64,000 nucleotides of DNA, taken from Okamejei kenojei (taxonomy: Eukaryota). Of the stretch, positions 1-64,000 are shown piece after piece; position 1 is the stretch's first letter; each line of letters begins with the position of its first letter. Location: positions 19,778,001 to 19,842,000 of the forward strand of contig CM069157.1 in the NCBI GenBank assembly GCA_035221665.1, in the 5' to 3' direction. Under the pieces are notes generated by a model. It was not told the DNA's origin. It did not search any database and was given only the letters and a program-made list of their open reading frames with translations. Both the position numbers and the translations under genes were made by a program.

Positions 1-179
1 TTAACAAACACAACGACCTTTTAGGGCAAGGCCAACAGCGGCCTGCATGGAAAATGCGGCCGCCGGCCCGTCAACCTCCATAACGTCCACCCAAAGCACC
101 GTATGTACGGAACCGCCGTTCACTATGGAGGTAAGGGGGTCTGGCTCCTCTCACGCCGTAGTATCCCTCCTGCACGAAT

Positions 180-1620
180 AGGTGGGCGATTGCGGGCGGC
201 CTTGGACATATGGGAAAACTGTCACCACAGATGAGTTTATTTTACAAAGTGTTCAAGGGTATATAATTTGTTGGAGGTATAAATTCCCCTACCCAGCATT
301 CGCCTCGTAGGAATTTACTCTATCCCAAAAAGAGGTGGAGGCAGGGCATGCTGAAATTATACGGCGAGCAGAAAAAGGGGTAATTGGCATAACCAAGCAT
401 GGACCTGTTGAGTTTGAGTCTAATATGTTCACCAGCAGTAAAAAAGAAGGGGGATGTCGGATTATAATAGATTTAACTGAGTTGAACACTTTTGTACAAT
501 ATACCCATGTCAAAATGGATACTTTTGGAACAGCTAGGCAGATGCTTTACCCAGGGTACTTTATGGCATGCATCGATTTGAAAGAAGCATGCTATACGGT
601 GCCCATCGCTAAGGCTCACAGGGAATTCTGAAGTTGTCTGGAAGGGTGCATTGCCTAATGGAATCATCACAGACCTACGCTGTTTACCAAATTGGTATTT
701 ATCTGTATTGGCTCTTCTCCGACAACAAGATTATAGTGATGGCATATTGGATGAAATCCTTATAGTGGGGCAGACCCTCCAATTGGCAATTCAAGGTGTG
801 GCTGCAACCAAGGCTCTGCTTGAGAAGCTGGGGTTGTAATCCATCCAGACAAATCAAAACTGCACCCGGTACGGGTTATGGATTTGGGGTTCACCCTAGA
901 CACCAATTTAATGAAGTTTATCATCGCAACTAATAAAGCTACTGCTATAATAGAAGAGTGCCACAATCTTGCTTGCGCCAGGGTACCGACCATTCGGTAA
1001 ACAGCAAAAGTTATTGGTATTGGTAACTCTAAATTGGTAACTACGTTCCCAGCTGCACGATTTGGAACGCTACACTACCGAAATTTACAAAGATCAAAAA
1101 TCACAGCATTAAAAAACAAATGCTGGCCGCTTTGATCGGCCAATTCGGTTACCACCGGAAGCTAGAAATGAGCTACAATGGTGGGTAGATAATATTAAAG
1201 AATGTCATTGACCTATTATTGTGAGCAACCCTGATGTTGTGCTACTAACTGACGCAAGTGCACCAGGCTGGGGAGCAACTGGTACGATGTCCAGTTGTGG
1301 TGGCAGATGGAACTCTCATGAGTCTACATTCCTGGAGTCACATGGGATAAACTATATAGAAATGCTGGGGGCATTTCATGGACTGCGGGCTTACTGTACT
1401 AATTCACGGGATTACATGTCCGCTTTCGAATAGATAATGCTACAGTAGTGGCTTACATCAATCATATGGGTAGTATCAGGTCGCTAGTTTGCGATGAATT
1501 GGCTAATACAATTTGGCACTGGTGCATTGAAAGAAATATTTTGATTACTGCAACCTATTTGCCTGGGAAGCTTAATTCAGTGGCGGACACCAGGTCACGT
1601 GTCTTCAATGACAACATTGA
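180..1620 (+). pseudogene. DIRS reverse transcriptase / RNase H, frameshifted
   Basis: Fragments: KKEGGCRIIIDLTELN, IDLKEACYTVPI, GILDEILIVG (degenerate YLDD), LLTDASAPGWGA, GINYIEMLGAF, YLPGKLNSVADTRSR. They lie in several frames with stops. Confidence 0.88.
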
Positions 1621-2044
1621 GTGGATGTTGAACCCCCAAATTTTGCAGATATTATACCTCATTTTGGGACACCAGATATTGACCTATTTGCGTCCAGGCT
1701 GAACCATCGAATACCAACGTATGTGTTGTGGGAACCAGACCCTGGGGCAATAGCAATGGATGCGTTTTTATCCATTGGGGGAAATGGTTTGCTACGCATT
1801 TCCCCCATTCTGCCTCACCAGTCGGGTATTGCAGAAAATTAAACTAGACTCTGCAACTGGCATATTGATCATTCCCGACTGGCCTATACAAACCATGGTA
1901 CCCGATGGTTGTAGAAATTTTAAAACAACCATGGATGGCGATTGGGAAACATCCCAAATTGATTACTCACTCCATTACGGGGGGGGGGGGGGGGTCAGTC
2001 ATCCTTGCCATGGTCATTTAAACTTGTTGGCCTGCAGGTTCTGA
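1621..2044 (+). pseudogene. DIRS DNA N6-adenine methyltransferase-like domain, frameshifted
   Basis: TPDIDLFASRLN (SAM-binding motif I-like), CYAFPPF (motif IV-like) and GILIIPDWP, directly after RNase H as in DIRS1 elements. Confidence 0.82.
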
Positions 2045-2069
2045 AAGACCACTCATCCGGTCAGGCATC

Positions 2070-2998
2070 TTGTTAAGAGCCATAGACCTTATCGCCGCAT
2101 CATGCCGAGAATCAACTCGGAAACAATACCTCACCCAAATCAGAAAGTGGGAGGCATTCTGTGCCCGGACCAACAAGTCTTCCAACTGGGCAACAATACC
2201 TGATGTGTTGGAGTTTCTAGCAGGCCTCCATTTCGATGCTGGCCTCAGCTACAGTGCCATCAACAGCGCCAGGAGTGCGCTGTCCTCATACCTGGATATA
2301 GGTGTCGGCTCCAACCACCTGGTGTCTAAACTAATGAGGGGAGTGTTCAACACCAACCCTCCACGACCCAGATATACAGTAACGTGGGATGTGGGGATCG
2401 TGCTGACCCTACTGAGGAGCTGGGCTCCAATAGATGAGCTACCACTGAAACAGCTCACCCTCAAGGTGGTGATGCTTATGGCACTGACTACAGCCCAACG
2501 AGCCCAGACGTTACAGAAACTGCGACTGGACAGCATGGTGGCCACCCCGGTCAAATAAATTTCTTTGTCAAAGAATTATTAAAACAGCACAGGCCAGGGG
2601 CGCATGGGCTGCAGTTGGAATTTCGGGCGTACCCTGTGGATGCCACTCTCTGCATAGTCACCCAACTCCACCACTACATCCGAGTTACTGGAGTTATCAG
2701 GATGAAGGAACAGGGGCTTCTCATCAGCCACAAACCTCCACATCATCGGGTGACTGTACAGACTATCGCCAGGTGGCTCAGGGTGGTGCTGGATGCAGCA
2801 GGAGTTGCTACTAACATTTTTAAGTCCCATTCCACCAGGGCTGCATCCATATCAGCAGCGAGAGCCATGGAGGTGCCCATGGACCACATTCTCGCCACCG
2901 CGGGCTGGGCCAGGGGGGAAAACCTTTCAACGGTTTACAACAAGCCTCTGGCCGCCCCTGCGACATTCGCAGAAGCTATCCTGGGTACCGCTCAGTAA
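2070..2998 (+). pseudogene. DIRS tyrosine recombinase (YR), frameshifted near 2555-2615
   Basis: LSYSAINSARSALS, PRYTVTWDV, TTAQRAQTL (catalytic R), SHSTRAAS (HxxR), AGW, YNKP (catalytic Y). Confidence 0.9.
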
Positions 2999-3195
2999 AT
3001 GTCTGGCCCCGATTTAGGGGTTTGTTGTTTATTTGATTAATAAATTGTGTTGATTTTTCAGCCAGTTTCGACTGAACTCCATTAACAGCCTTCCTCCATC
3101 AGACTGGCGGCAGTGTGATAAGCATGGACGTTGTCCACGGCGTGAAATCACAGAGCTTTGAAATCTTCACGAAGTCACTCACGTGACTCCGAAGT

Positions 3196-3498
3196 AAAAT
3201 AGTAAGATTAAACGAGAACTTACCAAGTTTGAAGGTTGATCTGTATTTTACGAGGAGTCGCGGTGAGGGATTTCGTGCCCACCGCTCCCACCCTCTATCA
3301 TAAGGTCAACCAGGTAGTTCTACGTTTTCATCTTACTATTTTTTAGTCATGGTTTGGTTCTGTGATTCCACACCGCTGCTTTAAAGGATGCCGCGCATGC
3401 GTGCTGGCGGGGTCTTCACGAAATCCCTCACCGCGACTCCTCGTAAAATACAGATCAACCTTCAAACTTGGTAAGTTCTCGTTTAATCTTACTATTTT
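3196..3498. repeat. Perfect 82-bp inverted repeat (3196-3277 / 3417-3498): DIRS ICR and right terminus
   Basis: Arms compared base by base: AAAATAGTAAGATT...GATTTCGTG versus CACGAAATC...AATCTTACTATTTT. Confidence 0.95.
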
Positions 3499-3590
3499 GG
3501 ATGATCAGCCATGATCATATTGAATGGCGGTGCTGGCTCAAAGAGCCGAAGGGCCTATTCCTGCACCTATTTCCTATGTTTCTATTCCAT
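3499..3590 (+). mobile_element. CR1 LINE 3' tail remnant (host of the DIRS insertion)
   Basis: GGATGATCAGCCATGATCATATTGAATGGCGG...CCTATGTTTCTAT matches the CR1 tails at 58108-58213 and 54358-54470. Confidence 0.85.
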
Positions 3591-4067
3591 TCAATGAATG
3601 CAGTTTAGTCCTGTATGTAGTTCCACCTCCTGTTTTTGTGAGAGATTAAATTTAGCCCTCAATTTCAAGAGTTCAAGAGTTCAAGACAGTTTATTGTCAT
3701 GTGTCCCAGATAGGACAATGAAATTCTTGCTTTGCTTCAGCACAACAGAATATTGTAGGCATAAATAAATACACAACAGATCAGTGTGTCTATATACCAT
3801 TGAATATATTTATACACACATAAATAAGCATATAAAGTGCAATAGGTTATTAAAGTTCAGATTTTTGTTTCAGTTGCGTTTAATAGTCTGATGGCTGAGG
3901 GGATGTGGCTGTTCCTGAACCTGGATGCTGCAGATTTTAGGCTCCTGTATCTTCTAACTGTGTGTGGTGGCCAGGATGGTGTGGGTCCTTGATGATGCTG
4001 CCAGCCTTTTTGAGGCAGCGACTGTGGTAGATCCCCTGGATAGTAGGGAGGTCAGAGCAGATGATGG

Positions 4068-6149
4068 GGGGCTGTCTCTGTCTTACAGATGATGGGGGGC
4101 TGTCTCTGTCTTACAGGAACAGTTTCAGCAAACAGACTGGAGTCTGTTTGCCACCCAGGCCACCTTCAACTCCCATGTGGACATCAACTCATACACCTCA
4201 ACCGTTCTGGACTACATAAAATTCTGCACGGACAACGTCACTACACACAAAGTAATAAGGACCTTCCCTAACCAGAAGCCGTGGATGAACAGGGAGGTCA
4301 GACTCCTGCTGAAGGCTCGCGACGCCGCTTTTAAATCTGGCGATGCTGAGGGTTACAGCTCATCCAGGGCCAATCTGAAAAAGGGAATTAGGAATGCTAA
4401 ACTTAATCACAAACGGCGGATTGAGGAGCATTTCCGAAATAACTCTGACCCCAGGCGCATGTGGCAAGGAATCAAATCCATTGCCGATCACCATAAAGTT
4501 AACACTCCCCCCCCAGACAATGCCTCCCTTCCTGACGAGCTAAACTATTTCTACGCCCGCTTCGACCGGGACAACAAAACTCCTGCCATCAAAGGTGCTC
4601 CACCCCCGCATGAACAACCCCTCAGTCTCTCCACCTCTGCTGTTCAGGATGCACCGAGCAAGGTGAATGAGCACAAAGCTGCCGGCCCCGATGGCATCCC
4701 CGGGCGGGTGCTCAGGGCATGTGCTGGACAACTATCCCTGGTCCTCACTGACATCTTCAATCTGTCACTGGCCCAGGGTGTCGTCCCCACTTGCCTCAAG
4801 ACATCTACCATTGTGCAAGTGCCCAAACAATCAGCAACAGGGAGTCTCAATGATTTCCGGCCAGTGGCACTCACCCCTGTCATCGCCAAGTGCTTCGAGC
4901 GGCTGATCTTGGCTCACCTCAAAGCCAGCCTCCCCCCCACACTGGACCCCCATCAGTTTGCCTACCGGACCAATAGGTCAACAGAAGACGCCATATCTGC
5001 GGCCCTACACTCTGCCCTGACCCACCTGGACAGCAATAACACCTACATCAGGCTGCTGTTCATCGACTTCAGTTCCGCCTTTAACACTGTCATACCCGCT
5101 AGCTTGATCACCAAACTCAGCGGTCTTGGCATCTCCACTTCCCTCTGCAATTGGACACTGGATTTCCTCACTAACAGACCCCAGTCTGTTAGGATCAACA
5201 ACCTCACCTCCTCCACTATAACACTGAACACTGGCGTGCCACAAGGCTGTGTGCTCAGTCCTCTCCTCTACTCTCTCTTCACCCATGACTGCATCCCTAA
5301 GTTTAGCTCCAACGCCATCATAAAATTTGCCGACGACACCACGGTGGTAGGACTGATCAGCGATAACGACGAGTCAGCCTACAGGGAGGAGGTCCAGCAC
5401 CTGACAACCTGGTGTGCCAATAACAACCTCGTCCTTAACTCCCAAAAGACGAAGGAGATCATTGTCGACTTCAGGAAGAACAGAGGGGGCAGACACACCC
5501 CCATCCATATAAACGGGACTGAGGTGGAGCGGGTCTCCAACTACAAATTCCTCGGGGTACACATCTCGGAGGATCTGTCCTGGTCCCTCAACACCTCCAA
5601 GCTGGTCAAAAAGGCGCAGCAGCGCCTTTATTTCCTGAGGAGGCTCAAAAAAGCCCACCTGTCCCCTCAGATCCTGACCAACTTCTACCGCTGTACCATC
5701 GAAAGCATCCTGACCACCTGCTTTACGGTCTGGTACAGCAGTTGCACCGTAGCAGACAGGAAGGCACTACAACGGGTGGTGAAAACCGCCCAGCACATCA
5801 TCGGTGCCCCGCTCCCTGCTTTGGATGCCCTCCACCGAAAACGGTGTCTGAGACGGGCTGGGAAGATCATCAAGGACCCCTCCCACCCTAACCATGGACT
5901 GTTTGCCCTCCTACCATCGGGGAGGCGGTACAGGAGCCTCAGGTCCTGCACCAGCAGGATGAGGAGTAGCTTCTACAATAACACGATCGCACTGCTGAAC
6001 TCGGAGTCCCGCCGATAGATTCCCACACCTGTATTTATTTATCTGCATTTATCTAAACATTGCTATCACTACGTACTGACACTAAACTGCATTTCGTTGT
6101 ACCCATACTTGTATCTGTGCAATGACATTAAATTTGAATTGAATTGAAT
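4068..6149 (+). mobile_element. Young 5'-truncated Rex1/Babar-clade LINE
   Basis: Uninterrupted RT frame, short 3' UTR and (TTGAA)n tail. Near-identical to the copy at 60474-61888. Confidence 0.92.
4096..6018 (+). CDS. Non-LTR reverse transcriptase (Rex1-type), open frame, no APE endonuclease and no ATG (5' truncated)
   Basis: [64 protein letters not shown]. Confidence 0.92.
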   Translation, partial: GAVSVLQEQFQQTDWSLFATQATFNSHVDINSYTSTVLDYIKFCTDNVTTHKVIRTFPNQKPWMNREVRLLLKARDAAFKSGDAEGYSSSRANLKKGIRNAKLNHKRRIEEHFRNNSDPRRMWQGIKSIADHHKVNTPPPDNASLPDELNYFYARFDRDNKTPAIKGAPPPHEQPLSLSTSAVQDAPSKVNEHKAAGPDGIPGRVLRACAGQLSLVLTDIFNLSLAQGVVPTCLKTSTIVQVPKQSATGSLNDFRPVALTPVIAKCFERLILAHLKASLPPTLDPHQFAYRTNRSTEDAISAALHSALTHLDSNNTYIRLLFIDFSSAFNTVIPASLITKLSGLGISTSLCNWTLDFLTNRPQSVRINNLTSSTITLNTGVPQGCVLSPLLYSLFTHDCIPKFSSNAIIKFADDTTVVGLISDNDESAYREEVQHLTTWCANNNLVLNSQKTKEIIVDFRKNRGGRHTPIHINGTEVERVSNYKFLGVHISEDLSWSLNTSKLVKKAQQRLYFLRRLKKAHLSPQILTNFYRCTIESILTTCFTVWYSSCTVADRKALQRVVKTAQHIIGAPLPALDALHRKRCLRRAGKIIKDPSHPNHGLFALLPSGRRYRSLRSCTSRMRSSFYNNTIALLNSESRR

Positions 6150-8121
6150 GGACTGGGCAGTGTTTACAACATTTTGCAGTTTTTTTCCGCTCGTGGACGC
6201 TCAAGTTGCCAAACCAAGCCACAATGCAACCAGTCAGCATGCTCTCTACTGTGCACCTGTAGAAGTTCGAGAGAGTCCTCCTCGACATACCTGGGACCAG
6301 GAGAGATCTTCGGAAATATGCATGCCCAGGAATTTGAAGCTTGTGACCCTTTCCACCATCGATATGAGTTTTTGTTGTCCAAGTGGAGTGGAGAGCCAGC
6401 GAGATCAGTCGTGGTGGTAAGTGAACTGCAGTGGGTCCAGGTTTTTGACGAGGTATGAGTTGATTTGTGCCATGATCAGCCTCTCAAAGCACTTCATCAC
6501 CACAGACGTTAGTGCCACTGGTCGATAGTCATTGGGGCACGTCACCTTGCTCTTCTTGGGCACTGGTATAATTGATGCCTTTTAAAGCAGGTGGGAAACT
6601 CAGACCGCAGAAGTGAGAGGTTGAGAATGTCCTTAAAAACTCCAGCCAGTTGGTCCATACAGGTTTTCAGAACACGACCGGGTATGCCATCGGGTCCAGG
6701 CGCTTTCCGAGGGTTCACCCCTCTGAAGGATTTTCTGACGTCGACCTCTGTGACTGTGACCAAAATACCATCATGGCGAATGGGGGCTCGGGAAGGCACA
6801 TCAGTATTCACTATCAAAGTGTGCGTAGAACACATTGAGCTTGTCAGGGAGTGATGCTTGAGCTGCCTCCTGATTTCACCTTGTAGGAAGTGATGGCATT
6901 CAAGCCCCGCCACAGTTGCCGAACATCCGTCTCATCCTCCAGCTTGGAGCAAAAGGCCCTTTTGGCCTTTTTGATGGCCTTACCAAGGTCGTATCTGGAC
7001 TTCTTGTAGACCTCTGTATCCTCGGACATGAATGCTGGTGTCTGGTCTTCAGAAGAGTGCGGATCTCATAGTTCATCCAAGGCTTCTGATTCGGAAACAC
7101 TCGGAAGGTTTTTGTCGGGATGCAGTCCTCCACACATTTCTTTATGAAGTCTGTAACGACTGTGGCGTAATCGTTGAGGTTCGTTGCCGAATCCCTGAAC
7201 ATTGCCCAGTCTACAGACTCCAAACAGTCCTGGAGTTGTTCCTCCCCCCGACCAGCTCTGAACAGTCCTCACCACATCTCCTCATACCCTCCGAGATATG
7301 TGGTGGTTCTGGTCGCAGAATTAAATTATTTTTAATAAGTGTAGCATTTCAGCAGATGAAGAAGATATCCAATTTCACAATAGGCCTTAGTCGTTTTCAC
7401 TGGCTTAAGTTTATTTCAATTACCGGTTCGTTCTACGCTTAAAAATTCTGGAAAGCAGAGTTATGGTTTCACCAGGACAGCTGCCGATAATCCTTTACTG
7501 TATCTACTATTTCTGATTAAAACTTATTTTATCTAATTGCTACTTTGTATCGGCACTTATGTACATGGTCCTCTTCAGAAAACGTTCCATTCTAACACTG
7601 GGGTAGCTGTTGTCTGTCTCTACAACCTCGAGATAATGTTAATTGCAATTGATTCCCATGGAGTAATTCCCAATCCTCGTATGTGTAAATCAATAATATA
7701 TACATTTTAACAACTTTTACTCATTCATCCATATGTTGTCGAAAACCTTGAGCTTTACATCAAAATTCCCATAGTCCCATGGCGGTTACATGGTGTTCTA
7801 TGAGGTCGAACTTCAGAAGAAAACCAGCATTTTTCTACAAAATAAAAACAAAAAAATTCTGGAAAAATTCAGCAGGTTAGGCAGAATCGGGGAAAAGATA
7901 AATAATGAATGTTTTAAATTTTGGATCCATCTGCAGAGAAAGAGAGAAATAAGCTTGGCTAGAGAGCAAAGAAGGAGGCGAGGGGGGTAAGTGGAACAAA
8001 GGAAACTTTGCTGTGCGGGAAACTTTTCAGGGGGCACAATGTGCACTTGAGGGCTCCTCTGTGTAACATGTTGCTAATGTTGTGTAGTCTGTGCAATAAT
8101 GTATACCCTTGCCTATTTCTT

Positions 8122-8517
8122 ATGGCTGACCATGGGTGTCTCCAGGGTTGGAGGACGCCAGTGCGTGACTTTGTTTAACGTGGGGAGACTGGTGCACAGA
8201 CAGCCACCACATGGTCCTTGACAGATCTGGGTCAGGATCCAGTGGCATGGAGTCCAAGGCGACCGGAGACCGTTATCTGCTGCAGCCTTCATCCGCCTTC
8301 CCAGCCGTTGTGATGCTCCACTAATTTCAGGAATCGTCCTCCGCCTGTTCCACCGTTGAGGTCTTGGTTGGATTGCTCTTCAACAGAGTCCTCCCCCTCG
8401 ACCTTACTGCCATGGGTGGCCCTATCAGGAACATAGCTCCAGACGGCATCGCTCTCAGGATCTCAGCACCACACAAGCTTTTAGACCACGACAAGGTGAC
8501 AATCCACGGAGATGCCC
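8122..8517 (-). mobile_element. ~390-bp non-autonomous RTE-derived element, copy 1
   Basis: Reverse-complement homologue of 23729-24122. The 5' end CACCTTGTCGTGG...TAGGGCCACCCA resembles RTE-clade 5' UTRs. Confidence 0.72.
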
Positions 8518-8602
8518 ATTGGGACAAGCTATAACAATGAAAGGAAAACTGTGAGGGGGGGTGGGCAGGCAACAAAATGGCCAGTTCTGATTCAAACAGT
8601 AA

Positions 8603-8905
8603 GGGAGCAGCACAGTGGTACAGTGGTAGAGTTGCTACCTTACAGCGCTAGAGACCCAGGTTCAATCTTGACTATGGGTGCTCTCTATATGGAGTTTGCA
8701 CATTCACCTTGTGCCCGCATGGGTTTTTTCTAGGTGCCCCGGTTTCCTCCCACTTTCCAAAGACGTGCAGGCTTATAGGTTAATTGGCCTCTGTAAATTG
8801 CAATAGTGTGTAGGATCGAACTTGCACACAGGTGATCATTGGTCCGCCTGGAATCAGTGGGCAGAAGGGCCTGCTTCCATGTTGTATCTCTAAACTAAAG
8901 TAAAC
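8603..8905 (+). mobile_element. tRNA-derived SINE (HE1/V-SINE-like)
   Basis: A-box TGGTACAGTGG, B-box GGTTCAATC, central CCGGTTTCCTCCCAC, CR1-like 3' end and (CTAAA)n tail. Seven related copies in the window. Confidence 0.85.
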
Positions 8906-8931
8906 AAGGTATGCATTGTCTAAAGTTGGCC

Positions 8932-9014
8932 AATTCTCCAACTTCAATTCAATGGCCTATAACCTACAACCCATTGAATTAGGTTGTAAGCCATTGAATT
9001 GAAGTTGGAGAATT
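8932..9014. repeat. Fold-back inverted repeat, 25-bp perfect arms (35 bp with 2 mismatches)
   Basis: AATTCTCCAACTTCAATTCAATGGC (8932-8956) versus GCCATTGAATTGAAGTTGGAGAATT (8990-9014). Confidence 0.9.
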
Positions 9015-9110
9015 TTATATTGAGTTCGGCTGGTTGCAACGAGCCCAGTCAAGAGATGAGGAACTGTTCCTCAAGCTTGCATTGGCCTTTATAATTATAA
9101 CATTGCAGAA
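9000..9110 (-). pseudogene. Penelope-like GIY-YIG C-terminal fragment
   Basis: Minus strand reads KLEEQFLIS*LGSLQPAELNIKFSNF, similar to LGSLHPSGMSI at 56966. Confidence 0.6.
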
Positions 9111-9165
9111 AGACACAGATCAAAGATCATGTTGGGAATAGGATGGTGACAGGCAACCAGAAGAC

Positions 9166-9330
9166 CATAAGATCATGAGGCATATGAGCAGAATCAGGCC
9201 ATTTAGCACATCAAACCTACTATGCCATTCAATCATGGCTATATTTCCCCCTCAACCTCATTTTCCTGCCTTCTCCCCATAACCTATGACACCATTCCTA
9301 AGCAAGAACCTATCAATTTCCGATATAAAA
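9166..9330 (-). mobile_element. CR1 LINE 3' tail fragment
   Basis: GCCATTCAATCATGGCT...CCTGCCTTCTCCCCATAACC is shared with the other CR1 tails. Confidence 0.75.
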
Positions 9331-10612
9331 ATCCGCTTTAAATCTGTTTTTCTCCCACATTCCAAAAATATGCTAATTTGATTATTAGTTAAATGGCTAC
9401 TGTAAGTTAGCCCAGTATAGGTGGGTGGTACGAGGAGGATGGAAGAGCAAATAAGAGCGAATGAATTACAAGGAAATAATGTTTGGGAATGCTCTGACAG
9501 TCAACATAGACTTGATGGGCAGAATGGCCTCCTTCCATGTTATGAGAATCACCCAAATCTAGTACACAATCAATTCTGTCCTATTATTAGATTGTGGACA
9601 TTGTTAGCATACACAACACTTATTGCCCATCTCTAATTGCCTCCTTGAGAAGGGGATGTGGAGGTACTTCCTTGTAAGTGCTGCTAGGTGCATAATGAAG
9701 GTTCTCCCAGAGTGGGTGGAGAGTATTAAAAGTCTGACCCGTCGAAGCGAAAGGCAAGGTAATGATTCTCTGAGTCAGAAGAGCATGCACGGTGGAGGGG
9801 AGTCTGCAGGTGGTGGTGTCCTCAGGCACCTGTAGTCCCACACTGTGCCCCAGTGCGGAGAGGGTCTTGGGAGGAACTGTCAAAGATCCCCATGACAAAG
9901 CAGTGAGCACCTTCCTAAAAACAGAACATATTCAGATTAATAGTGTGATGTGACAAATAACTCCACTCCTGAGATTGGAGCATAACTATCTTCTGATTTC
10001 ATTCTTCACAATTTATCAGGCTCGTCTCACTTATGGGGATATTCATCATATCACACTGCTGGCTACAACCGATCATCTATTTATAGAGGTTCCCAATGGT
10101 GTCTCTTGAGCTAACATCTGTGGAAAACTTGCTATCAATTATACATGAACATAACGTTTTCTTTAGAAGTGAACATGAATAGGGAACCATGTGATCAAGC
10201 AGCAGGAAAGTTGACCTCCTGGTAGAAGCTCAATCTTTTTCTTGCTAATTCCGTTGTTTTCAACATCTGAATCAGATGTTTGCAATAAAGGCTGCATCTG
10301 GATATTGTTGCAGTCAGCTAAAGGGTTCCCTAACCTCCAGCAAAAGTACTTAGACTTTTAAATAGAGAGGAAAAGGAAAGAGAGATAAGGATAGAAAAAA
10401 ACTGAAATAACATTAGCAAGGAATTGAATTATTAAGTGCCAAGGTTTTGTACACTATTTAGTTTGATTTTATTTTTAAAAAATAAAGTGCGCTGGAAAAT
10501 TGTTAGCTTGTTTCACATTGCAGTCAGTGATCTTCTGACCATATCCACACTATGTCACATCCCCAATCTACTCACTAACGCATCCTGGCACCTGACTCTT
10601 ACACAAGCATCT

Positions 10613-10755
10613 TCTCCTCCTTCTTCTTTCGTGTGGCGTGCACAGCCTAAAGTTGTTGGACAACTTGCTCTATTTGATCTTCTGTTTGTGCACGTCGAGT
10701 TGATTGCATTAGTCGAAACAGGGCGGACCACGTGAAGGTTGCAATCTTCCACCCC
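10613..10755 (-). mobile_element. Ribozyme-headed short retroelement, family A copy 1 (143 bp)
   Basis: 12-bp TSD ACACAAGCATCT (10601-10612 / 10756-10767), GAA-type 3' tail, homologue at 58974-59111, no pol III boxes. Confidence 0.9.
10702..10755 (-). ncRNA. Predicted minimal HDV-like self-cleaving ribozyme (54 nt)
   Basis: GGGGUGG-AA-GAUUGCA-ACC-UUCACGU-GGU-CCGCCCU-G-UUUCGA-CUAA-UGCAAUC: 7-bp P1 with G1.U wobble, 7-bp P2, 3-bp P3, 7-nt L3, tiny UUCG P4, J4/2 CUAA with candidate catalytic C at 10712. Confidence 0.82.
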
Positions 10756-11011
10756 ACACAAGCATCTCAAACCACCAAACATCAGTAGCCCAAACTAGAG
10801 CACTCTCAATCTCACTCCAGCACAACCAATCTACTGACCATCTCATTTCCAACGAGAGTCCACTGCACACCCACCCCCCCCCCCCCCCCCCCCCCAATAT
10901 CCACCCACCAAATTCCACCAGTAGCTCAAACTGGAACACTTACTCGAAAACATATGTCCCTATCCCAGCCATGCTACTGACCCTCTTATCCTGGCCGTGA
11001 AGCACCAACCC

Positions 11012-11078
11012 GGGGCTCATGTTGTCGACCTCCCCGTGGTGAGCCCTGTCAACTGACTTCAGTCAGGCGAACGACAAC
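11012..11078 (+). ncRNA. Predicted HDV-like self-cleaving ribozyme (67 nt)
   Basis: GGGGCUC-AU-GUUGUCG-ACC-UCCCCGU-GGU-GAGCCCU-G-UCAA-CUGAC-UUCA-GUCAG-G-CGAA-CGACAAC: P1 with G1.U, P2, P3, 5-bp P4, canonical J4/2 CGAA (C at 11068). Confidence 0.88.
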
Positions 11079-11210
11079 AAACGGAGACAGCAGCAGCGCC
11101 GTAGCTTGGCGCCAACCCGAAGCATGCGCCCTTTTTAGGGCGGGCACCTACGGATGTCGAACCGGATGGCATCACCCTGCTGCGGACTTCTGTTGCCTCA
11201 AACGCAAGAA
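11012..11210 (+). mobile_element. Ribozyme-headed short retroelement, family B (199 bp)
   Basis: 13-bp TSD GAAGCACCAACCC (10999-11011 / 11211-11223). The 3' end ACGCAAGAA is similar to family A. Confidence 0.88.
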
Positions 11211-11312
11211 GAAGCACCAACCCCATCTCCAACCACCCAACTCCCTCGCCAACCAGCTAATCTTTCCAACATCTGATCACAATCCATGAATTCAGATTCC
11301 ATCTCCCTAACT

Positions 11313-11637
11313 GGGTGGCACAATGGTGCATTTGGTAGATCCACTGCCTCATAGTGCCAGAGTCCCAAGTCCGATCCTGACTTCGAGTGCTGCCTGTGTG
11401 GAGTTTACACGTATTCACTGTGACACACATGGGTTTCCTCCGGATGCTCTGGTTTCCTCCCACATCCCAAAGACGTGCAGGTTTGTAGGTTAATTAGCCT
11501 CAGTTAATTGCTCCCTAGAGTGTGGGGAGTGGATGGGAAAGTAGGATAACCTAGAACCGGTGAATGGGGTGATCAATGGTCTGTTTGGACTCGGTGGGCC
11601 GAAGAGCCTGTTTCAATGCTGTATTTCTAATTTAAAC
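11313..11637 (+). mobile_element. tRNA-derived SINE (HE1/V-SINE-like)
   Basis: Same head, core and tail as 8603-8905. Confidence 0.82.
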
Positions 11638-11889
11638 TGCTGGCCTCGACACCTACCCACCGATCTCCGACTACAAACCTTCCCTATGACCCTCTCTATC
11701 TAACATTCAACACTGGCTTGCGAACTAACTCCCAAACCTAGTTCACCTGATTTCTTTAGCACATTTTGCAACGGTGGAAAATGTGGGTAAAAGGACTTTG
11801 ACTGGAGTTAATAATGGACATTATCTTAAGATTTGTGCATTATTGGATTTCCCAGTGCAGGGCCAGGGGGCAGGAATAGACCTAAGTGT

Positions 11890-12420
11890 CAGACCTCTCA
11901 GCATATCAGGTTGCATCACAGCTTGGTTTGGCAACAGCTCTGCTTCAGACCACAAGAAATTGCAGAGCTATGGATGCAGCCCGGTACACGACACAGGGCA
12001 ACCTCCCCACCATCGACTTCATGTACCCTTTACACTGACTTTTTCACCCGGGTAGGGCAAAGGCTTGAAAGCACAAACCACCAGCTTCTTGGAACAGCTT
12101 CTTCCCAGATCCTGAACAGTGTTCCCATGCATTCGGGTGTAGTCCTGATCTTCCAACCTGCGTCCTTGTGGACCTTGGACTTTTTATTCTGTACCAGTAA
12201 TCTATAATGCTCTAACACTATATTCTTTTTATTCTGTAACAGTACTGCTATAATGCTCTAACACTATATTCTGCATGCAGGCATTTTCTTGCATGATACT
12301 ACGTGTTCACATGTACTGCTGATTGCATTCATGTATAGTATGATTTGACTGGATAGCACACAAACCATGCTTTTCACTGTACCTAGCCACAAACAGTCAT
12401 AATAAGTCAATACCAGTACT
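11890..12420 (+). mobile_element. Old Rex1-type LINE 3' fragment with an internal ~46-bp tandem duplication (12181-12272)
   Basis: SGCITAWFGNSSASDHKKLQ, followed by a 3' UTR containing TTTTCACTGTACCT. Confidence 0.65.
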
Positions 12421-12975
12421 CATTCCAATGGTATGGGACAGACAAGCTGTAGGGCTGCAAAATTCATGAGATCAGTAACAACCTAAGACACAATGATTGA
12501 TGTCAAATGAAGCCAGAGAACATGTCAGGTAGTTGGTGTTTAGTCTCTTGAGGGTAGGGGATGGTTTACTAAACTAGAGATTCATCTGTATCCCAGTATT
12601 TTACCAACAATGTCAGGTTTGGAGGGAACAATCTGCTCCTAGCTCCTTCGCAGGTAGGTGAGAGCGATTGGGGAGGGTGGAAAAATCGAAACAATCCGGG
12701 GGTAGGGAAACAAGTTGAGGGTCTTTGCCGGGGATATATATGGATCATAGGTTTAGAGGGAAAAGTCCGAGGGGATAGGGAAAAGGCAGCAACAAATGAG
12801 ATTGGGAATAGGGGTATCAACAAGTCTGCTCAAATTTGTAAATTTGGGAGTTCACACATTGAGCATTGCACCATTCCAGGATTGCTACACAGAAAATGAG
12901 CCAAAGATTTTGGATTTTAACTTCCTTGCATTCACGATGATGCTACATGGAGAAGGTATGAATAGATACTCTTTG

Positions 12976-13178
12976 GTCATAAGGTCATAAGAAAAAGGAG
13001 TAGAATTAGGCCATTTGGCCCATCAAATCCATTCCGCCATGGCTGATCTACCTCTCCCTCCTAACCCCATTCTCCTGCCTTCTCCCCATACTCTCTCACA
13101 CACCTGCACTAATCAAGAATCTATCTATCACTTCCTTAAAAATATCCACTGACTTGGCCTCCACAGCCTTCTGTGGCC
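12976..13178 (-). mobile_element. CR1 LINE 3' tail fragment
   Basis: GGAGTAGAATTAGGCCATT...CCTGCCTTCTCCCCATA...TTGGCCTCCACAGCC. Confidence 0.8.
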
Positions 13179-14419
13179 TTCTTTGGACTGTGTCGTATGT
13201 CCATTACTTGGACTGTAAGGCTTGGTAGGTCCTGAAAATTATGGCCAGAGAGCAGAGGTGTGGCTGGATGGAGATGGTGAGTGCTGTCCAGTATGGTACT
13301 GTATGGAATGGGTGATTCACTTGAGGGAATTTAACATTCAAGATTATGACCAGAATCTGGAGTTCAGAAGATTGGTCTCTCAGGAGCAGAAGGATTTATG
13401 ATTAATTTATAGATTCCTTGCTTTTTCCGTGATTTTTCCTCTACACATTATGAAGATTGCCTGCTTAAGGCGAAACATATGTTAAAGTCGTATTTGATTA
13501 TGCAAAGGGGACACCTCTTGTTTGTTCTAGCCAATTTGCTGGATGGATTCCCAAACAATCCTGCAAAGTCGTCCCTGAACTTGAAAATAAATGAAGGCAA
13601 TATTGCATAACAGACTCCATGCATAGCTACTGAACAGGATCCACTGAAGCATAAAGCCACATCCTCAGGACCCGTGGTGAGGGCAACTGGCATGTTATCA
13701 AAATGTATGCTCTGTTCCAGATAGAGAAAGAGGATTGATAGTTTGAAAGCAATAATTTAAACCAAAGTAAAAAAAACTATGCATCCATCTATTAGAAGAG
13801 TGGGGGAAGAAAAATAATCAGTTCACTTCAATAAGTATGATATACTCCAGTAGTGAAAATATTAGCTGTTAGTGTTCTTATCCAATCCACACTTTGTAAC
13901 TGTTCTTGGAGTGATTTGTATTTACCAATGCTTTTAACAAATGGCAGGATTTATAATGTAAAGCGAGTGCTTGAATTTTATGACAGTTTACGCTCTGTCG
14001 CAAGGCAATATTTCTGTCGCTAATGCTCAATCAAATATGTGCAGCTTGTCTATTAGACTCAAGCTTGCATTGTTATTATTGAACCGGTCGCAACAGACAT
14101 TTGAGAAAAGTTTTGTTGCTTTCAACTTCATGCGTAGCAAATAAATGATGTTTCACCTGATACAGATTAAGGCAGTGTCCACATCAATAATGAACTCAAT
14201 GCAGGAACCAAAGGAAGAGAATATTGGACGAATGGCTAAAAGATTTCGGAAAGACTGAGACTGGCACCCATAAAAATGAAGACAAAACCAGTAGCGAAAG
14301 AAATGAATATGAAAGGAAGAATATACAAAATCCACGTCCCAATATGCAACAACATTCTGTGGTCTCTCTCCACTGAAACAATATTCAAACTCTCACTCTT
14401 GCTACCAAAGTTAATGACC

Positions 14420-14760
14420 TCAAATTCCCCACACTACACTGCATCCGCCAAACTTTTGCCCTCTCACTTCATCCATCAATATCCTCTTGCAGATTATGTT
14501 GCTTGCAGAATGCTTTATACTCTCCCTGTTGGGGCCATCTCTCATGCTTTTATATTCCAGCAAATGACGCAACATTACACTTGGTCCCTTCATTGTGATG
14601 AAATGATTGAGGCCCCACCACTGATTTCTGTGACACCCCACCGCTTGCTAACCTGAACATGATGCATTCACCCCAACTATCTGTTTTTGTTGACACCGAA
14701 ATAGTGAATAAGTCTGAGGGATAAAGTTGCAATGGAATATTGAACTAAAAACAGTTATAG
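14420..14760 (-). pseudogene. Degenerate CR1-like RT fragment
   Basis: Minus-strand GVSQKSVVGPQSF, a degenerate form of GVPQGSVLGP. Confidence 0.45.
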
Positions 14761-17700
14761 AGTGGACCAAAATGGGTTTGAGAAAAAAGTATCTGTAAAA
14801 CTAGAGTATTTTGCTTTGACAAATTAATGGAAAATTGAGTAATGTAAAAGAACAAAGGTATTTGAAGTCATAACTCATTAAAATGGATAGGAAAGGATAT
14901 GGACCAACTCTGAATAAATTAGACTAGCATTGATGGACCATTTTAGTCGGCATGGACAAGCTGGGCAGAAAGGCCTGTTTCTGTATACTGTAGCTATGAC
15001 TCTAAAAGCAGAATCTCAAGGGAATGTCTTTAAAAGTAGGGAAGACTATTCTCTGTTCTGCCAGCAATCTTTGTGTTTATTTGCATTCTTCCATTTATAC
15101 CTGCTCCAAACCTGTGCTTTCTTATTCACTAATAACTTTACTCCCTCTTTCACCCAAACCCAGCATGTCTCACCAGTCAATTCATCTCTCCAGCTCTCTT
15201 CCATAACACGGGCCTTGTCCATTATACTCTCAGCTCTCAATCCTTACTGTGTATCTTAAAAGTTGTTTTACTGCTGAACCTCATCAGTTCGAATGAAAGA
15301 TCGTTAACCTGAAGCATTAACTCTGTTTGTCTCACCACAGATGCTGCCCGACCAGTAGGCTATATCCCTCGGTGATGTTCATACAATGCAGCGTTGATCA
15401 CAGTTTAAATGTACATTTAAGTGTAAACTACATTGATATTGCTTGAGTTTGCAGAATAAAACTGCGGGAAATAACCTCTACCTTCAGGTCCCTTCCCATG
15501 AAAATGTTAACCTCTCTCCGTTCAATGTTTGGAATGTCCTCAAATCATCATTCTTGATAGAGTAGAATATGAGAGAAATTAAACTTTTCTAGCTCTCCAT
15601 AACACAACCCCTGTGTGACTGTACCTTACAAAACTTCCTGCCAGCCCCTGACTTCCCCAATACCAATCACTCTTCATCTCCAATTATGCCCAAGCTTCTT
15701 CTCCTTACCATACTGACCACTGTCCGCTCCCCCAGTCCTCTCCCTATCACCCCCATATGGAAACTACCTACCTCCAATTCTATATCCACACCCCTAATAT
15801 TCATGATCATCTCTCTATCTTCTAGTACTCTATCTCTTCCAACCTTTTCAGTCAGTTTCCACTTCCTTAAATATATGCTAAAGCTCTGCTTCCGGAATCT
15901 TTTTAAGAAAGAGTTACTAAGATTTATGAGAAAGTGGGATAACATAGAAGTAATGTGAATGGGTGATCAGTGTTCAGCATACACAAGATGGGCTGAAGGA
16001 CCTGTTTCCATGTTGTGGCTCTAAAAACCCACAGAGAAAAAACTGTTCGCCTCATATTTGCATTAAATAGTTAACAATTTATTTATAAACAGTTATCCTT
16101 AGTATTAAAATTCCAAATATTTTTTCCATATTCAACAACTCCAGTTGACAAAGTGCATCAAACAAAACTGGTACATCTCTATTTTGTTGATACGTGTGGT
16201 ACAGGGGAAGTGCAACCTTTGGTCCAGGGCCTTCCCAAGGACAAGGGGAACAGGGGCATAGGGATGATTAGATGGTTGAGATTAAAGGGGGGACGTTGGC
16301 TTTAGGGCCTTGTTTCTGGATTGGCAATTTAGAGGCTGTTTTTAATTATCTAAGCATCTTCAATACATGACTCACTGGCAGAAGCAGGTAGAGGCTTTGG
16401 GCATGGCTCACTGGCAGAATCAGGTAGAGGCTTGGACGAAGGTGAGGATCAGACACAATTGTACTGAATAGCAGAGCAAATCTAAGGCATGGATGGTCCA
16501 ATGATTGCTTCATTTCTCATGCTCTTAGACACAGGATAGGTCTAAAGACTGGGCAGTTCTATGCACCTTTTCAGCCATTTCTTACTCAGGGAATTCATTC
16601 ATGCAATCAGAAGCTTCTGAAGCACTGACTGGATACTGCAACCATGGCAGCACAAAGTCAGCATGCAGTATGGATTATAATCAACGGGCACATGTTAAAT
16701 GCACATTGTGACCCCTGCATCAGTTCTTCGTACCAGCATATATGGCCCACAACAGACATAGCACTGTTACTTGGCATGTCAATGATTTCTGCTTGTTAAA
16801 ATCGTAATTGAAGATTTCACTTCATCTGTTCTAACTTGCTACTGGAAATGAATTCATCAATAGTAGAATATTGACAATTGGAAGTGTGGGACATGTTTTT
16901 GTCCACATTTACATTACGTTTGCAAGTTCACTTATAGATCTTTGTAACATTAAGGACCCCAATACAAGTGAGGAAAATTAAAAATATTTCCAATATTAAT
17001 ACTGGCAGGGCGGCGCTAGTTCATAATATATAGGACTGTAGTATCCTAAGTGCTTCCAGCCACTTACCTGCTACAGATCCATTAGCCTAAAATGATCAGA
17101 CTCACACCAATTAATATAAGGGGCACTTGAATGATTTATAAAACAATGTGCTACCCAAGTCTCAGGCCACTTTGTCAGTTCCAGTTGTTTATTTTTAAAC
17201 CGGTGTAGCAAGGCAGCAGATCAGCGACTGTCTGTGCGGAGGTGGGGGATGTGAACTTGACCTCATGCTGCCGAGAGCAGTATCAAAAAGCTTGATCAAC
17301 AAAAGTATGAGAAGAAACCGGGTGCCCTGTGTTGTCTCAAAGAGAGAGGCCTCCACCATTTGCAATAGCAATTGGCAATTAAAATAATCTTTCATGTTCT
17401 ATGCATTTTAAACGTCTGTAATACAGAAATTGTCTACACCCTTTCAACGAAGATTTCCATTGTCTCATATGGACCATGCATGACGAGGCTATGGGAATTA
17501 GAAGGGATGGGACAACCGAGGGATTGAAACAAACCCATGGATGTGAGGGCAAACCCCTGGAGTTCATGGACTCCTTGGAGGCAGCATTGTCCTTTGCCTC
17601 ATGCAAGTTCTCCTTGGAGACAGAGGAATACAAAATACAGCCGACTGGTCACTCTCAAGTGAGCAGGATGTGATTCTAACTGATTTGAAAGGAACTTAAG

Positions 17701-18357
17701 GCAATGCATTTTGATGGATCCAGTACTGACACGTGTATCTATCACCCTGTACGCAATGTGTTGTCTGTCAACTGAAATATCGTTTCTGCGTCAGAGGATA
17801 TTAAGCCAGTTGAAGGCAGTGAAAGAATTACACAGGATGCAAACATTTAACATTACCAAAACTAGCAATTAACCTTCAATGTATGACTAGCTGGATAGAA
17901 TATTGAAAATACGTGAGGACCAGAAGGACATTTTGCAAGCTCGTTGGAAATGACACTAGAAATGAAAAGAAGCTGAATAAACTGTAATTGTTTTGACACC
18001 AGCATTTGAAGCCTTAAGCTAAAGTTTTGAACTGCAACCTGTTGGAGACTCATCAAAACAAATATCATCAACTCCATGGGAGATGCAAAAAAATGCTTTT
18101 GATGGCTCAAGCTAATGTTGCACCAAACAATTCTAGAATGTTTTGTTGTGAAAACCCTGTCCTGACATATTTTATGAAAACTGCCGTGAATGTTGTATAT
18201 GACATGACGATCTGTTGACGCAAATCACATTAAAACGGCAGAAGATAGAGTGGCATGAATTAAGGATAAATTACCAAATGGATATGGATTGTAGGAATAA
18301 ATAGATCATCTACTGAATAATGATGGGCAATTAGTAACCTTACCTGGACCTTTGTAG

Positions 18358-18666
18358 CTTAGTTTTAGTTTAGTTTAGAGATACAGTATAGAAACAGGCC
18401 CTTCGATCCACCAAATCTGTGTGAACCAGTGATCCCTGTACATTTGCGCCATCCTACACACTAGGGACAATTTACCATTTTTACGGAAGCCAATTAACCT
18501 ACAAAAGATGTACGTCTTTGGAGTGTGGGAGGAAACCAGAGCACGTGGGGGAAACCCACATGGGCACGGGGAGAACTCTGTACAGACAGCACCCGTAATT
18601 AGGATTGAACCCGGGACTCTGGAGCTGAAAGACAGCAACGTTACTGTTGCTTCACTGCACCGCCCC
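18358..18666 (-). mobile_element. tRNA-derived SINE (HE1/V-SINE-like)
   Basis: (TTTAG)n tail on the plus strand; reverse complement of the family consensus. Confidence 0.85.
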
Positions 18667-19660
18667 TTGCTAAAACCTTACTAATTTTCAATTTGTATCA
18701 ATAATTTAGCTGAATTTACCGAATACAAACCCCGGTGAGAAGGATGTAAAGGGCCAGAAAGATCCTCATATTGCAGTTAATTGACTGTCCTAATAACTGA
18801 TGGATTGTAAAAATGTGGGAAACTTACCACTATGGTAGGGAAAATGGAAAGGTTGAATATCTTTTAAAAGGCCGGATAATAATAAGCACTTTTCAAGGAG
18901 ATTCAATTAGTTATTTTACTCAAAACTTCATGTATAGCATGCAATGAGTAAGTGTGTTCATCTTTGTTGTAAAGAGTTGGTGTGAAACTGTTGATGTAAT
19001 TAGGACTTTGGTGAGACCGTGTCAGGATTTTGTCTGCTGTTTTGGTTTTCTAATTGGAGTCTAGTAAAAATCCGTGCCTATTTATGAAAATTAATACATT
19101 TACTATGAAAATAGAAAAGCAAATTTGCTGTTCTTTGTATCTGGATCATTGAGCTCATACAAAGTTACATTTGAGATCTGACATTTGAAAAGGAAAATGA
19201 TCACAGTGTCTCATTTGACAAATTTACTTTAAATCACTTCACTTGGTAAAATAGCATCATGCTTTATCAACTATCATTTTATTGTTCGCTGTTGTCACAG
19301 TACAATACACCATAGTCATACAAGGATGAAATGTTACACTTAATTACAATAATCAATGCATAAATTTACATCACATCATTCATGAGAAGTTGCAGAGCAA
19401 GTTTATTTTCAAAGTGGCTGCTGTCACTTTACAGCCAGTTTAATGTATAACAGTATCAGAGTCATCACAAAATATTCACCCAGGAATTTTCCATTCAATC
19501 TTCTTGTCCTTCTTTATGAATTCTAAATAGCCATATCTTTCTGGCTTGTATGTTCTCATCTTTCTATTAATCGTGTCAAACAACTGGTGTATTAAAGCAG
19601 AATTAGTCCAAAAGCGTGGCTGATCTAATTCAAGGTAAAAGTCAGGTATTCAGGTAAGCA

Positions 19661-19975
19661 GGTTTTAGTTTTAGTTTCAGAGATGCAGCATATAAACAGG
19701 CCCTTCGGCCCACCGTGTCCGCACCGACCAGCGATTCCCGTACCCAGTAGCGCTATCCTACACCCTAGGGAGAAGTTATCATTTTTACAGAAGCCAATTA
19801 ACCACAAACCTGTACGTCTTTGGAATGTGGGAAGAAGCTGGTGCACCCGGAGAAAACCCACTCAGTCATGGGGAGAAAGTAACAAACTCCATACAGTTAG
19901 CAACCGGAGTCAGGATCAAACCCGAGTCTCTGGCGGCCTAAGGCAACAACTCTACCACTGTGAAACCGTGGCGTT
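19661..19975 (-). mobile_element. tRNA-derived SINE (HE1/V-SINE-like)
   Basis: Same family: (TTTTAG)n tail on the plus strand and reverse-complement head and core. Confidence 0.85.
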
Positions 19976-22900
19976 CATTTAGTCAGTTTGAAGTCACGAA
20001 AGTAATTCTAATTCACATTATAATGGGTGGGCTGTAATGACAAGAGTTGATAGCAATCTTTCCTGTGCACGGTTGATTGTCAATAGCTGGCCAGTAATGG
20101 GATTGTATTTTCCTGTAAATGAAACAAAGCTATCGCTCAATTATGCAACACCATTTCAACTCATGTATCACTTAACATGGAAATATCCACAATTTGGAAG
20201 TTATTCAGCCTTCTTTCTCACAATTAGACAACAATTTTAGGAAAATTCTGAACTAATATCAGTAGCTGTGCTGGAAGTCTTTGTTGCGTGTGATCTAAGT
20301 ATATTTTAAATAGTGTGCTGAATCATAATTATCATTTCACAAAATATTTGTCACTATAACTTTGAGTTATGTATATTATGACATTTATCATGCATATTAT
20401 GTATATTATTTCTCTTAATCAGATGTGAATGTTCAGATGTATATGTGGCACCCGGTATAATTCTTTGAGAGTTTTAATTAAATATGTGTCCTTTATATTC
20501 CATGTGATGCTGCCTGTGAGTAGATTTTACTGTGAGTGGTTGCTCATCAGATTAACTGGCTGCTGGCCATTGAGGGAAGGTCCTTTAGTGCTGAGGTTTT
20601 TGGGATGCCAACCAGCAGTTGTTTGCCTTTTTTCTTTTTGTTTTCACTTTTAAATTCAAGTTTTTGTGTACCTTGGGTGTTGTGACTGTCGGCAGACCAA
20701 TTTCCCTCCGGGGATGAATAAAGTTTTATTGTATCAAATTGTATCGCAAAGGTACTTGTGTTGTAGGAAGAAAGGCTATTTATGAGGTCTGAGTACAGCA
20801 GACCATGAAAGGGGAATTGAAGAGAGTGGTTCAAATCAAATATTACTCAGGTAACTCTCCTTGCATTTTGTGCCCTGAAAATCAGAATGATACCATCATC
20901 ATTATTTAGAAGTTCATAATAAAGTTACTTGGAAGCAAATATTCTCCATGGCAATAGCTCAAGAGAGCTCAAGTTTCGTTCATTCACTTGCACAATCTCC
21001 AACGGCCCTTTTAGTCCGTCTCCCTCAAGTAAATCACATTTGAAAACATCCTGAATTGGTTTGCCTGAAATCTGTCACTGCCTGTGTCTGGGTTTACATG
21101 TTCAGGGAGTGCCATGCATCACTGAAGGAACAGCAAATCACTTTTCCAACCAAATGTGAGAAAATGTCACTGCTCTGTGCCTATGAGCCTCGAGCTTTTG
21201 GCTGAAGATCCACCTCAGCTGCAGAAAGCTGCAAGGGACATAATATCTCCTTTAGGCTTGAGTGAAAGAAAATGTTAGTCATTCATAAAATCCAAGAGGA
21301 AACTCCAAAACATTTATAATTAAACAAAAACTATTGCATTGTGTCCTTGAGTACTCCATAAAATCTTAAATGAGGAATTATGCCAGTGCTATGCACATAC
21401 AAAGCTGCTTTGAGGAATATTTAGAATGAAAGGTTACTTTCCAATAGACATATAATTTTTATAGCTATTACATTGTAAAGAGATCCCAAAGCACTTCACA
21501 GCAGCATTATCAGTCAAGATTAGACCAGCACACTGCAAACATTGACCTAACACTTTGCCAAAGAGTAATGCTTTAAAGAAGGAGATAGAGCTAGTTGGAA
21601 AGGTTAAAGGGAAAAGCTACGGGGCTCCAGGTATGGGTATTTCAACCAAAGGTGGAACAATAGAGATCAGGTATGTGCAAGGGGCCAGATTTGGAAGAGC
21701 ATTGAGATCCTGGGCAATGTTGAACCAGAAGATCCCGCAGAAGTGGGCAGGGGCAATAAGGAGAATTTTAAAGTAAAGCCTTTCTCGGCCGTGTAGTTTA
21801 ACAAGTACAGAAGTAGTAGGTGAATCCTATTTTGTGCATGTCAGGCTATTGAGAATTATCCAGTGCAAAAAAGAGAAAATCAAAGAGCAAATTAACTTGC
21901 ATCATATTCATGGGTCATTAATTTTAAATGAGGAGAAAGTAAATATTTTTACATGCTTGCCATAGAAGCCATTGGCAAAATTGGATCAAAATTTGAAATG
22001 TGCATTAAATTTGCCAGTTTATCAAGGAATATACATCTGGGAATTTCAAATGTAATGTTACTCCATGAATACCTGCACTTTTTACCCATCCATTCAATAT
22101 TTCTGTCTGCTTTCTTAATAGAAACATTAATACAGAAGAATTGAAAGGAGTGGATTAGGTGTTTGTATAATTGCACTGAAAATGGTAATTTGCCAGACCT
22201 GGAATAATTCTTAGCACTGTCCATGACTGCAATATTCATTGATTTTTTTAAAAAAACATTAGTAGTTGGGTATAACAGGCATCAAAATTACACAAGAAGG
22301 TCATACAACTTATGTTTCCTGTCTCAGTACCAGCTTTTCAACAAGACTATTACTTCAGACTCATTTCTCTGCTCATCCATTATCTTTCCCTTTTAAATAT
22401 TCGAACTCTGCAGACCATAAACAAGAATAACAGTGAGTATGCACGCGTCCAAATGTACAACCATTTTGTCAATGGAAAAAAAAAGATATTTCACTCCGTG
22501 CTGCCCGAGATTTACCAGCTTATAAGTGTATAACACATGCTATTAACTTCAATATGTCCACTCTTGTACATGTGTGCTCTCTTAATGAACTATTCACAAA
22601 GAAGACCTTATTCTATGTTCACACTGACTGGGCCATTTTGGTATAAAGCATGTGATTTAGTTATGTATTTGTACATAATAATTTATACTTTGAATAGTAT
22701 ATGGTGATGTGCTTAATTATGCATGCTTTATTAAAATAAACTGTGCCTTACACCACTTAGGCTTTTAACTAAAAGGCTTTTAACATCATCAGATTAATTG
22801 TGTTGAAAGCCTAGCAAATTTATGTAATACTGTCACTCACAATGTGAAAATCATTATATTAAAATAATGTGTTTACATTTCCTTTAGACATGTAACATTT

Positions 22901-23728
22901 AACATATAGAACCCGTTGGAATATTTTTTGCTGAGACATGGTTGCCTGTATGTACTGTAGGCTGATTGTATCTTGGCAGTGGAATTATTATGCATTTGGC
23001 AGACAGGGCAAATATGATCTACACCACAAATTGATGCTGGATACACAATGGAAATGCACAGATGCCTGTATGAACTACAGACAAACTCCATTAAAACAAG
23101 TGAAAAGAAGCTTGTAAATCTTAAGTGGTAAAAATTGGAATGCAAAGAGATGCAGCCGGTGTCTAAGAAACACAGAGGTTAACAGGTCAGAAGGGGCACT
23201 TTATTAGAGTTGTGAATGAACATGGAGAACCTATTTGGAGGACTTATCAACATAAAAGGGAGGGTAAAGCCGCAGATGGAAATGCAGAATTGCATGGGCT
23301 TTATGGGCACATTCAGCCGGTGTTCATGCTCTCTATGTTTCACCTCACAGTCTATAATCTCTGGTTCCATCAGCATTTCAATTGTTAGATCAAACAGAGA
23401 TGCAGATCTTTGCTGAAAATTAGACTTGCCCACATTACATAACCTGTGTGATTTCTGAAAGTATAAACTGATAGTCGCGCTGCAAGTGGACAGGGCATTG
23501 CGTCTGAGGAAATAAGAAAAACAACTGGGGAGCGATTTGGAGAGACAGAAATAAACAGTGAGAGCTTTAAGGAGCTTGAAGTAAGTCAATTGAAAGTCTT
23601 ATCAGATGGATAGGGAAATAAACAGAGAGAAAGACTGGATGGGGTTGAGAACGAGGAGCGAAATATGAACATCTGAGATTTGGAATTTGTACAATTTGAA
23701 GGAATGCGACAGCATATTTATAATAGTC

Positions 23729-24122
23729 CGTGGATTGTCACCTTGTCGTGGTGGAGAAGCTTGTGTGGTCCTGAGATCCTGAGAGTGAAGCCGTCTGGAG
23801 CTATGCTCCTGGTAGGGCCACCCATGATGGTAAATGTGGAAGGGGAGGTCTCTGACAAAGTGCAATCCAACCGACCTCAACGGTGGAACAGGCGGAGGAT
23901 GATGGCTGACCTTAGTGGAGCGTCATAACGGCTGGGAAGGCGGATGAAGGCTGCGGCAGAAAAGGGTCTCCAGTCATCTTGGACTCCATGCCACTGGGTC
24001 CTGTCAAGGACCGCATGGTGGCTGTCTGTGCACCAGTCTCCCCACGTTAAACAAAGTCATGCACTGGTGTCCTCCAACCCTGGAGACACCCATGGTCAGC
24101 CATGACTAAAGGGGGCCTAAGA
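23729..24122 (+). mobile_element. 394-bp non-autonomous RTE-derived element, copy 2
   Basis: 13-bp TSD ATTTATAATAGTC (23716-23728 / 24123-24135), RTE-like 5' end, homologue at 8122-8517. Confidence 0.78.
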
Positions 24123-25379
24123 ATTTATAATAGTCATGCTTTGGTTCCAGTCCTGTTGATTGACAATCATTAACACTTAACATATCATTAAAAAGAGTAT
24201 TTGCGTTTTAATCCTTTATCGTGCAAGTTTGCAGACTCGGTCTGAATTTGCTGCAAAATTCTGCAACTTCTCAATATTCAATATATTTCAACAAATAAAG
24301 GATTGGAGAGTCACAGATTCTGAAGCCAGAGGAATTAATGTGGAATGAGGGGGAGGAGGAGGAGGTGAGAAATAGGTGTGAGTCCAGGTGGGCCACAGGG
24401 GAGGGGGGAGAAAAGGGGGGTAGGGGGCCTTCACAATTTGCGACTCTTCTGTTGTTCTACTCACACCTTCTGCTTTAATCTCTGGCCTTTGTTCCATCCA
24501 TCTGGATATTTAATGCCCCCTCACCTGTGTCCGCCTAACCTGTTACCTGCCATGCTTTGTCCGTTTCTCCTCTCTCCCAGCACCCCCCCTATAATACGTC
24601 TGAATCAGTCTGACCTGAAACATGACCTGTCCATGTCCTCCTGCGATGCAGCCTCAGCCCACTGTTACTACTGTGTCCTGTCGAATTAGTTCATATTCAT
24701 TGGGCCAGATTGTGCTGGCCCAGTCACTGTACCTCCCCAAAGACAGACACAAATACAGAAGCAATTTTGCGGGACAGGCAGCATCTACTGTATCTCCTCA
24801 ACTGTACCTACCTTGTCCAAATGTGAAGGGCCCTCAGTTCCTGGAATCCAGCAGTCTGGTCTCAATTGGGATAAAATGGCAAGGAGGATCTATCCCTGAA
24901 TGTACCTGGCAGCCTCCAACAGCTGGCAAAGCTGGGAGTGGGGCTTTGATGGCTATAAAAGATATAATTGATTTTAATAGTGTTTAAATGTCTCTAACAT
25001 TTAAAGACATGAACAAAATTGAAATTGATGGTGGTAATCATAAAAGATTAAAAATGATTACATTTGACAAGGTCCCAGTTTCCACATTTCATAGTGCACA
25101 GACAGAGGCGTTGGATTTACATAACTTCCAATGGTTGATCGCTAATAGTTTAGAATCCTTGGCATCCGCCCACAAAATATACAAAATCTGACCATTGGTT
25201 TCATAATTATTGCAATAGTTAGGATTTTGTTGCGAATAAAGAGGGTGAGAATAAAAGTTTAGAAATGAATTAGGTGAATGACAATAAATAAAAGGCTCTA
25301 TGCCCGAGTACAGGCCTGGCTTACTGCCGCAGTAACGAGAACCAGCCCGGAGAATTTGTCATCGAGCCCGGCTTCTGCG

Positions 25380-26015
25380 TATCCCTGGACCAGTGAGGAG
25401 GGAGTAAGAACGAGGGCCGGTAGGCGAATGTCCGGCGGGAGAGAGTGCAGGGCCTCGATGGGGGTGAGGGCCACTGGAGGCCCTGCAGCAGCCTGGAGCT
25501 CGACTCAGTGGCCCACCGAGGCACAGCTATATTCCAACTGCAGGCCCTGCTCTCTTGGAGAGGAAAGGCCACCGAGCCCGGCCGCTGCTCGCCCCGTGGA
25601 TCAGGAATCGGAGAGTGGGTCGAAAGAGACAGCGAGAGAGGCAGATGCTGGACAAAGGGCCTGTTGACAGAACCGAGGTGGGGGGGGGGGGGGGGTCGCA
25701 CCTTCCGCGACCACGAGGTCGAAATCCTCCCCTCCCCTTCCCTCAGGGATCAAGGGCTGAAGAGGGCCAGGCATGGAGAAGGACGCCGGTTCGCAAGATG
25801 ACCAAAATAGAGGTGACGGCTGCAACAGGTCTTTGTGGCCAGCTATAGCTGGGACTGTAAAATGGCGCCCAAATAGCACCTCTTGTATATGGACTCGGTG
25901 GGCTATTCTGTACTAACCTGAGGCGATTGTGTTTATGTACGGGGATAGTCCTGCTGATCTGTATGTAAAAAAATGTATTTCACTGTATCTGGTACACGTG
26001 ACAATAAAGAAACCA
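25380..26015 (+). mobile_element. GC-rich non-autonomous element with a Rex1-like 3' tail
   Basis: Abrupt GC-rich block ending in TTTCACTGTATCTGGTACACGTGACAATAAAG, similar to the tail at ~12370-12410. Boundaries are approximate. Confidence 0.5.
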
Positions 26016-29000
26016 CAGAAGCATCTGATGAATGACAGTAGTTATAGTTAACGCGGCTAAAGAAATGGTTCCCTTAAGATTCCTGTGTCTGCTTCGAGAA
26101 CACCCTGAGACTTAATTCCCAATCAGAGCTGTTAACTGCTTAGTCTAAGCAATAGATGGAGCATACGAATGAGCTGGCAGCATGTGATCCAGACGGCATT
26201 CCTATCCAGTGGCACAATATGGGAAGTACATATGACTAAGCATCGTGTGCGAACAGAAATGAGCTTGGCTGCGTTCAACCTCATGGATTTAGTCCAACCA
26301 TACTTACTTTTCAGGATCATAAATAACCAGTGGTACTCATGAGGGAAATTACTGAGGGAAAATGGAAACCAATAAAAGGCAAAACATTCGCTAGACAGGA
26401 AAAGGTTGGCAACAAAAACGTTAATAGTACCGGGCACCTAAAAAATCTACACCATAAGTATTTCTAATAATCTCAATAAATTGCAGCAAGGAGAAAGTAC
26501 CATTTAATGCAGAGAGGCAATACATAACACACAGTAAAATTGCCACGGTGATTATGAGTAAGTGCATGCATCATTTAAGATGGAATGAAAAATAGAAAAT
26601 TGTGGCTATTTGAGTAGACATCAGAAGTTTAACAATGGCAAACGACAATAGTATGAGCAAGAAATAGATGTGGTATAACTGAATTTGTGGAACAAAATAG
26701 ACACGTGATACATGGTCATTTCATGTCCTAAGATGAGTCATTAAGTGGGGAACAACGTAATCCTGGACTCCCATACCCGAAACCTGAACAAATAAAATGG
26801 TTCAGCAATAAGTCATGTAACACGCCGGCACAGATTTTAGAACGATTAAGTAATGTTTGTCACTTATAATGCTACAGTTGCTCACGGATTTCTCTGGGCT
26901 TTTGGTTGAGATCGTTCATACTACTAATTTCTACACAAGGTATTTGTCATCTACCTAGATACAACTGGAAACAAACAACAATGAGTCCCACAAACTAATC
27001 AGGTTGGTGAATGCCCATTGAAGGTCACAAGGATTATTTGATGCTAAATGCACAGAAAAATATTGGATGTGCTTTGTGCTTTGATTCCAAAATTCAGTTA
27101 CATTTCCTTAAATGGAACAGAATATATTAAATAATATTGCATGTGCTTTGTATTTTGATTCCAAAATTCAGTTATATTGCCATTAATAGAAACGAACTTC
27201 AGGAGCAATATGGAATACGACAACACTGTCTTGTGCATTTAGTGCATGTGATGCAGAGAAAAATTATACAATCCAGACTCTGAACCAGGAAATGTAAAGT
27301 AAAATATTTGACCCAACATAAAATCATGCACAGAAATAAGAATAACTAGGTGGAAAGGTAGCTGAAATACTGTGAAATAAAATAAAGTTCTTTAATGTGT
27401 ATGTTTATAAATCTCCCACAATAATTACATCATGGATTGAATCTTCTTGCTTATAAATCAACCTTACTGTACCACTGAGATTATTTGGCAGTAATTAACA
27501 AACCATTAAAAAAAATGCAACAGTACTAAATTGTTCTGACATATTTAGTGGGTAACTATTCAGTAAGTGCCACAACTTCATGCATGCCTGTACTTGGGGC
27601 CACACTTCTCACCGTGGTTTGAACATAGTGAAGGGCAACTTCCAGGTTTCTACTCGTGACTGACCACAAGCTGATTCTCCAAGCTGCTCTTTGATTTACC
27701 ACATAACTGTGATTGCAGATGGACTCACCAAAATCCCCACTGCAAAATCTGAGCCATTACCTACAGGCTTCAGTTTGTGAAACATATCAGACTCATTTTT
27801 ATTCACTTCCTTTTTTAACTAGCAACTGGAAAGAAAACTGTTTAAAAATATTGCTCCCCAGTATAATTAGCTTCCTCGCTAATAATATGAAAAATATGAG
27901 TACTTAATCTTGGATGGAATAGACCCTTCCAGTTCATTAAGTAAATCCAGTATTATGGATGCCCACCCCCTCTGGCAGCCCATTCAGCTGCTTGATCACC
28001 TCAGGCATCCAAGCCTCGTTCTTCAAAGTCCAGACACTGTTCACTCTTTGTAGTGTAACATGGATTGGACCGACATACACCGCGCTCTCACCCTGCTGCT
28101 AATGAGCATTTAAAAAAATATTTTGTTTTTATTTTATTATTCTAAAATAAAATATTTATTTTATCCACCCATTTCTGTGGCCTATAGCTCTACGTACAAT
28201 GCCCCAGTGAGATGCTTATTTCCAAAGGTAAAGCACACTCACTTACTCGCTTATCCTGTTGTCCCTCTTAGTTAATCCTACTTACTTTATCATTTTGACA
28301 GCTAATAAAGATTGGCATTATTTGATTTTTGAAATTCCTCCAAGATATTTTCCAATAATAGGCCTAATGGGGCTGTATTTTTTATTAACACAACCCCAGC
28401 AGATCTATTAATTGCCATAATTGTTCAACCTACAAACAACTCAAAATTTATGATTAAAAGAATCCTTCATCACCATGTTGTTTATCAATGTTGCTGGGAA
28501 AATGGTTTAAATGATTTTGGTTTGGACACGATGAGACAATGTACTGCTGCTCACAATGGCCCCACTCTAAGGGAGACCTCTCCAAAAATGGCCACCAACA
28601 GTTAGGTTTAAATCTCTTTCATCCCTCTCCTCCCCTACTGCCATTATCATTATGTGCTCATCGCTCTTTCTCTCAGTGCTAATACTAGGCTTTAATTCAG
28701 CCTTCAGAGCTGGAAAAGTAGAATCCAGAATGATTAAACCTCCCACTGTGCACCGAGAAAATGCCAATCAAAATCCCGCCATCCAGAACTGAGCGATTAT
28801 AGATGTGCTTATTGAGAGGCGAGGCAGACAGTCAGAAAAGTGGGAGGCTGGGGCCAGGCTGAAATATTACACGATTGATCATCTCATTGTTTTTTGTCCC
28901 ACAGCAGCACCTGTGGAAATAGCTTGCAGCAAAAAGTACGAACTAACCAAGGTACGTCACATTCATGCAGTTTACAGTGACTGTAACAACAAAAATTCCC

Positions 29001-30449
29001 ATTAGGTGCAGCATAAAGTCATGGGATGTATTAGTGAAGACATGCTGCACATAAAGAGAATATATTTTGGAACATATTTAGAAAAAAGAACAAAGCTACT
29101 TTCCTGAAATGACAGCTAATGTACACCTGATAACATTATATCAAAATTATTGAAAATTTGTTTGAGAATTTATCAACTAAATTTATTTAATCCCTCCTGA
29201 ATAAACAATGAAATATCTTTTGTGCAAACATTTTGCTCCTATTCACAAAAAAACATAAATGAAAATAATATAGCAAAATACAAAATATTCCCAAGTGGTA
29301 TCTCTGAGGCTTCATCCTCTGACTAACATTTTAAAGAGCCATGGAAATAACTGAAGTGTTGTGCAACGCCATCAATGGGTTTTCCTTCACATAAGTTCTG
29401 CAGATCTAGCCAACGACAACATAAGAAATTAGTCCCATATTTGTGGGGTTGCTCTATGTAATGTGCAGTTTCCATAAATATAAAACTTTGAAAAACATTC
29501 TTTATCAATAGGTTGTTCATTCAGTGGATTAGAGACATTGATCTTAATATTAACCATAAAAAGACATGTTGATATCGTAATAATAATTACCATGGGATAA
29601 ACATTTTGAACAACGTCAGTGTTCATTTTGGAAGTGGAGGGGAAGCAAAATTTGTGATGCACAACGAACATTTGTGTTACAACCTTATTTTGAAACTTCT
29701 ATTTAACAATTTGTTAATGTTGCTTCAAAGGAATCCTTGCTTAGCTGCCCTTTCTTTCAAGCTGTTTCTTTGGTGACTGTTGTAGTCTCAATCAAAATAA
29801 ATATCAAACGAGGATTTGGTTTGGAAACACTTCCTAAATTGGAAATGGAAAACATCGTTTTTGTTACTAACTTGACTCAGCTAAAATTTGAATAAAGCAT
29901 ATACAATCTTTGTAAAATGTTCCATCGATTTGGAATCAAAGTGGTGATCTGAACCTTAGATGAAAGAGAAAAGTACAACAAGAAAATCTGCAGAGGGAAT
30001 TGAAGAGAAAGTTAGTTCTGGTTATTGAGAAATCATACACATGTTAATGTTCAATGAACCTGCATCGCCACTATACCAGTCCAGAATAATTATTCTCAGT
30101 GGGCGGAAAACAGATGTCCGGCTGCGGATTGACTGAAATCTTGCCTGCTTCTAATCTAACACTTTAGTCCTACAGTCGCTTTACAAAAAAAATGCAAAGG
30201 TTTTTGAAAGAATTTTCATTTAAATTAGACCCATCAAAGGAGTCCGCAAGTTGATAAAACAAATGAAGATGACCTTCTTCAGGGACCATTTCAAAGAGCA
30301 GATTTGTAACATCACACCTCAAAATGAAAATTCCATAGGGTTAGCGATCACATTTTAACAAACTTTAGCAATCGTTTGTGTTCTTTGAAAGTACTCCAAT
30401 TTATATTTTGTTCACCTGCCCCATCCCAGTAGGTCTAAGGTAGAGGCAA

Positions 30450-30916
30450 AAAGCTGGAGGTCAGACAACATCTCTGGAGAAAGGGAATAGGTGATGTTTC
30501 AGGTCGAGACCATTCTTCAGACTGTATGCTGAGGTGGTCCATTTGGAAATAATGGTGTTTATACATAGTTCCCTTGGTCACAGATTCTGGATTGCAAGGT
30601 GCTAGGTGCATCCCTTAAGTTAAAATATTCAAATAATAACATTGATTTCCCCCTAGAAAGAAAACTCATTTGTCTTCTTTTCCCAAAATCTCTAAGAACA
30701 AAGAAAAGTTTTATTTATTTGACATTTTTTACTTTGTAAATTAATCACCAGCTACAAATTAAATCAAAAATGTGCCTGTCGTTTTAGGTTTACATATCCT
30801 CATGAGCCATCTCATTTTATCCCTGGCAGACAATAATTCTGGAGAAACTCAGCGGGTGAGGCAGCATCTATGGAGCGAAGGAAATAGGCAACGCTTCGGG
30901 TCGAGACCCTTCTTCA
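30450..30916 (-). mobile_element. Two Penelope pLTR fragments (30450-30524, 30828-30916)
   Basis: Both match the reverse complement of the pLTR at 57120-57220, including the TGAAGAA-GGTCTCGACC core. Confidence 0.75.
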
Positions 30917-32084
30917 TTTTATCCCTGCTTCTTGCAGGAAAGGGTTAAAAAAAGGCACCACCTCTGCACAAAATCAGCACTTTGTCCCCCCGATTCAGAG
31001 CAACTTCAAAAGGGAAATAGTCAGCAGAGCAAACATACTTTAAGAACAGCATTTCTTACAGCGGTGCCAGTGGAAATGGTAGGTCTGGCCCTGAAATGAA
31101 ACTTTGGATGTTGGGCTGTTTGCCCTCGCTTCAGCTAAATTTCCTCAGAGTTCAGAGCATACGTGGCTGGAAGCCTTCGGTTGAAAGAAAGAGGGGATTG
31201 GGGGGGGGGGGGGGGGATTACACCTTTCTCTCCGGGCTATAACAAGCATTAAGATCCATCTCTCAGGGATGGATTGGGCTGCAAACTGATGCATGGCATA
31301 CGTGGTAAGCGAAGAGAGACTAGGGGCCAGAGTTATGATTAATTTAAATTGAGAGGAATCAAATGCTCGCGTAAAAAAAAAATATTCCTTTACTTGAGTA
31401 AGAGAACCGAGGGCTTTAAACGCACTGTAAGAATTCATTGTGACAATGGTGATAATGCGGAGATTGTTCGTGGAGGAATCCCTTTGTTGCTGTTTTCACT
31501 CTTGAGTGGGTGCAGAATGCGTGCCTTTGCACTATGCAAATGTGTCCCTCCCGCCTTTGTTTACACACTTGCACGAATGACGTGCATTCTTAGGGCATGA
31601 AATAAAAACAAGAATATATGTTGTTAGTCATGCTAAAGTGATTACCCTTATGTGAAGAATTGTGATTAAATGCTAATTAGTAATAACAAATGATAATTTG
31701 ATACTCAGTGGAGCCACTGTACTCTGCATTTTCTTGGGCTGATTGTTCTCCATCACTTCTCGAACTCATGCGAGAGGGGGCTGGTGTCCCTGAGAACATT
31801 TCAGAGCAACGGGCGGGTGCGAGATACGACATTGGCGAAGGCAGCGCAGGACAATTGGATGGCCCACCTCGCGTCAGGGGCAGGGCAGGGCTGATGCACT
31901 CTGCACCGATTCCCACCCACCTCTCTCTGCCGCCGAAGCGAGTGGCCTCAAATGGCCCTTGTAAAGGCAGGATGATGAATGGTTGTCAATACAGGAGGCA
32001 GTGCTTCCGTGGACAGGTCCGGTGGCATCGCAGCCGTAACTTTGAGAGGAGAATGTGAAAAGGCTGGAATCCTGAGCGAAGCGC

Positions 32085-32770
32085 AATACGCTGGAGGAAT
32101 TGGGCATCTGTGGGGGGAATGGACACAACGTTTCTAGTCGGGACCCTTCCTCGGACTGACTGGCGTTGGGGGGAGAGAATGCTGAAAAAGAGGGGTGGGG
32201 GGCAGGATAAAACCTGGGAATTGGTAGGGAGGAATTGCAGATTCCGGTTTAAACCTTCGATAGACACAACAAACTGGAGTAACTCAGCGGGACGGGCAGC
32301 GTATTTGGAGAGAAGGGATGGGTGACGTTTAGGGTCGAGACCCTTCTTCGGACTCGTTCAGACTGAAGAGGGGTCTCGACCCGAAACGCCACCCATTCCT
32401 TCTCTCCAGAGATGTCGTCCGTCCCGCTGAGTTACTCCAGCATTTTGTGTCTATCTGGGAATTGGTGGGTAAGGTGGGTCTGATGAGCAGATGGGACTTC
32501 AGTGACAAAGGGCAGAGGTGAAAAGGAGACAAAAGGCCGTCAGACGAGGAGAGAAGCAGAGCGAATTGCAAGGCTAGAGGGAGCACTGTGGGAGGAAGGG
32601 GGGGGGGGAGAGGGGAAACGGGATAAAGGGGAAACGTGGGACTTGTGGGTGGGAGATGGGCGTGGGGGAATGAACAGTGTGACTGGGAATGCGTGTGCAC
32701 TGGGGTTGGGAAAGAGAGGGGCAATGTATTACTTTGAATTTGGAGAATTCAATGTTCAAATTACAGCTTA
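32085..32770 (-). mobile_element. Old Penelope 3' end containing a nested younger pLTR mini-element (32226-32454) with an inverted segment
   Basis: The nested copy has a 12-bp TSD CTGGGAATTGGT (32214-32225 / 32455-32466) and inverted arms at ~32260-32354 / 32360-32454. The host minus strand ends NIEFSKFK. Confidence 0.8.
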
Positions 32771-34312
32771 ATGTTCCACTTTTTTTTTCTCTCCTTTAGA
32801 GAGTCGAGAACAGGAAAACAAAAGTGTAATTTCTAACTGGGCATGGTAGAGGCACAAGTGGAGACGGAGCCGCCACAACGCCCTGAAAGTTACAAACATC
32901 GCAAAGTGACACCATAACATAACATTTGCTTGAAAGCGCATTACTGAGGAATGAACCATACAGTGCACGATATGTTTATTGCTGGGGAGAGATAAATGTA
33001 GATCTGTCCTGTGCATCTTTCATAAAAATGTCCACAAAGGCCCACTGACAGCAACTGTTCAAATAGAAATCTGGTATTGTAAAAATGTTACTGAACTTAC
33101 ACTGACCAAAATATTTTCCTCACATAACTTCGTGTGTTCTTGCCTTACGCATGGGTGCCTGAATAATAATTCCGAATAAATCGTTTAAGGATAGTTGCAC
33201 CGTGATTTCCACAATGAAATAAGATATTTTGATAAAGTGAGATGAGCCATTTAACGGGAAAAGAATAAAGTTATTTTAAAAAAATAAGTTGGACTTAAAA
33301 AAAAGATCAAAAATGATCCTCTTTATAAAGTTTGAACAAAATGATTGCATTCCATAACATAACTCAATGCAAAGACTAGACTTTGATTCTGGCTTTTATT
33401 TTCAAGTTACACTGAGGTTAGGCTCCCTTCAATGTGAGCTCTGTGATTCCTTCATCTCCCTCTCCATGGAAACCATCAACATCCTGGCAAAAACGCACCT
33501 CACCCAGACAAGGGCATATTCTTCCCCATCCAGCATCTGGACACTTTTAACAAACTTGCTGCTTGTCCTTCGACCACAACAGGCCTTGCACTTCCGCCTG
33601 ATTCAATTGAAAGTAAAATATGAGCTTTTGATGTTTTGCAATTAGGGAATCTCGCAAGAAACGCAGTTTCTGCAGAGGTGTAAAACGGCAGCAAAAACAA
33701 ACTTCGGAACTGATAAGATACCCATCGAGGACCTTAACTCAATATCAACGAATGATCGTGTGGTAGGAAATACAGAAATCAATACACAGAGCATTGAAAC
33801 GATCAACCTAGAAAAATAAAACATTTCCTCTTGGACATTAGAAATTGTTGGATTGGTGCTAGTGAATCATTTCATTCTTTGTGCAGAAACATTCGAAGTT
33901 ACATTGGCTAGTGGGGCAATTTTTGGGGAGTGAGGGAATTAATTAAATTAATCCAACTTGAACACCCTTGCCCAAGGTTACATCTGAATATATAATTGCC
34001 AGCCCTGAGCCCGGTCAGCCTGGTTGAATATATATATATAAATGAAAAAAAGGTTTCCCTGTTGTTTTCTGGTCAGTTCTGTCAGTCCCACAACCAGAAA
34101 ACCACTTCTGTGAAATTAAGTTGATCTCAAAACAAATTGCAGTATCATTAGATACCTGTAACAGGACTCTCTTCTTGCTCTGTGAGAATGTGAACAATAA
34201 TATTGGCAGTGGGGGAGTCCTGTGGTGAGTGGCTCCTGGACACAATTGAGTTGCAGCCTCAGTTAAACAAGGGGCAGAGCAACATAGCACATGGTGATGG
34301 CTGTGGCTGGAG

Positions 34313-34709
34313 ATGATCGGGGAACCTCATTGAAACTTACAGAATAAAGAAATAATAAAGTGGATGTGGAAAGGATGCTTCCACTGGAGGGAGAGTCTAG
34401 GACCAGAGGTCATAGCCTCAGAATTAAAGGGCGCTCTTTTAGAAAGGAGGTGAGGAGGAATCTGTTTAGTCAGAGGGTACTTAATCTGTGGAACTCATTG
34501 CCGCAGAGGGCTGTGGAGGCCAAGTCAGTGGATATTTTTAAGGCAGAGATAGATACATTTTTGATTAGAATGGGTGTCAAAAGTTATGGGGAGAAGGCAG
34601 GAAAACTGGATTAGGATGCAGAGATCAGCCATGATTGAATGACGGAGTAGGCTCAATGGGCCGAATGGTCTAATTCTACTACTATAACTTGTGAACTTGT
34701 GAACTTGTG
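34313..34709 (+). mobile_element. CR1 LINE 3' fragment
   Basis: SRTRGHSLRIKG, FSQRVLNLWNSLP and an (AACTTGTG)n tail. Confidence 0.88.
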
Positions 34710-35472
34710 AAGGTGGCAGTACTAATGCTATCATGCCATCATCCTTTCAAACCCAACAGCCATCCAGAAGCAGATTTCCAAATATAATTTACAGACTTTC
34801 TAAAATATCAGGTTTTGGGGAACAAGGATGAAATTAGACATGATTCAACAATTTTTTTTAAAGCATTTTATTTATTCTATAATTTTCAAGCTCCAAATGG
34901 TCAGAAATTTGTAGTGTTGATTAAATTGATTGACACCATGAGGAGAATTAGATACTTGGAGTAATTATTATTACATTTAGTGTTATTTTGTTATCAAAGG
35001 AAAAGCTCTTTGCCTTGGTCTGTCCACCTCATCGGCAATAGTTCAGAACATTCTCCTAAATCTTGCATCAACTGTATTGAATACCAGTTGATTTTGCAGA
35101 GATTCCGTGCAGCATGACATAACAGTCCTTTGTGACAATTAGGGTGAGGCACTTTGAAGATAGATTGTGACGGAAAGGAACAAACATACTTTCCCTTCAC
35201 GTGCCTGAGGAATTCACCAAAAAGTGCCAGCTTTTCAGACCCCATTGTTGTTTTTCCAAAGTCTTTGATTCGTTGGGAGATTACCTCCAGTAAGAAGTGA
35301 AGCTTCACCCCACTGTTACAGCTCACAATTACAATGGTCATTTCACCAAGATACCAGAAGGAAACCAAGACAGAGCCATCTGTACCTCAATAGGAACTCA
35401 ACATAATTCAGAAATTGCAAGAAAATAAATCCTTTTCTGTACCTCATGAACAAGAGTTTGATGCGGTGATAG

Positions 35473-35665
35473 TCATAGTCAAAGTCAAAATAGTTTATTG
35501 TCATGTGTCCCTGACAGGGCAATGAAATTCTTTCTTTGCTTAGCACAATAGGCATTGACTACAAAACAGATCAGTGTGTCCATATACCATTATATACGTA
35601 AATACACACATGAATACATAAATTGATAAAGTGCAAATAACAGATAAAGAGGGTATTAATGTTCA
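35473..35665 (-). mobile_element. Rex1-type 3' UTR fragment (same family as 3664-3870)
   Basis: AGTTTATTGTCATGTGTCCC...CAATGAAATTCTT...CAGATCAGTGTGTC is shared. Possible TSD GTGATAG. Confidence 0.7.
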
Positions 35666-35681
35666 GTGATAGAAGTGCCAT

Positions 35682-35812
35682 TCATAAGGTCATTAGTGAT
35701 AGGAGCAGAATTAGGACATTCGGCCCATCAAGTCTACTCCGCCATTCAATCATAGCTGGTCTTTATTTCCCTCCTAACCCCATTACCCTGCCTACTCCCC
35801 ATAACCCCTGAC
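35682..35812 (-). mobile_element. CR1 LINE 3' tail fragment
   Basis: GGAGCAGAATTAGG...GCCATTCAATCAT...CCCCATAACCC. Confidence 0.75.
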
Positions 35813-38092
35813 ATAATTCCTAGTCAGAGTTTGTAACTTTAACAATATGAAGCTGACCAGCAGTAAGCAAGCTGGAGCTTTGCATTAATCAATATCAAAC
35901 AGCATTGTCAGCAGCTATGTATTTTTTATGATTCGTATATTTCTGCATTAAAATCACCTGAGGCTTATTTTTATTATCTTGTTTGTGCAAATTGGAAGTG
36001 AGTCATCTTAATTCAGTGCAGTTCGTTCTACCGCACTTTTAAGGGCTTGTTTCCCCCTCCACGTCCACCTCTCTTCCTGATGTATTACTGCCATCCACGG
36101 ATATATCACAGGATGGATGTATATTTCCACTGATAACATAGCTGTTCGTCACTCTGGCAGCAGCTATGCTCAAATATAGTAATCATCTCATATTCTATAT
36201 AGCTTTGGAGAGACTGATAACCTCACTTTAGGAATAGCCCTAGTGCAAGAATAAAATCAAGCAGTTTTTGAAATGGCAGGAGGGTCTGGCTAAATGGCTC
36301 ATAACAGAACTGTAAAAGTCTCAAATAATCATCCCGTCTATGAAGATATATGTCGGTGCCCCGTACAAGATATAAACCATTTTACAATTATATTATTTCA
36401 AATTATATTAGCATTCTCCTAAAAGACTAATCCAAGATCCTGAAGTATAAATCCATTTTACGTTATTGTGGGATTTACTGATGGTCACAATCAAGAAGCT
36501 GTTTTTACTGCAGCAGTGTGCAACCAAATGCCTCAGAAGGAGCAAAAGAGATCTATATTTACTGGTTCTCACTTCCACTCTCAAGAGTGAGGTCCGTTAC
36601 TCCTTGAAGGCTTTGTAAATGAAATTGAGGTCACGAATCAGACTTGTTTTAAATTCTAAACTCCTCTGTTTAAAAATTAAAATGCCCCAATTTCACCCTA
36701 TCTATATAACACTCAAGTCATATCATGGTATGTGTTTAATATTAATAATTTATGTGTTGCTTAGATATTGATTACAGCCCCTGATCTCTGAACTGTTTGT
36801 GCGTTACACGCCACTAATGCATTAACTCCTTTTGTTAAAGTATTGAAAAGCAACACTGCTGAAAAGAACATGCAAGAGGTTGTTCGCGTTATATGTGTAA
36901 CAAATACCGAGGATTTAATGCAACGGAATTTAATGGGGGCGAATCAGATATCACATGTCTTAATTGGGGAACTTGAATGGCGTTGTTGGTTGGCCTTGGG
37001 TCCCACGATTAAGGCTCTTTTGGCTTGCTTTACATACACTGGCCTTTTCCGTTCAGTGATGAAATTCCGTCTGATCCACAACGGGGACGTGGCTTTTCTC
37101 CCTCCACCTTACCCCCCCCACCTCCACCCACCATAATTAACGGTTTACTAATAAAATCATGGGAAATGTAACATTTATGATTCCCAATAAGTTGTTTTTG
37201 TTAGCAGGCTGTTAATTACTAATTAAAACGGGCAGGCCTCTGCTTTTCATTAAAAGAAGAATTTCACATCTAATATTTCAACGCCACCTTACATAATCCT
37301 CCACCCACGAGCTTGATGGCAGAACATGGTCATGAGTTAAAGCGAGGGTCGGCAAAATACAAACTGACCCTTCCTTGAATATAAAGTGTGTGACACCAAG
37401 GTTAGTGAGGGATATCATGAAGATAATGTGACTGGTGTGTCTATTTATACCCTGCGTTCTCACAACAAACGCTTTCAAAGTGCTGTACGCAATGAATTGC
37501 TTTTTTTTTGAAGTACCGGATACTGTGAACACTGTTCTAGAGTAGTTTTAACCTTACGAGCTGCCGATGGTAATTTGCATCCTGGGATAGACAACTGCCA
37601 AGTTAACAAATAGGAGTGACACGTTGCCACTCCCTCAGCACTTGGACGTAATTGGCCGTGAGGCGATTTGGGGCGTCCTAGGAATCATGTAAGTCGCCAT
37701 ATCAATACAAATCTTTTTTTTTTACCACTGCGCGGCCACACGACTCACTTAAGGCAGCGCTCCTGCTGAATGGTGCGTGGCTGTTGCTGAGCTAGTGCTC
37801 CCTCATGCGAGGCTTGGGGCATGATTCCGTGCTGTTAAGTTTAGGACGAACGATAGATAGATGGTTCAGTATCTCACATTCCAACGAGAACAGTCGTACT
37901 TTCTCGCCATTTTCCCAGATAGTCTCTATAACTTTCAAAAGACATTCCACATCCCCTGAATTGCAATTGTTTTTAAGTCGGCGACAGGGTACCGGTGAGT
38001 GGCACTGCATTTCACACAGGATTAATGTTGTGGTGAACCCGGACCATTCACCTGGGCAGAAATGACACTCGCCCCAACCATTCGGGAGATGA

Positions 38093-38212
38093 GACAGACA
38101 CAAAATGTTGGAGTAACTCAGCGGGTCAGGCGGCATCTCTGGAGAGAAGGAATAGACGACGACTCGGGTCGAGACCCTTCTTCAGACTGAGGACCAGGGG
38201 AAAGAGAGACGA
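38093..38212 (-). mobile_element. Penelope pLTR fragment
   Basis: GGAGTAACTCAGCGGG...GGGTCGAGACCCTTCTTCAGACTGA. Confidence 0.8.
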
Positions 38213-39559
38213 GACCGGATTTGCTCAAACTGCCTCACTGAGATCTCTCACACTTGTGGCCCGCCAGCCCACATATGTAACCGCGAAAGTAAATCACACT
38301 TTTACCGTGACCTGTAAATGAGCGAAAGCCGGGTTAATCGATGGGAATAAAGAAAAGCACACAAGAAATAGTCCAGAAAGCCTGAGGATAAACAAGCGCG
38401 CGCGCACACACACACAACCACACAATATTATTCACATATATTTCACTCAACAGAAAATGTTTCCCTTACGAAAACCGTACTGCGGTTGCATATTTTGATA
38501 AAGTGGGCATCTACAAACCTCCAATTCAAAACTTGAGAAGACATCAGCCTCTAGTTTAAAATAAAACTTCAACTGAGTTTTAAGGCGAGAGAAACTATTA
38601 TTTCCTAATAAGTGTCAATCAAATTCCAGCCCGTGAAGTGTGCAAACTTACCATCTTTCCCAAGCGCTCAGTTTCGTAATGAGAGTCCACTGTGTGAAGA
38701 AAACTTGCAAAGCAATGAAACGCACTAAATAAGAGGGATAGATGCATCCACGGTGAGATTTGCGGGACTAATGGGAATTAAGGGCGATGTAAAACGTGTA
38801 TGTGGGTCTAGAGTTATGGTGCCTTGCAAAGTACGATCTAACATTAAAATGCCCTAAATTAACATTAAAGAACGTGCTTGTGTTTATAAGAGACTTCCCC
38901 TGCAGCGGGGAGACCTGCGCTGAATGCTATTCTGCAATTCATAGAATTGGTAATTTGCTGTGGAGCGAAAAAAAGAGACGTGAAGAGAAACATAATCAAC
39001 CAGGACTGTAAAGCCGAAAGTGGATTTCCCTGAGGGTGGAGTGAAATGAGTATTAACCATAAAAATAAACAAATTAGAAACTTCTCTTTCAGTTATCCAA
39101 ATGGATTGTTCCAACAATAAACCAGATATAATGATCTCGATTCTGATCTTTATAAACGTGGATGAATTGAAACAAATAAGTCATATTTGTCACAATCCCG
39201 CTTTGTTGGTGTGATAATGATGCACAACAACTGCCTTTTTGCACAGAACTCGTTTATTTTGCAGCTCGGTTTCCCTGAAAATAAAAGATCGTTCGTTTTT
39301 TTTTACTTCTCCAAAGCAGCCACGGTAACCGGCTGTGATCACAAAAACAAAACGGAAACAAACAATGTTATAGGTGGGTGTGAAACAGCCCGCAGTCGCG
39401 CTTCTTCTACTGAGAACACTTGCCGGCGGACGTTAAAACACACGCGGGTTATCTTCACTCAGATCATTGGTATTATCTATGAGCAGACCCCAGCCATTTC
39501 CGCACTCTTTTATTGTGACTTTTTTTTTGTTAAATGGGGATTGCTGTGAGATGAGTTTC

Positions 39560-39931
39560 CCCACGTGGTAAGGAATTGCACGGTGGCCAATCCCACGCCG
39601 ACAGACGGGATCCGAAGCCCCGAGTGCTCGTTGACTGGCCAGTCGGCTGCTTCACGTTGGGCCAACGCGCTGTCAGTCAGCGGCAAGTGTCCAATGCGCG
39701 GCCGCCTGCGCCTCCAGCCAAAGACACCGAGCTCTCCGCTGGCGAGAAGGGGCAAGTCGCCGATCAGCGACGAATCAAGAGGCGAGGCCTGGCTGTCAGT
39801 CAGAAGCAGTGGGCCAATTGAGCAGGCGGGCGTGTTGTACGATCCTTGCCTCCCCCTCCCGCTGCTGGGGACTTGGCTCCGCTAAAGCTCTGCAAAGTAG
39901 CTGCAACCTGATCAGTTTGGAAGTGCGAGTC
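39560..39931 (+). promoter_or_regulatory. CpG-rich POU3F1 promoter/5' UTR with three CCAAT boxes and two CTGTCAGTCA motifs
   Basis: CCAAT at 39587, 39691 and 39814; CTGTCAGTCA at 39670 and 39793; CpG density high relative to the flanks. The TSS cannot be determined from sequence. Confidence 0.7.
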
Positions 39932-41065
39932 ATGGCCACCACAGCTTCGGCTCATTACATTCCGAGGAATAACTCGCTCCACTCTAACTCTTTGGTGCAT
40001 CCGGACTCTGACAGGATGCATCCAGGAACTACCTATAGAGAAGTTCAGAAAATGGTACAAAATGACTACTTGCACGGGCTGGCCAGCAATGGGCACCCCA
40101 TCACGCACAGCCACCAGTGGCTGTCTTCTGTCACTGACGGGGCGCCTTGGGTCACCACTTCTCACCTCGGACAGCCAGACCCAGTAAAGGCCACCGTGCA
40201 GACAGCCAGGGATGACCTTGGAAACAGCATCCATCACCGGACACATCATATGGTCCATCAACAGACTCATGGCAACCACCCTGGCGGCGGCTGGGGCACG
40301 GCGGCGGCTCATCACATCCCGGGGATGCCACCGTCCACTAACGGCCACCAGCCGCTCATCTACTCGCAGCCGGGGTTCACCAGCCTCAACAGCATGCTGA
40401 GCCCACAAAGCCAGTCTCTCCACCATGGGATGACGGATGCACTCCACGAGGACCCAGGTGGCCATGACAACCACCAGCAGCATCCTCCGCAACATCACCA
40501 GGACCACTCGGATGAAGATGCGCCCACGTCAGACGACTTGGAGCACTTTGCAAAGCAGTTCAAACAAAGGAGGATCAAGCTCGGCTTCACCCAGGCGGAC
40601 GTGGGCCTGGCCCTGGGCACACTGTACGGCAACGTCTTCTCCCAGACCACCATCTGCAGGTTTGAAGCCTTGCAACTCAGCTTCAAGAACATGTGCAAAC
40701 TGAAGCCCCTGTTGAACAAATGGCTGGAGGAGACTGACTCCACCTCGGGGAGTCCCACCAGCATAGACAAGATCGCTGCCCAAGGGAGGAAGAGGAAGAA
40801 GCGGACGTCCATTGAGATTGGAGTGAAGGGGGCATTGGAGAATCACTTCTTAAAGTGCCCCAAGCCATCGGCTCATGAGATCACCAGCTTGGCTGACAGT
40901 CTGCAGTTAGAGAAAGAAGTGGTCAGAGTTTGGTTTTGTAACAGAAGACAAAAAGAAAAGCGGATGACCCCAGCCGGGATCCCCGGGCACCCAGGGATGG
41001 AGGATGTATATTCACAAAGGGACACTCCGCCGCTTCATCACACACTGCAGTCCCCTGTTCAATGA
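39932..41065 (+). CDS. POU3F1: POU domain class 3 transcription factor 1 (Oct-6/SCIP/Tst-1), intronless, 377 aa
   Basis: ATG in GTCATGG context; complete POU-specific domain and homeodomain ([11 protein letters not shown]). Paralog-diagnostic features: N-terminus [50 protein letters not shown], and C-terminus [15 protein letters not shown]. Confidence 0.93.
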
Positions 41066-44000
41066 CTGTTCCAAACACACACCCACTTCCCACCAAGAAA
41101 AAAAGACTAAAAAAAAATTAAACTGGATTTTACAAAGCAAAAAAAAAAACTGTCTGAAAAAGGGATCTAGCCAGTGTTGCAGAGACTGTTTATTTAGCAC
41201 TGGACTGTACTCATGCTTAGGAAAGAGGGAAAACATACATTTCATGCATTTCTTGTGGTAAATCAAGTGGTTATTTTTTTCCCCCTGCTGTAGAACAAAG
41301 CTTCCCCCCTCCCTGTAAATTAATTGACACGGATAATTTGCAAAAGTTGTAACAGAAAATAATCGTTTTCTCTGCTGAATTGTTTCAGGGGATTCCTTAA
41401 AGCAGCGGTTTCTCTTAAAGGGTAAGCAAGAGCTGAGTTTAAACAAAAAGTAAAGACAACCATCGAATTGTCCGCATACAGTCGCAGGTTTGTTAAATGT
41501 GGCGGACCGCCGGTGGGGGAAAAGCGTATATTTATTATCTTGAACTGATCTGTCACGAATTTTATTAAAACAAATATTTATATATAGTTCGCCCTCAGAG
41601 GATGTGTCTTGTAAGTAAGTAATGGACGCCGGAAGATCAATTGTTTTGACTTTTATTTCTGTGATTTTAAATAAATATTCAAATCGATTCATTGAGAACA
41701 TGGTCTGGCATCCCAGATAAATCTATGTCTTACAAACACCAGTTCTTGTTGAAAACAAACCCTGATTTTGACTGTGCACTTACTTGCGAAATTTGCCCAT
41801 GAAATGTTGAAGTCATTCTATCAGATAAATTGTTGAAAACTGAAAGGGAGTACTGACTGTGGACTGAAGTTTTTGAATCAGTGCAAGCGTTCACTGCCGA
41901 TCCTGTTTAAAAAAATAATAATATCAGGCGAGTTAAGACAAGTTTAAGAAATCAAAGAAACTGACGTCAGTTAACAACTTTGTGAAAAGGTGTCTTTAAA
42001 TGTTGGGACGAGGCCGAAACACGTGAATGAAAATAATTGGAGAGTTGAAATGGTCCATTGCTGATCACCCGTTTAAGTTTACCATGTGGAAAAACGAAAC
42101 AAGTTAAAATGAGAAGTAGTAGGAAACCTTTTGCGTCGAGATGCACTTAAATGACTAAACTGGTATCGCGTTGTACATTCATTTCGTTTGCTGGTTTCTT
42201 TTTACAGCAACAATATATCTTTGATTGTTCTGTAAATGCAAATACGTCAAACATGGCAAACAAGTAAATGTGCCGATGTGCAGGCCACAGTTTACCTCCC
42301 CGCTCTTAAATCTGACCGGGCGCGAATAATTCTCGGGTCTCCGACCACCACCCCCCTCCCAAAAAAAGAACTCAGGAATTAAAGAACAGATTAACAAACA
42401 AAACGCCTCATTCCCCGAGACGCGTTTCCTTTCTCATTTCAGACATTTGAGCAGGAAAAAACATAACCGTGCATTTCTGAGAAATTGCCACTATTCCAAG
42501 TTGCAGCGTTGCTATTTGATGTAAAGAAGAAATAATTTGGGGTTCCCCTACCACACAATACTGTTTTATTTCTATCTGGATTTTTTTCAAGCTAATTGAC
42601 ATTGTTCTTTTTTTCATCAGGACCTAAGATACTGACCTTGTAAATTTCCTCTGAAAATAATTCACCTAGACAATTGCCAAAATAAAGTGTACATTATACG
42701 TGTTAGAATGTTTACAGATCATCTAAAGAAAGGTGAAGAAGTTAAACCTCGGTGAGTTAAACATTACTTAGGACATAAAGCAGTGGGAAAAGTGGCTTGT
42801 TTAGTAATTGGAAAAATAATAATCGTCTGCTTTTTTTACTGGACCACTATGTAATATGTAAATATGTTGACTATGTTACATATGTATTTGTTTTTTGGAA
42901 TTTAATGATTTTGGATGATTTTTTTTGTATGCTTACTAATTTCCAGAGGATATTTTAATATAATTTCCATATGAATTTCCCCCTTGTATTTATTTCATAA
43001 ACGCGTATTTGAAACTTTCCTTTTCCTGTAGCTCTCATTGGGGTTATGTTACAGCAATTCAAACAATGTTTGTTTTAGTACATTTTTTGTTGTATCTTAT
43101 CAAAGACAGGCTGCAGAGCCATATTAATATTTTGTTATAGTAATATTTTATTACTTGCATATAATGTATACGCAGGACCCAACTGTGCTCTGCCTCTTCT
43201 CCTGGAGGTTGGGGGGTGGGGGGGTGGGGGGGTGTGTTGACACCATGCTGGGTTTTGCTTGTTAATCCTTTCTGCTGTTGCCTGGATTGAATGTCACTTA
43301 AGCAAAAAAGGAGTGACAAGAAATCATTAAAAGTGATGTAAGGTCAAACTAAATTTCTCGAATTTTAATAGTTGCCTGGTTTGTCAATTTTATTTCTTTA
43401 TTTTGTGCATTCTTAAGCATATTAGAGCATCCCTCTCTCCATTCCATTTTGCTCATATTCGTCAAAATTCAGAGGGAAAATTATTTTTCCTGGAAAAGGA
43501 AAAAGTTTTTATTAATGACTGGATACAAACGCAAAGGCACATGTTTATCTCTGATTTCAGGATACTATGGGCCAGTTATGATACTGTTTTAGGTGGCAAG
43601 GTAAAATTGTCCCTTAGAGCCTTTTCATTTAAATAATTGTGCACCCTTTATATTTGCTTTGCTCTAACCTTATGGGTGTATGTAGTTAGTATTTAGTATT
43701 TGTTATAATACCTGTTTTGCAGCATTGGCTGTGATTGTGTAACAATTTGAAGATCTGAACTTGAGTGGTGTGGCTATGTACGATTTAGCAACAAATCGCT
43801 GTCACATAGATCCTTCTGTTGTCTCAGACCATATGTGGCCATATCTATACTATAACTCAGTTACAATATTTGTTTGTGTTTTCATTACCAAATTTGCGAT
43901 TAGGTTGGAATTACAATTTTAATCTAGTATTCTCTGTTTCCGAAGCTCTGGAGTTGGGCAACCATCTCAACAGACCCCATGATTCTTATTTTGTGCCCAC

Positions 44001-47000
44001 TAACCAATTTGGAACCCCACATATTTTTTGCTCCATACCGTCAGTGAAGTTTTTCACCTGGCCAAGATCAGTAGTAGCTGATTGCCTGCGGGGAAACTTG
44101 ATTCCAAATGTTAGCAAGAGCTGAGATTCAAAACCATTGCTTTCCATCCAAGTTGAGACAGTCTAGTCCAGATGCTTTTGAGAAGTGGGCTTTTGCCAGT
44201 TTCTGATTCAAATTTGCCTGAACCCTGGTTAAGGCTGCTCAACGAATACTAATGAGTTTGCAACTGAAAGAAATCATCCCTTTTCTATTTGCCGATATAT
44301 CACTATCATAACAGCGAGCAGTTTACCATCACAGCCCTAGTTCTATTGTAACATGAAAAGAATACTAGTTAACTTCATTTGAATGGTAAGCCAGATTCAT
44401 AAAATAATTCAAAATCAGCATACCAAGAATCTTATCCTCACAGTCTTTTGGCAATGCACACCTAACATAAAAGGGGCCCCTGTTGGACAGCTTAACTCCC
44501 TACTTGAGTTGTTTAAAGAAAATAGGGTTGGCAGAGGAACCAGTAAGAAATGACAAGGGAGAAACAACTCTATGAAGGGCAATTAGTTTTTACTTCATTT
44601 AGATTTCATACCAGATTTTTAAAGAGAACTTTACAATGACAGGCTTGTTTTGTGTATTTTCTACAGTAGGGCATCATGTTTAATGCTTGATATTATAAAA
44701 ATAGAACAAGACTAATTTAGGGACCAATAGATTTGGAATGACAACTTAATGTTAAGGTTAATTGTTGAAATTATGGCTCTGAATTAAAATCAGTAATTGA
44801 AATAGCTAATTGCCTTCAATACCTTTAAACTATTCCAAGTTCTGATGTTTTAGTAGGAATCACTTATTGGCAGAGTTAGAGACAGGCTGCTGTAGATGGT
44901 GTGTTTATTATTAATCTAAGATCGGGTTTAACACCAGTGCGGTTAGATCTTATTTGACCTTTAGTAATTGTCTTTCCTCAATGTACATGCATTGTTCTTA
45001 TCACTCTGTTTTAATGAAATGGATAAAAATCCAGAATCTGGCTCCCCAAAACATTGTTAAATCTACACAAATTTAATTTAATATCAATTAAATTTAACTT
45101 ATTTGTCACTATAAATATGTGATGGTGTGAACCTTATCTGAGAATAGATTATGGTTAGCAATAACAAAGGGCTCTAATCAATTAAAAACTGCTGGAAAAT
45201 CCCCAACAAATAGTTCAACACTGCCCCAGGCAATCTTATTGTTATGTCAGAAACAGAACCCCTTTTGTACAGCAAGGGAATAACAGACATTGAAGCATAT
45301 TCTAAAATATTTTTATTAATGAGTAGATATATTACCAAAATTTAGTAGAAATATCGACTTATGGATTTTGATTATCTCAGTTTTGTGCAAATTAGATAAC
45401 TCTTTTTTTTAACTATTGCATAACATTCAAAGAAGTAAATTCACACAAGTCTTCAATTAAGACTATTACACCATCTGAAGAGAACCCCCCAGCCCATTCA
45501 ATCATTGTTGAATTAAATTTAAATATAGATCAACTGAAACTTTAAATATGACACCAATTTACGTTCAAACGGGTTGCCTCGTCAGCAGCTTATGCTGTTC
45601 AGTAGGAAATAGTGAGTAAGATCAGATGAAAAAAGTTGTTGCCTTGCCAAGTTTTAGACTAAGTTATAAACTAACTATGTAACTAACATTTTAATGCTTT
45701 GAATCTGAATTCAAAATACATCATATGGTACATCTTAGGCCAATATACCCGGAACTTAGATTGTTGCAGTTCTCTTAGTCCTATATAGCTAACATTCAGA
45801 TTCAAAATTGAAAGAGAAGAACTGCAAGCCAAAGTTTCTTAACCCATTGCATTAACAAAATAATAAGGCAAGGTTCAGAACAATAAAATTATTTGTCATC
45901 CACCTTCAATTACTCAAAATAAATAAATTAAAAATGAAATATATACCACGATACATACATCATGTTTATGTATTTTTCCTACCTGTACAGGCAAATTCCA
46001 TTATAAAAAAGCATTCTAAACTATTTTGTTTTAAATAACTCAGATGCCAGGAAAAAGGAAATAGTTTGCTCTTCCAAAATAGTCTATTTTACACTTATTT
46101 TATTCTGTAATGCAGATCACCTATTATAGAGCATCAATGTAGGCAGATTGTTTAAGAATTCTACACATCATATGCTACCAAACAGATGCAAAGTCTTAAT
46201 TGGTATATGAAATTGCCTCAATAGTAGAATATGACATTTTGATCTAATGGACTAGTCTTTTGTATTATATAGAATTTTCCTCAAAGAATACATGACGCTG
46301 AATTACTAGAATTTATTGCCGTCCTGTTTTTTGCTGAGTTTCAAGACATGACGAGATTAAATACTACATAACTGGCATTTTATTTGGAATAGATTTGAAT
46401 AAAATCTTCACCAAGATGAGGTACCAGTTGGTACCGTAACTGTGCATTTGATGTGATCACAGAAACATAAAATTCAAGGTCTTCTGGGTGGTATATGGTT
46501 TGGATGTTATCTGAAGAACTCGTTTGCATGAAAAATAGGAGCAGAAAGCTCTATTTCTGATATGTGAGCGGGATTTAAAACTATTTCATAATAAGACAAA
46601 TGTAAGGACTAATTTCTTTTAACTTGCGGAGCCCTCATCCAGCCAGTGTGGTGACAAATAACATGGAAGCTTGCATGAAAGGGAGAATGTGCTGATTCCT
46701 GATTGAATAGTAAACTGAGTGATACAGGCTTAGTAACAAGGCAGGAGGGGAATGAAAATGTTTGAATATTAATGTTACACCAGTAAGCAGAAAGCTTGCT
46801 TTGCTTGTCCACCGGGAGCTTGATTGCATTGTGCAACTAAAGAGCAAGGGGGCTCAGATGTCTATCTCCTTTCTTCCCCATTAAACTAGGATATATCAGA
46901 CACACACACACACACATTGTAGGACCGCATTTGCCCCTATCCTCAGTGCCCCCATCTTACTCCTTCTGTACATGTACACGCATACATAAGATTTATGACC

Positions 47001-48582
47001 AGCACAGTAGTTTACAAATGCCACAAAGTAGTAAAGGAGTCAGTTTAAATTAAAAGATATTGCCTTGATGTTGCCATTGTGGGTCCGGTCAAAATGGTGG
47101 AGAAAAATGTTAACGAAACACTCATCATACACAATGCAAGGAGCAATATACCCTCCAAGGCACAGACAGCGGGAAAACACATTAAGAAACAGCAGAACTG
47201 AGATCACAGATGTGCAAAGGGATATTTTGTGTGTGTGTCAATGTTGTACTCAAAGGGGCGCATCTAAACTGAGCACAGGGATAAATTCAGATATCTTTCA
47301 ATTAATCTGAAGAGGCTCAGTTGGGATCAATCTGGATATACCACTCATCCTTAATTACAAGTCTTACCCCGCCACATTCTGCATGACTTTACAGTGATAT
47401 TCAGAATTTCTTAAACGACAATTTGCACACAAATAAAATAACGATTGAATGAGGCTGCACAGCGTTGCCAGACAAAATTAATCTTTTTGGTCATTTTTTT
47501 TTTCAGTTTACTGAGAATGAAATCTATGCACAGCTAGGCGAGGCTATATGCATTATTAACCATTGCAGGTAAAATTGGGATTGTTGTCGAGTGTTTTGGA
47601 GGAAATCTCCAAAGATGAGAATGGACTTTATTGGTAATCTCAGCAAATAAATAAATAATCACCAGTCACACCTTCTGTAAGTACATTATGATATTCATCT
47701 ATAAATAAAGCAATAGGGAATTAGCAATGTCCTAGTCTAGTCATTATGAATAAATCATGGAGTTGCCGAGATAAACATTGCACATACCTGCAAAAGCCAC
47801 ATTAATATATAATAAAATAGTAAAAGCAGCATATATTATATGAATAATTTATCTAAAGTGTACTATGAAATTAGAAAAACAAGATCGAGGCATGAACATA
47901 ATATGTGGTGAAATATTCAAGGTCACAGAGGCACAAGAGAAATAATATCAGTTAATCCCAGATCCTTAAATATCCAATAATATTAGACGATTATTCAAAA
48001 GTATAGAACCAAATGTAAATATAGACACGTCCTCGTCGTTCCAGTTAATAGAATAAGAAAATAGGTTTACGGTATCGAATTAATACAACGTATTACAATT
48101 TTATTGTGCAAATTCAAACAAAAATCAGGTGTTTGATTGAAGTGTTGTTTGGAGGATTATCATTCGCCCATTATGCTAAATATTATATGGGCCGCCCATC
48201 CCTCTTTATCTTTGCTGACCGGCAAAACGGCACTAATTTGACAAAGTCCAACAGAGAGATTATTAATTTATTAAAACGATGACTCTTACGTTTTACATGA
48301 TCTGAAAGGCGTTTCTGAAGGGGGATGCGTGTGGTAAAGCTTGGCGGGTTATATCATTTAACCTGTTATACACCGAACTTTCAGCGAATTACTCTCGGTT
48401 CTTCATTAGGACAATCACATTCTAGTGACCAATCTTCAAATGTGTTCCAAAGGCGGGAGATGTTTCAAAATCAGCCGAAAGATGATTTAGACCAGGAACA
48501 TCCTGGGTTAGGATCCGAAATACCGCCCCACTGGACAAAGATCAGGATAAAGTAAGTCTGGGCCAAGACCGATGTCAACAAT

Positions 48583-48760
48583 TGTAGGAAGGAACTGCAG
48601 ATGCTGGTTTACACTGAAGATAGGCACATCATGCTGGAGTAACCCAGCACCTCTGGAGAAAACGAATAGGTGACGTTTCGGGTCGAGACCCTTCAGACTG
48701 AGAGTCAGGGGAGCGGGAAACTAGAGGTACGAAACGCTACAAAGAACAAATGATAACGGT
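48583..48760 (-). mobile_element. Penelope pLTR mini-element
   Basis: AGGAAGGAACTGCAGATGCTGG...GGTGACGTTTCGGGTCGAGACC. Confidence 0.8.
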
Positions 48761-49369
48761 TGTTGTCGGTTTCCACTGTAGAAATGATTGCAGAGAAAGG
48801 ATGGGAGAGGATGGGTGTCAGATTATTGAAGTTATCACCAAAGGAACCCATTGCTTGCCCGCACTGACCGTGTATAATTTGATTGTCTCACCTCGCTGGT
48901 TCTTGCGGGAAGGTAGTTCGTAATAAAATATTTTAATCCGGACATTCAACTCAATGGGAATATTGCGGCCGTCACTCACTAGCTTTGAATTGAAGGTGTT
49001 TAAAATGATTTCAGATTCCCAGCCTATATGATGCCTTAAAAAGATGTGCCAGAGTTTGAAAATAGTAATTAGCGTAGGTGTGGAAATGCTGGGTTGTGTT
49101 ACAAAGAGTCGTGTACTCAGGGGCCGGGTTTCTCCTTGCTGTAGAGGCGCACCGGGATACACTTTCCCCATTAGACTAGGGTTAACCCGCATTATCTTAC
49201 GACCGCTCCTTTGACGGTTTCCAATTTAATAATATTTCAGAGCATTTCATGTTCGCAAAGTCAGGACGGAGTTGGCTGCAGTGGTTGGTATTATGTGAAT
49301 CTATTTTCGCACACAGAACGAGTGCACAGGAATCCGGGGTGGAAATGGACAGGACACCTTCTTCTAGTC

Positions 49370-49546
49370 ATAGATAGGCACTAAATGCTGGAGTAACTCA
49401 GCGGGACAGGCAGCATCTCAGGAGAGAAACGTCACCCATTCATTCCTTCTTTCCAGAGATGCTTCCTTCCTGTCCCCGCTGAGTTACTCCAGCATTTTTG
49501 TGTCTATCTTCGGTTTGAACCAGCATCTGCAGTTCCTTCCCATGAA
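49370..49546 (+). mobile_element. Penelope pLTR mini-element with an inverted 5' segment
   Basis: 10-bp TSD TCTTCTAGTC (49360-49369 / 49547-49556). 49371-49427 is inverted relative to 49445-49507. Confidence 0.82.
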
Positions 49547-49799
49547 TCTTCTAGTCTTGGTTGTGGACGCCTCTCTCTCCCTCTTGACAAGTTGCAACCA
49601 CTACACAAATGACACACCTCTGTGAAGTCGAGTACGCTTTACACCAAGGCATGTACTCGACCGACAGCGCGAAAACAGCACGTAGACTTGGAAAACCGAA
49701 ATGCTATAAGTATTGCCAGGTAACATTTTAAAAGCACCGATATGAACATGTTATATTTTGGGCTCCATTCACATCACACACATCACCCTAAAGTATTGG

Positions 49800-49970
49800 A
49801 TCACACCCATCCCTTCTGTTCCAGAGATGCTGCCTGAATGAGTCAAACCAGCATGAGTCTGAAGAAGAGTCTAGACCCGAAACATCGCCCGTTCCTTCTC
49901 TCCAGAGATGCTGCCTGTCCCGCTGAGTTACTCCAGCATGTTTGTGGCTTCATCCTCAGTTCCTTCCTGC
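49800..49970 (+). mobile_element. Partial tandem Penelope pLTR fragments
   Basis: Two successive CCAGAGATGCTGCCTG units, with CTGAAGAAGAGTCTAGACCCGAAACATC between them. Confidence 0.72.
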
Positions 49971-50561
49971 ACAGCCCCTAAAGCATATCCTCCCTGCACG
50001 GTATCTGAAAGTGTACAGTGTACACTGGTGTCCTCGGGTCAGTTCGCCCAGTGATAGCGTCTGGTAGGTTATCAAACAGCCACAGGATGAAAAGCAACGA
50101 CTTTCGCTCACTCTCTCAGTGTTTCTCACACACGCCAGTTGCCAGTGGACAATACAGCCGAACATTTGCGAGAATTACATTCGTGACCAAACATATGTTT
50201 GACGTGATTGCAAATTATTGTAAATAATTAACGCCCAGTGCTGGTGAGCATCGCGCCCAGAATTACTTTAGTTGCTGGTGGACTGTCACGGACCAGAGCA
50301 AACCCCTCCAGTGCCTGAGTTATCTGGGGTCAGAACTCAGGGATGCTCGGCTCTGCTTCTAAATACTTCTGGGGGGGAAAAAAACAAAGCAAATTAATAA
50401 ATACAATACTTTCTGCCCTCTACCGGCGATTGTCTTGAATTATTATAACATAACTGGCTCCCTTTGAGATCTAAACCAATTGGTGTATTTGATTATTATT
50501 TACACTCATAACGCAGTGGGAATTATTGAGGAATATAACCACGCTGTAATCAATGATAGAG

Positions 50562-50684
50562 AACCCTAACCCTAACCCTAACCCGAAACGTCACCTATTC
50601 CTTCTCTCCAGGGATGCTGCCTGTCCCGCTGAGTTGCTCTAGCATTTTGTGTCTATCTTCGGCATCTGCAGTTCCTTCCTCCAC
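50562..50684 (+). mobile_element. Truncated Penelope pLTR capped by (AACCCT)n telomeric repeats
   Basis: AACCCTAACCCTAACCCTAACCC (50562-50584) joins CGAAACGTCACC through a shared ACCC. Confidence 0.8.
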
Positions 50685-50935
50685 TGCTGTAAGCAATGCC
50701 GGGCTGGGTCCTACGCGGATGCAGCCTTTCCCCTGTTTTTTTTGTTGTTTGTTTACCTGGCCGCAGTTACTCCATGCCCGCACATCTCAGTGGCAATCCC
50801 GATAAAGAGAAATACAAATTAAATTGGACAGTTATTTTGGATTTCATACCCAGTGAAAGAGGTAAACCCAGTAAGCAGAAGGTTGAGTGTTAGGAATTAT
50901 GTGGGACCAATTCAGTCTGTGCAAAGTGGAGCTGA

Positions 50936-51050
50936 AGTCAGACTGAAGAAGGCTTTTGACCTGAAACATCACCTATTCCTTCTCTCCAGAGATGCTGTCT
51001 GACCCGCTGAGTTACACCAGTATTTTGTGTCTACGTTCAGTCTGTTCCAA
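50936..51050 (+). mobile_element. Penelope pLTR fragment (a further degenerate minus-strand copy lies at ~51320-51418)
   Basis: CTGAAGAAGGCTTTTGACCTGAAACATCACC...GCTGAGTTAC. Confidence 0.75.
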
Positions 51051-53511
51051 AGCCTGTTTTCTTCCAGTTTTGATTTAGACCCCCAAACCAACACCCTCAC
51101 CCCTATAAGTAGTCCATGTTGTTTAGGTTGTGTAACCAAACTGAACAGCCCCCTTCCCCATCTCTCTTTCTCCACACACATCCTCAACACAATCTGGGGA
51201 CGTTTACAAGATGCTTTTAACGGGGTAAAAACGTCCTACGGTGTTTTGCCAGAGTATTATTGAACAATATTTGACCTGAAGAGATGTGGCGATCAATGAA
51301 TAAAGGGCTATATGAGAGAAAACAAGTGCTGGAATAAGTTAGTGCTGGATCAGTGCTGGATCAGGCAGCATCAGTGGGAGGAATTAATTTCTGGTTGGAA
51401 CCCTTCTTCTGACTGAAGGTGAGGATACTGTATGTTAGAAAGGCAGAGCACCTTGGAGAGAGAACTTCAGAGCTCAGCATATTGAAAGCTAAAAAAAATC
51501 CCAGATTTATAGGAGTCCAATTAATTTCTGATGGAACGGTGATGGGGAATTGCCACCCACTTCATCCAAATAAGAGGTGATATAGGGACCCAAACCTGCC
51601 CTCTATTCAGCATCACTCATGGGAGTGTCCGAGCGAGGAAGGACTACTTTCAGATTTGATTCCTCCCATTTGCAATAACTTACCAATGGTCACATTTAAA
51701 GAAGTGCCACTTCCAGGCAAACATCGGTCATGGAACTGTACTTGAGCAAGCAGTGAACACCATCAGTGTCAGATATAATTCAGTAAAATATCCCAAATAC
51801 CTGTATTTGGGAATTCCACGCCCATGCCCGTTTAGTGTCAGTTTCAAACATTTATTTTTGCCAGATGATACTGGCTCTTTAAAGACCAAATCGTCTGTGA
51901 GATCAGACATTATTTTTATAAAGCACGCAAGTATTTCTCTAAGGACTTGTGGCATTACTGAAAGTTTCAGCTGTACTGCATGGTAACTCGCTTCTCTCTA
52001 TATTTCACCATCAAAAGATAACTACACAATATGTCAAATAACATCCATCACATAACAATTTTCTTTTTGATTTTCTTTGCTCGCTCCTTGGTCTGTACAA
52101 TTTCTAGAGTACTTGGTTACCACGTTCTTCTAGCTAATTCTAAAAGCCTAGCTTGTTCGGGTGAAGGCTTTTGTATTTATTTCAAAACACATTGAATTCA
52201 GAGTAGAATAACTCCATTGACTAAACAACAAAGACTGGCACTGGAAACTATTCTTCCTATTTACAATTCTACAGGATTGGTGTTAGCAACTGTTTGTATT
52301 GTGATGTGTCCTTCGACCACAACTACCACCAACTGTTGAACACTCTCAGTATGGTTTAACCGCTGAAGCACTCTGGTAAAGGTTTCTTACATTGCATTTT
52401 TTAAATGGAAGAAGAATGTTGTAAAAATTAATATGAGAAAAAAATAACACGGTTCGACTTTTGCTTTTTACTACACGCAAGTTATTGCAAATATTTCTTC
52501 TCTCCTTCGCGACTGTCCTCTATAAGGAGTTACCTCCAGACTTCCATTATTCTTAACTGAATGGACTGTTTATTCTGCTATTTAAAATCCTTAATCATGT
52601 TTCAGTCTTACTGCAATTTTAGAAATGAGCCACTTATGCGGTGACTGCAAGCAAGAAGCATTGTAGAGTGTGGCCTGAAAAACATTTTGAAATGTAGAAT
52701 GGTTCAGGAAAATTTCTCACTGAGACAAGAAAGGTAAACGTGAAATGCTTTTAACCTTATTTTCGACATCACTTTCATAAGTGTCAGTAGTTAAAAATTG
52801 TAAAAAACTATATTTCAATAAGGGGGGAATCAAATTGTAGGTGCGAATTCATTCTACACTGCAATTGATCTTGCACTACATAACCTGTTATTTTGGTGGA
52901 TTCAACATAACACCAATTGTGAATGGAAGAAAGATGATGTTCCCTTGATTTATTCAAAGTCTAGAACCACAGACATATTGCATATAACATTCCTTCTCTC
53001 TCTTTATCATCACAAACACATTAACATCTTTAAATCCTCCCAAATACAAAGCCTTAATCTAGATGCAGTCACCTAATTGCTGAAAGTCTATCTCATTGTG
53101 TTTCCATGCATCAGACATGCTGCTTTGGAGTTCACCCATTAGAGGTTTTGTTTATTTATATTTACAATATATATTGCCTGTCTGTAATTCAAACATCATC
53201 AAATTCCGATGGATAGTTCTGACAGTGGGGTGCCTTTATCTCTTGGAAAAAAAGAAAATGCAGACGATGGAATTATGACATAAAATTAGAAAGTATTGGA
53301 AGTACCAAGCAAGCTTGGTAGTTAAGATTGTAAAATCTTATCTTACTCCTATGAGCTTGGTTCAAGAGGGATGAAACCAGAAAGAATAATATGATCTTCA
53401 CTCAACACCTGTAGGACCTAGATTTCAAATTGTGGAGAACGCAGAGGAAATTTGCTAAATACTGTAGTTTCAATGATGAGGGACCTCAATTGTATGGAGA
53501 GACAACAACAA

Positions 53512-53825
53512 AGGCAGCACCGTGGTGCAGTGGTAGAGCTGCTGCCTTACAGTGCCAGAGACACGGGTTCGATCCTGACCTCGGGTGCTGTGGGTACAGA
53601 GTTCTCCAACGTTCTCCCTGTGTCTGCGTGGGTTTTCTCTGGGTGCTCCGGTTTACTCCCATATTCCAAAGGCGTACGGGATTGTAGGTTAATTGGCTTT
53701 GGTAAAATTGTAAATTGTCTTTAGTGTGTTGGATAGTGTTAGTGTACCGGGATGATTGCCGGTCGCCGTGGACTTGGTGGGCCAAAGGGCCTGTTTCCTC
53801 GCTGTATCACAAAACTAAACTAAAC
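53512..53825 (+). mobile_element. tRNA-derived SINE (HE1/V-SINE-like) inserted in an old CR1 fragment (~53400-54240)
   Basis: A-box TGGTGCAGTGG, B-box GGTTCGATCC, (CTAAA)n tail. Confidence 0.88.
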
Positions 53826-54357
53826 AGGTAAGATTGTTATCCAGAGGATAGAAACTGAAGATTTACTAGATTTGCTCAAAATTATGAATGCTTACAATGG
53901 AGCACAGAGAAGGAAACTGTTCCCGAGCCGAAAGAATGGTGACAGGAGGACACCGATTTATACTAACTGCAGAAGAATCGGAGGGCAGGCAAGGAAAATG
54001 TGTTTATTCAGTGAGTTGTTATAGTCAGGAACACATTGCTGAAAGTCTGATGGAAGCATATTCATTGCGAACTCACTGGAGGGAGTTGGATCTGCAGTCA
54101 AAGGGGAAGGAATTACAGAACCAAGGAAAACAAGCAAGAAAATATGACCAAAGAAATAGCTATTTCAGTGTTGGCACAAGCATGATTGAATTGGTCTTAG
54201 TCTTGTCCTGTGCTGTAACATTCCATGATCTCATCATGTAGAACATTTCAGGATCCCGCACATTTAAGGGAGAGAAGAAACATCACGCGGGGCTCTGAAG
54301 CCTATTTACAACTCATTGAATCGGATGGACCTTTGACAAGTAGAGGACCCGGTTCAG

Positions 54358-54912
54358 TAGAAACATAGAAACATAGAAACATAGAAACATAGAAATTAGG
54401 TGCAGGAGTAGGCCATTCAGCCCTTCGAGCCTGCACCGCCATTCAATATGATCATGGCTGATCATCCAACTCAGTATCCCGTACCTGCCTTCTCTCCATA
54501 CCCTCTGATCCCCTTAGCCACAAGGGCCACATCCAACTCACTCTTAAATATAGCCAATGAACTGGCCTCAACTACCCTCTGTGGCAGAGAGTTCCAGAGA
54601 CTCACCACTCTCTGTGTGAAAAAAGTCTTTCTCATCTCGGTCTTAAAGGATTTCCCCCTTATCCTTAAGCTGTGACCCCTTGTCCTGGACTTCCCCAACA
54701 TCGGGAACAATCTTCCTGCATCTAGCCTGTCCAACCCCTTAAGAATTTTGTAAGTTTCTATAAGATCCCCTCTCAATCTCCTAAATTCCAGAGAGTATAA
54801 ACCGAGTCGATCCAGTCTTTCTTCATAAGACAGTCCTGACATCCCAGGAATCAGTCTGGTGAACCTTCTCTGCACTCCCTCTATGGCAATAATGTCCTTC
54901 CTCAGATTTGGA
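54358..54912 (-). mobile_element. Young CR1 LINE 3' fragment
   Basis: Open frame IEGVQRRFTRLIPGM...RRLRGDLIETYKIL...RTRGHSL...WNSLP, with a (TTTCTATG)n tail. Confidence 0.92.
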
Positions 54913-55168
54913 TTCCCAGTAGTTTCACTGGGAAACATCATGGTGTCCGTCCTGATTTATAATAAACAAGCCACTGGAGAACTAAAAACACAATGGAAGC
55001 ACAGTCTGGCATACAATACAGATTTTGGAGAAGATTAATGACAGAATAATTCAGATGAGATTAAAATATAGCTTTAAACAATACTTCAGTCGGATAACAA
55101 AAAACACGTTAAACGATAAACCAGGAGATGTGACTTGAGTAGATGCTGGAGTAACACAACCCCAGAAT

Positions 55169-55468
55169 GTCACAGTGGTGCACTGGTAGAGCTGCAATTT
55201 GATAGCACCAGAGATCCGGATTTGAACTGATCTTGGGTGCTCGATCCTGATCTTCACATTTTCCCTGTGATCATATGGTTTTCATCCTGGTGCTCCGGTT
55301 TCCTCCCACATCCCCAAGACATATTAGTTTTGTAAGCATGTGTAAAATTGCCCCAAGTGCGTTGGCAGTGGATGCAAAAGTGGGATAGCAGAGAAATAGT
55401 GTGAACGGTGCTCGGTGTGGACTTGGTGGGCCGAATGGTCTGTTTCCATGTTGTATCTTTCAATCAAA
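55169..55468 (+). mobile_element. tRNA-derived SINE (HE1/V-SINE-like), diverged
   Basis: Head GTGGTGCACTGGTAGAG, core CCGGTTTCCTCCCAC, tail GGGCCGAATGG. Confidence 0.75.
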
Positions 55469-56179
55469 TAATGCAAACAGCTGCACATTGAAGACTAAAG
55501 TAGATGTCCAGGAAATAGGTTTATAAAGTGTCTCACCTCCCAATGCAGACCATATCATGGAAGAGGAAGTATCAGAAGCGCAGAAAATGCAACAAAAAAA
55601 ATAAACACACTGGAGCAGGTCACCACAAGAGGATGAGTGCCCACTATATAATACCATTCTTCAATAATCAACTCCCTGGAAAAAAAATGTCTCATTCCTG
55701 CAGGTCACTCTGTCTATCTTTATGCCTTCTATGTGCAAAGCATGTAATAATTACTGACTTTCTACTGGTCTAAAATAGTACAAATTCAGATAAAAATGGA
55801 AGGAAAAAGGCTCAGGGACATTTTTCTATAAAAGAGTAGTGAGAGTTATGCATAATTTATTAACAATCCTAATTCATAGGAAAGAAGGCCAAAAACTTGC
55901 ATTCAAATAGTACTTTTATATGCCTGTTTCTTCAAAACATCCCAAAGCTTGTCAAGCAACGGAAAGCAGTTGTTCTTTCACTTCCTATCTTAGAACTGCG
56001 CTATCACAGAGAATACAATTACACATTCTTTTTCTTAAGAACATGAGCCACATTTTACTTTTTTATAATTTTGAATTTGTCAAAAAAACCTGGTTGGTCT
56101 AAAGTTACACAGCATCATCTCACCTTTGCCTCATTAAAAGATTTATTTTTTTCTAACCAGTCTGTGCTAATATGTTTTA

Positions 56180-57222
56180 CTGACTCCCATAGTTATCTAG
56201 ACTAGGTGACACTTCTTCCCGCCCTGGTTACTGTAAAGACTCCATCCCCTACTCCCAATTCCTCCGTCTACACCAGGATGAGGTTTTCCATACCAGATCA
56301 TCGGAGATGTCCTCATTCTTTAGGAAACAGGAGTTCCCCTCTTCCATTATAGATGAGGCTCTCACTAGGGTGTCCTCGATATCTCGCAGCTCCGCTCTTA
56401 CTCTCCCTCGCCCCATTCGTAACAAGGACAGAGTCCCCCTTGTCCTCGCCTTCCGCCCCATCAGCCATCGCATACAGCATATAATCCTCAAACATTTTCA
56501 CCACCTCCAACGGGATCCCACAACTGGGATCTTCCCATCTCCACCACTTTCTGCTTTCCGCAGAGACCGTTCTCTCCGCAACTCCCTGGTCAACCTGTCC
56601 CTTCGCACCCAAATCATCCCCTCCCCAGGCACTTTCCCCTGCAACCGCAGGAGATGCAACACCTGTCACTTTAACCACCCCCTCGACTCTATCCAGGGAC
56701 CCCGACAGTCTTTCCAGGTGAGGCAGAGGTTCACTTACACCTCCTCCAACCCCATCTACTGTATCCGCTGTTCCAGGTGTCAACTCCTGTACATTGGCGA
56801 AACCAAGCGCAGGCTCAACGATCGTTTTGCTGAAAACCTCCGCTCAGTCCACCTTAGCTACCTGATCTCCCAGTTGCTCAGCACTTTAATTCCCCCTCCC
56901 ATTCCCAATCTGTCCTTTCTGTCCTGGGCCTCCTCCATTGTCAGGGTGAGCACCTCATATTTTGCTTGGGTAGCTTACACCCCAGCGGTATGAGCATTGA
57001 CTTATCTAATTCAAATAGCCCTTGCTTTCCCTCTCTCTCCATCCCCTTCCCTTTCCCAGTTTTCCCACCAGTCGTACTGTCTCCGACTATATTCTATCTC
57101 TCTATCGCCCACTCCCCTGACATCAGTCTAAAGCAGGGTCTCGACCCGAAACGTCACCCATTCCTTCTCTCCAGAGATGTTGCCTGTCCTGCTGAGTTAC
57201 TCCAGCATTTTGTGTCTACCTA
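56180..57222 (+). mobile_element. Penelope-like element 3' part: RT thumb, Cys linker, GIY-YIG endonuclease, pLTR
   Basis: CNRRRCNTC, IYCIRCSRCQLLYIGETKRRLNDRFAE, LGSLHPSGMSI, then the pLTR with GGGTCTCGACCCGAAACGTCACC. Confidence 0.9.
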
Positions 57223-57519
57223 AAATGTTTTACAGTGGGCTCATGTTTTACATTTATTGTATTGACTCTTGTCCCTATTAGAATCACTTTAGACCACCAG
57301 CAGCCTTCCAATTAAACATTTTCACACAGTGGATTCATTATTCTTAAAGCAAAGTCATTGTACCCTTCCGACATAGGAGAAACCAGGAAAACAGTGATCT
57401 GTGATGTAGAATCATTTTCTTGGCTTCCTTTCCAATCTTCCTCCAATCTATTCTTCATAACCATTAACTAGATTTTATTTTCAACTTAGGACACATGAAA
57501 CCCAACTTTACTCCTCACA

Positions 57520-58213
57520 TGTTAAGTACAACAGGCAGTGAAGAAAGCGAATGGCATGTTGGCCTTTATAACAAGAGAAGTCGAGTATAGGAGCAAAGAG
57601 GTCCTTCTGCAGTTGTAAAGGGCCCTAGTGAGACCACACCTGGAGTATTGTGTGCAGTTCCGGTCCCCTCATTTGAGGAAGGACATTCTTGCTATTGAGG
57701 GAGTGCAGCTTAGGTTTACAAGGTTAATTCCCGGGATGGCGGGACTGTCATATGCTGAGAGAATGGAGCGGCTGGGCTTGTAGACTCTGGAGTTTAGAAG
57801 GATGAGAATATGTTTCAATAAGAATAAGAATATTCTTATTGAAACATATAAGATTGTTAAAGGTTTGGACACGCTAGAGGCAGGAAACATGTTCCAGATG
57901 CCACAGTTTAAGAATAAGGGGTAAGCATTTAGAACGGAGACAAGAAACACATTTCTCACAGAGAGTTGTGAGTCTGTGGAATTTCACTGCCTCAGAGCGT
58001 GGTGGAGGCCGGTTCTCTGGATACTTTAAAGAGAGAGCTAGATAGGGGTCTTAAAGATGGCAGAGTCAGGGGATATGGAGAGAAGGCAGCAATGGGGTAC
58101 TGATTGGGGATGATCAGCCATGATCACATTGAATGGCGGTGCCGGCTCAAAGGGCCGAATGGCCTACTCCTGCTCCTATTGTCTATTGCCTATTGTCTGT
58201 TGTCTATTGTCTA
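57520..58213 (+). mobile_element. CR1 LINE 3' fragment
   Basis: Codons for LVRPHLEYCVQF, CR1 3' UTR and a (CTATTGT)n tail. Confidence 0.88.
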
Positions 58214-58549
58214 CCTGCAATCAGTGTAAGTGGATAAAGACCAAATAATCTATCCAATATCCAGTGATTGATCAAAAGCTCTCGTTGTTTGACCATTTTA
58301 CCAAGTTTCATGGACGTAATCCAGAACCTCGCCATCGGGGAATCGGGTGAATTGCCCTGAACTTTGATGGTGAAACTGTGGTCTTCAAAATGACAGATGA
58401 TTCAATTACTAATACCATTCCAACACACCAGCTCTGTGCACTTTAATGTAGCATGATCATGGCGAGCAAACTCAAAGTGCTGGGATCTTCACCTCACCGA
58501 GTTATTGAAATATTCCCACTGAAACCTCCAGGAAATCCAACTCTATTCT

Positions 58550-58682
58550 ATGCAGGAAGGTAACTTCAGATGCTAGTTTATATCGAAGATAGACACAAAA
58601 TGCTGGAGGAACTCAGTGGATCAGACAGCATCCCTGGAGAAAAGGAAAAGGCGACGTTTCGGGTCAGAACCCATCTTCAGTG
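58550..58682 (-). mobile_element. Penelope pLTR mini-element with an intact hammerhead-like core
   Basis: Minus strand reads CUGAAGA-U-GGGU-UCUG-ACCC-GAAA-CG-UC. Confidence 0.78.
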
Positions 58683-58973
58683 TTTTTTTCTCCCATCATT
58701 ACGGTTTGAATCTGCATCATTCAAGATTCTTAGTTCTATTTATTTATCACTATGCTCTTCTATTAGGGAGTTTGTCATTTAAAGATCCACGACCGTTTAA
58801 TTGTTTAATAATCACGATTTATGTTATTTAGTCTCAGACATGCAGAAAGTTATTCCCGGTGAGATAAATCCTTGCAGGAGAAAAGCGAGATATTTTTAGG
58901 TCATATTTTAAAGCTGTCAAAATAAAGCAAATCTGAAAAGTCTACCAGAGAAGGTATATTCTTGCCTTGTTTC

Positions 58974-59111
58974 TTCTTCTTCTTGCTTGTGGCGTGCACA
59001 GCCTAAAGTTGTTGGACCACTTGCTCTATTTGATCTTCCGTTTGTGCACGTCGAGTTGATTGCATTAGACGAAACAGGGCGGACCACGTGAAGGTTGCAA
59101 CCTTCCACTCC
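58974..59111 (-). mobile_element. Ribozyme-headed short retroelement, family A copy 2
   Basis: 12-13-bp TSD (C)TTGCCTTGTTTC (58962-58973 / 59112-59123), (GAA)n tail, homologous to 10613-10755. Confidence 0.9.
59058..59111 (-). ncRNA. Predicted minimal HDV-like ribozyme, copy 2 (3 substitutions versus copy 1)
   Basis: GGAGUGG-AA-GGUUGCA-ACC-UUCACGU-GGU-CCGCCCU-GUUUCGU-CUAA-UGCAAUC. The P2 change A>G keeps pairing as G.U; P1 has one A.C mismatch. Confidence 0.7.
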
Positions 59112-60473
59112 TTGCCTTGTTTCAAGGCTGCATGTCCAAATGCTTTGCGTTATTTTTTTAACCAGCTGAATGAGTTAATTTTGGTGTTTGAATGAGATAT
59201 CTCTCCTATGTCCATATCTATGTCATAAATCAAAGGATTAGGTGCTGCCTCTCTCCTTATCCACATTAATGCTATGACATAAAATGGAACTGCGCAAATA
59301 TCCTGATCCAAAATCCAAACATCACACCCACTGCCCTCAACATGCTCAGAGAAGTTCATGTTGCATCACCCATGTCAGAGGTTGGTGTGTAAACCTGCTC
59401 CATTAAGGGAAAATTAGGGCCAAGCCAGAGTGTGATTGTGACCATGCAAAACAAACTGTGGAAAACATTTGGTAAACCACTCACCACTGTACTCTGTGCT
59501 CCTTCTGCAGAAGAAGTGCAAAAACTACACAAACTCTCTCCTGAATCCCTCTTAGGCTTACAGAACTTGGCATTGGTGTTTAGCTTCTGAGCATATTGCC
59601 ATATGCGCTCTCTTCCTTCTTACATAATAAAACTGAGAGCTGTAGAACTTTGAAGAGTTGCCAATGTTACAACTGCTCTTACAGAAATTATCGTTTCCAG
59701 CTTTTAAATATAATCCACTCTCACTTTACTTTGTTACATATTTAATTCCATAATGTTTTTTTTCATATTTTTGTTTGCATGTTTATTCCTTCTTTTTGTC
59801 TAATACCCGAGAGCATCAATGCTGGAAACCAAGACAGATGAGATTAAGTCAGCATTACCTTTCTCTGGCATCTCACTGACTAACTACTTAAATTGAAACT
59901 ACTTAAACATCATATAATGTTTTGTTTTTTGAAGTCTAATTGAAAAGGAAATTAATTTGTCGGCCAGGTTTTCTGTTCCTCATTGTTATCCCATGATTCA
60001 TTCTTGGGTGTAAATAATGAGAGAATGTTGCCAATCTGAAGAGTTAAGATTGTGATCCACACCTCAGGAGACAATTTGGACTGGATCACCGTGGATCTAG
60101 CAGGTACCTGAAAGGCCAGTACCCACCTGTCAACAGAGATCTACTGTGCTGACCCTGTCTATACAAGAGTCCTCCTGCCAGGTGCATCAGGCTGGAGTCG
60201 GTGTCCAAGCCTCAGAGAGCAGATGCTGAGACTTTCTCTTATAATGTTCTGATGGCCTTTTCACAGCTGCAACCAAAACCCTTTTGGGAGAGGCATTTAA
60301 ATATTTTGAATGGTAATTCAATATTTTATTAAGGACAGATTGAACTATAAAAATAATGCATATAAATCCATTTAATTTTAAACACATTTAAGTAGTATAA
60401 TGAATACCATCAAAATAAGGTAAAATGGAGAAAAACAAGCAAACTACATTTTGTGCAGGAAGGAACTACAGAT

Positions 60474-61888
60474 TCAATTCAATTCAACTTTAATGTCATT
60501 GCACAGATACAAGTATGGGTACAACGAAATGCAGTTTAGTGACAGTACAAAGTGATAGCAATATATAGATAAATACAGATAAATAAATACAGATGTGGAA
60601 ATCTATCGGTGGGACTCTGAATTTAGCAGTGCGATGGTGTTATTATAGAAGCTACTCCTCATCCTGCTGGTGCGGGACCTGAGGCTCCTGTACCGCCTCC
60701 CCGATGGTAGGAGGGCAAACAGTCCATGGTTAGGGTGGGAGGGGTCCTTGATGATCTTCCCAGCCCGTCTCAGACGCCGTTTTCGGTGGAGGGCATCCAT
60801 GGCAGGGAGCGGGACACCGATGATGTGCTGGGCGGTTTTTACCACCCGTTGTAGTGCCTTCCTGTCTGCTACGGTGCAACTGCTGTACCATACCGTAAAG
60901 CAGGTGGTCAGGATGCTTTCAATGGTGCATCGGTAGAAGTGGGTCAGGATCTGGGGGGACAGGTGGGCTTTTTTGAGCCTCCTCAGGAAGTAAAGGCGCT
61001 GCTGCGCCTTTTTGATCAGCTTGGAGGTGTTGAGGGACCAGGACAGATCCTCCGAGATGTGTACCCCGAGGAATTTGTAGTTGGAGACCCGCTCCACCTC
61101 AGCCCCGTTTATATGGATGGGGGTGTGTCTGCCCCCTCTGTTCTTTCTGAAGTCGACAATGATTTCCTTCGTCTTCTGGGAGTTGAGGACGAGGTTATTG
61201 TTGGCACACCAGGTTGTCAGGTGCTGGACCTCCTCCCTGTAGGCTGACTCGTCGTTGTCACTGATCAGTCCTACCACCGTGGTGTCGTCGGCAACTTTTA
61301 TGATGGCGTTGGAGCCATGCTTGGGGATGCAGTCATGGGTGAAGAGGGAGTAGAGGAGAGGGCTGAGCACACAGCCCTGTGGCACGCCGGTGTTCAGTGT
61401 TATAGTGGAGGAGGTGAGGTTGTTGATCCTAACAGACTGAGGTCTGTTAATGAGGAAATCCAGTGTCCAATTGCAGAGGGAAGTGGAGATGCCAAGACCG
61501 CTGAGTTTGGTGATTAAGCTAGCGGGTATGACAGTGTTGAAGGCGGAGCTGAAGTCAATGAACAGCAGCCTGATGTAGGTGTTATTGCTGTCCAGGTGGG
61601 TCAGGGCAGAGTGTAGGGCCGCCGATATGGCGTCCTCTGTAGGACCTATTGGTCCGGTAGGCAAACTGATGGGGGTCCAGTGTGGGGGGGAGGCTGGCTT
61701 TGAGGTGAGCCAAGATCAGCCGCTCGAAGCACTTGGCGATGACAGGGGTGAGTGCCACTGGCCGGAAATCGTTGAGACTCCCTGTCGCTGATTGTTTGGG
61801 CACTGGCACAATGGTAGATGTCTTGAGGCAAGTGGGGACGACACCCTGGGCCGGTGACAGATTGAAAATGTCAGTGAGGACGAGGGAT
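60474..61888 (-). mobile_element. Young 5'-truncated Rex1 LINE, copy 2 (one frameshift near 61640, KVADD), inserted into a Penelope pLTR
   Basis: Near-identical to 4733-6149. The flanks AGGAAGGAACTACAGAT | TACACCGAAGATAG rejoin the pLTR (60452-60473 and 61889-62110). Confidence 0.92.
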
Positions 61889-62372
61889 TACACCGAAGAT
61901 AGCCACAAATTGCTGGAGTAACTCAGTAGTCAAGCAGCATCCCTGGAGAAATGGAGTAGGTGACATATTGGGTCAAAACCCTTCTTCAGACTGAGGGTCA
62001 GGGGGCAGAGAAAGTAGAGGTATGAAGAAGTTCAGAACAAGTCAGAGTTGACACCGATGACCAAGGAAAGTTGGAGTCCACAAGGGTCCATTGTTGCTGT
62101 GGAAGAGGTGCTCCTCCCTTCCTGTATTAAATGCACGAGACTGTGTTGCCCCTTGTAACCATGGCGGGACCAGGTAGAAAGTGCGTGCAGTCCCTCGGTT
62201 CAGTATGCCAGTGCTTCATCTCCAGGCTCAGAGGACAGCCCCAAGGGAAAGCAAGAGGTCTCGTGCTCTGGCATCTGCCTTCCAGCTCATCTCAGACTGT
62301 TGTGTTTCAATGTGAAGTTGAGGTGCGCTGCAAGGGCACCTCAGCAACAGATCTCCCCAGAACTACCAGCTG

Positions 62373-62930
62373 CATGTCAATTCTGGGCCCCATATCTGAG
62401 GAGGGATGTGCTGGTATTGGAGAGAGTCAAGAGTATGTTTACGAGAATGATCCCAGGAATAATTGGGTTTACATATGAACAGTGTTTGACAGCATTGGGC
62501 CTGTACTTGCTGGAGGGGGGGCCTGTACAAAAGATGAGGGGGGACCTCATTGAAACTTACCAAATAGTGAAAGGCCTGGATAGAGTGGATGTGGATGGGA
62601 TGTTTCCGCTAGTGGGAGAGTCCAGGACCAGAGGCCATAGCCTCAGAATGAAAGGATGTACCTTTGGAAATCTCCTGAGGAGGAATGTCTTTATTCAGAG
62701 GGCAGTGAATCTGTGAAATTCATTGCCACAGAGGATGATGGAGGCCAAGCCAATGGGTATTTTTTTATGGCTGAGATTGTCAGGTTCTTGATTTGTATGG
62801 ATGTCAGGGGTTATGGGGAGAAGGCCGGAGAATGGGGTTGAGAGGGGAAGATATATCAGCCATGATTGAATAGTAATGGGCTTGATGGCTGAATGGCCTA
62901 ATTCTGCTTCTATAACTTACGAACTTATGA
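62373..62930 (+). mobile_element. CR1 LINE 3' fragment
   Basis: QFWAPYLRRDV, RGDLIETYQIVKGLDRVD, RTRGHSL and the CR1 tail. Confidence 0.88.
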
Positions 62931-63443
62931 ATACAATCCCACCCAGTAAACGAGTGACAAATGCTCGCCCACATTAAGCCAGAGAAATTAGACTCAGGTT
63001 CATCGTAGTCTGTTTTCATTCATCCCCCTGCTGATGGATCAGAGTGGGTATTGCCAGAAACCCCATAGTTCAGCCAGGAAACGGAGTGTAGACACAAGAG
63101 CAGAGGTTAGAAAACAAGCAACGTGAAGATGCAAGGTACAGAATAAATAATTTTCAATTTGGCCTGCTGACAAGAGAAAGATGAATTCAATCATGCTATG
63201 CATTGAACAGATTAACGACAGGTTATAATGCACTCTTGTATCTCAGTTTAAAAAGGTATCATGACTATTTAGTTCACATTTTTAAAAAAACAATGTGACA
63301 CATGTGCTCTGTAGACTCCACACAAGTGCTTAAGGTCCCATAGAATCATAGAGCAGAGTAACGTGGCCCTTGGCCCAATTCGTTCATACTGCCAAGTTGC
63401 CCACTAGGCCTGGTCCCACATGCCCATATTTGAACCACATCCC

Positions 63444-63726
63444 GTTAGTTTAGTTTAGTTTAGTTTAGAGATACAGCGTGGAAACAGGCCCTTCAGCCCA
63501 CCGAGTCCGTGTCAACCAGTACACTAATTCTACTCCACATACTGGGGACAATTTGCAGAAGCCAGTTAACCTGCAAACCTGCACGTCTTTGCAGTGTGGG
63601 AGGAAACTGGGACCACCTGGAGAAAATGCATGTGGTGCATTAGGAAGAACATACAAAATCTATACAGACAGCACCCATCGTCAGAATCGAATCCCGGCCC
63701 CTCTACCACTGCACCACTGTGCCATG
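63444..63726 (-). mobile_element. tRNA-derived SINE (HE1/V-SINE-like)
   Basis: (GTTTA)n tail on the plus strand and the family core. Confidence 0.82.
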
Positions 63727-63744
63727 ATTAAATCTCCCTCTTAA

Positions 63745-63979
63745 GGGCCTGTCCCACTTGGCGATTTTTCCAGCGACTGCCGGCACCAGTGACTGACGTA
63801 TCAGGTCACCAAAAAATTCGCGGCGTGATGCGGCGGTGACGAGGCGTGATGACATATGACGCGCGGTGTTTTTTCAAGTGTCGCAACATTTTTTTGTCCC
63901 GCTGGATTTTAAAATGTTCAAAATCTTTTGGCAACACTGACTGGCAGTCGCCGAAAAAATCGCCAAGTGGGACAGGCCT
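63745..63979. mobile_element. 235-bp MITE with ~36-bp TIRs, flanked by TTAA
   Basis: Left end TTAA|GGGCCTGTCCCACTTGGCGATTTTT, right end AAAAATCGCCAAGTGGGACAGGCCT|TTAA. No ORF. Confidence 0.88.
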
Positions 63980-64000
63980 TTAAATCTTTCCTGTGCATGT

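Follow-up and report, generated by a model that had tools for sequence, protein, structure and literature searches.

Two short retroposons with a predicted HDV-like 5′ fold in Okamejei kenojei, probable derivatives of two Vingi-like LINE families

Two bipartite non-autonomous retroposons, A (143 nt) and B (199 nt), stand back-to-back in the stretch of Okamejei kenojei DNA analysed here (hereafter the window, 64 kb in all), which raises the questions of where each came from, what moved it and whether the two belong together. The evidence indicates, with a probability of about 0.85, that A and B are independent insertions and non-coding internal-deletion derivatives of two Vingi-like LINE families, with a predicted HDV-like fold at the 5′ end.

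The positions and letters that a first-pass annotation had assigned to B, to the A copy beside it (A1) and to a second A copy (A2) were confirmed, as was the divergent orientation of A and B with their heads 256 bp apart. The parts are as follows, V1, V2 and V6 being LINE families of the same genome.

10601..10612, no strand: 3′ (tail-side) copy of the 12 bp TSD of A1, an exact repeat of 10756-10767
10613-10755, (-): element A1, flanked by an exact 12 bp TSD
10613..10625, (-): (GAA)n-like tail of A1 with GGA variants, read from the sequence; the tail length differs between copies
10626..10656, (-): 3′ part of A1, the last codons, stop and 3′ UTR of V6 (match to the V6 3′ end)
10657..10682, (-): middle linker of A1, about 26 nt, weak hairpin with the 3′ part
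10683..10755, (-): 5′ part of A1, the V6 5′ end (A nt 1-73 against V6 heads)
10702-10755, (-): predicted HDV-like ribozyme of A1, 54 nt, with a very short UUCG-capped P4 (descriptor match; pair count)
10756..10767, no strand: 5′ (head-side) TSD copy of A1, an exact repeat of 10601-10612
10768..10998, no strand: host DNA separating A1 and B, 231 bp of unrelated sequence
10999..11011, no strand: 5′ copy of the 13 bp TSD of B, an exact repeat of 11211-11223
11012-11210, (+): element B, flanked by an exact 13 bp TSD
11012..11078, (+): predicted HDV-like ribozyme of B, 67 nt, G1 = 11012 (descriptor match; head common to the V1 and V2 LINEs)
11079..11183, (+): shortened V1 5′ UTR and first ORF codons (alignment to V1 5′ ends)
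11184..11210, (+): 3′ part of B, the V1 3′ UTR and start of the (GAA)n tail (match to the V1 3′ end)
11211..11223, no strand: 3′ TSD copy of B, 13 bp, an exact repeat of 10999-11011
58961-58973 and 59111-59123, no strand: TSDs of A2, 13 bp, exact repeat
58974-59110, (-): A2, 94% identical to A1; the unit with its TSDs spans 58961..59123

The linker at 10657..10682 has no match at these positions in the V6 alignment, and its hairpin with the 3′ part is not significant (z -1.5). The spacer at 10768-10998 gave no convincing match among the examined loci of the genome, the best reaching an E value of 0.002 over 33 nt.

Elsewhere in the window, two 95% identical pieces of another LINE, with an RT and an ALKBH8_N-type C-terminus, lie at 4093-6018 (+) and 60603-61715 (-) and are presumably Rex1/Babar-like; their RTs were rejected as partners of A and B, being of another LINE type with no termini in common with the two elements. 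A single-exon POU plus homeodomain gene, which we take to be of class III type, occupies 39932-41065 (+). The broken tyrosine-recombinase-like ORF with Phage_int_SAM matches at 2022-2998 (+) is likely the remnant of a DIRS-type retrotransposon, and a 266-aa frame without a Pfam match at 56193-56993 (+) looks to us like a Penelope-type GIY-YIG region.

An HDV descriptor run on both strands of the 64 kb window matched A1 and B only, with 0 matches in 300 kb of shuffled sequence; A2, in which one P1 pair is broken, fails it. At the gathering threshold no Rfam family matched anywhere in the window, and pseudoknot-free folding of the heads was no better than that of shuffles (z -0.04 for A and -0.88 for B). 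The layout met in A and B is a nested double pseudoknot of P1 (7 bp), P2, P3, L3, P1.1 and P4. The P4 of A amounts to some 2 bp with a UUCG loop, its P1.1 consists of one possible C-G pair, and the candidate catalytic C of B sits in CGAA, 5′ of the P2 3′ strand. The first-pass annotation had held that the heads covary with every pair kept, and the count agrees: 17 of 17 pairs in P1, P2 and P3 are preserved between A1 and B, with 6 two-sided changes, 1 one-sided change and 0 broken pairs. The equal segment lengths that it also claimed extend up to the P1 3′ strand, but not to the P4 region (11 nt in A vs 24 nt in B).

Family V4 of the same genome bears a distinct HDV-like head, whose P4 is long, in 15 of 20 loci. 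Relatives from other organisms, on metagenome contigs (L423, L414, L429, L396, L458, L394 and L401), were also seen to bear HDV-like heads, which have other stems and precede the ORF by about 150-200 nt. In a comparison of A, B, V4 and L423, 68 of 68 pairs are kept and 12 of 17 columns contain more than one pair type, with cross-pairing between lineages giving only 7-12 of 17; shuffles averaged 47 pairs and 0 of 100,000 reached 68, a result that is not a probability because the four lineages are related. The pairs were counted by segment in a script, a MAFFT alignment having misplaced the P2 3′ strand. L423, the sole metagenome head in the count, was picked by eye and core motif, and the degraded heads L401, L414, L455 and L458 were left out along with L394 (G-G at pair 1 as segmented). 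The strict HDV descriptor gave 0 matches in 21 segments of metagenome heads and 1 in the reverse control. V6 has U-A in P1 where A has U-G. A G1-U wobble is a hallmark of HDV-like ribozymes. A, B, V4 and L423 all have G1-U and, four bases ahead of the P2 3′ strand, a C; their J4/2 reads CUAA, CGAA, CCAA and CUUA, respectively. Ribozyme activity of the A/B fold is suggested by its likeness to L1TcRz, as presented in PMC3185411 and PMC4035085, and by the role of the J4/2 cytosine in HDV-like ribozymes, described in PMC10879173.

Autonomous-type partners carrying each head and tail, which the first-pass annotation had envisaged, were found in the genome: V1 for B and V6 for A, all copies seen being interrupted. 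Both are LINEs of 3.0-3.2 kb with one ORF encoding APE plus RT and a C-terminal Cys/His motif, and no RNase H. A search for the B tail without the B head gave 21 loci, none of them (0/21) a long LINE piece, and among them a longer form with ORF-like sequence (L087); a motif search based on L087 gave 25 loci, several of which are 3.1 kb elements bearing both the B head and the B tail and define V1. The converse search, B head without B tail, yielded 14 matches and no long element. B corresponds to V1 nt 1-172 joined to its last ~25 nt, B nt 2-172 aligning to V1 5′ ends and B nt 175-199 matching V1 3′ ends at 84-92%, and V1 forms with intermediate deletions and other junctions exist (L087, L102 and L112). 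More V1 deletion derivatives with varied junctions were observed (L087, L098, L102, L105, L110, L112 and L119), some joints recurring in several copies. One V1 copy recurs many times with the same flank on several contigs (L179, L180; C25, C27, C29, C32) and probably sits inside a larger duplicated segment. Pfam recognized Exo_endo_phos_2 and RVT_1, and no RNase H, in five V1/V2 pieces, and V1/V2 pieces of one ORF cover residues 4-1013 of the public relative P0001 within 3.2 kb, all copies seen being interrupted.

An RT search of the genome, in which the best 150 of 79,752 candidates were scored, revealed the further families V2, V3 and V4, all with (GAA)n ends. V2 has a B-like head, and the 3′ end of B differs from that of V2 beyond the shared last 10 nt. 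The V2 copies L139, L137, L144, L154 and L124 are young, full-length (3.2 kb) and Vingi-like. No intact ORF was seen in any family: the longest V2 open frame has 778 aa, and full-length V2 copies have frames of 244-586 aa. V2 ORFs are broken by few indels, many of which adjoin the same base and may be assembly errors. The genome holds at least three more Vingi-like families, V4 (L462-L479), V3 (L161-L170) and V5 (L115/L128); no heads of V3 and V5 were seen in the copies examined.

None of V1-V4 has an A-like end, and a search for the A tail without the A head returned 3,976 matches, mostly of an older A subfamily, with no LINE-like end among the 100 matches listed. The parent of A was found by a protein search with the last 94 residues of the relative P0054, which led to the new family V6 in 30 of 30 loci examined. 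All or part of the A 3′ end follows the ORF stop in 26 of these 30 loci. In 30 loci examined at the V6 5′ end, 21 have the A head; a near-full-length copy measures about 3,040 nt. A is composed of V6 nt 1-73, the ~26-nt linker and the last ~31-35 nt, with A nt 1-73 matching the heads of long V6 copies at 85-95% (e.g. L266, L282 and L288) and A nt 100-130 matching V6 3′ ends at 81-94%. The label SINE, used in the first-pass annotation, does not apply in the strict sense, the heads of A and B being LINE 5′ ends aligned from their first bases. A SINE with a small-RNA head (tRNA, 5S, 7SL or snRNA) was rejected on the same alignments and on the absence of an Rfam match in the window at the gathering threshold. 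A and B have the make-up of bipartite non-autonomous LINEs (SIDEs), with LINE 5′ and 3′ parts joined, the ORF lost, TSDs on both sides and multiple copies.

The public relatives P0001-P0061 are APE+RT proteins of 858-1,052 aa with no RNase H family listed. They form one clade with V1-V4 in the RT tree (support 1.00), and a second, smaller tree that includes V6 supports the clade at 0.78. Two RT motifs of this clade are present in 57 and 42 of 61 clade proteins and in 0 of 59 others. Searched in their exact forms in the RTclass1 set (file 2 of the PMC3708506 RT supplement), they match metazoan Ingi-labelled entries, including one of hedgehog, and no RTE entry; one looser form also matches L2 entries. 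The entries Ingi-1_Pp and Ingi-1_BF appear, from the names in PMC3391268, to be those later called Vingi-1_Pp and Vingi-1_BF. Vingi elements are characterized in PMC13708176 as compact, single-ORF and without RNase H, and a Vingi protein of 993 aa is given in PMC3708506. V1, V2 and V6 likely belong to Vingi, as judged by RT motifs and architecture; the trees contain no named Vingi reference. The RTE clade was rejected, the RT motifs lying on Ingi-labelled entries and on none of RTE, and the C-terminal Cys/His motif being present.

Copies were counted with junction k-mers over the 2.76 Gb genome, backward controls giving 0. The junction 24-mer of A, with one mismatch allowed, gives a minimum of 14,704 copies, the best 40 matches being 96-100% identical, and the older A subfamily is abundant as well. 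B has about 400 copies (397 occurrences of its junction 25-mer); in a set of 82 B loci, drawn in order along the genome, 63 full-length copies have at most 3 differences, 10 full-length copies have more and 9 copies are partial. Exact TSDs of at least 8 nt, mostly 11-12 nt, were found round 103 of the 112 copies of B and 42 of the 56 of A. Every B TSD (103/103) starts with a purine, and A and B have in common an upstream bias to T at -2 and A at -3, the T two bases upstream of the TSD occurring in 63% (B) and 74% (A). According to the first-pass annotation, TSDs begin with AGA or GAA and tail-target microhomology primes the insertion. In the window the TSDs do begin with AGA, GAA and GAA in element orientation, but genome-wide the resemblance comes down to 1-2 tail-like purines. 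Tail-phase overlap reaches 1 nt or more in 101 of 103 copies of B, against a null of 46%, and in 34 of 42 copies of A, against 44%; in B it averages 1.87 vs 0.73 in the null, with 3 nt or more in 19 of 103. The overlap, of only 1-2 nt, is above chance and equally compatible with priming and with a nuclease preference.

Family V6 frequently shows 5′ inversions. Of 30 loci picked by the V6 5′ UTR, 16 have an inverted 3′ part back-to-back with the head, and 2 of another 6 share this arrangement; among 38 loci chosen for their 3′ end there are 6 inverted, 2 collinear with the head and 30 simply truncated copies. The 5′-picked sample favours short inverted pieces and the 3′-picked one does not; in the latter, each of the 6 inverted pieces contains the head or the first 76-419 nt of it. 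Across 24 inverted loci in total (including L264, L269, L270, L278, L482, L211, L251 and L486), the start of the inverted piece falls at nt 1-13 in 19 loci and at nt 63-87 in the other 5, and its far end is without exception 72-477 nt from the 5′ end; in 22 loci more than 600 nt of the middle is missing. Where the tail is in view, 13 of 22 loci have one TSD enclosing both pieces (8 exact of 10-13 nt, 5 of 10-12 nt with one mismatch), and 9 have none that convinces. Inversions are rarer in V4 (1 clear of 20) and were seen once each in V1 and V2. An origin of the head-only inverted pieces as copies of A RNA was rejected on their V6-type letters in 4 of 5 cases, one being ambiguous.

V6 5′ inversions have the form of twin priming, apparently aimed at the ribozyme end, and the 5′ end of V6 RNA seems to be kept close to the target site; an alternative to such 5′ tethering is that degradation removed the middle of the RNA. 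In PMC4245944, inversions in human cells are confined to L1 bar one Nimb-2 insert, and PMC2912911 puts the share of 5′ inversions in primate L1 at 31%. No literature on twin priming in Vingi was found, and Vingi inversions or the ribozyme may have been described earlier. A wider proposal, for which we see close to but short of an even chance, is that an HDV-like ribozyme occurs throughout Vingi-like LINEs and that their protein tethers the ribozyme end at the target, yielding inversions and bipartite mini-elements. In such a tether model, the second DNA end would prime just behind the ribozyme, or the first cDNA would jump there, and the same geometry would produce both frequent 5′ inversions outside L1 and a stream of mini-elements like A and B.

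The first-pass annotation had placed A and B in one ribozyme-LINE/SINE system and considered a local insertion hotspot. The fold common to both, the likeness of their 3′ ends and their equal TSD length and upstream bias would suit a single system with one parent clustered at a hotspot, as would a further A copy 103 bp behind a B copy (L058). The parents, however, are separate: A derives from V6 and B from V1, whose RTs are 36-46% identical and lie on different branches of the RT tree, and the one-system claim is not supported, although one active relative may have moved both. The flanks of 144 distinct B loci (417 kb, the window's own locus excluded) contain 2 A copies against 2.2 expected, with 1 within 300 bp of B against 0.46 expected, and the lower-bound A count predicts about 1.1 A-B pairs at 256 bp or less in the whole genome. 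These counts stand at expectation, with low power for an enrichment under about 3-4 fold, and at this resolution they refute the hotspot; the back-to-back spacing fits chance, and the combination of one system, one parent and a hotspot is very improbable. The same pair of elements as the product of one twin-primed or double insertion event is scarcely credible. V6 does make head-to-head structures, but its inverted products have one TSD round both pieces and little or no spacer, whereas A1 and B each have their own exact TSD and are separated by 231 bp of host DNA.

Median pairwise substitutions amount to 0.8% in V2 (19 copies), 3.6% in V4 (8), 6.6% in V3 (9), 9.1% in V6 (20) and 11.2% in V1 (18). 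Since decay marks every V1 and V6 copy seen, the young sister family V2 probably mobilized the recent B copies in trans; it is the best candidate because its age is close to that of B and the two have the last 10 nt in common. That recent A and B copies were instead moved by their own intact parents (V6 and V1), too rare to be scored or missing from the assembly, has clearly less than an even chance. Each short element bears the 3′ end of its parent, with that of B departing from V2 outside the last 10 nt, and the genome searches are lower bounds that score the best 40-150 candidates, so that they could overlook an intact but rare V1 or V6 copy; yet there is no young copy among the 18 V1 and 20 V6 compared (closest pairs 8.0% and 3.8%), and the search for the B tail without its head led to no long LINE piece. 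The 5′ fold, for its part, could be a protein-binding or protective structure or an internal promoter with no active ribozyme, much as Pr77 serves L1Tc in two roles. R2 templates are reported to benefit from a stable fold (PMC11331408), and Pr77 is described in PMC4035085 as both promoter and ribozyme, alongside fold-compatible sequences with weak or no activity. This reading is unlikely, given that G1-U, L3 and the J4/2 cytosine persist among lineages that differ from one another at 6-11 stem pairs and that insertions mostly start at G1. Among copies with a head, that position is a G in 106 of 112 (B) and 53 of 56 (A), and the B TSD ends exactly at G1 in 70 of 103 copies and takes in one G in 23 more.

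For A and B as independent LINE derivatives, the following pathway can be proposed. A host transcript would run through an A or B copy, and the predicted 5′ fold would free the element RNA by cleaving before G1, leaving a defined, fold-protected 5′ end. A LINE protein acting in trans would bind the short 3′ end (ACGCAAG or ACGAAAG followed by GAA repeats), nick DNA at a loose A-T-Y/purine site and prime on 1-2 nt of tail overlap, and copying of the RNA would leave TSDs of 11-12 bp. The protein's hold on the RNA 5′ end near the target would likely explain both the collinear deletion derivatives and the V6 5′ inversions.

A literature search found nothing relevant on these elements. A and B are of a familiar type, that of NARTc and RIME, short LINE derivatives headed by a ribozyme (PMC5786205). 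As in the pairs L1Tc/NARTc and ingi/RIME, a 5′ HDV-like ribozyme, here predicted, is common to the LINE and its short internally deleted derivative (PMC3185411, PMC4035085). The L1Tc ribozyme (Pr77, L1TcRz) has a one-pair P1.1 and cleaves at +1 (PMC3185411, PMC4035085), and the predicted A/B fold is similar; L1Tc, however, encodes an RNase H and the V1/V2 parents none, and the present elements have (GAA)n tails and an animal host. R2 and the R2-derived SIDEs likewise combine a 5′ HDV-like ribozyme with non-autonomous internal-deletion forms (PMC3414825, PMC6765202), but R2 uses a restriction-like nuclease and a single rDNA target, in contrast to the APE and wide insertion of the A/B families. 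The RTE LINEs and related short retroposons resemble the present elements in their single ORF, microsatellite tail and 10-12 bp TSD whose first base follows the tail (PMC6007223), and some RTE-clade LINEs carry ribozymes, as predicted for the families here. Unlike RTE, these families have diagnostic RT motifs that match metazoan Ingi/Vingi entries and a C-terminal Cys/His motif.

L1 twin priming places an inverted 5′ piece and a sense 3′ piece within one 10-13 bp TSD with short microhomologies (PMC2912911, PMC4245944), as in V6, but V6 differs from L1 in that its inverted piece never extends beyond 477 nt from the 5′ end and that over 600 nt of the middle is lost in 22 of 24 loci. The frequent V6 inversions contrast with the nearly L1-specific view in the literature (PMC4245944). 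The 5′-anchored inversions and a ribozyme across Vingi-like families may be new. The predicted fold on V1, V2, V4, V6 and the metagenome relatives would add Vingi to the ribozyme-bearing clades, and the 54-nt predicted ribozyme of A is close to minimal size and easy to assay. Vingi-1 is under development for RNA-only gene insertion with its native 5′ UTR (PMC13708176), and work on it could test two predictions, self-cleavage of the 5′ UTR and the formation of by-products with an inversion or deletion. Like the parents here, Vingi LINEs are compact, with a single ORF of ~1,000 aa, APE+RT and no RNase H (PMC13708176, PMC3708506), and bipartite non-autonomous derivatives like A and B are reported for them (the Vingi-1_EE derivatives and Vingi-1_Acar; PMC5786205), so that the two elements bear on the question, raised in the same paper, of why few clades make bipartite derivatives.

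Follow-up and report, generated by a model that had tools for sequence, protein, structure and literature searches.

The window, i.e. the whole 64,000-nucleotide stretch analysed here, carries at 11012-11210 one copy of family B, a young, many-copy and still multiplying retroelement which appears to be a ribozyme-headed SIDE that has outlived its parent LINE (V1) and is now copied by a related element (V2). On sequence grounds it is hardly in doubt that family B is a SIDE (bipartite non-autonomous LINE) of V1, and a switch of partner from V1 to V2 is probable. The scenario as a whole, in which a V1-derived SIDE has its 5' end cut by an HDV-like ribozyme and is mobilised in trans by a Vingi-type protein, is considered moderately probable.

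The first-pass annotation of this DNA had described a 199-bp insert at 11012-11210 between exact 13-nt target-site duplications, with G1 of the fold as the first base after the duplication, and both points were borne out, G1 lying at 11012 (Table 1). Because the first four nucleotides of the duplication (GAAG) are also readable as tail, the true duplication measures 9-13 nt and the insert 199-203 nt. Behind the head, about 40 nt of parent UTR are absent between 11095 and 11096 in the alignment to V1 copy L160. The ORF-start remnant reaches the codons just 5' of the APE motif LQLNAEG; four V1 copies (L116, L132, L139, L143) continue from 11183 into the APE ORF, and loose contig ends behind 11183 are found in runs X3 and X15. 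A stem-loop matching the hairpin of this remnant is present in nine of 13 heads searched, and it overlaps a conserved peptide motif, so that structural and coding constraint are not separated there. The segment 11186-11205 aligns to the 3' ends of L146, L147 and L148 at 89-93% over 24-28 nt, and the stop codon and 3' UTR are readable in L130, L133 and L134. The absence of tRNA A and B boxes was likewise upheld: the tRNA search found no tRNA gene in the element, and no sense-strand B box lies inside it, as judged on the identical copy L002. In that copy the B-box pattern occurs within the element on the antisense strand only, with a locus count at chance level (8 against 5.9 expected). The tRNA-like head and A/B boxes of a tRNA-derived SINE were thus not found; what stands in their place is the 5' end inherited from the LINE.

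Table 1. Features of the family B copy and its flanks (window coordinates)
Feature	Position	Strand	Basis or remark
5' target-site duplication	10999..11011	+	exact 13-nt repeat of 11211-11223; adjoins G1, as in 70/72 copies
HDV-like head (predicted ribozyme)	11012..11078	+	descriptor match, sub-threshold Rfam RF02682, covariation
P1	11012-18/11041-47	+	with G1.U
P2	11021-27/11072-78	+	one extra pair possible
P3	11028-30/11038-40	+	
L3	11031-37	+	
P1.1			single pair in family B
P4	11053-57/11062-66	+	assessed by eye
J4/2	11067-71	+	contains C11068 at catalytic position
Parent LINE 5' UTR remnant	11079..11095	+	alignment to V1 copy L160
Start of parent ORF region, non-coding here	11096..11185	+	V1 copies; contig loose ends
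Short hairpin, 4-bp G/C stem and 6-nt loop	11128..11141	+	within ORF-start remnant
Parent LINE 3' end: last base of stop codon and 19-nt 3' UTR	11186..11205	+	
(AAG)n tail	11206..11214	+	last 4 nt overlap 3' duplication
3' target-site duplication	11211..11223	+	exact repeat of 10999-11011

Copies letter-identical to the 199 nt of the window number 72 in the 2.76-Gb genome (35 forward, 37 reverse; 0 for the control). In the genome searches the best 40-150 candidates were scored; the 1,144-1,453 first-look candidates include older relatives and are therefore not copy numbers. To keep the 5' end from biasing the sample, 30 copies were taken from the 40 that a search with the last 63 nt yielded. 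Of these, 24 begin at G1, four begin 5-8 nt inside and two are cut deeper, one of them with an inversion, and no upstream sequence is common to the copies of this 3'-selected sample (0/30). Since these copies were picked by the 3' 63 nt alone, the 5' end at G1 that the first-pass annotation expected copies to share is supported. Among 72 distinct copies starting at G1, an exact duplication of 10-13 nt touches G1 in 70; it begins with A or G in 69 of these 70 and is preceded by C or T in 62. The duplication extends one or two G into the head in 22 of 71 copies. The (AAG)n tail has mostly 4-6 repeats (71 copies), and tail and target overlap by 1-5 nt in 67 of the 70 duplication-bearing copies. 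It is from work on L1 that the test of cap copying by an untemplated G derives. No sign of a cap-copied G was seen at the 5' junctions of B: 70 of the 72 copies have no additional base between duplication and G1, and G stands at -1 in only five. These junctions seem to use G microhomology. In two DNA runs contigs break off just before 11012 (109 and 86 contigs); the runs consulted, RNA runs X17 and X18 included, consist of contigs. The dispersed copies with their duplications and tail indicate that B has amplified as a non-autonomous retroelement, and in a sample biased to close copies they lie 0.58% per site from the window copy. The words of the element are present in four organisms at a share of 0.68-1.0, the small-share holders (runs X19-X22) being set aside. 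At sites 11058, 11083, 11102, 11120 and 11184, run X15 (organism D) has almost exclusively the older alleles and run X3 (organism A) a mixture of old and new ones, from which the B subfamily of the window looks lineage-specific.

All helices that had been claimed for an HDV double pseudoknot at the head are present at the positions given in Table 1. The proposed descriptor scan recovered the fold, with two matches in the 64-kb window (the element at 11012 and family A at 10755-10702, minus strand), and found it rarer in shuffles, where 30 windows combined gave one match. The Rfam scan had a divided outcome: the best match, RF02682, coincides with 11012-11078 to the nucleotide, yet its 34.1 bits (E 9.4e-05) fall below the gathering score of 44, and no Rfam family reaches its gathering score anywhere in the 64-kb window. 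As RF02682 is the model of one bacterial family (F. prausnitzii), the sub-threshold score lowers membership of RF02682 and not the fold itself. The two share the same P3/L3 core and all 74 model positions are spanned; the RF02682 family, unlike the B head, is bacterial and not borne by a retroelement. Nested-only folding of the element is unremarkable (z 0.17), as expected of a pseudoknot. In viral HDV ribozymes P1.1 comprises two pairs; V2 also has two, B and family A have one, and with a single pair cleavage in B may be slow. U20 and G25 of L3 have functional roles in HDV ribozymes, and across the heads of alignment A2 T20 is invariant and G25 almost so. In the window copy the minimum-energy structure (z -0.23) allows pairing between P4 and the upstream flank. 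Copy L058 starts at G1 though neither J4/2 nor the P2 3' strand is present in it. Structure and covariation point to cleavage 5' of 11012; the head was very probably an active ribozyme in the source lineage, and cleavage quite probably fixes the 5' end.

Covariation was tested on P1-P3. Relatives of the LINE on metagenome contigs were included (80 of 566 kept), most outside heads coming from few related data sets, and heads were searched for in 16 loci that include the ORF start together with 200 nt or more of upstream sequence. The HDV descriptor is passed by four of the 16 loci, 127-220 nt before the match, and a recognisable core pattern is shown by ten (the core check was run on 11 of the 16); of the other six, two seem decayed by eye, two are fragments and two have no head. 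For eight heads anchored by hand, each from a different lineage, pairing holds in 133 of 134 P1-P3 cells, part of this pairing being circular because the heads were partly selected by their fit to the fold; two-sided change is seen in 14 of 17 pairs, which none of 10,000 shuffles equals. A MAFFT alignment of 11 heads is 95.7% paired against 43-56% in slid controls, and 11 of 15 pairs have changed on both sides (0/500 shuffles), two P2 pairs being left out of this count for misregister. The helix covariation anticipated by the first-pass annotation is thus present in P1, P2 and P3 and far above shuffles. When one P1 mismatch was allowed, the descriptor gave spurious antisense matches in coding DNA (L224, L241, L245, L252), which were dropped. 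The base of P1 is G.U in seven of eight heads and J4/2 has C in all eight. C11068 lies in a CpG and, like other CpG sites, is T in 9 of 29 old genomic copies; despite this decay the source lineage retained it. The heads of B and V2 are identical at 47 of 47 core positions, whereas identity between the LINE ORFs is no more than about 69%. Compared with the majority sequence of 31 old heads of the V1 family, the B head has one difference, at 11058 in the P4 loop. Since V1, one site has changed in the 67-nt head versus five in the remaining 132 nt, too few to speak of selection, so the comparisons with V2 and with outside heads were relied on instead.

Among B-like loci no LINE partner was found (0/30 3'-selected, 0/20 5'-selected). 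A 16-nt motif from the loose ends behind 11183 has 32 exact matches in the genome; of 30 fetched loci four run far into the APE frame and three enter it briefly, while the remainder are mostly SIDEs of greater length with a jump to this shared 3' end. V1 (L146) is about 3.15 kb long with one ORF carrying APE and RT. Nucleotides 19-172 of B align to 568-762 of L146 and 175-202 to 3669-3696, and nucleotides 1-172 align to V1 copy L160. After 11185 the 5' end of V1 is joined to its last 20 nt and tail, which makes B a short internally deleted element. Loci L117-L145 include older, longer V1-derived SIDEs with differing junctions; such variety means that V1 made SIDEs repeatedly.

The LINE domains matched are PF14529, PF03372 and PF00078, and many homologues are APE+RT proteins of about 1,000 aa on contigs of 3.1-3.9 kb. 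No RNase H was detected at E <= 1 in the pieces of V2, V3 and V4 covering RT to the C-terminal region, nor at E <= 0.1 in the V1 pieces. The first-pass annotation had guessed at a GAA-tailed partner of Ingi/Vingi type; a GAA-tailed LINE was found, but the Ingi side fails as RNase H is absent, and the parent is Vingi-like rather than Ingi-like, an assignment of the V1 clade that rests on architecture, the tree being built without named Vingi or Ingi references. An RTE parent was rejected with respect to the RTE-type elements of this genome: PF20049, a domain linked to RTE, is absent, and V2 is only 24% identical to those elements along the longest RT match. They form an old family with a GAA-rich tail that is unrelated to B, which has no significant similarity to 15 RTE loci. 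In PDB and Atlas the matches were confined to unnamed RT clusters and to remotely related RTs of L1, R2 and group II introns. Full-length V1 copies are 83-90% alike, clusters of duplicated loci aside, and 20 V1 copies lie 3.9-8.0% from their majority, the closest pair differing by 7.1%. For the 3' part of V1, the best 40 of 747 candidates are 84-89% identical to the query over the full length, with one partial match at 92%, and contain no young set. Judged by these sequences V1 looks long dead, all of its copies found being decayed.

V2 was found by a protein search of the genome (best 150 scored); it is 3.2 kb long and about 69% identical to V1. Five full-length copies lie 0.38-0.82% from their majority, and a further 27 3' ends are at about 100%. 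Of the last 13 nt of B, 10 agree with the V2 3' terminus; tail length is similar to that of B, and so is the target preference (19 V2 copies), though agreement in target preference does not separate V2 from V1. No unbroken full ORF was found among the V2 copies: the longest frame, of 778 aa, stands in a 5'-truncated copy, three further near-full copies have open frames of 245-358 aa, and full copies have 3-15 indels each, which are either assembly errors or real. V2 also gives rise to SIDEs, in which duplications adjoin G1 (L344, L352, L353). One of these, L344, consists only of a 76-nt head, a 9-nt 3' end and the tail. Eight V2 copies (L336-L343) carry an inverted 5' head that begins at nt 84-125 and runs to nt 1-6, which an RNA ending at G1 would lead one to expect, and in seven of the eight it is joined to the V2 3' part. 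This looks like twin priming concentrated just 3' of the ribozyme. As V1 copies are old and B is still multiplying, the recent burst was most likely driven by V2, and V2, being young and having the same ribozyme core with a similar 3' end and target preference, is likely to be the present driver of B. Cross-mobilisation by V2 is the simplest reading, since the young subfamily of B overlaps in time with V2 and not with V1; an unassembled V1 master or an unsampled LINE is a possible driver. V1 and V2 do not group as sisters when 33 proteins are placed in a tree, where a cluster containing sea urchin sequences is as close to V2 as V1 is (P0005, with members from Diadema antillarum, 75% identical to V2 over 292 aa). 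This hints, at the level of sequence, at separate horizontal arrivals of V1 and V2. Two more Vingi-like lineages, V3 (L181-L185, 91-94% pairwise) and V4 (L186-L189, about 95%), are both GAA-tailed.

Target-primed reverse transcription is the established enzymology underlying the steps proposed here. For transcription, cleavage and priming in trans we infer the following course. Transcription of a B copy would be driven either by a host promoter upstream or by the LINE 5' end that the copy itself carries, and the HDV-like head would cut the RNA just before G1, leaving an uncapped, folded 5' end. A Vingi-type APE/RT protein acting in trans, supplied in the recent burst by V2, would bind the short 3' terminus and nick the target near AT(C/T)|A. 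The (AAG)n tail would serve for priming, helped by microhomology of 1-5 nt with the target, and about 200 nt would be copied through to G1, giving a duplication of 10-13 bp.

The first-pass annotation had called the element promoter-less, which is not supported as worded, as the element keeps the LINE's 5' end and Pr77 of L1Tc is both promoter and ribozyme; missing tRNA boxes consequently do not exclude a Pol II promoter. A first alternative is that an internal Pol II promoter sets the exact 5' end and that trimming or protection of the RNA is all that the ribozyme contributes, in the manner of Pr77. The parental 5' end is intact in B, the double function of Pr77 is reported for L1Tc and NARTc (PMC4035085), and Pol II is held to be the polymerase that transcribes bipartite LINEs (PMC5786205). 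Nevertheless, the 5' end coincides with G1 of P1 in B, V2 and family A alike, an untemplated G is missing from 70 of 72 copies, and conservation tracks base pairs and not sequence, so that this origin of the 5' end is rather unlikely; it is in any case compatible with cleavage. A fold that cuts no longer or too slowly, kept as a structure that binds protein or blocks nucleases, would agree with the single P1.1 pair, with the sub-threshold Rfam score and with the inverted V2 heads, whose priming at nt 84-125 hints that protein holds this region; several trypanosome SIDER1 heads with adequate folds also failed to cut (PMC4035085). Short SIDE heads of trypanosomes and of the fly do cut in vitro, however (PMC4035085, PMC3414825), and C11068 was kept in the source lineage though it turned to T in 9 of 29 old copies, the J4/2 position being C in all eight heads, which makes loss of cutting quite improbable.

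A chance fold in a tRNA-derived SINE or in an RTE derivative finds some footing in the old RTE-type family with a GAA-rich tail, but a tRNA head is absent, B has no significant similarity to the RTE loci, V2 is far from RTEs and without PF20049, and covariation stands far above shuffles; the alignment to the parent by itself already excludes such an origin, and its probability is practically negligible. As to the driver, an intact V1 master copy, missed in the searches or missing from the assembly, might have powered the recent burst in place of V2: the 3' end of B is V1's own and differs from V2 at 3 of the last 13 nt, only the best candidates were scored, and the assembly is in 1,141 contigs. 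An active V1 should nevertheless have left young 5'-truncated copies, whereas the best 40 of 747 are 84-89% identical, and no pair among the 20 aligned V1 copies is closer than 7.1%; a hidden V1 master is accordingly unlikely, and V2 is preferred as the driver.

The closest parallels are found in trypanosomatids, where RIME (from Ingi), NARTc (from L1Tc) and the SIDERs are, like B, internally deleted, with an HDV-like 5' hallmark and the 3' end of a LINE and, as proposed for B, mobilised in trans. Their parents carry RNase H, measure about 5 kb and belong to protist hosts, whereas the parent of B is 3.15 kb long without RNase H in a vertebrate; the (AAG)n tail of B is also unlike theirs. Heads of NARTco and TvSIDER cut in vitro, and the first 77 nt of L1Tc are an internal promoter and a ribozyme (PMC4035085). 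R2 SIDEs and R2/R1 hybrid SIDEs of Drosophila indicate that a ribozyme 5' end and a LINE 3' end suffice for mobility, the hybrids being ribozyme-headed SIDEs that use the machinery of another LINE (PMC3414825). In contrast to B, which is dispersed and has a seemingly unchanged tail, R2 SIDEs are confined to 28S rDNA and the hybrids have swapped their 3' end. Vingi-1_EE of the hedgehog has non-autonomous internal-deletion derivatives, as V1 has B. Reports of bipartite non-autonomous LINEs exist for RTE, Ingi, Vingi and R2, the 5' end of the parent being usually retained; the list of six ribozyme-bearing clades in the same 2018 paper comprises R1, R2, R4, RTE, Ingi as well as LOA and does not name Vingi (PMC5786205). 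Vingi is a recognised clade (PMC5753468, PMC3391268), distinguished from Ingi by a compact single ORF with APE and RT and without RNase H (PMC13708176). HDV-like ribozymes have been reported in lamprey, lancelet and sea urchin (PMC8256844) and elsewhere in hundreds of dispersed copies (PMC6765202). A table of SINEs and LINEs gives sharks and rays with tRNA SINEs only (PMC3747384), and titles and opening lines of abstracts among the papers found mention no elasmobranch element of this kind; the supplements of Kojima 2011 and Ruminski 2011 may list some.

It can be said that the principle is already known from trypanosomes and Drosophila; family B adds a covarying HDV head in a Vingi-like clade, very recent activity in a vertebrate and a probable switch of driver, and it is a recently active ribozyme-headed SIDE of a vertebrate with its parent and likely driver identified. 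A more tentative suggestion, which we hold possible but somewhat doubtful, is that an orphaned SIDE was revived without exchange of its tail by a separately arrived V2, possibly through horizontal transfer, its fold and short 3' end being recognised. B and V2 have in common an identical ribozyme core and some 10-13 terminal bases; if this suggestion were true, the HDV fold together with a very short 3' end would be what Vingi proteins recognise in a template, and for a Vingi gene writer an RNA of 85-200 nt would be a natural and complete template. The HDV head would then be a general feature of the clade, and elasmobranchs would have self-cleaving SIDEs among their active elements. Vingi-1 is under development as an RNA-templated gene writer (PMC13708176). 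The questions opened are whether Vingi-like 5' ends are self-cleaving ribozymes, whether a SIDE can switch its driver without a change of tail, and what an RNA must at the least contain for a Vingi protein to use it, the last point being of practical interest for the gene writer. The 72 identical copies are candidate markers of insertion polymorphism.

Several neighbours of the element in the window deserve mention. Family A, an element of about 135 nt, has copies at 10755-10617 (minus strand) and 59111-58973, with a minimal HDV-like head of 54 nt with almost no P4 and a GAA tail. Duplications of 8-13 nt flank 18 of 20 copies, and of 551 first-look candidates the top 40 are at 96-100%. No parent LINE was found for it, its 3' end matching none of V1-V4 beyond the tail. 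An intronless POU3F1 gene lies at 39932-41062 (+), about 29 kb from the element; it is 94% identical to a cluster led by the basking shark, 84% to Callorhinchus and, among the matches listed, at most 74% to full-length orthologues of bony vertebrates. These identities make the host an elasmobranch, in line with the cartilaginous fish of the first-pass annotation. At 4093-6149 and 61888-60472 there are two RT-encoding LINE copies, 95.6% alike over 1.4 kb, which are presumably Rex1-like, and open frames at 2022-2995 (+) resemble a tyrosine-recombinase region, which we take to belong to a DIRS-type retrotransposon.
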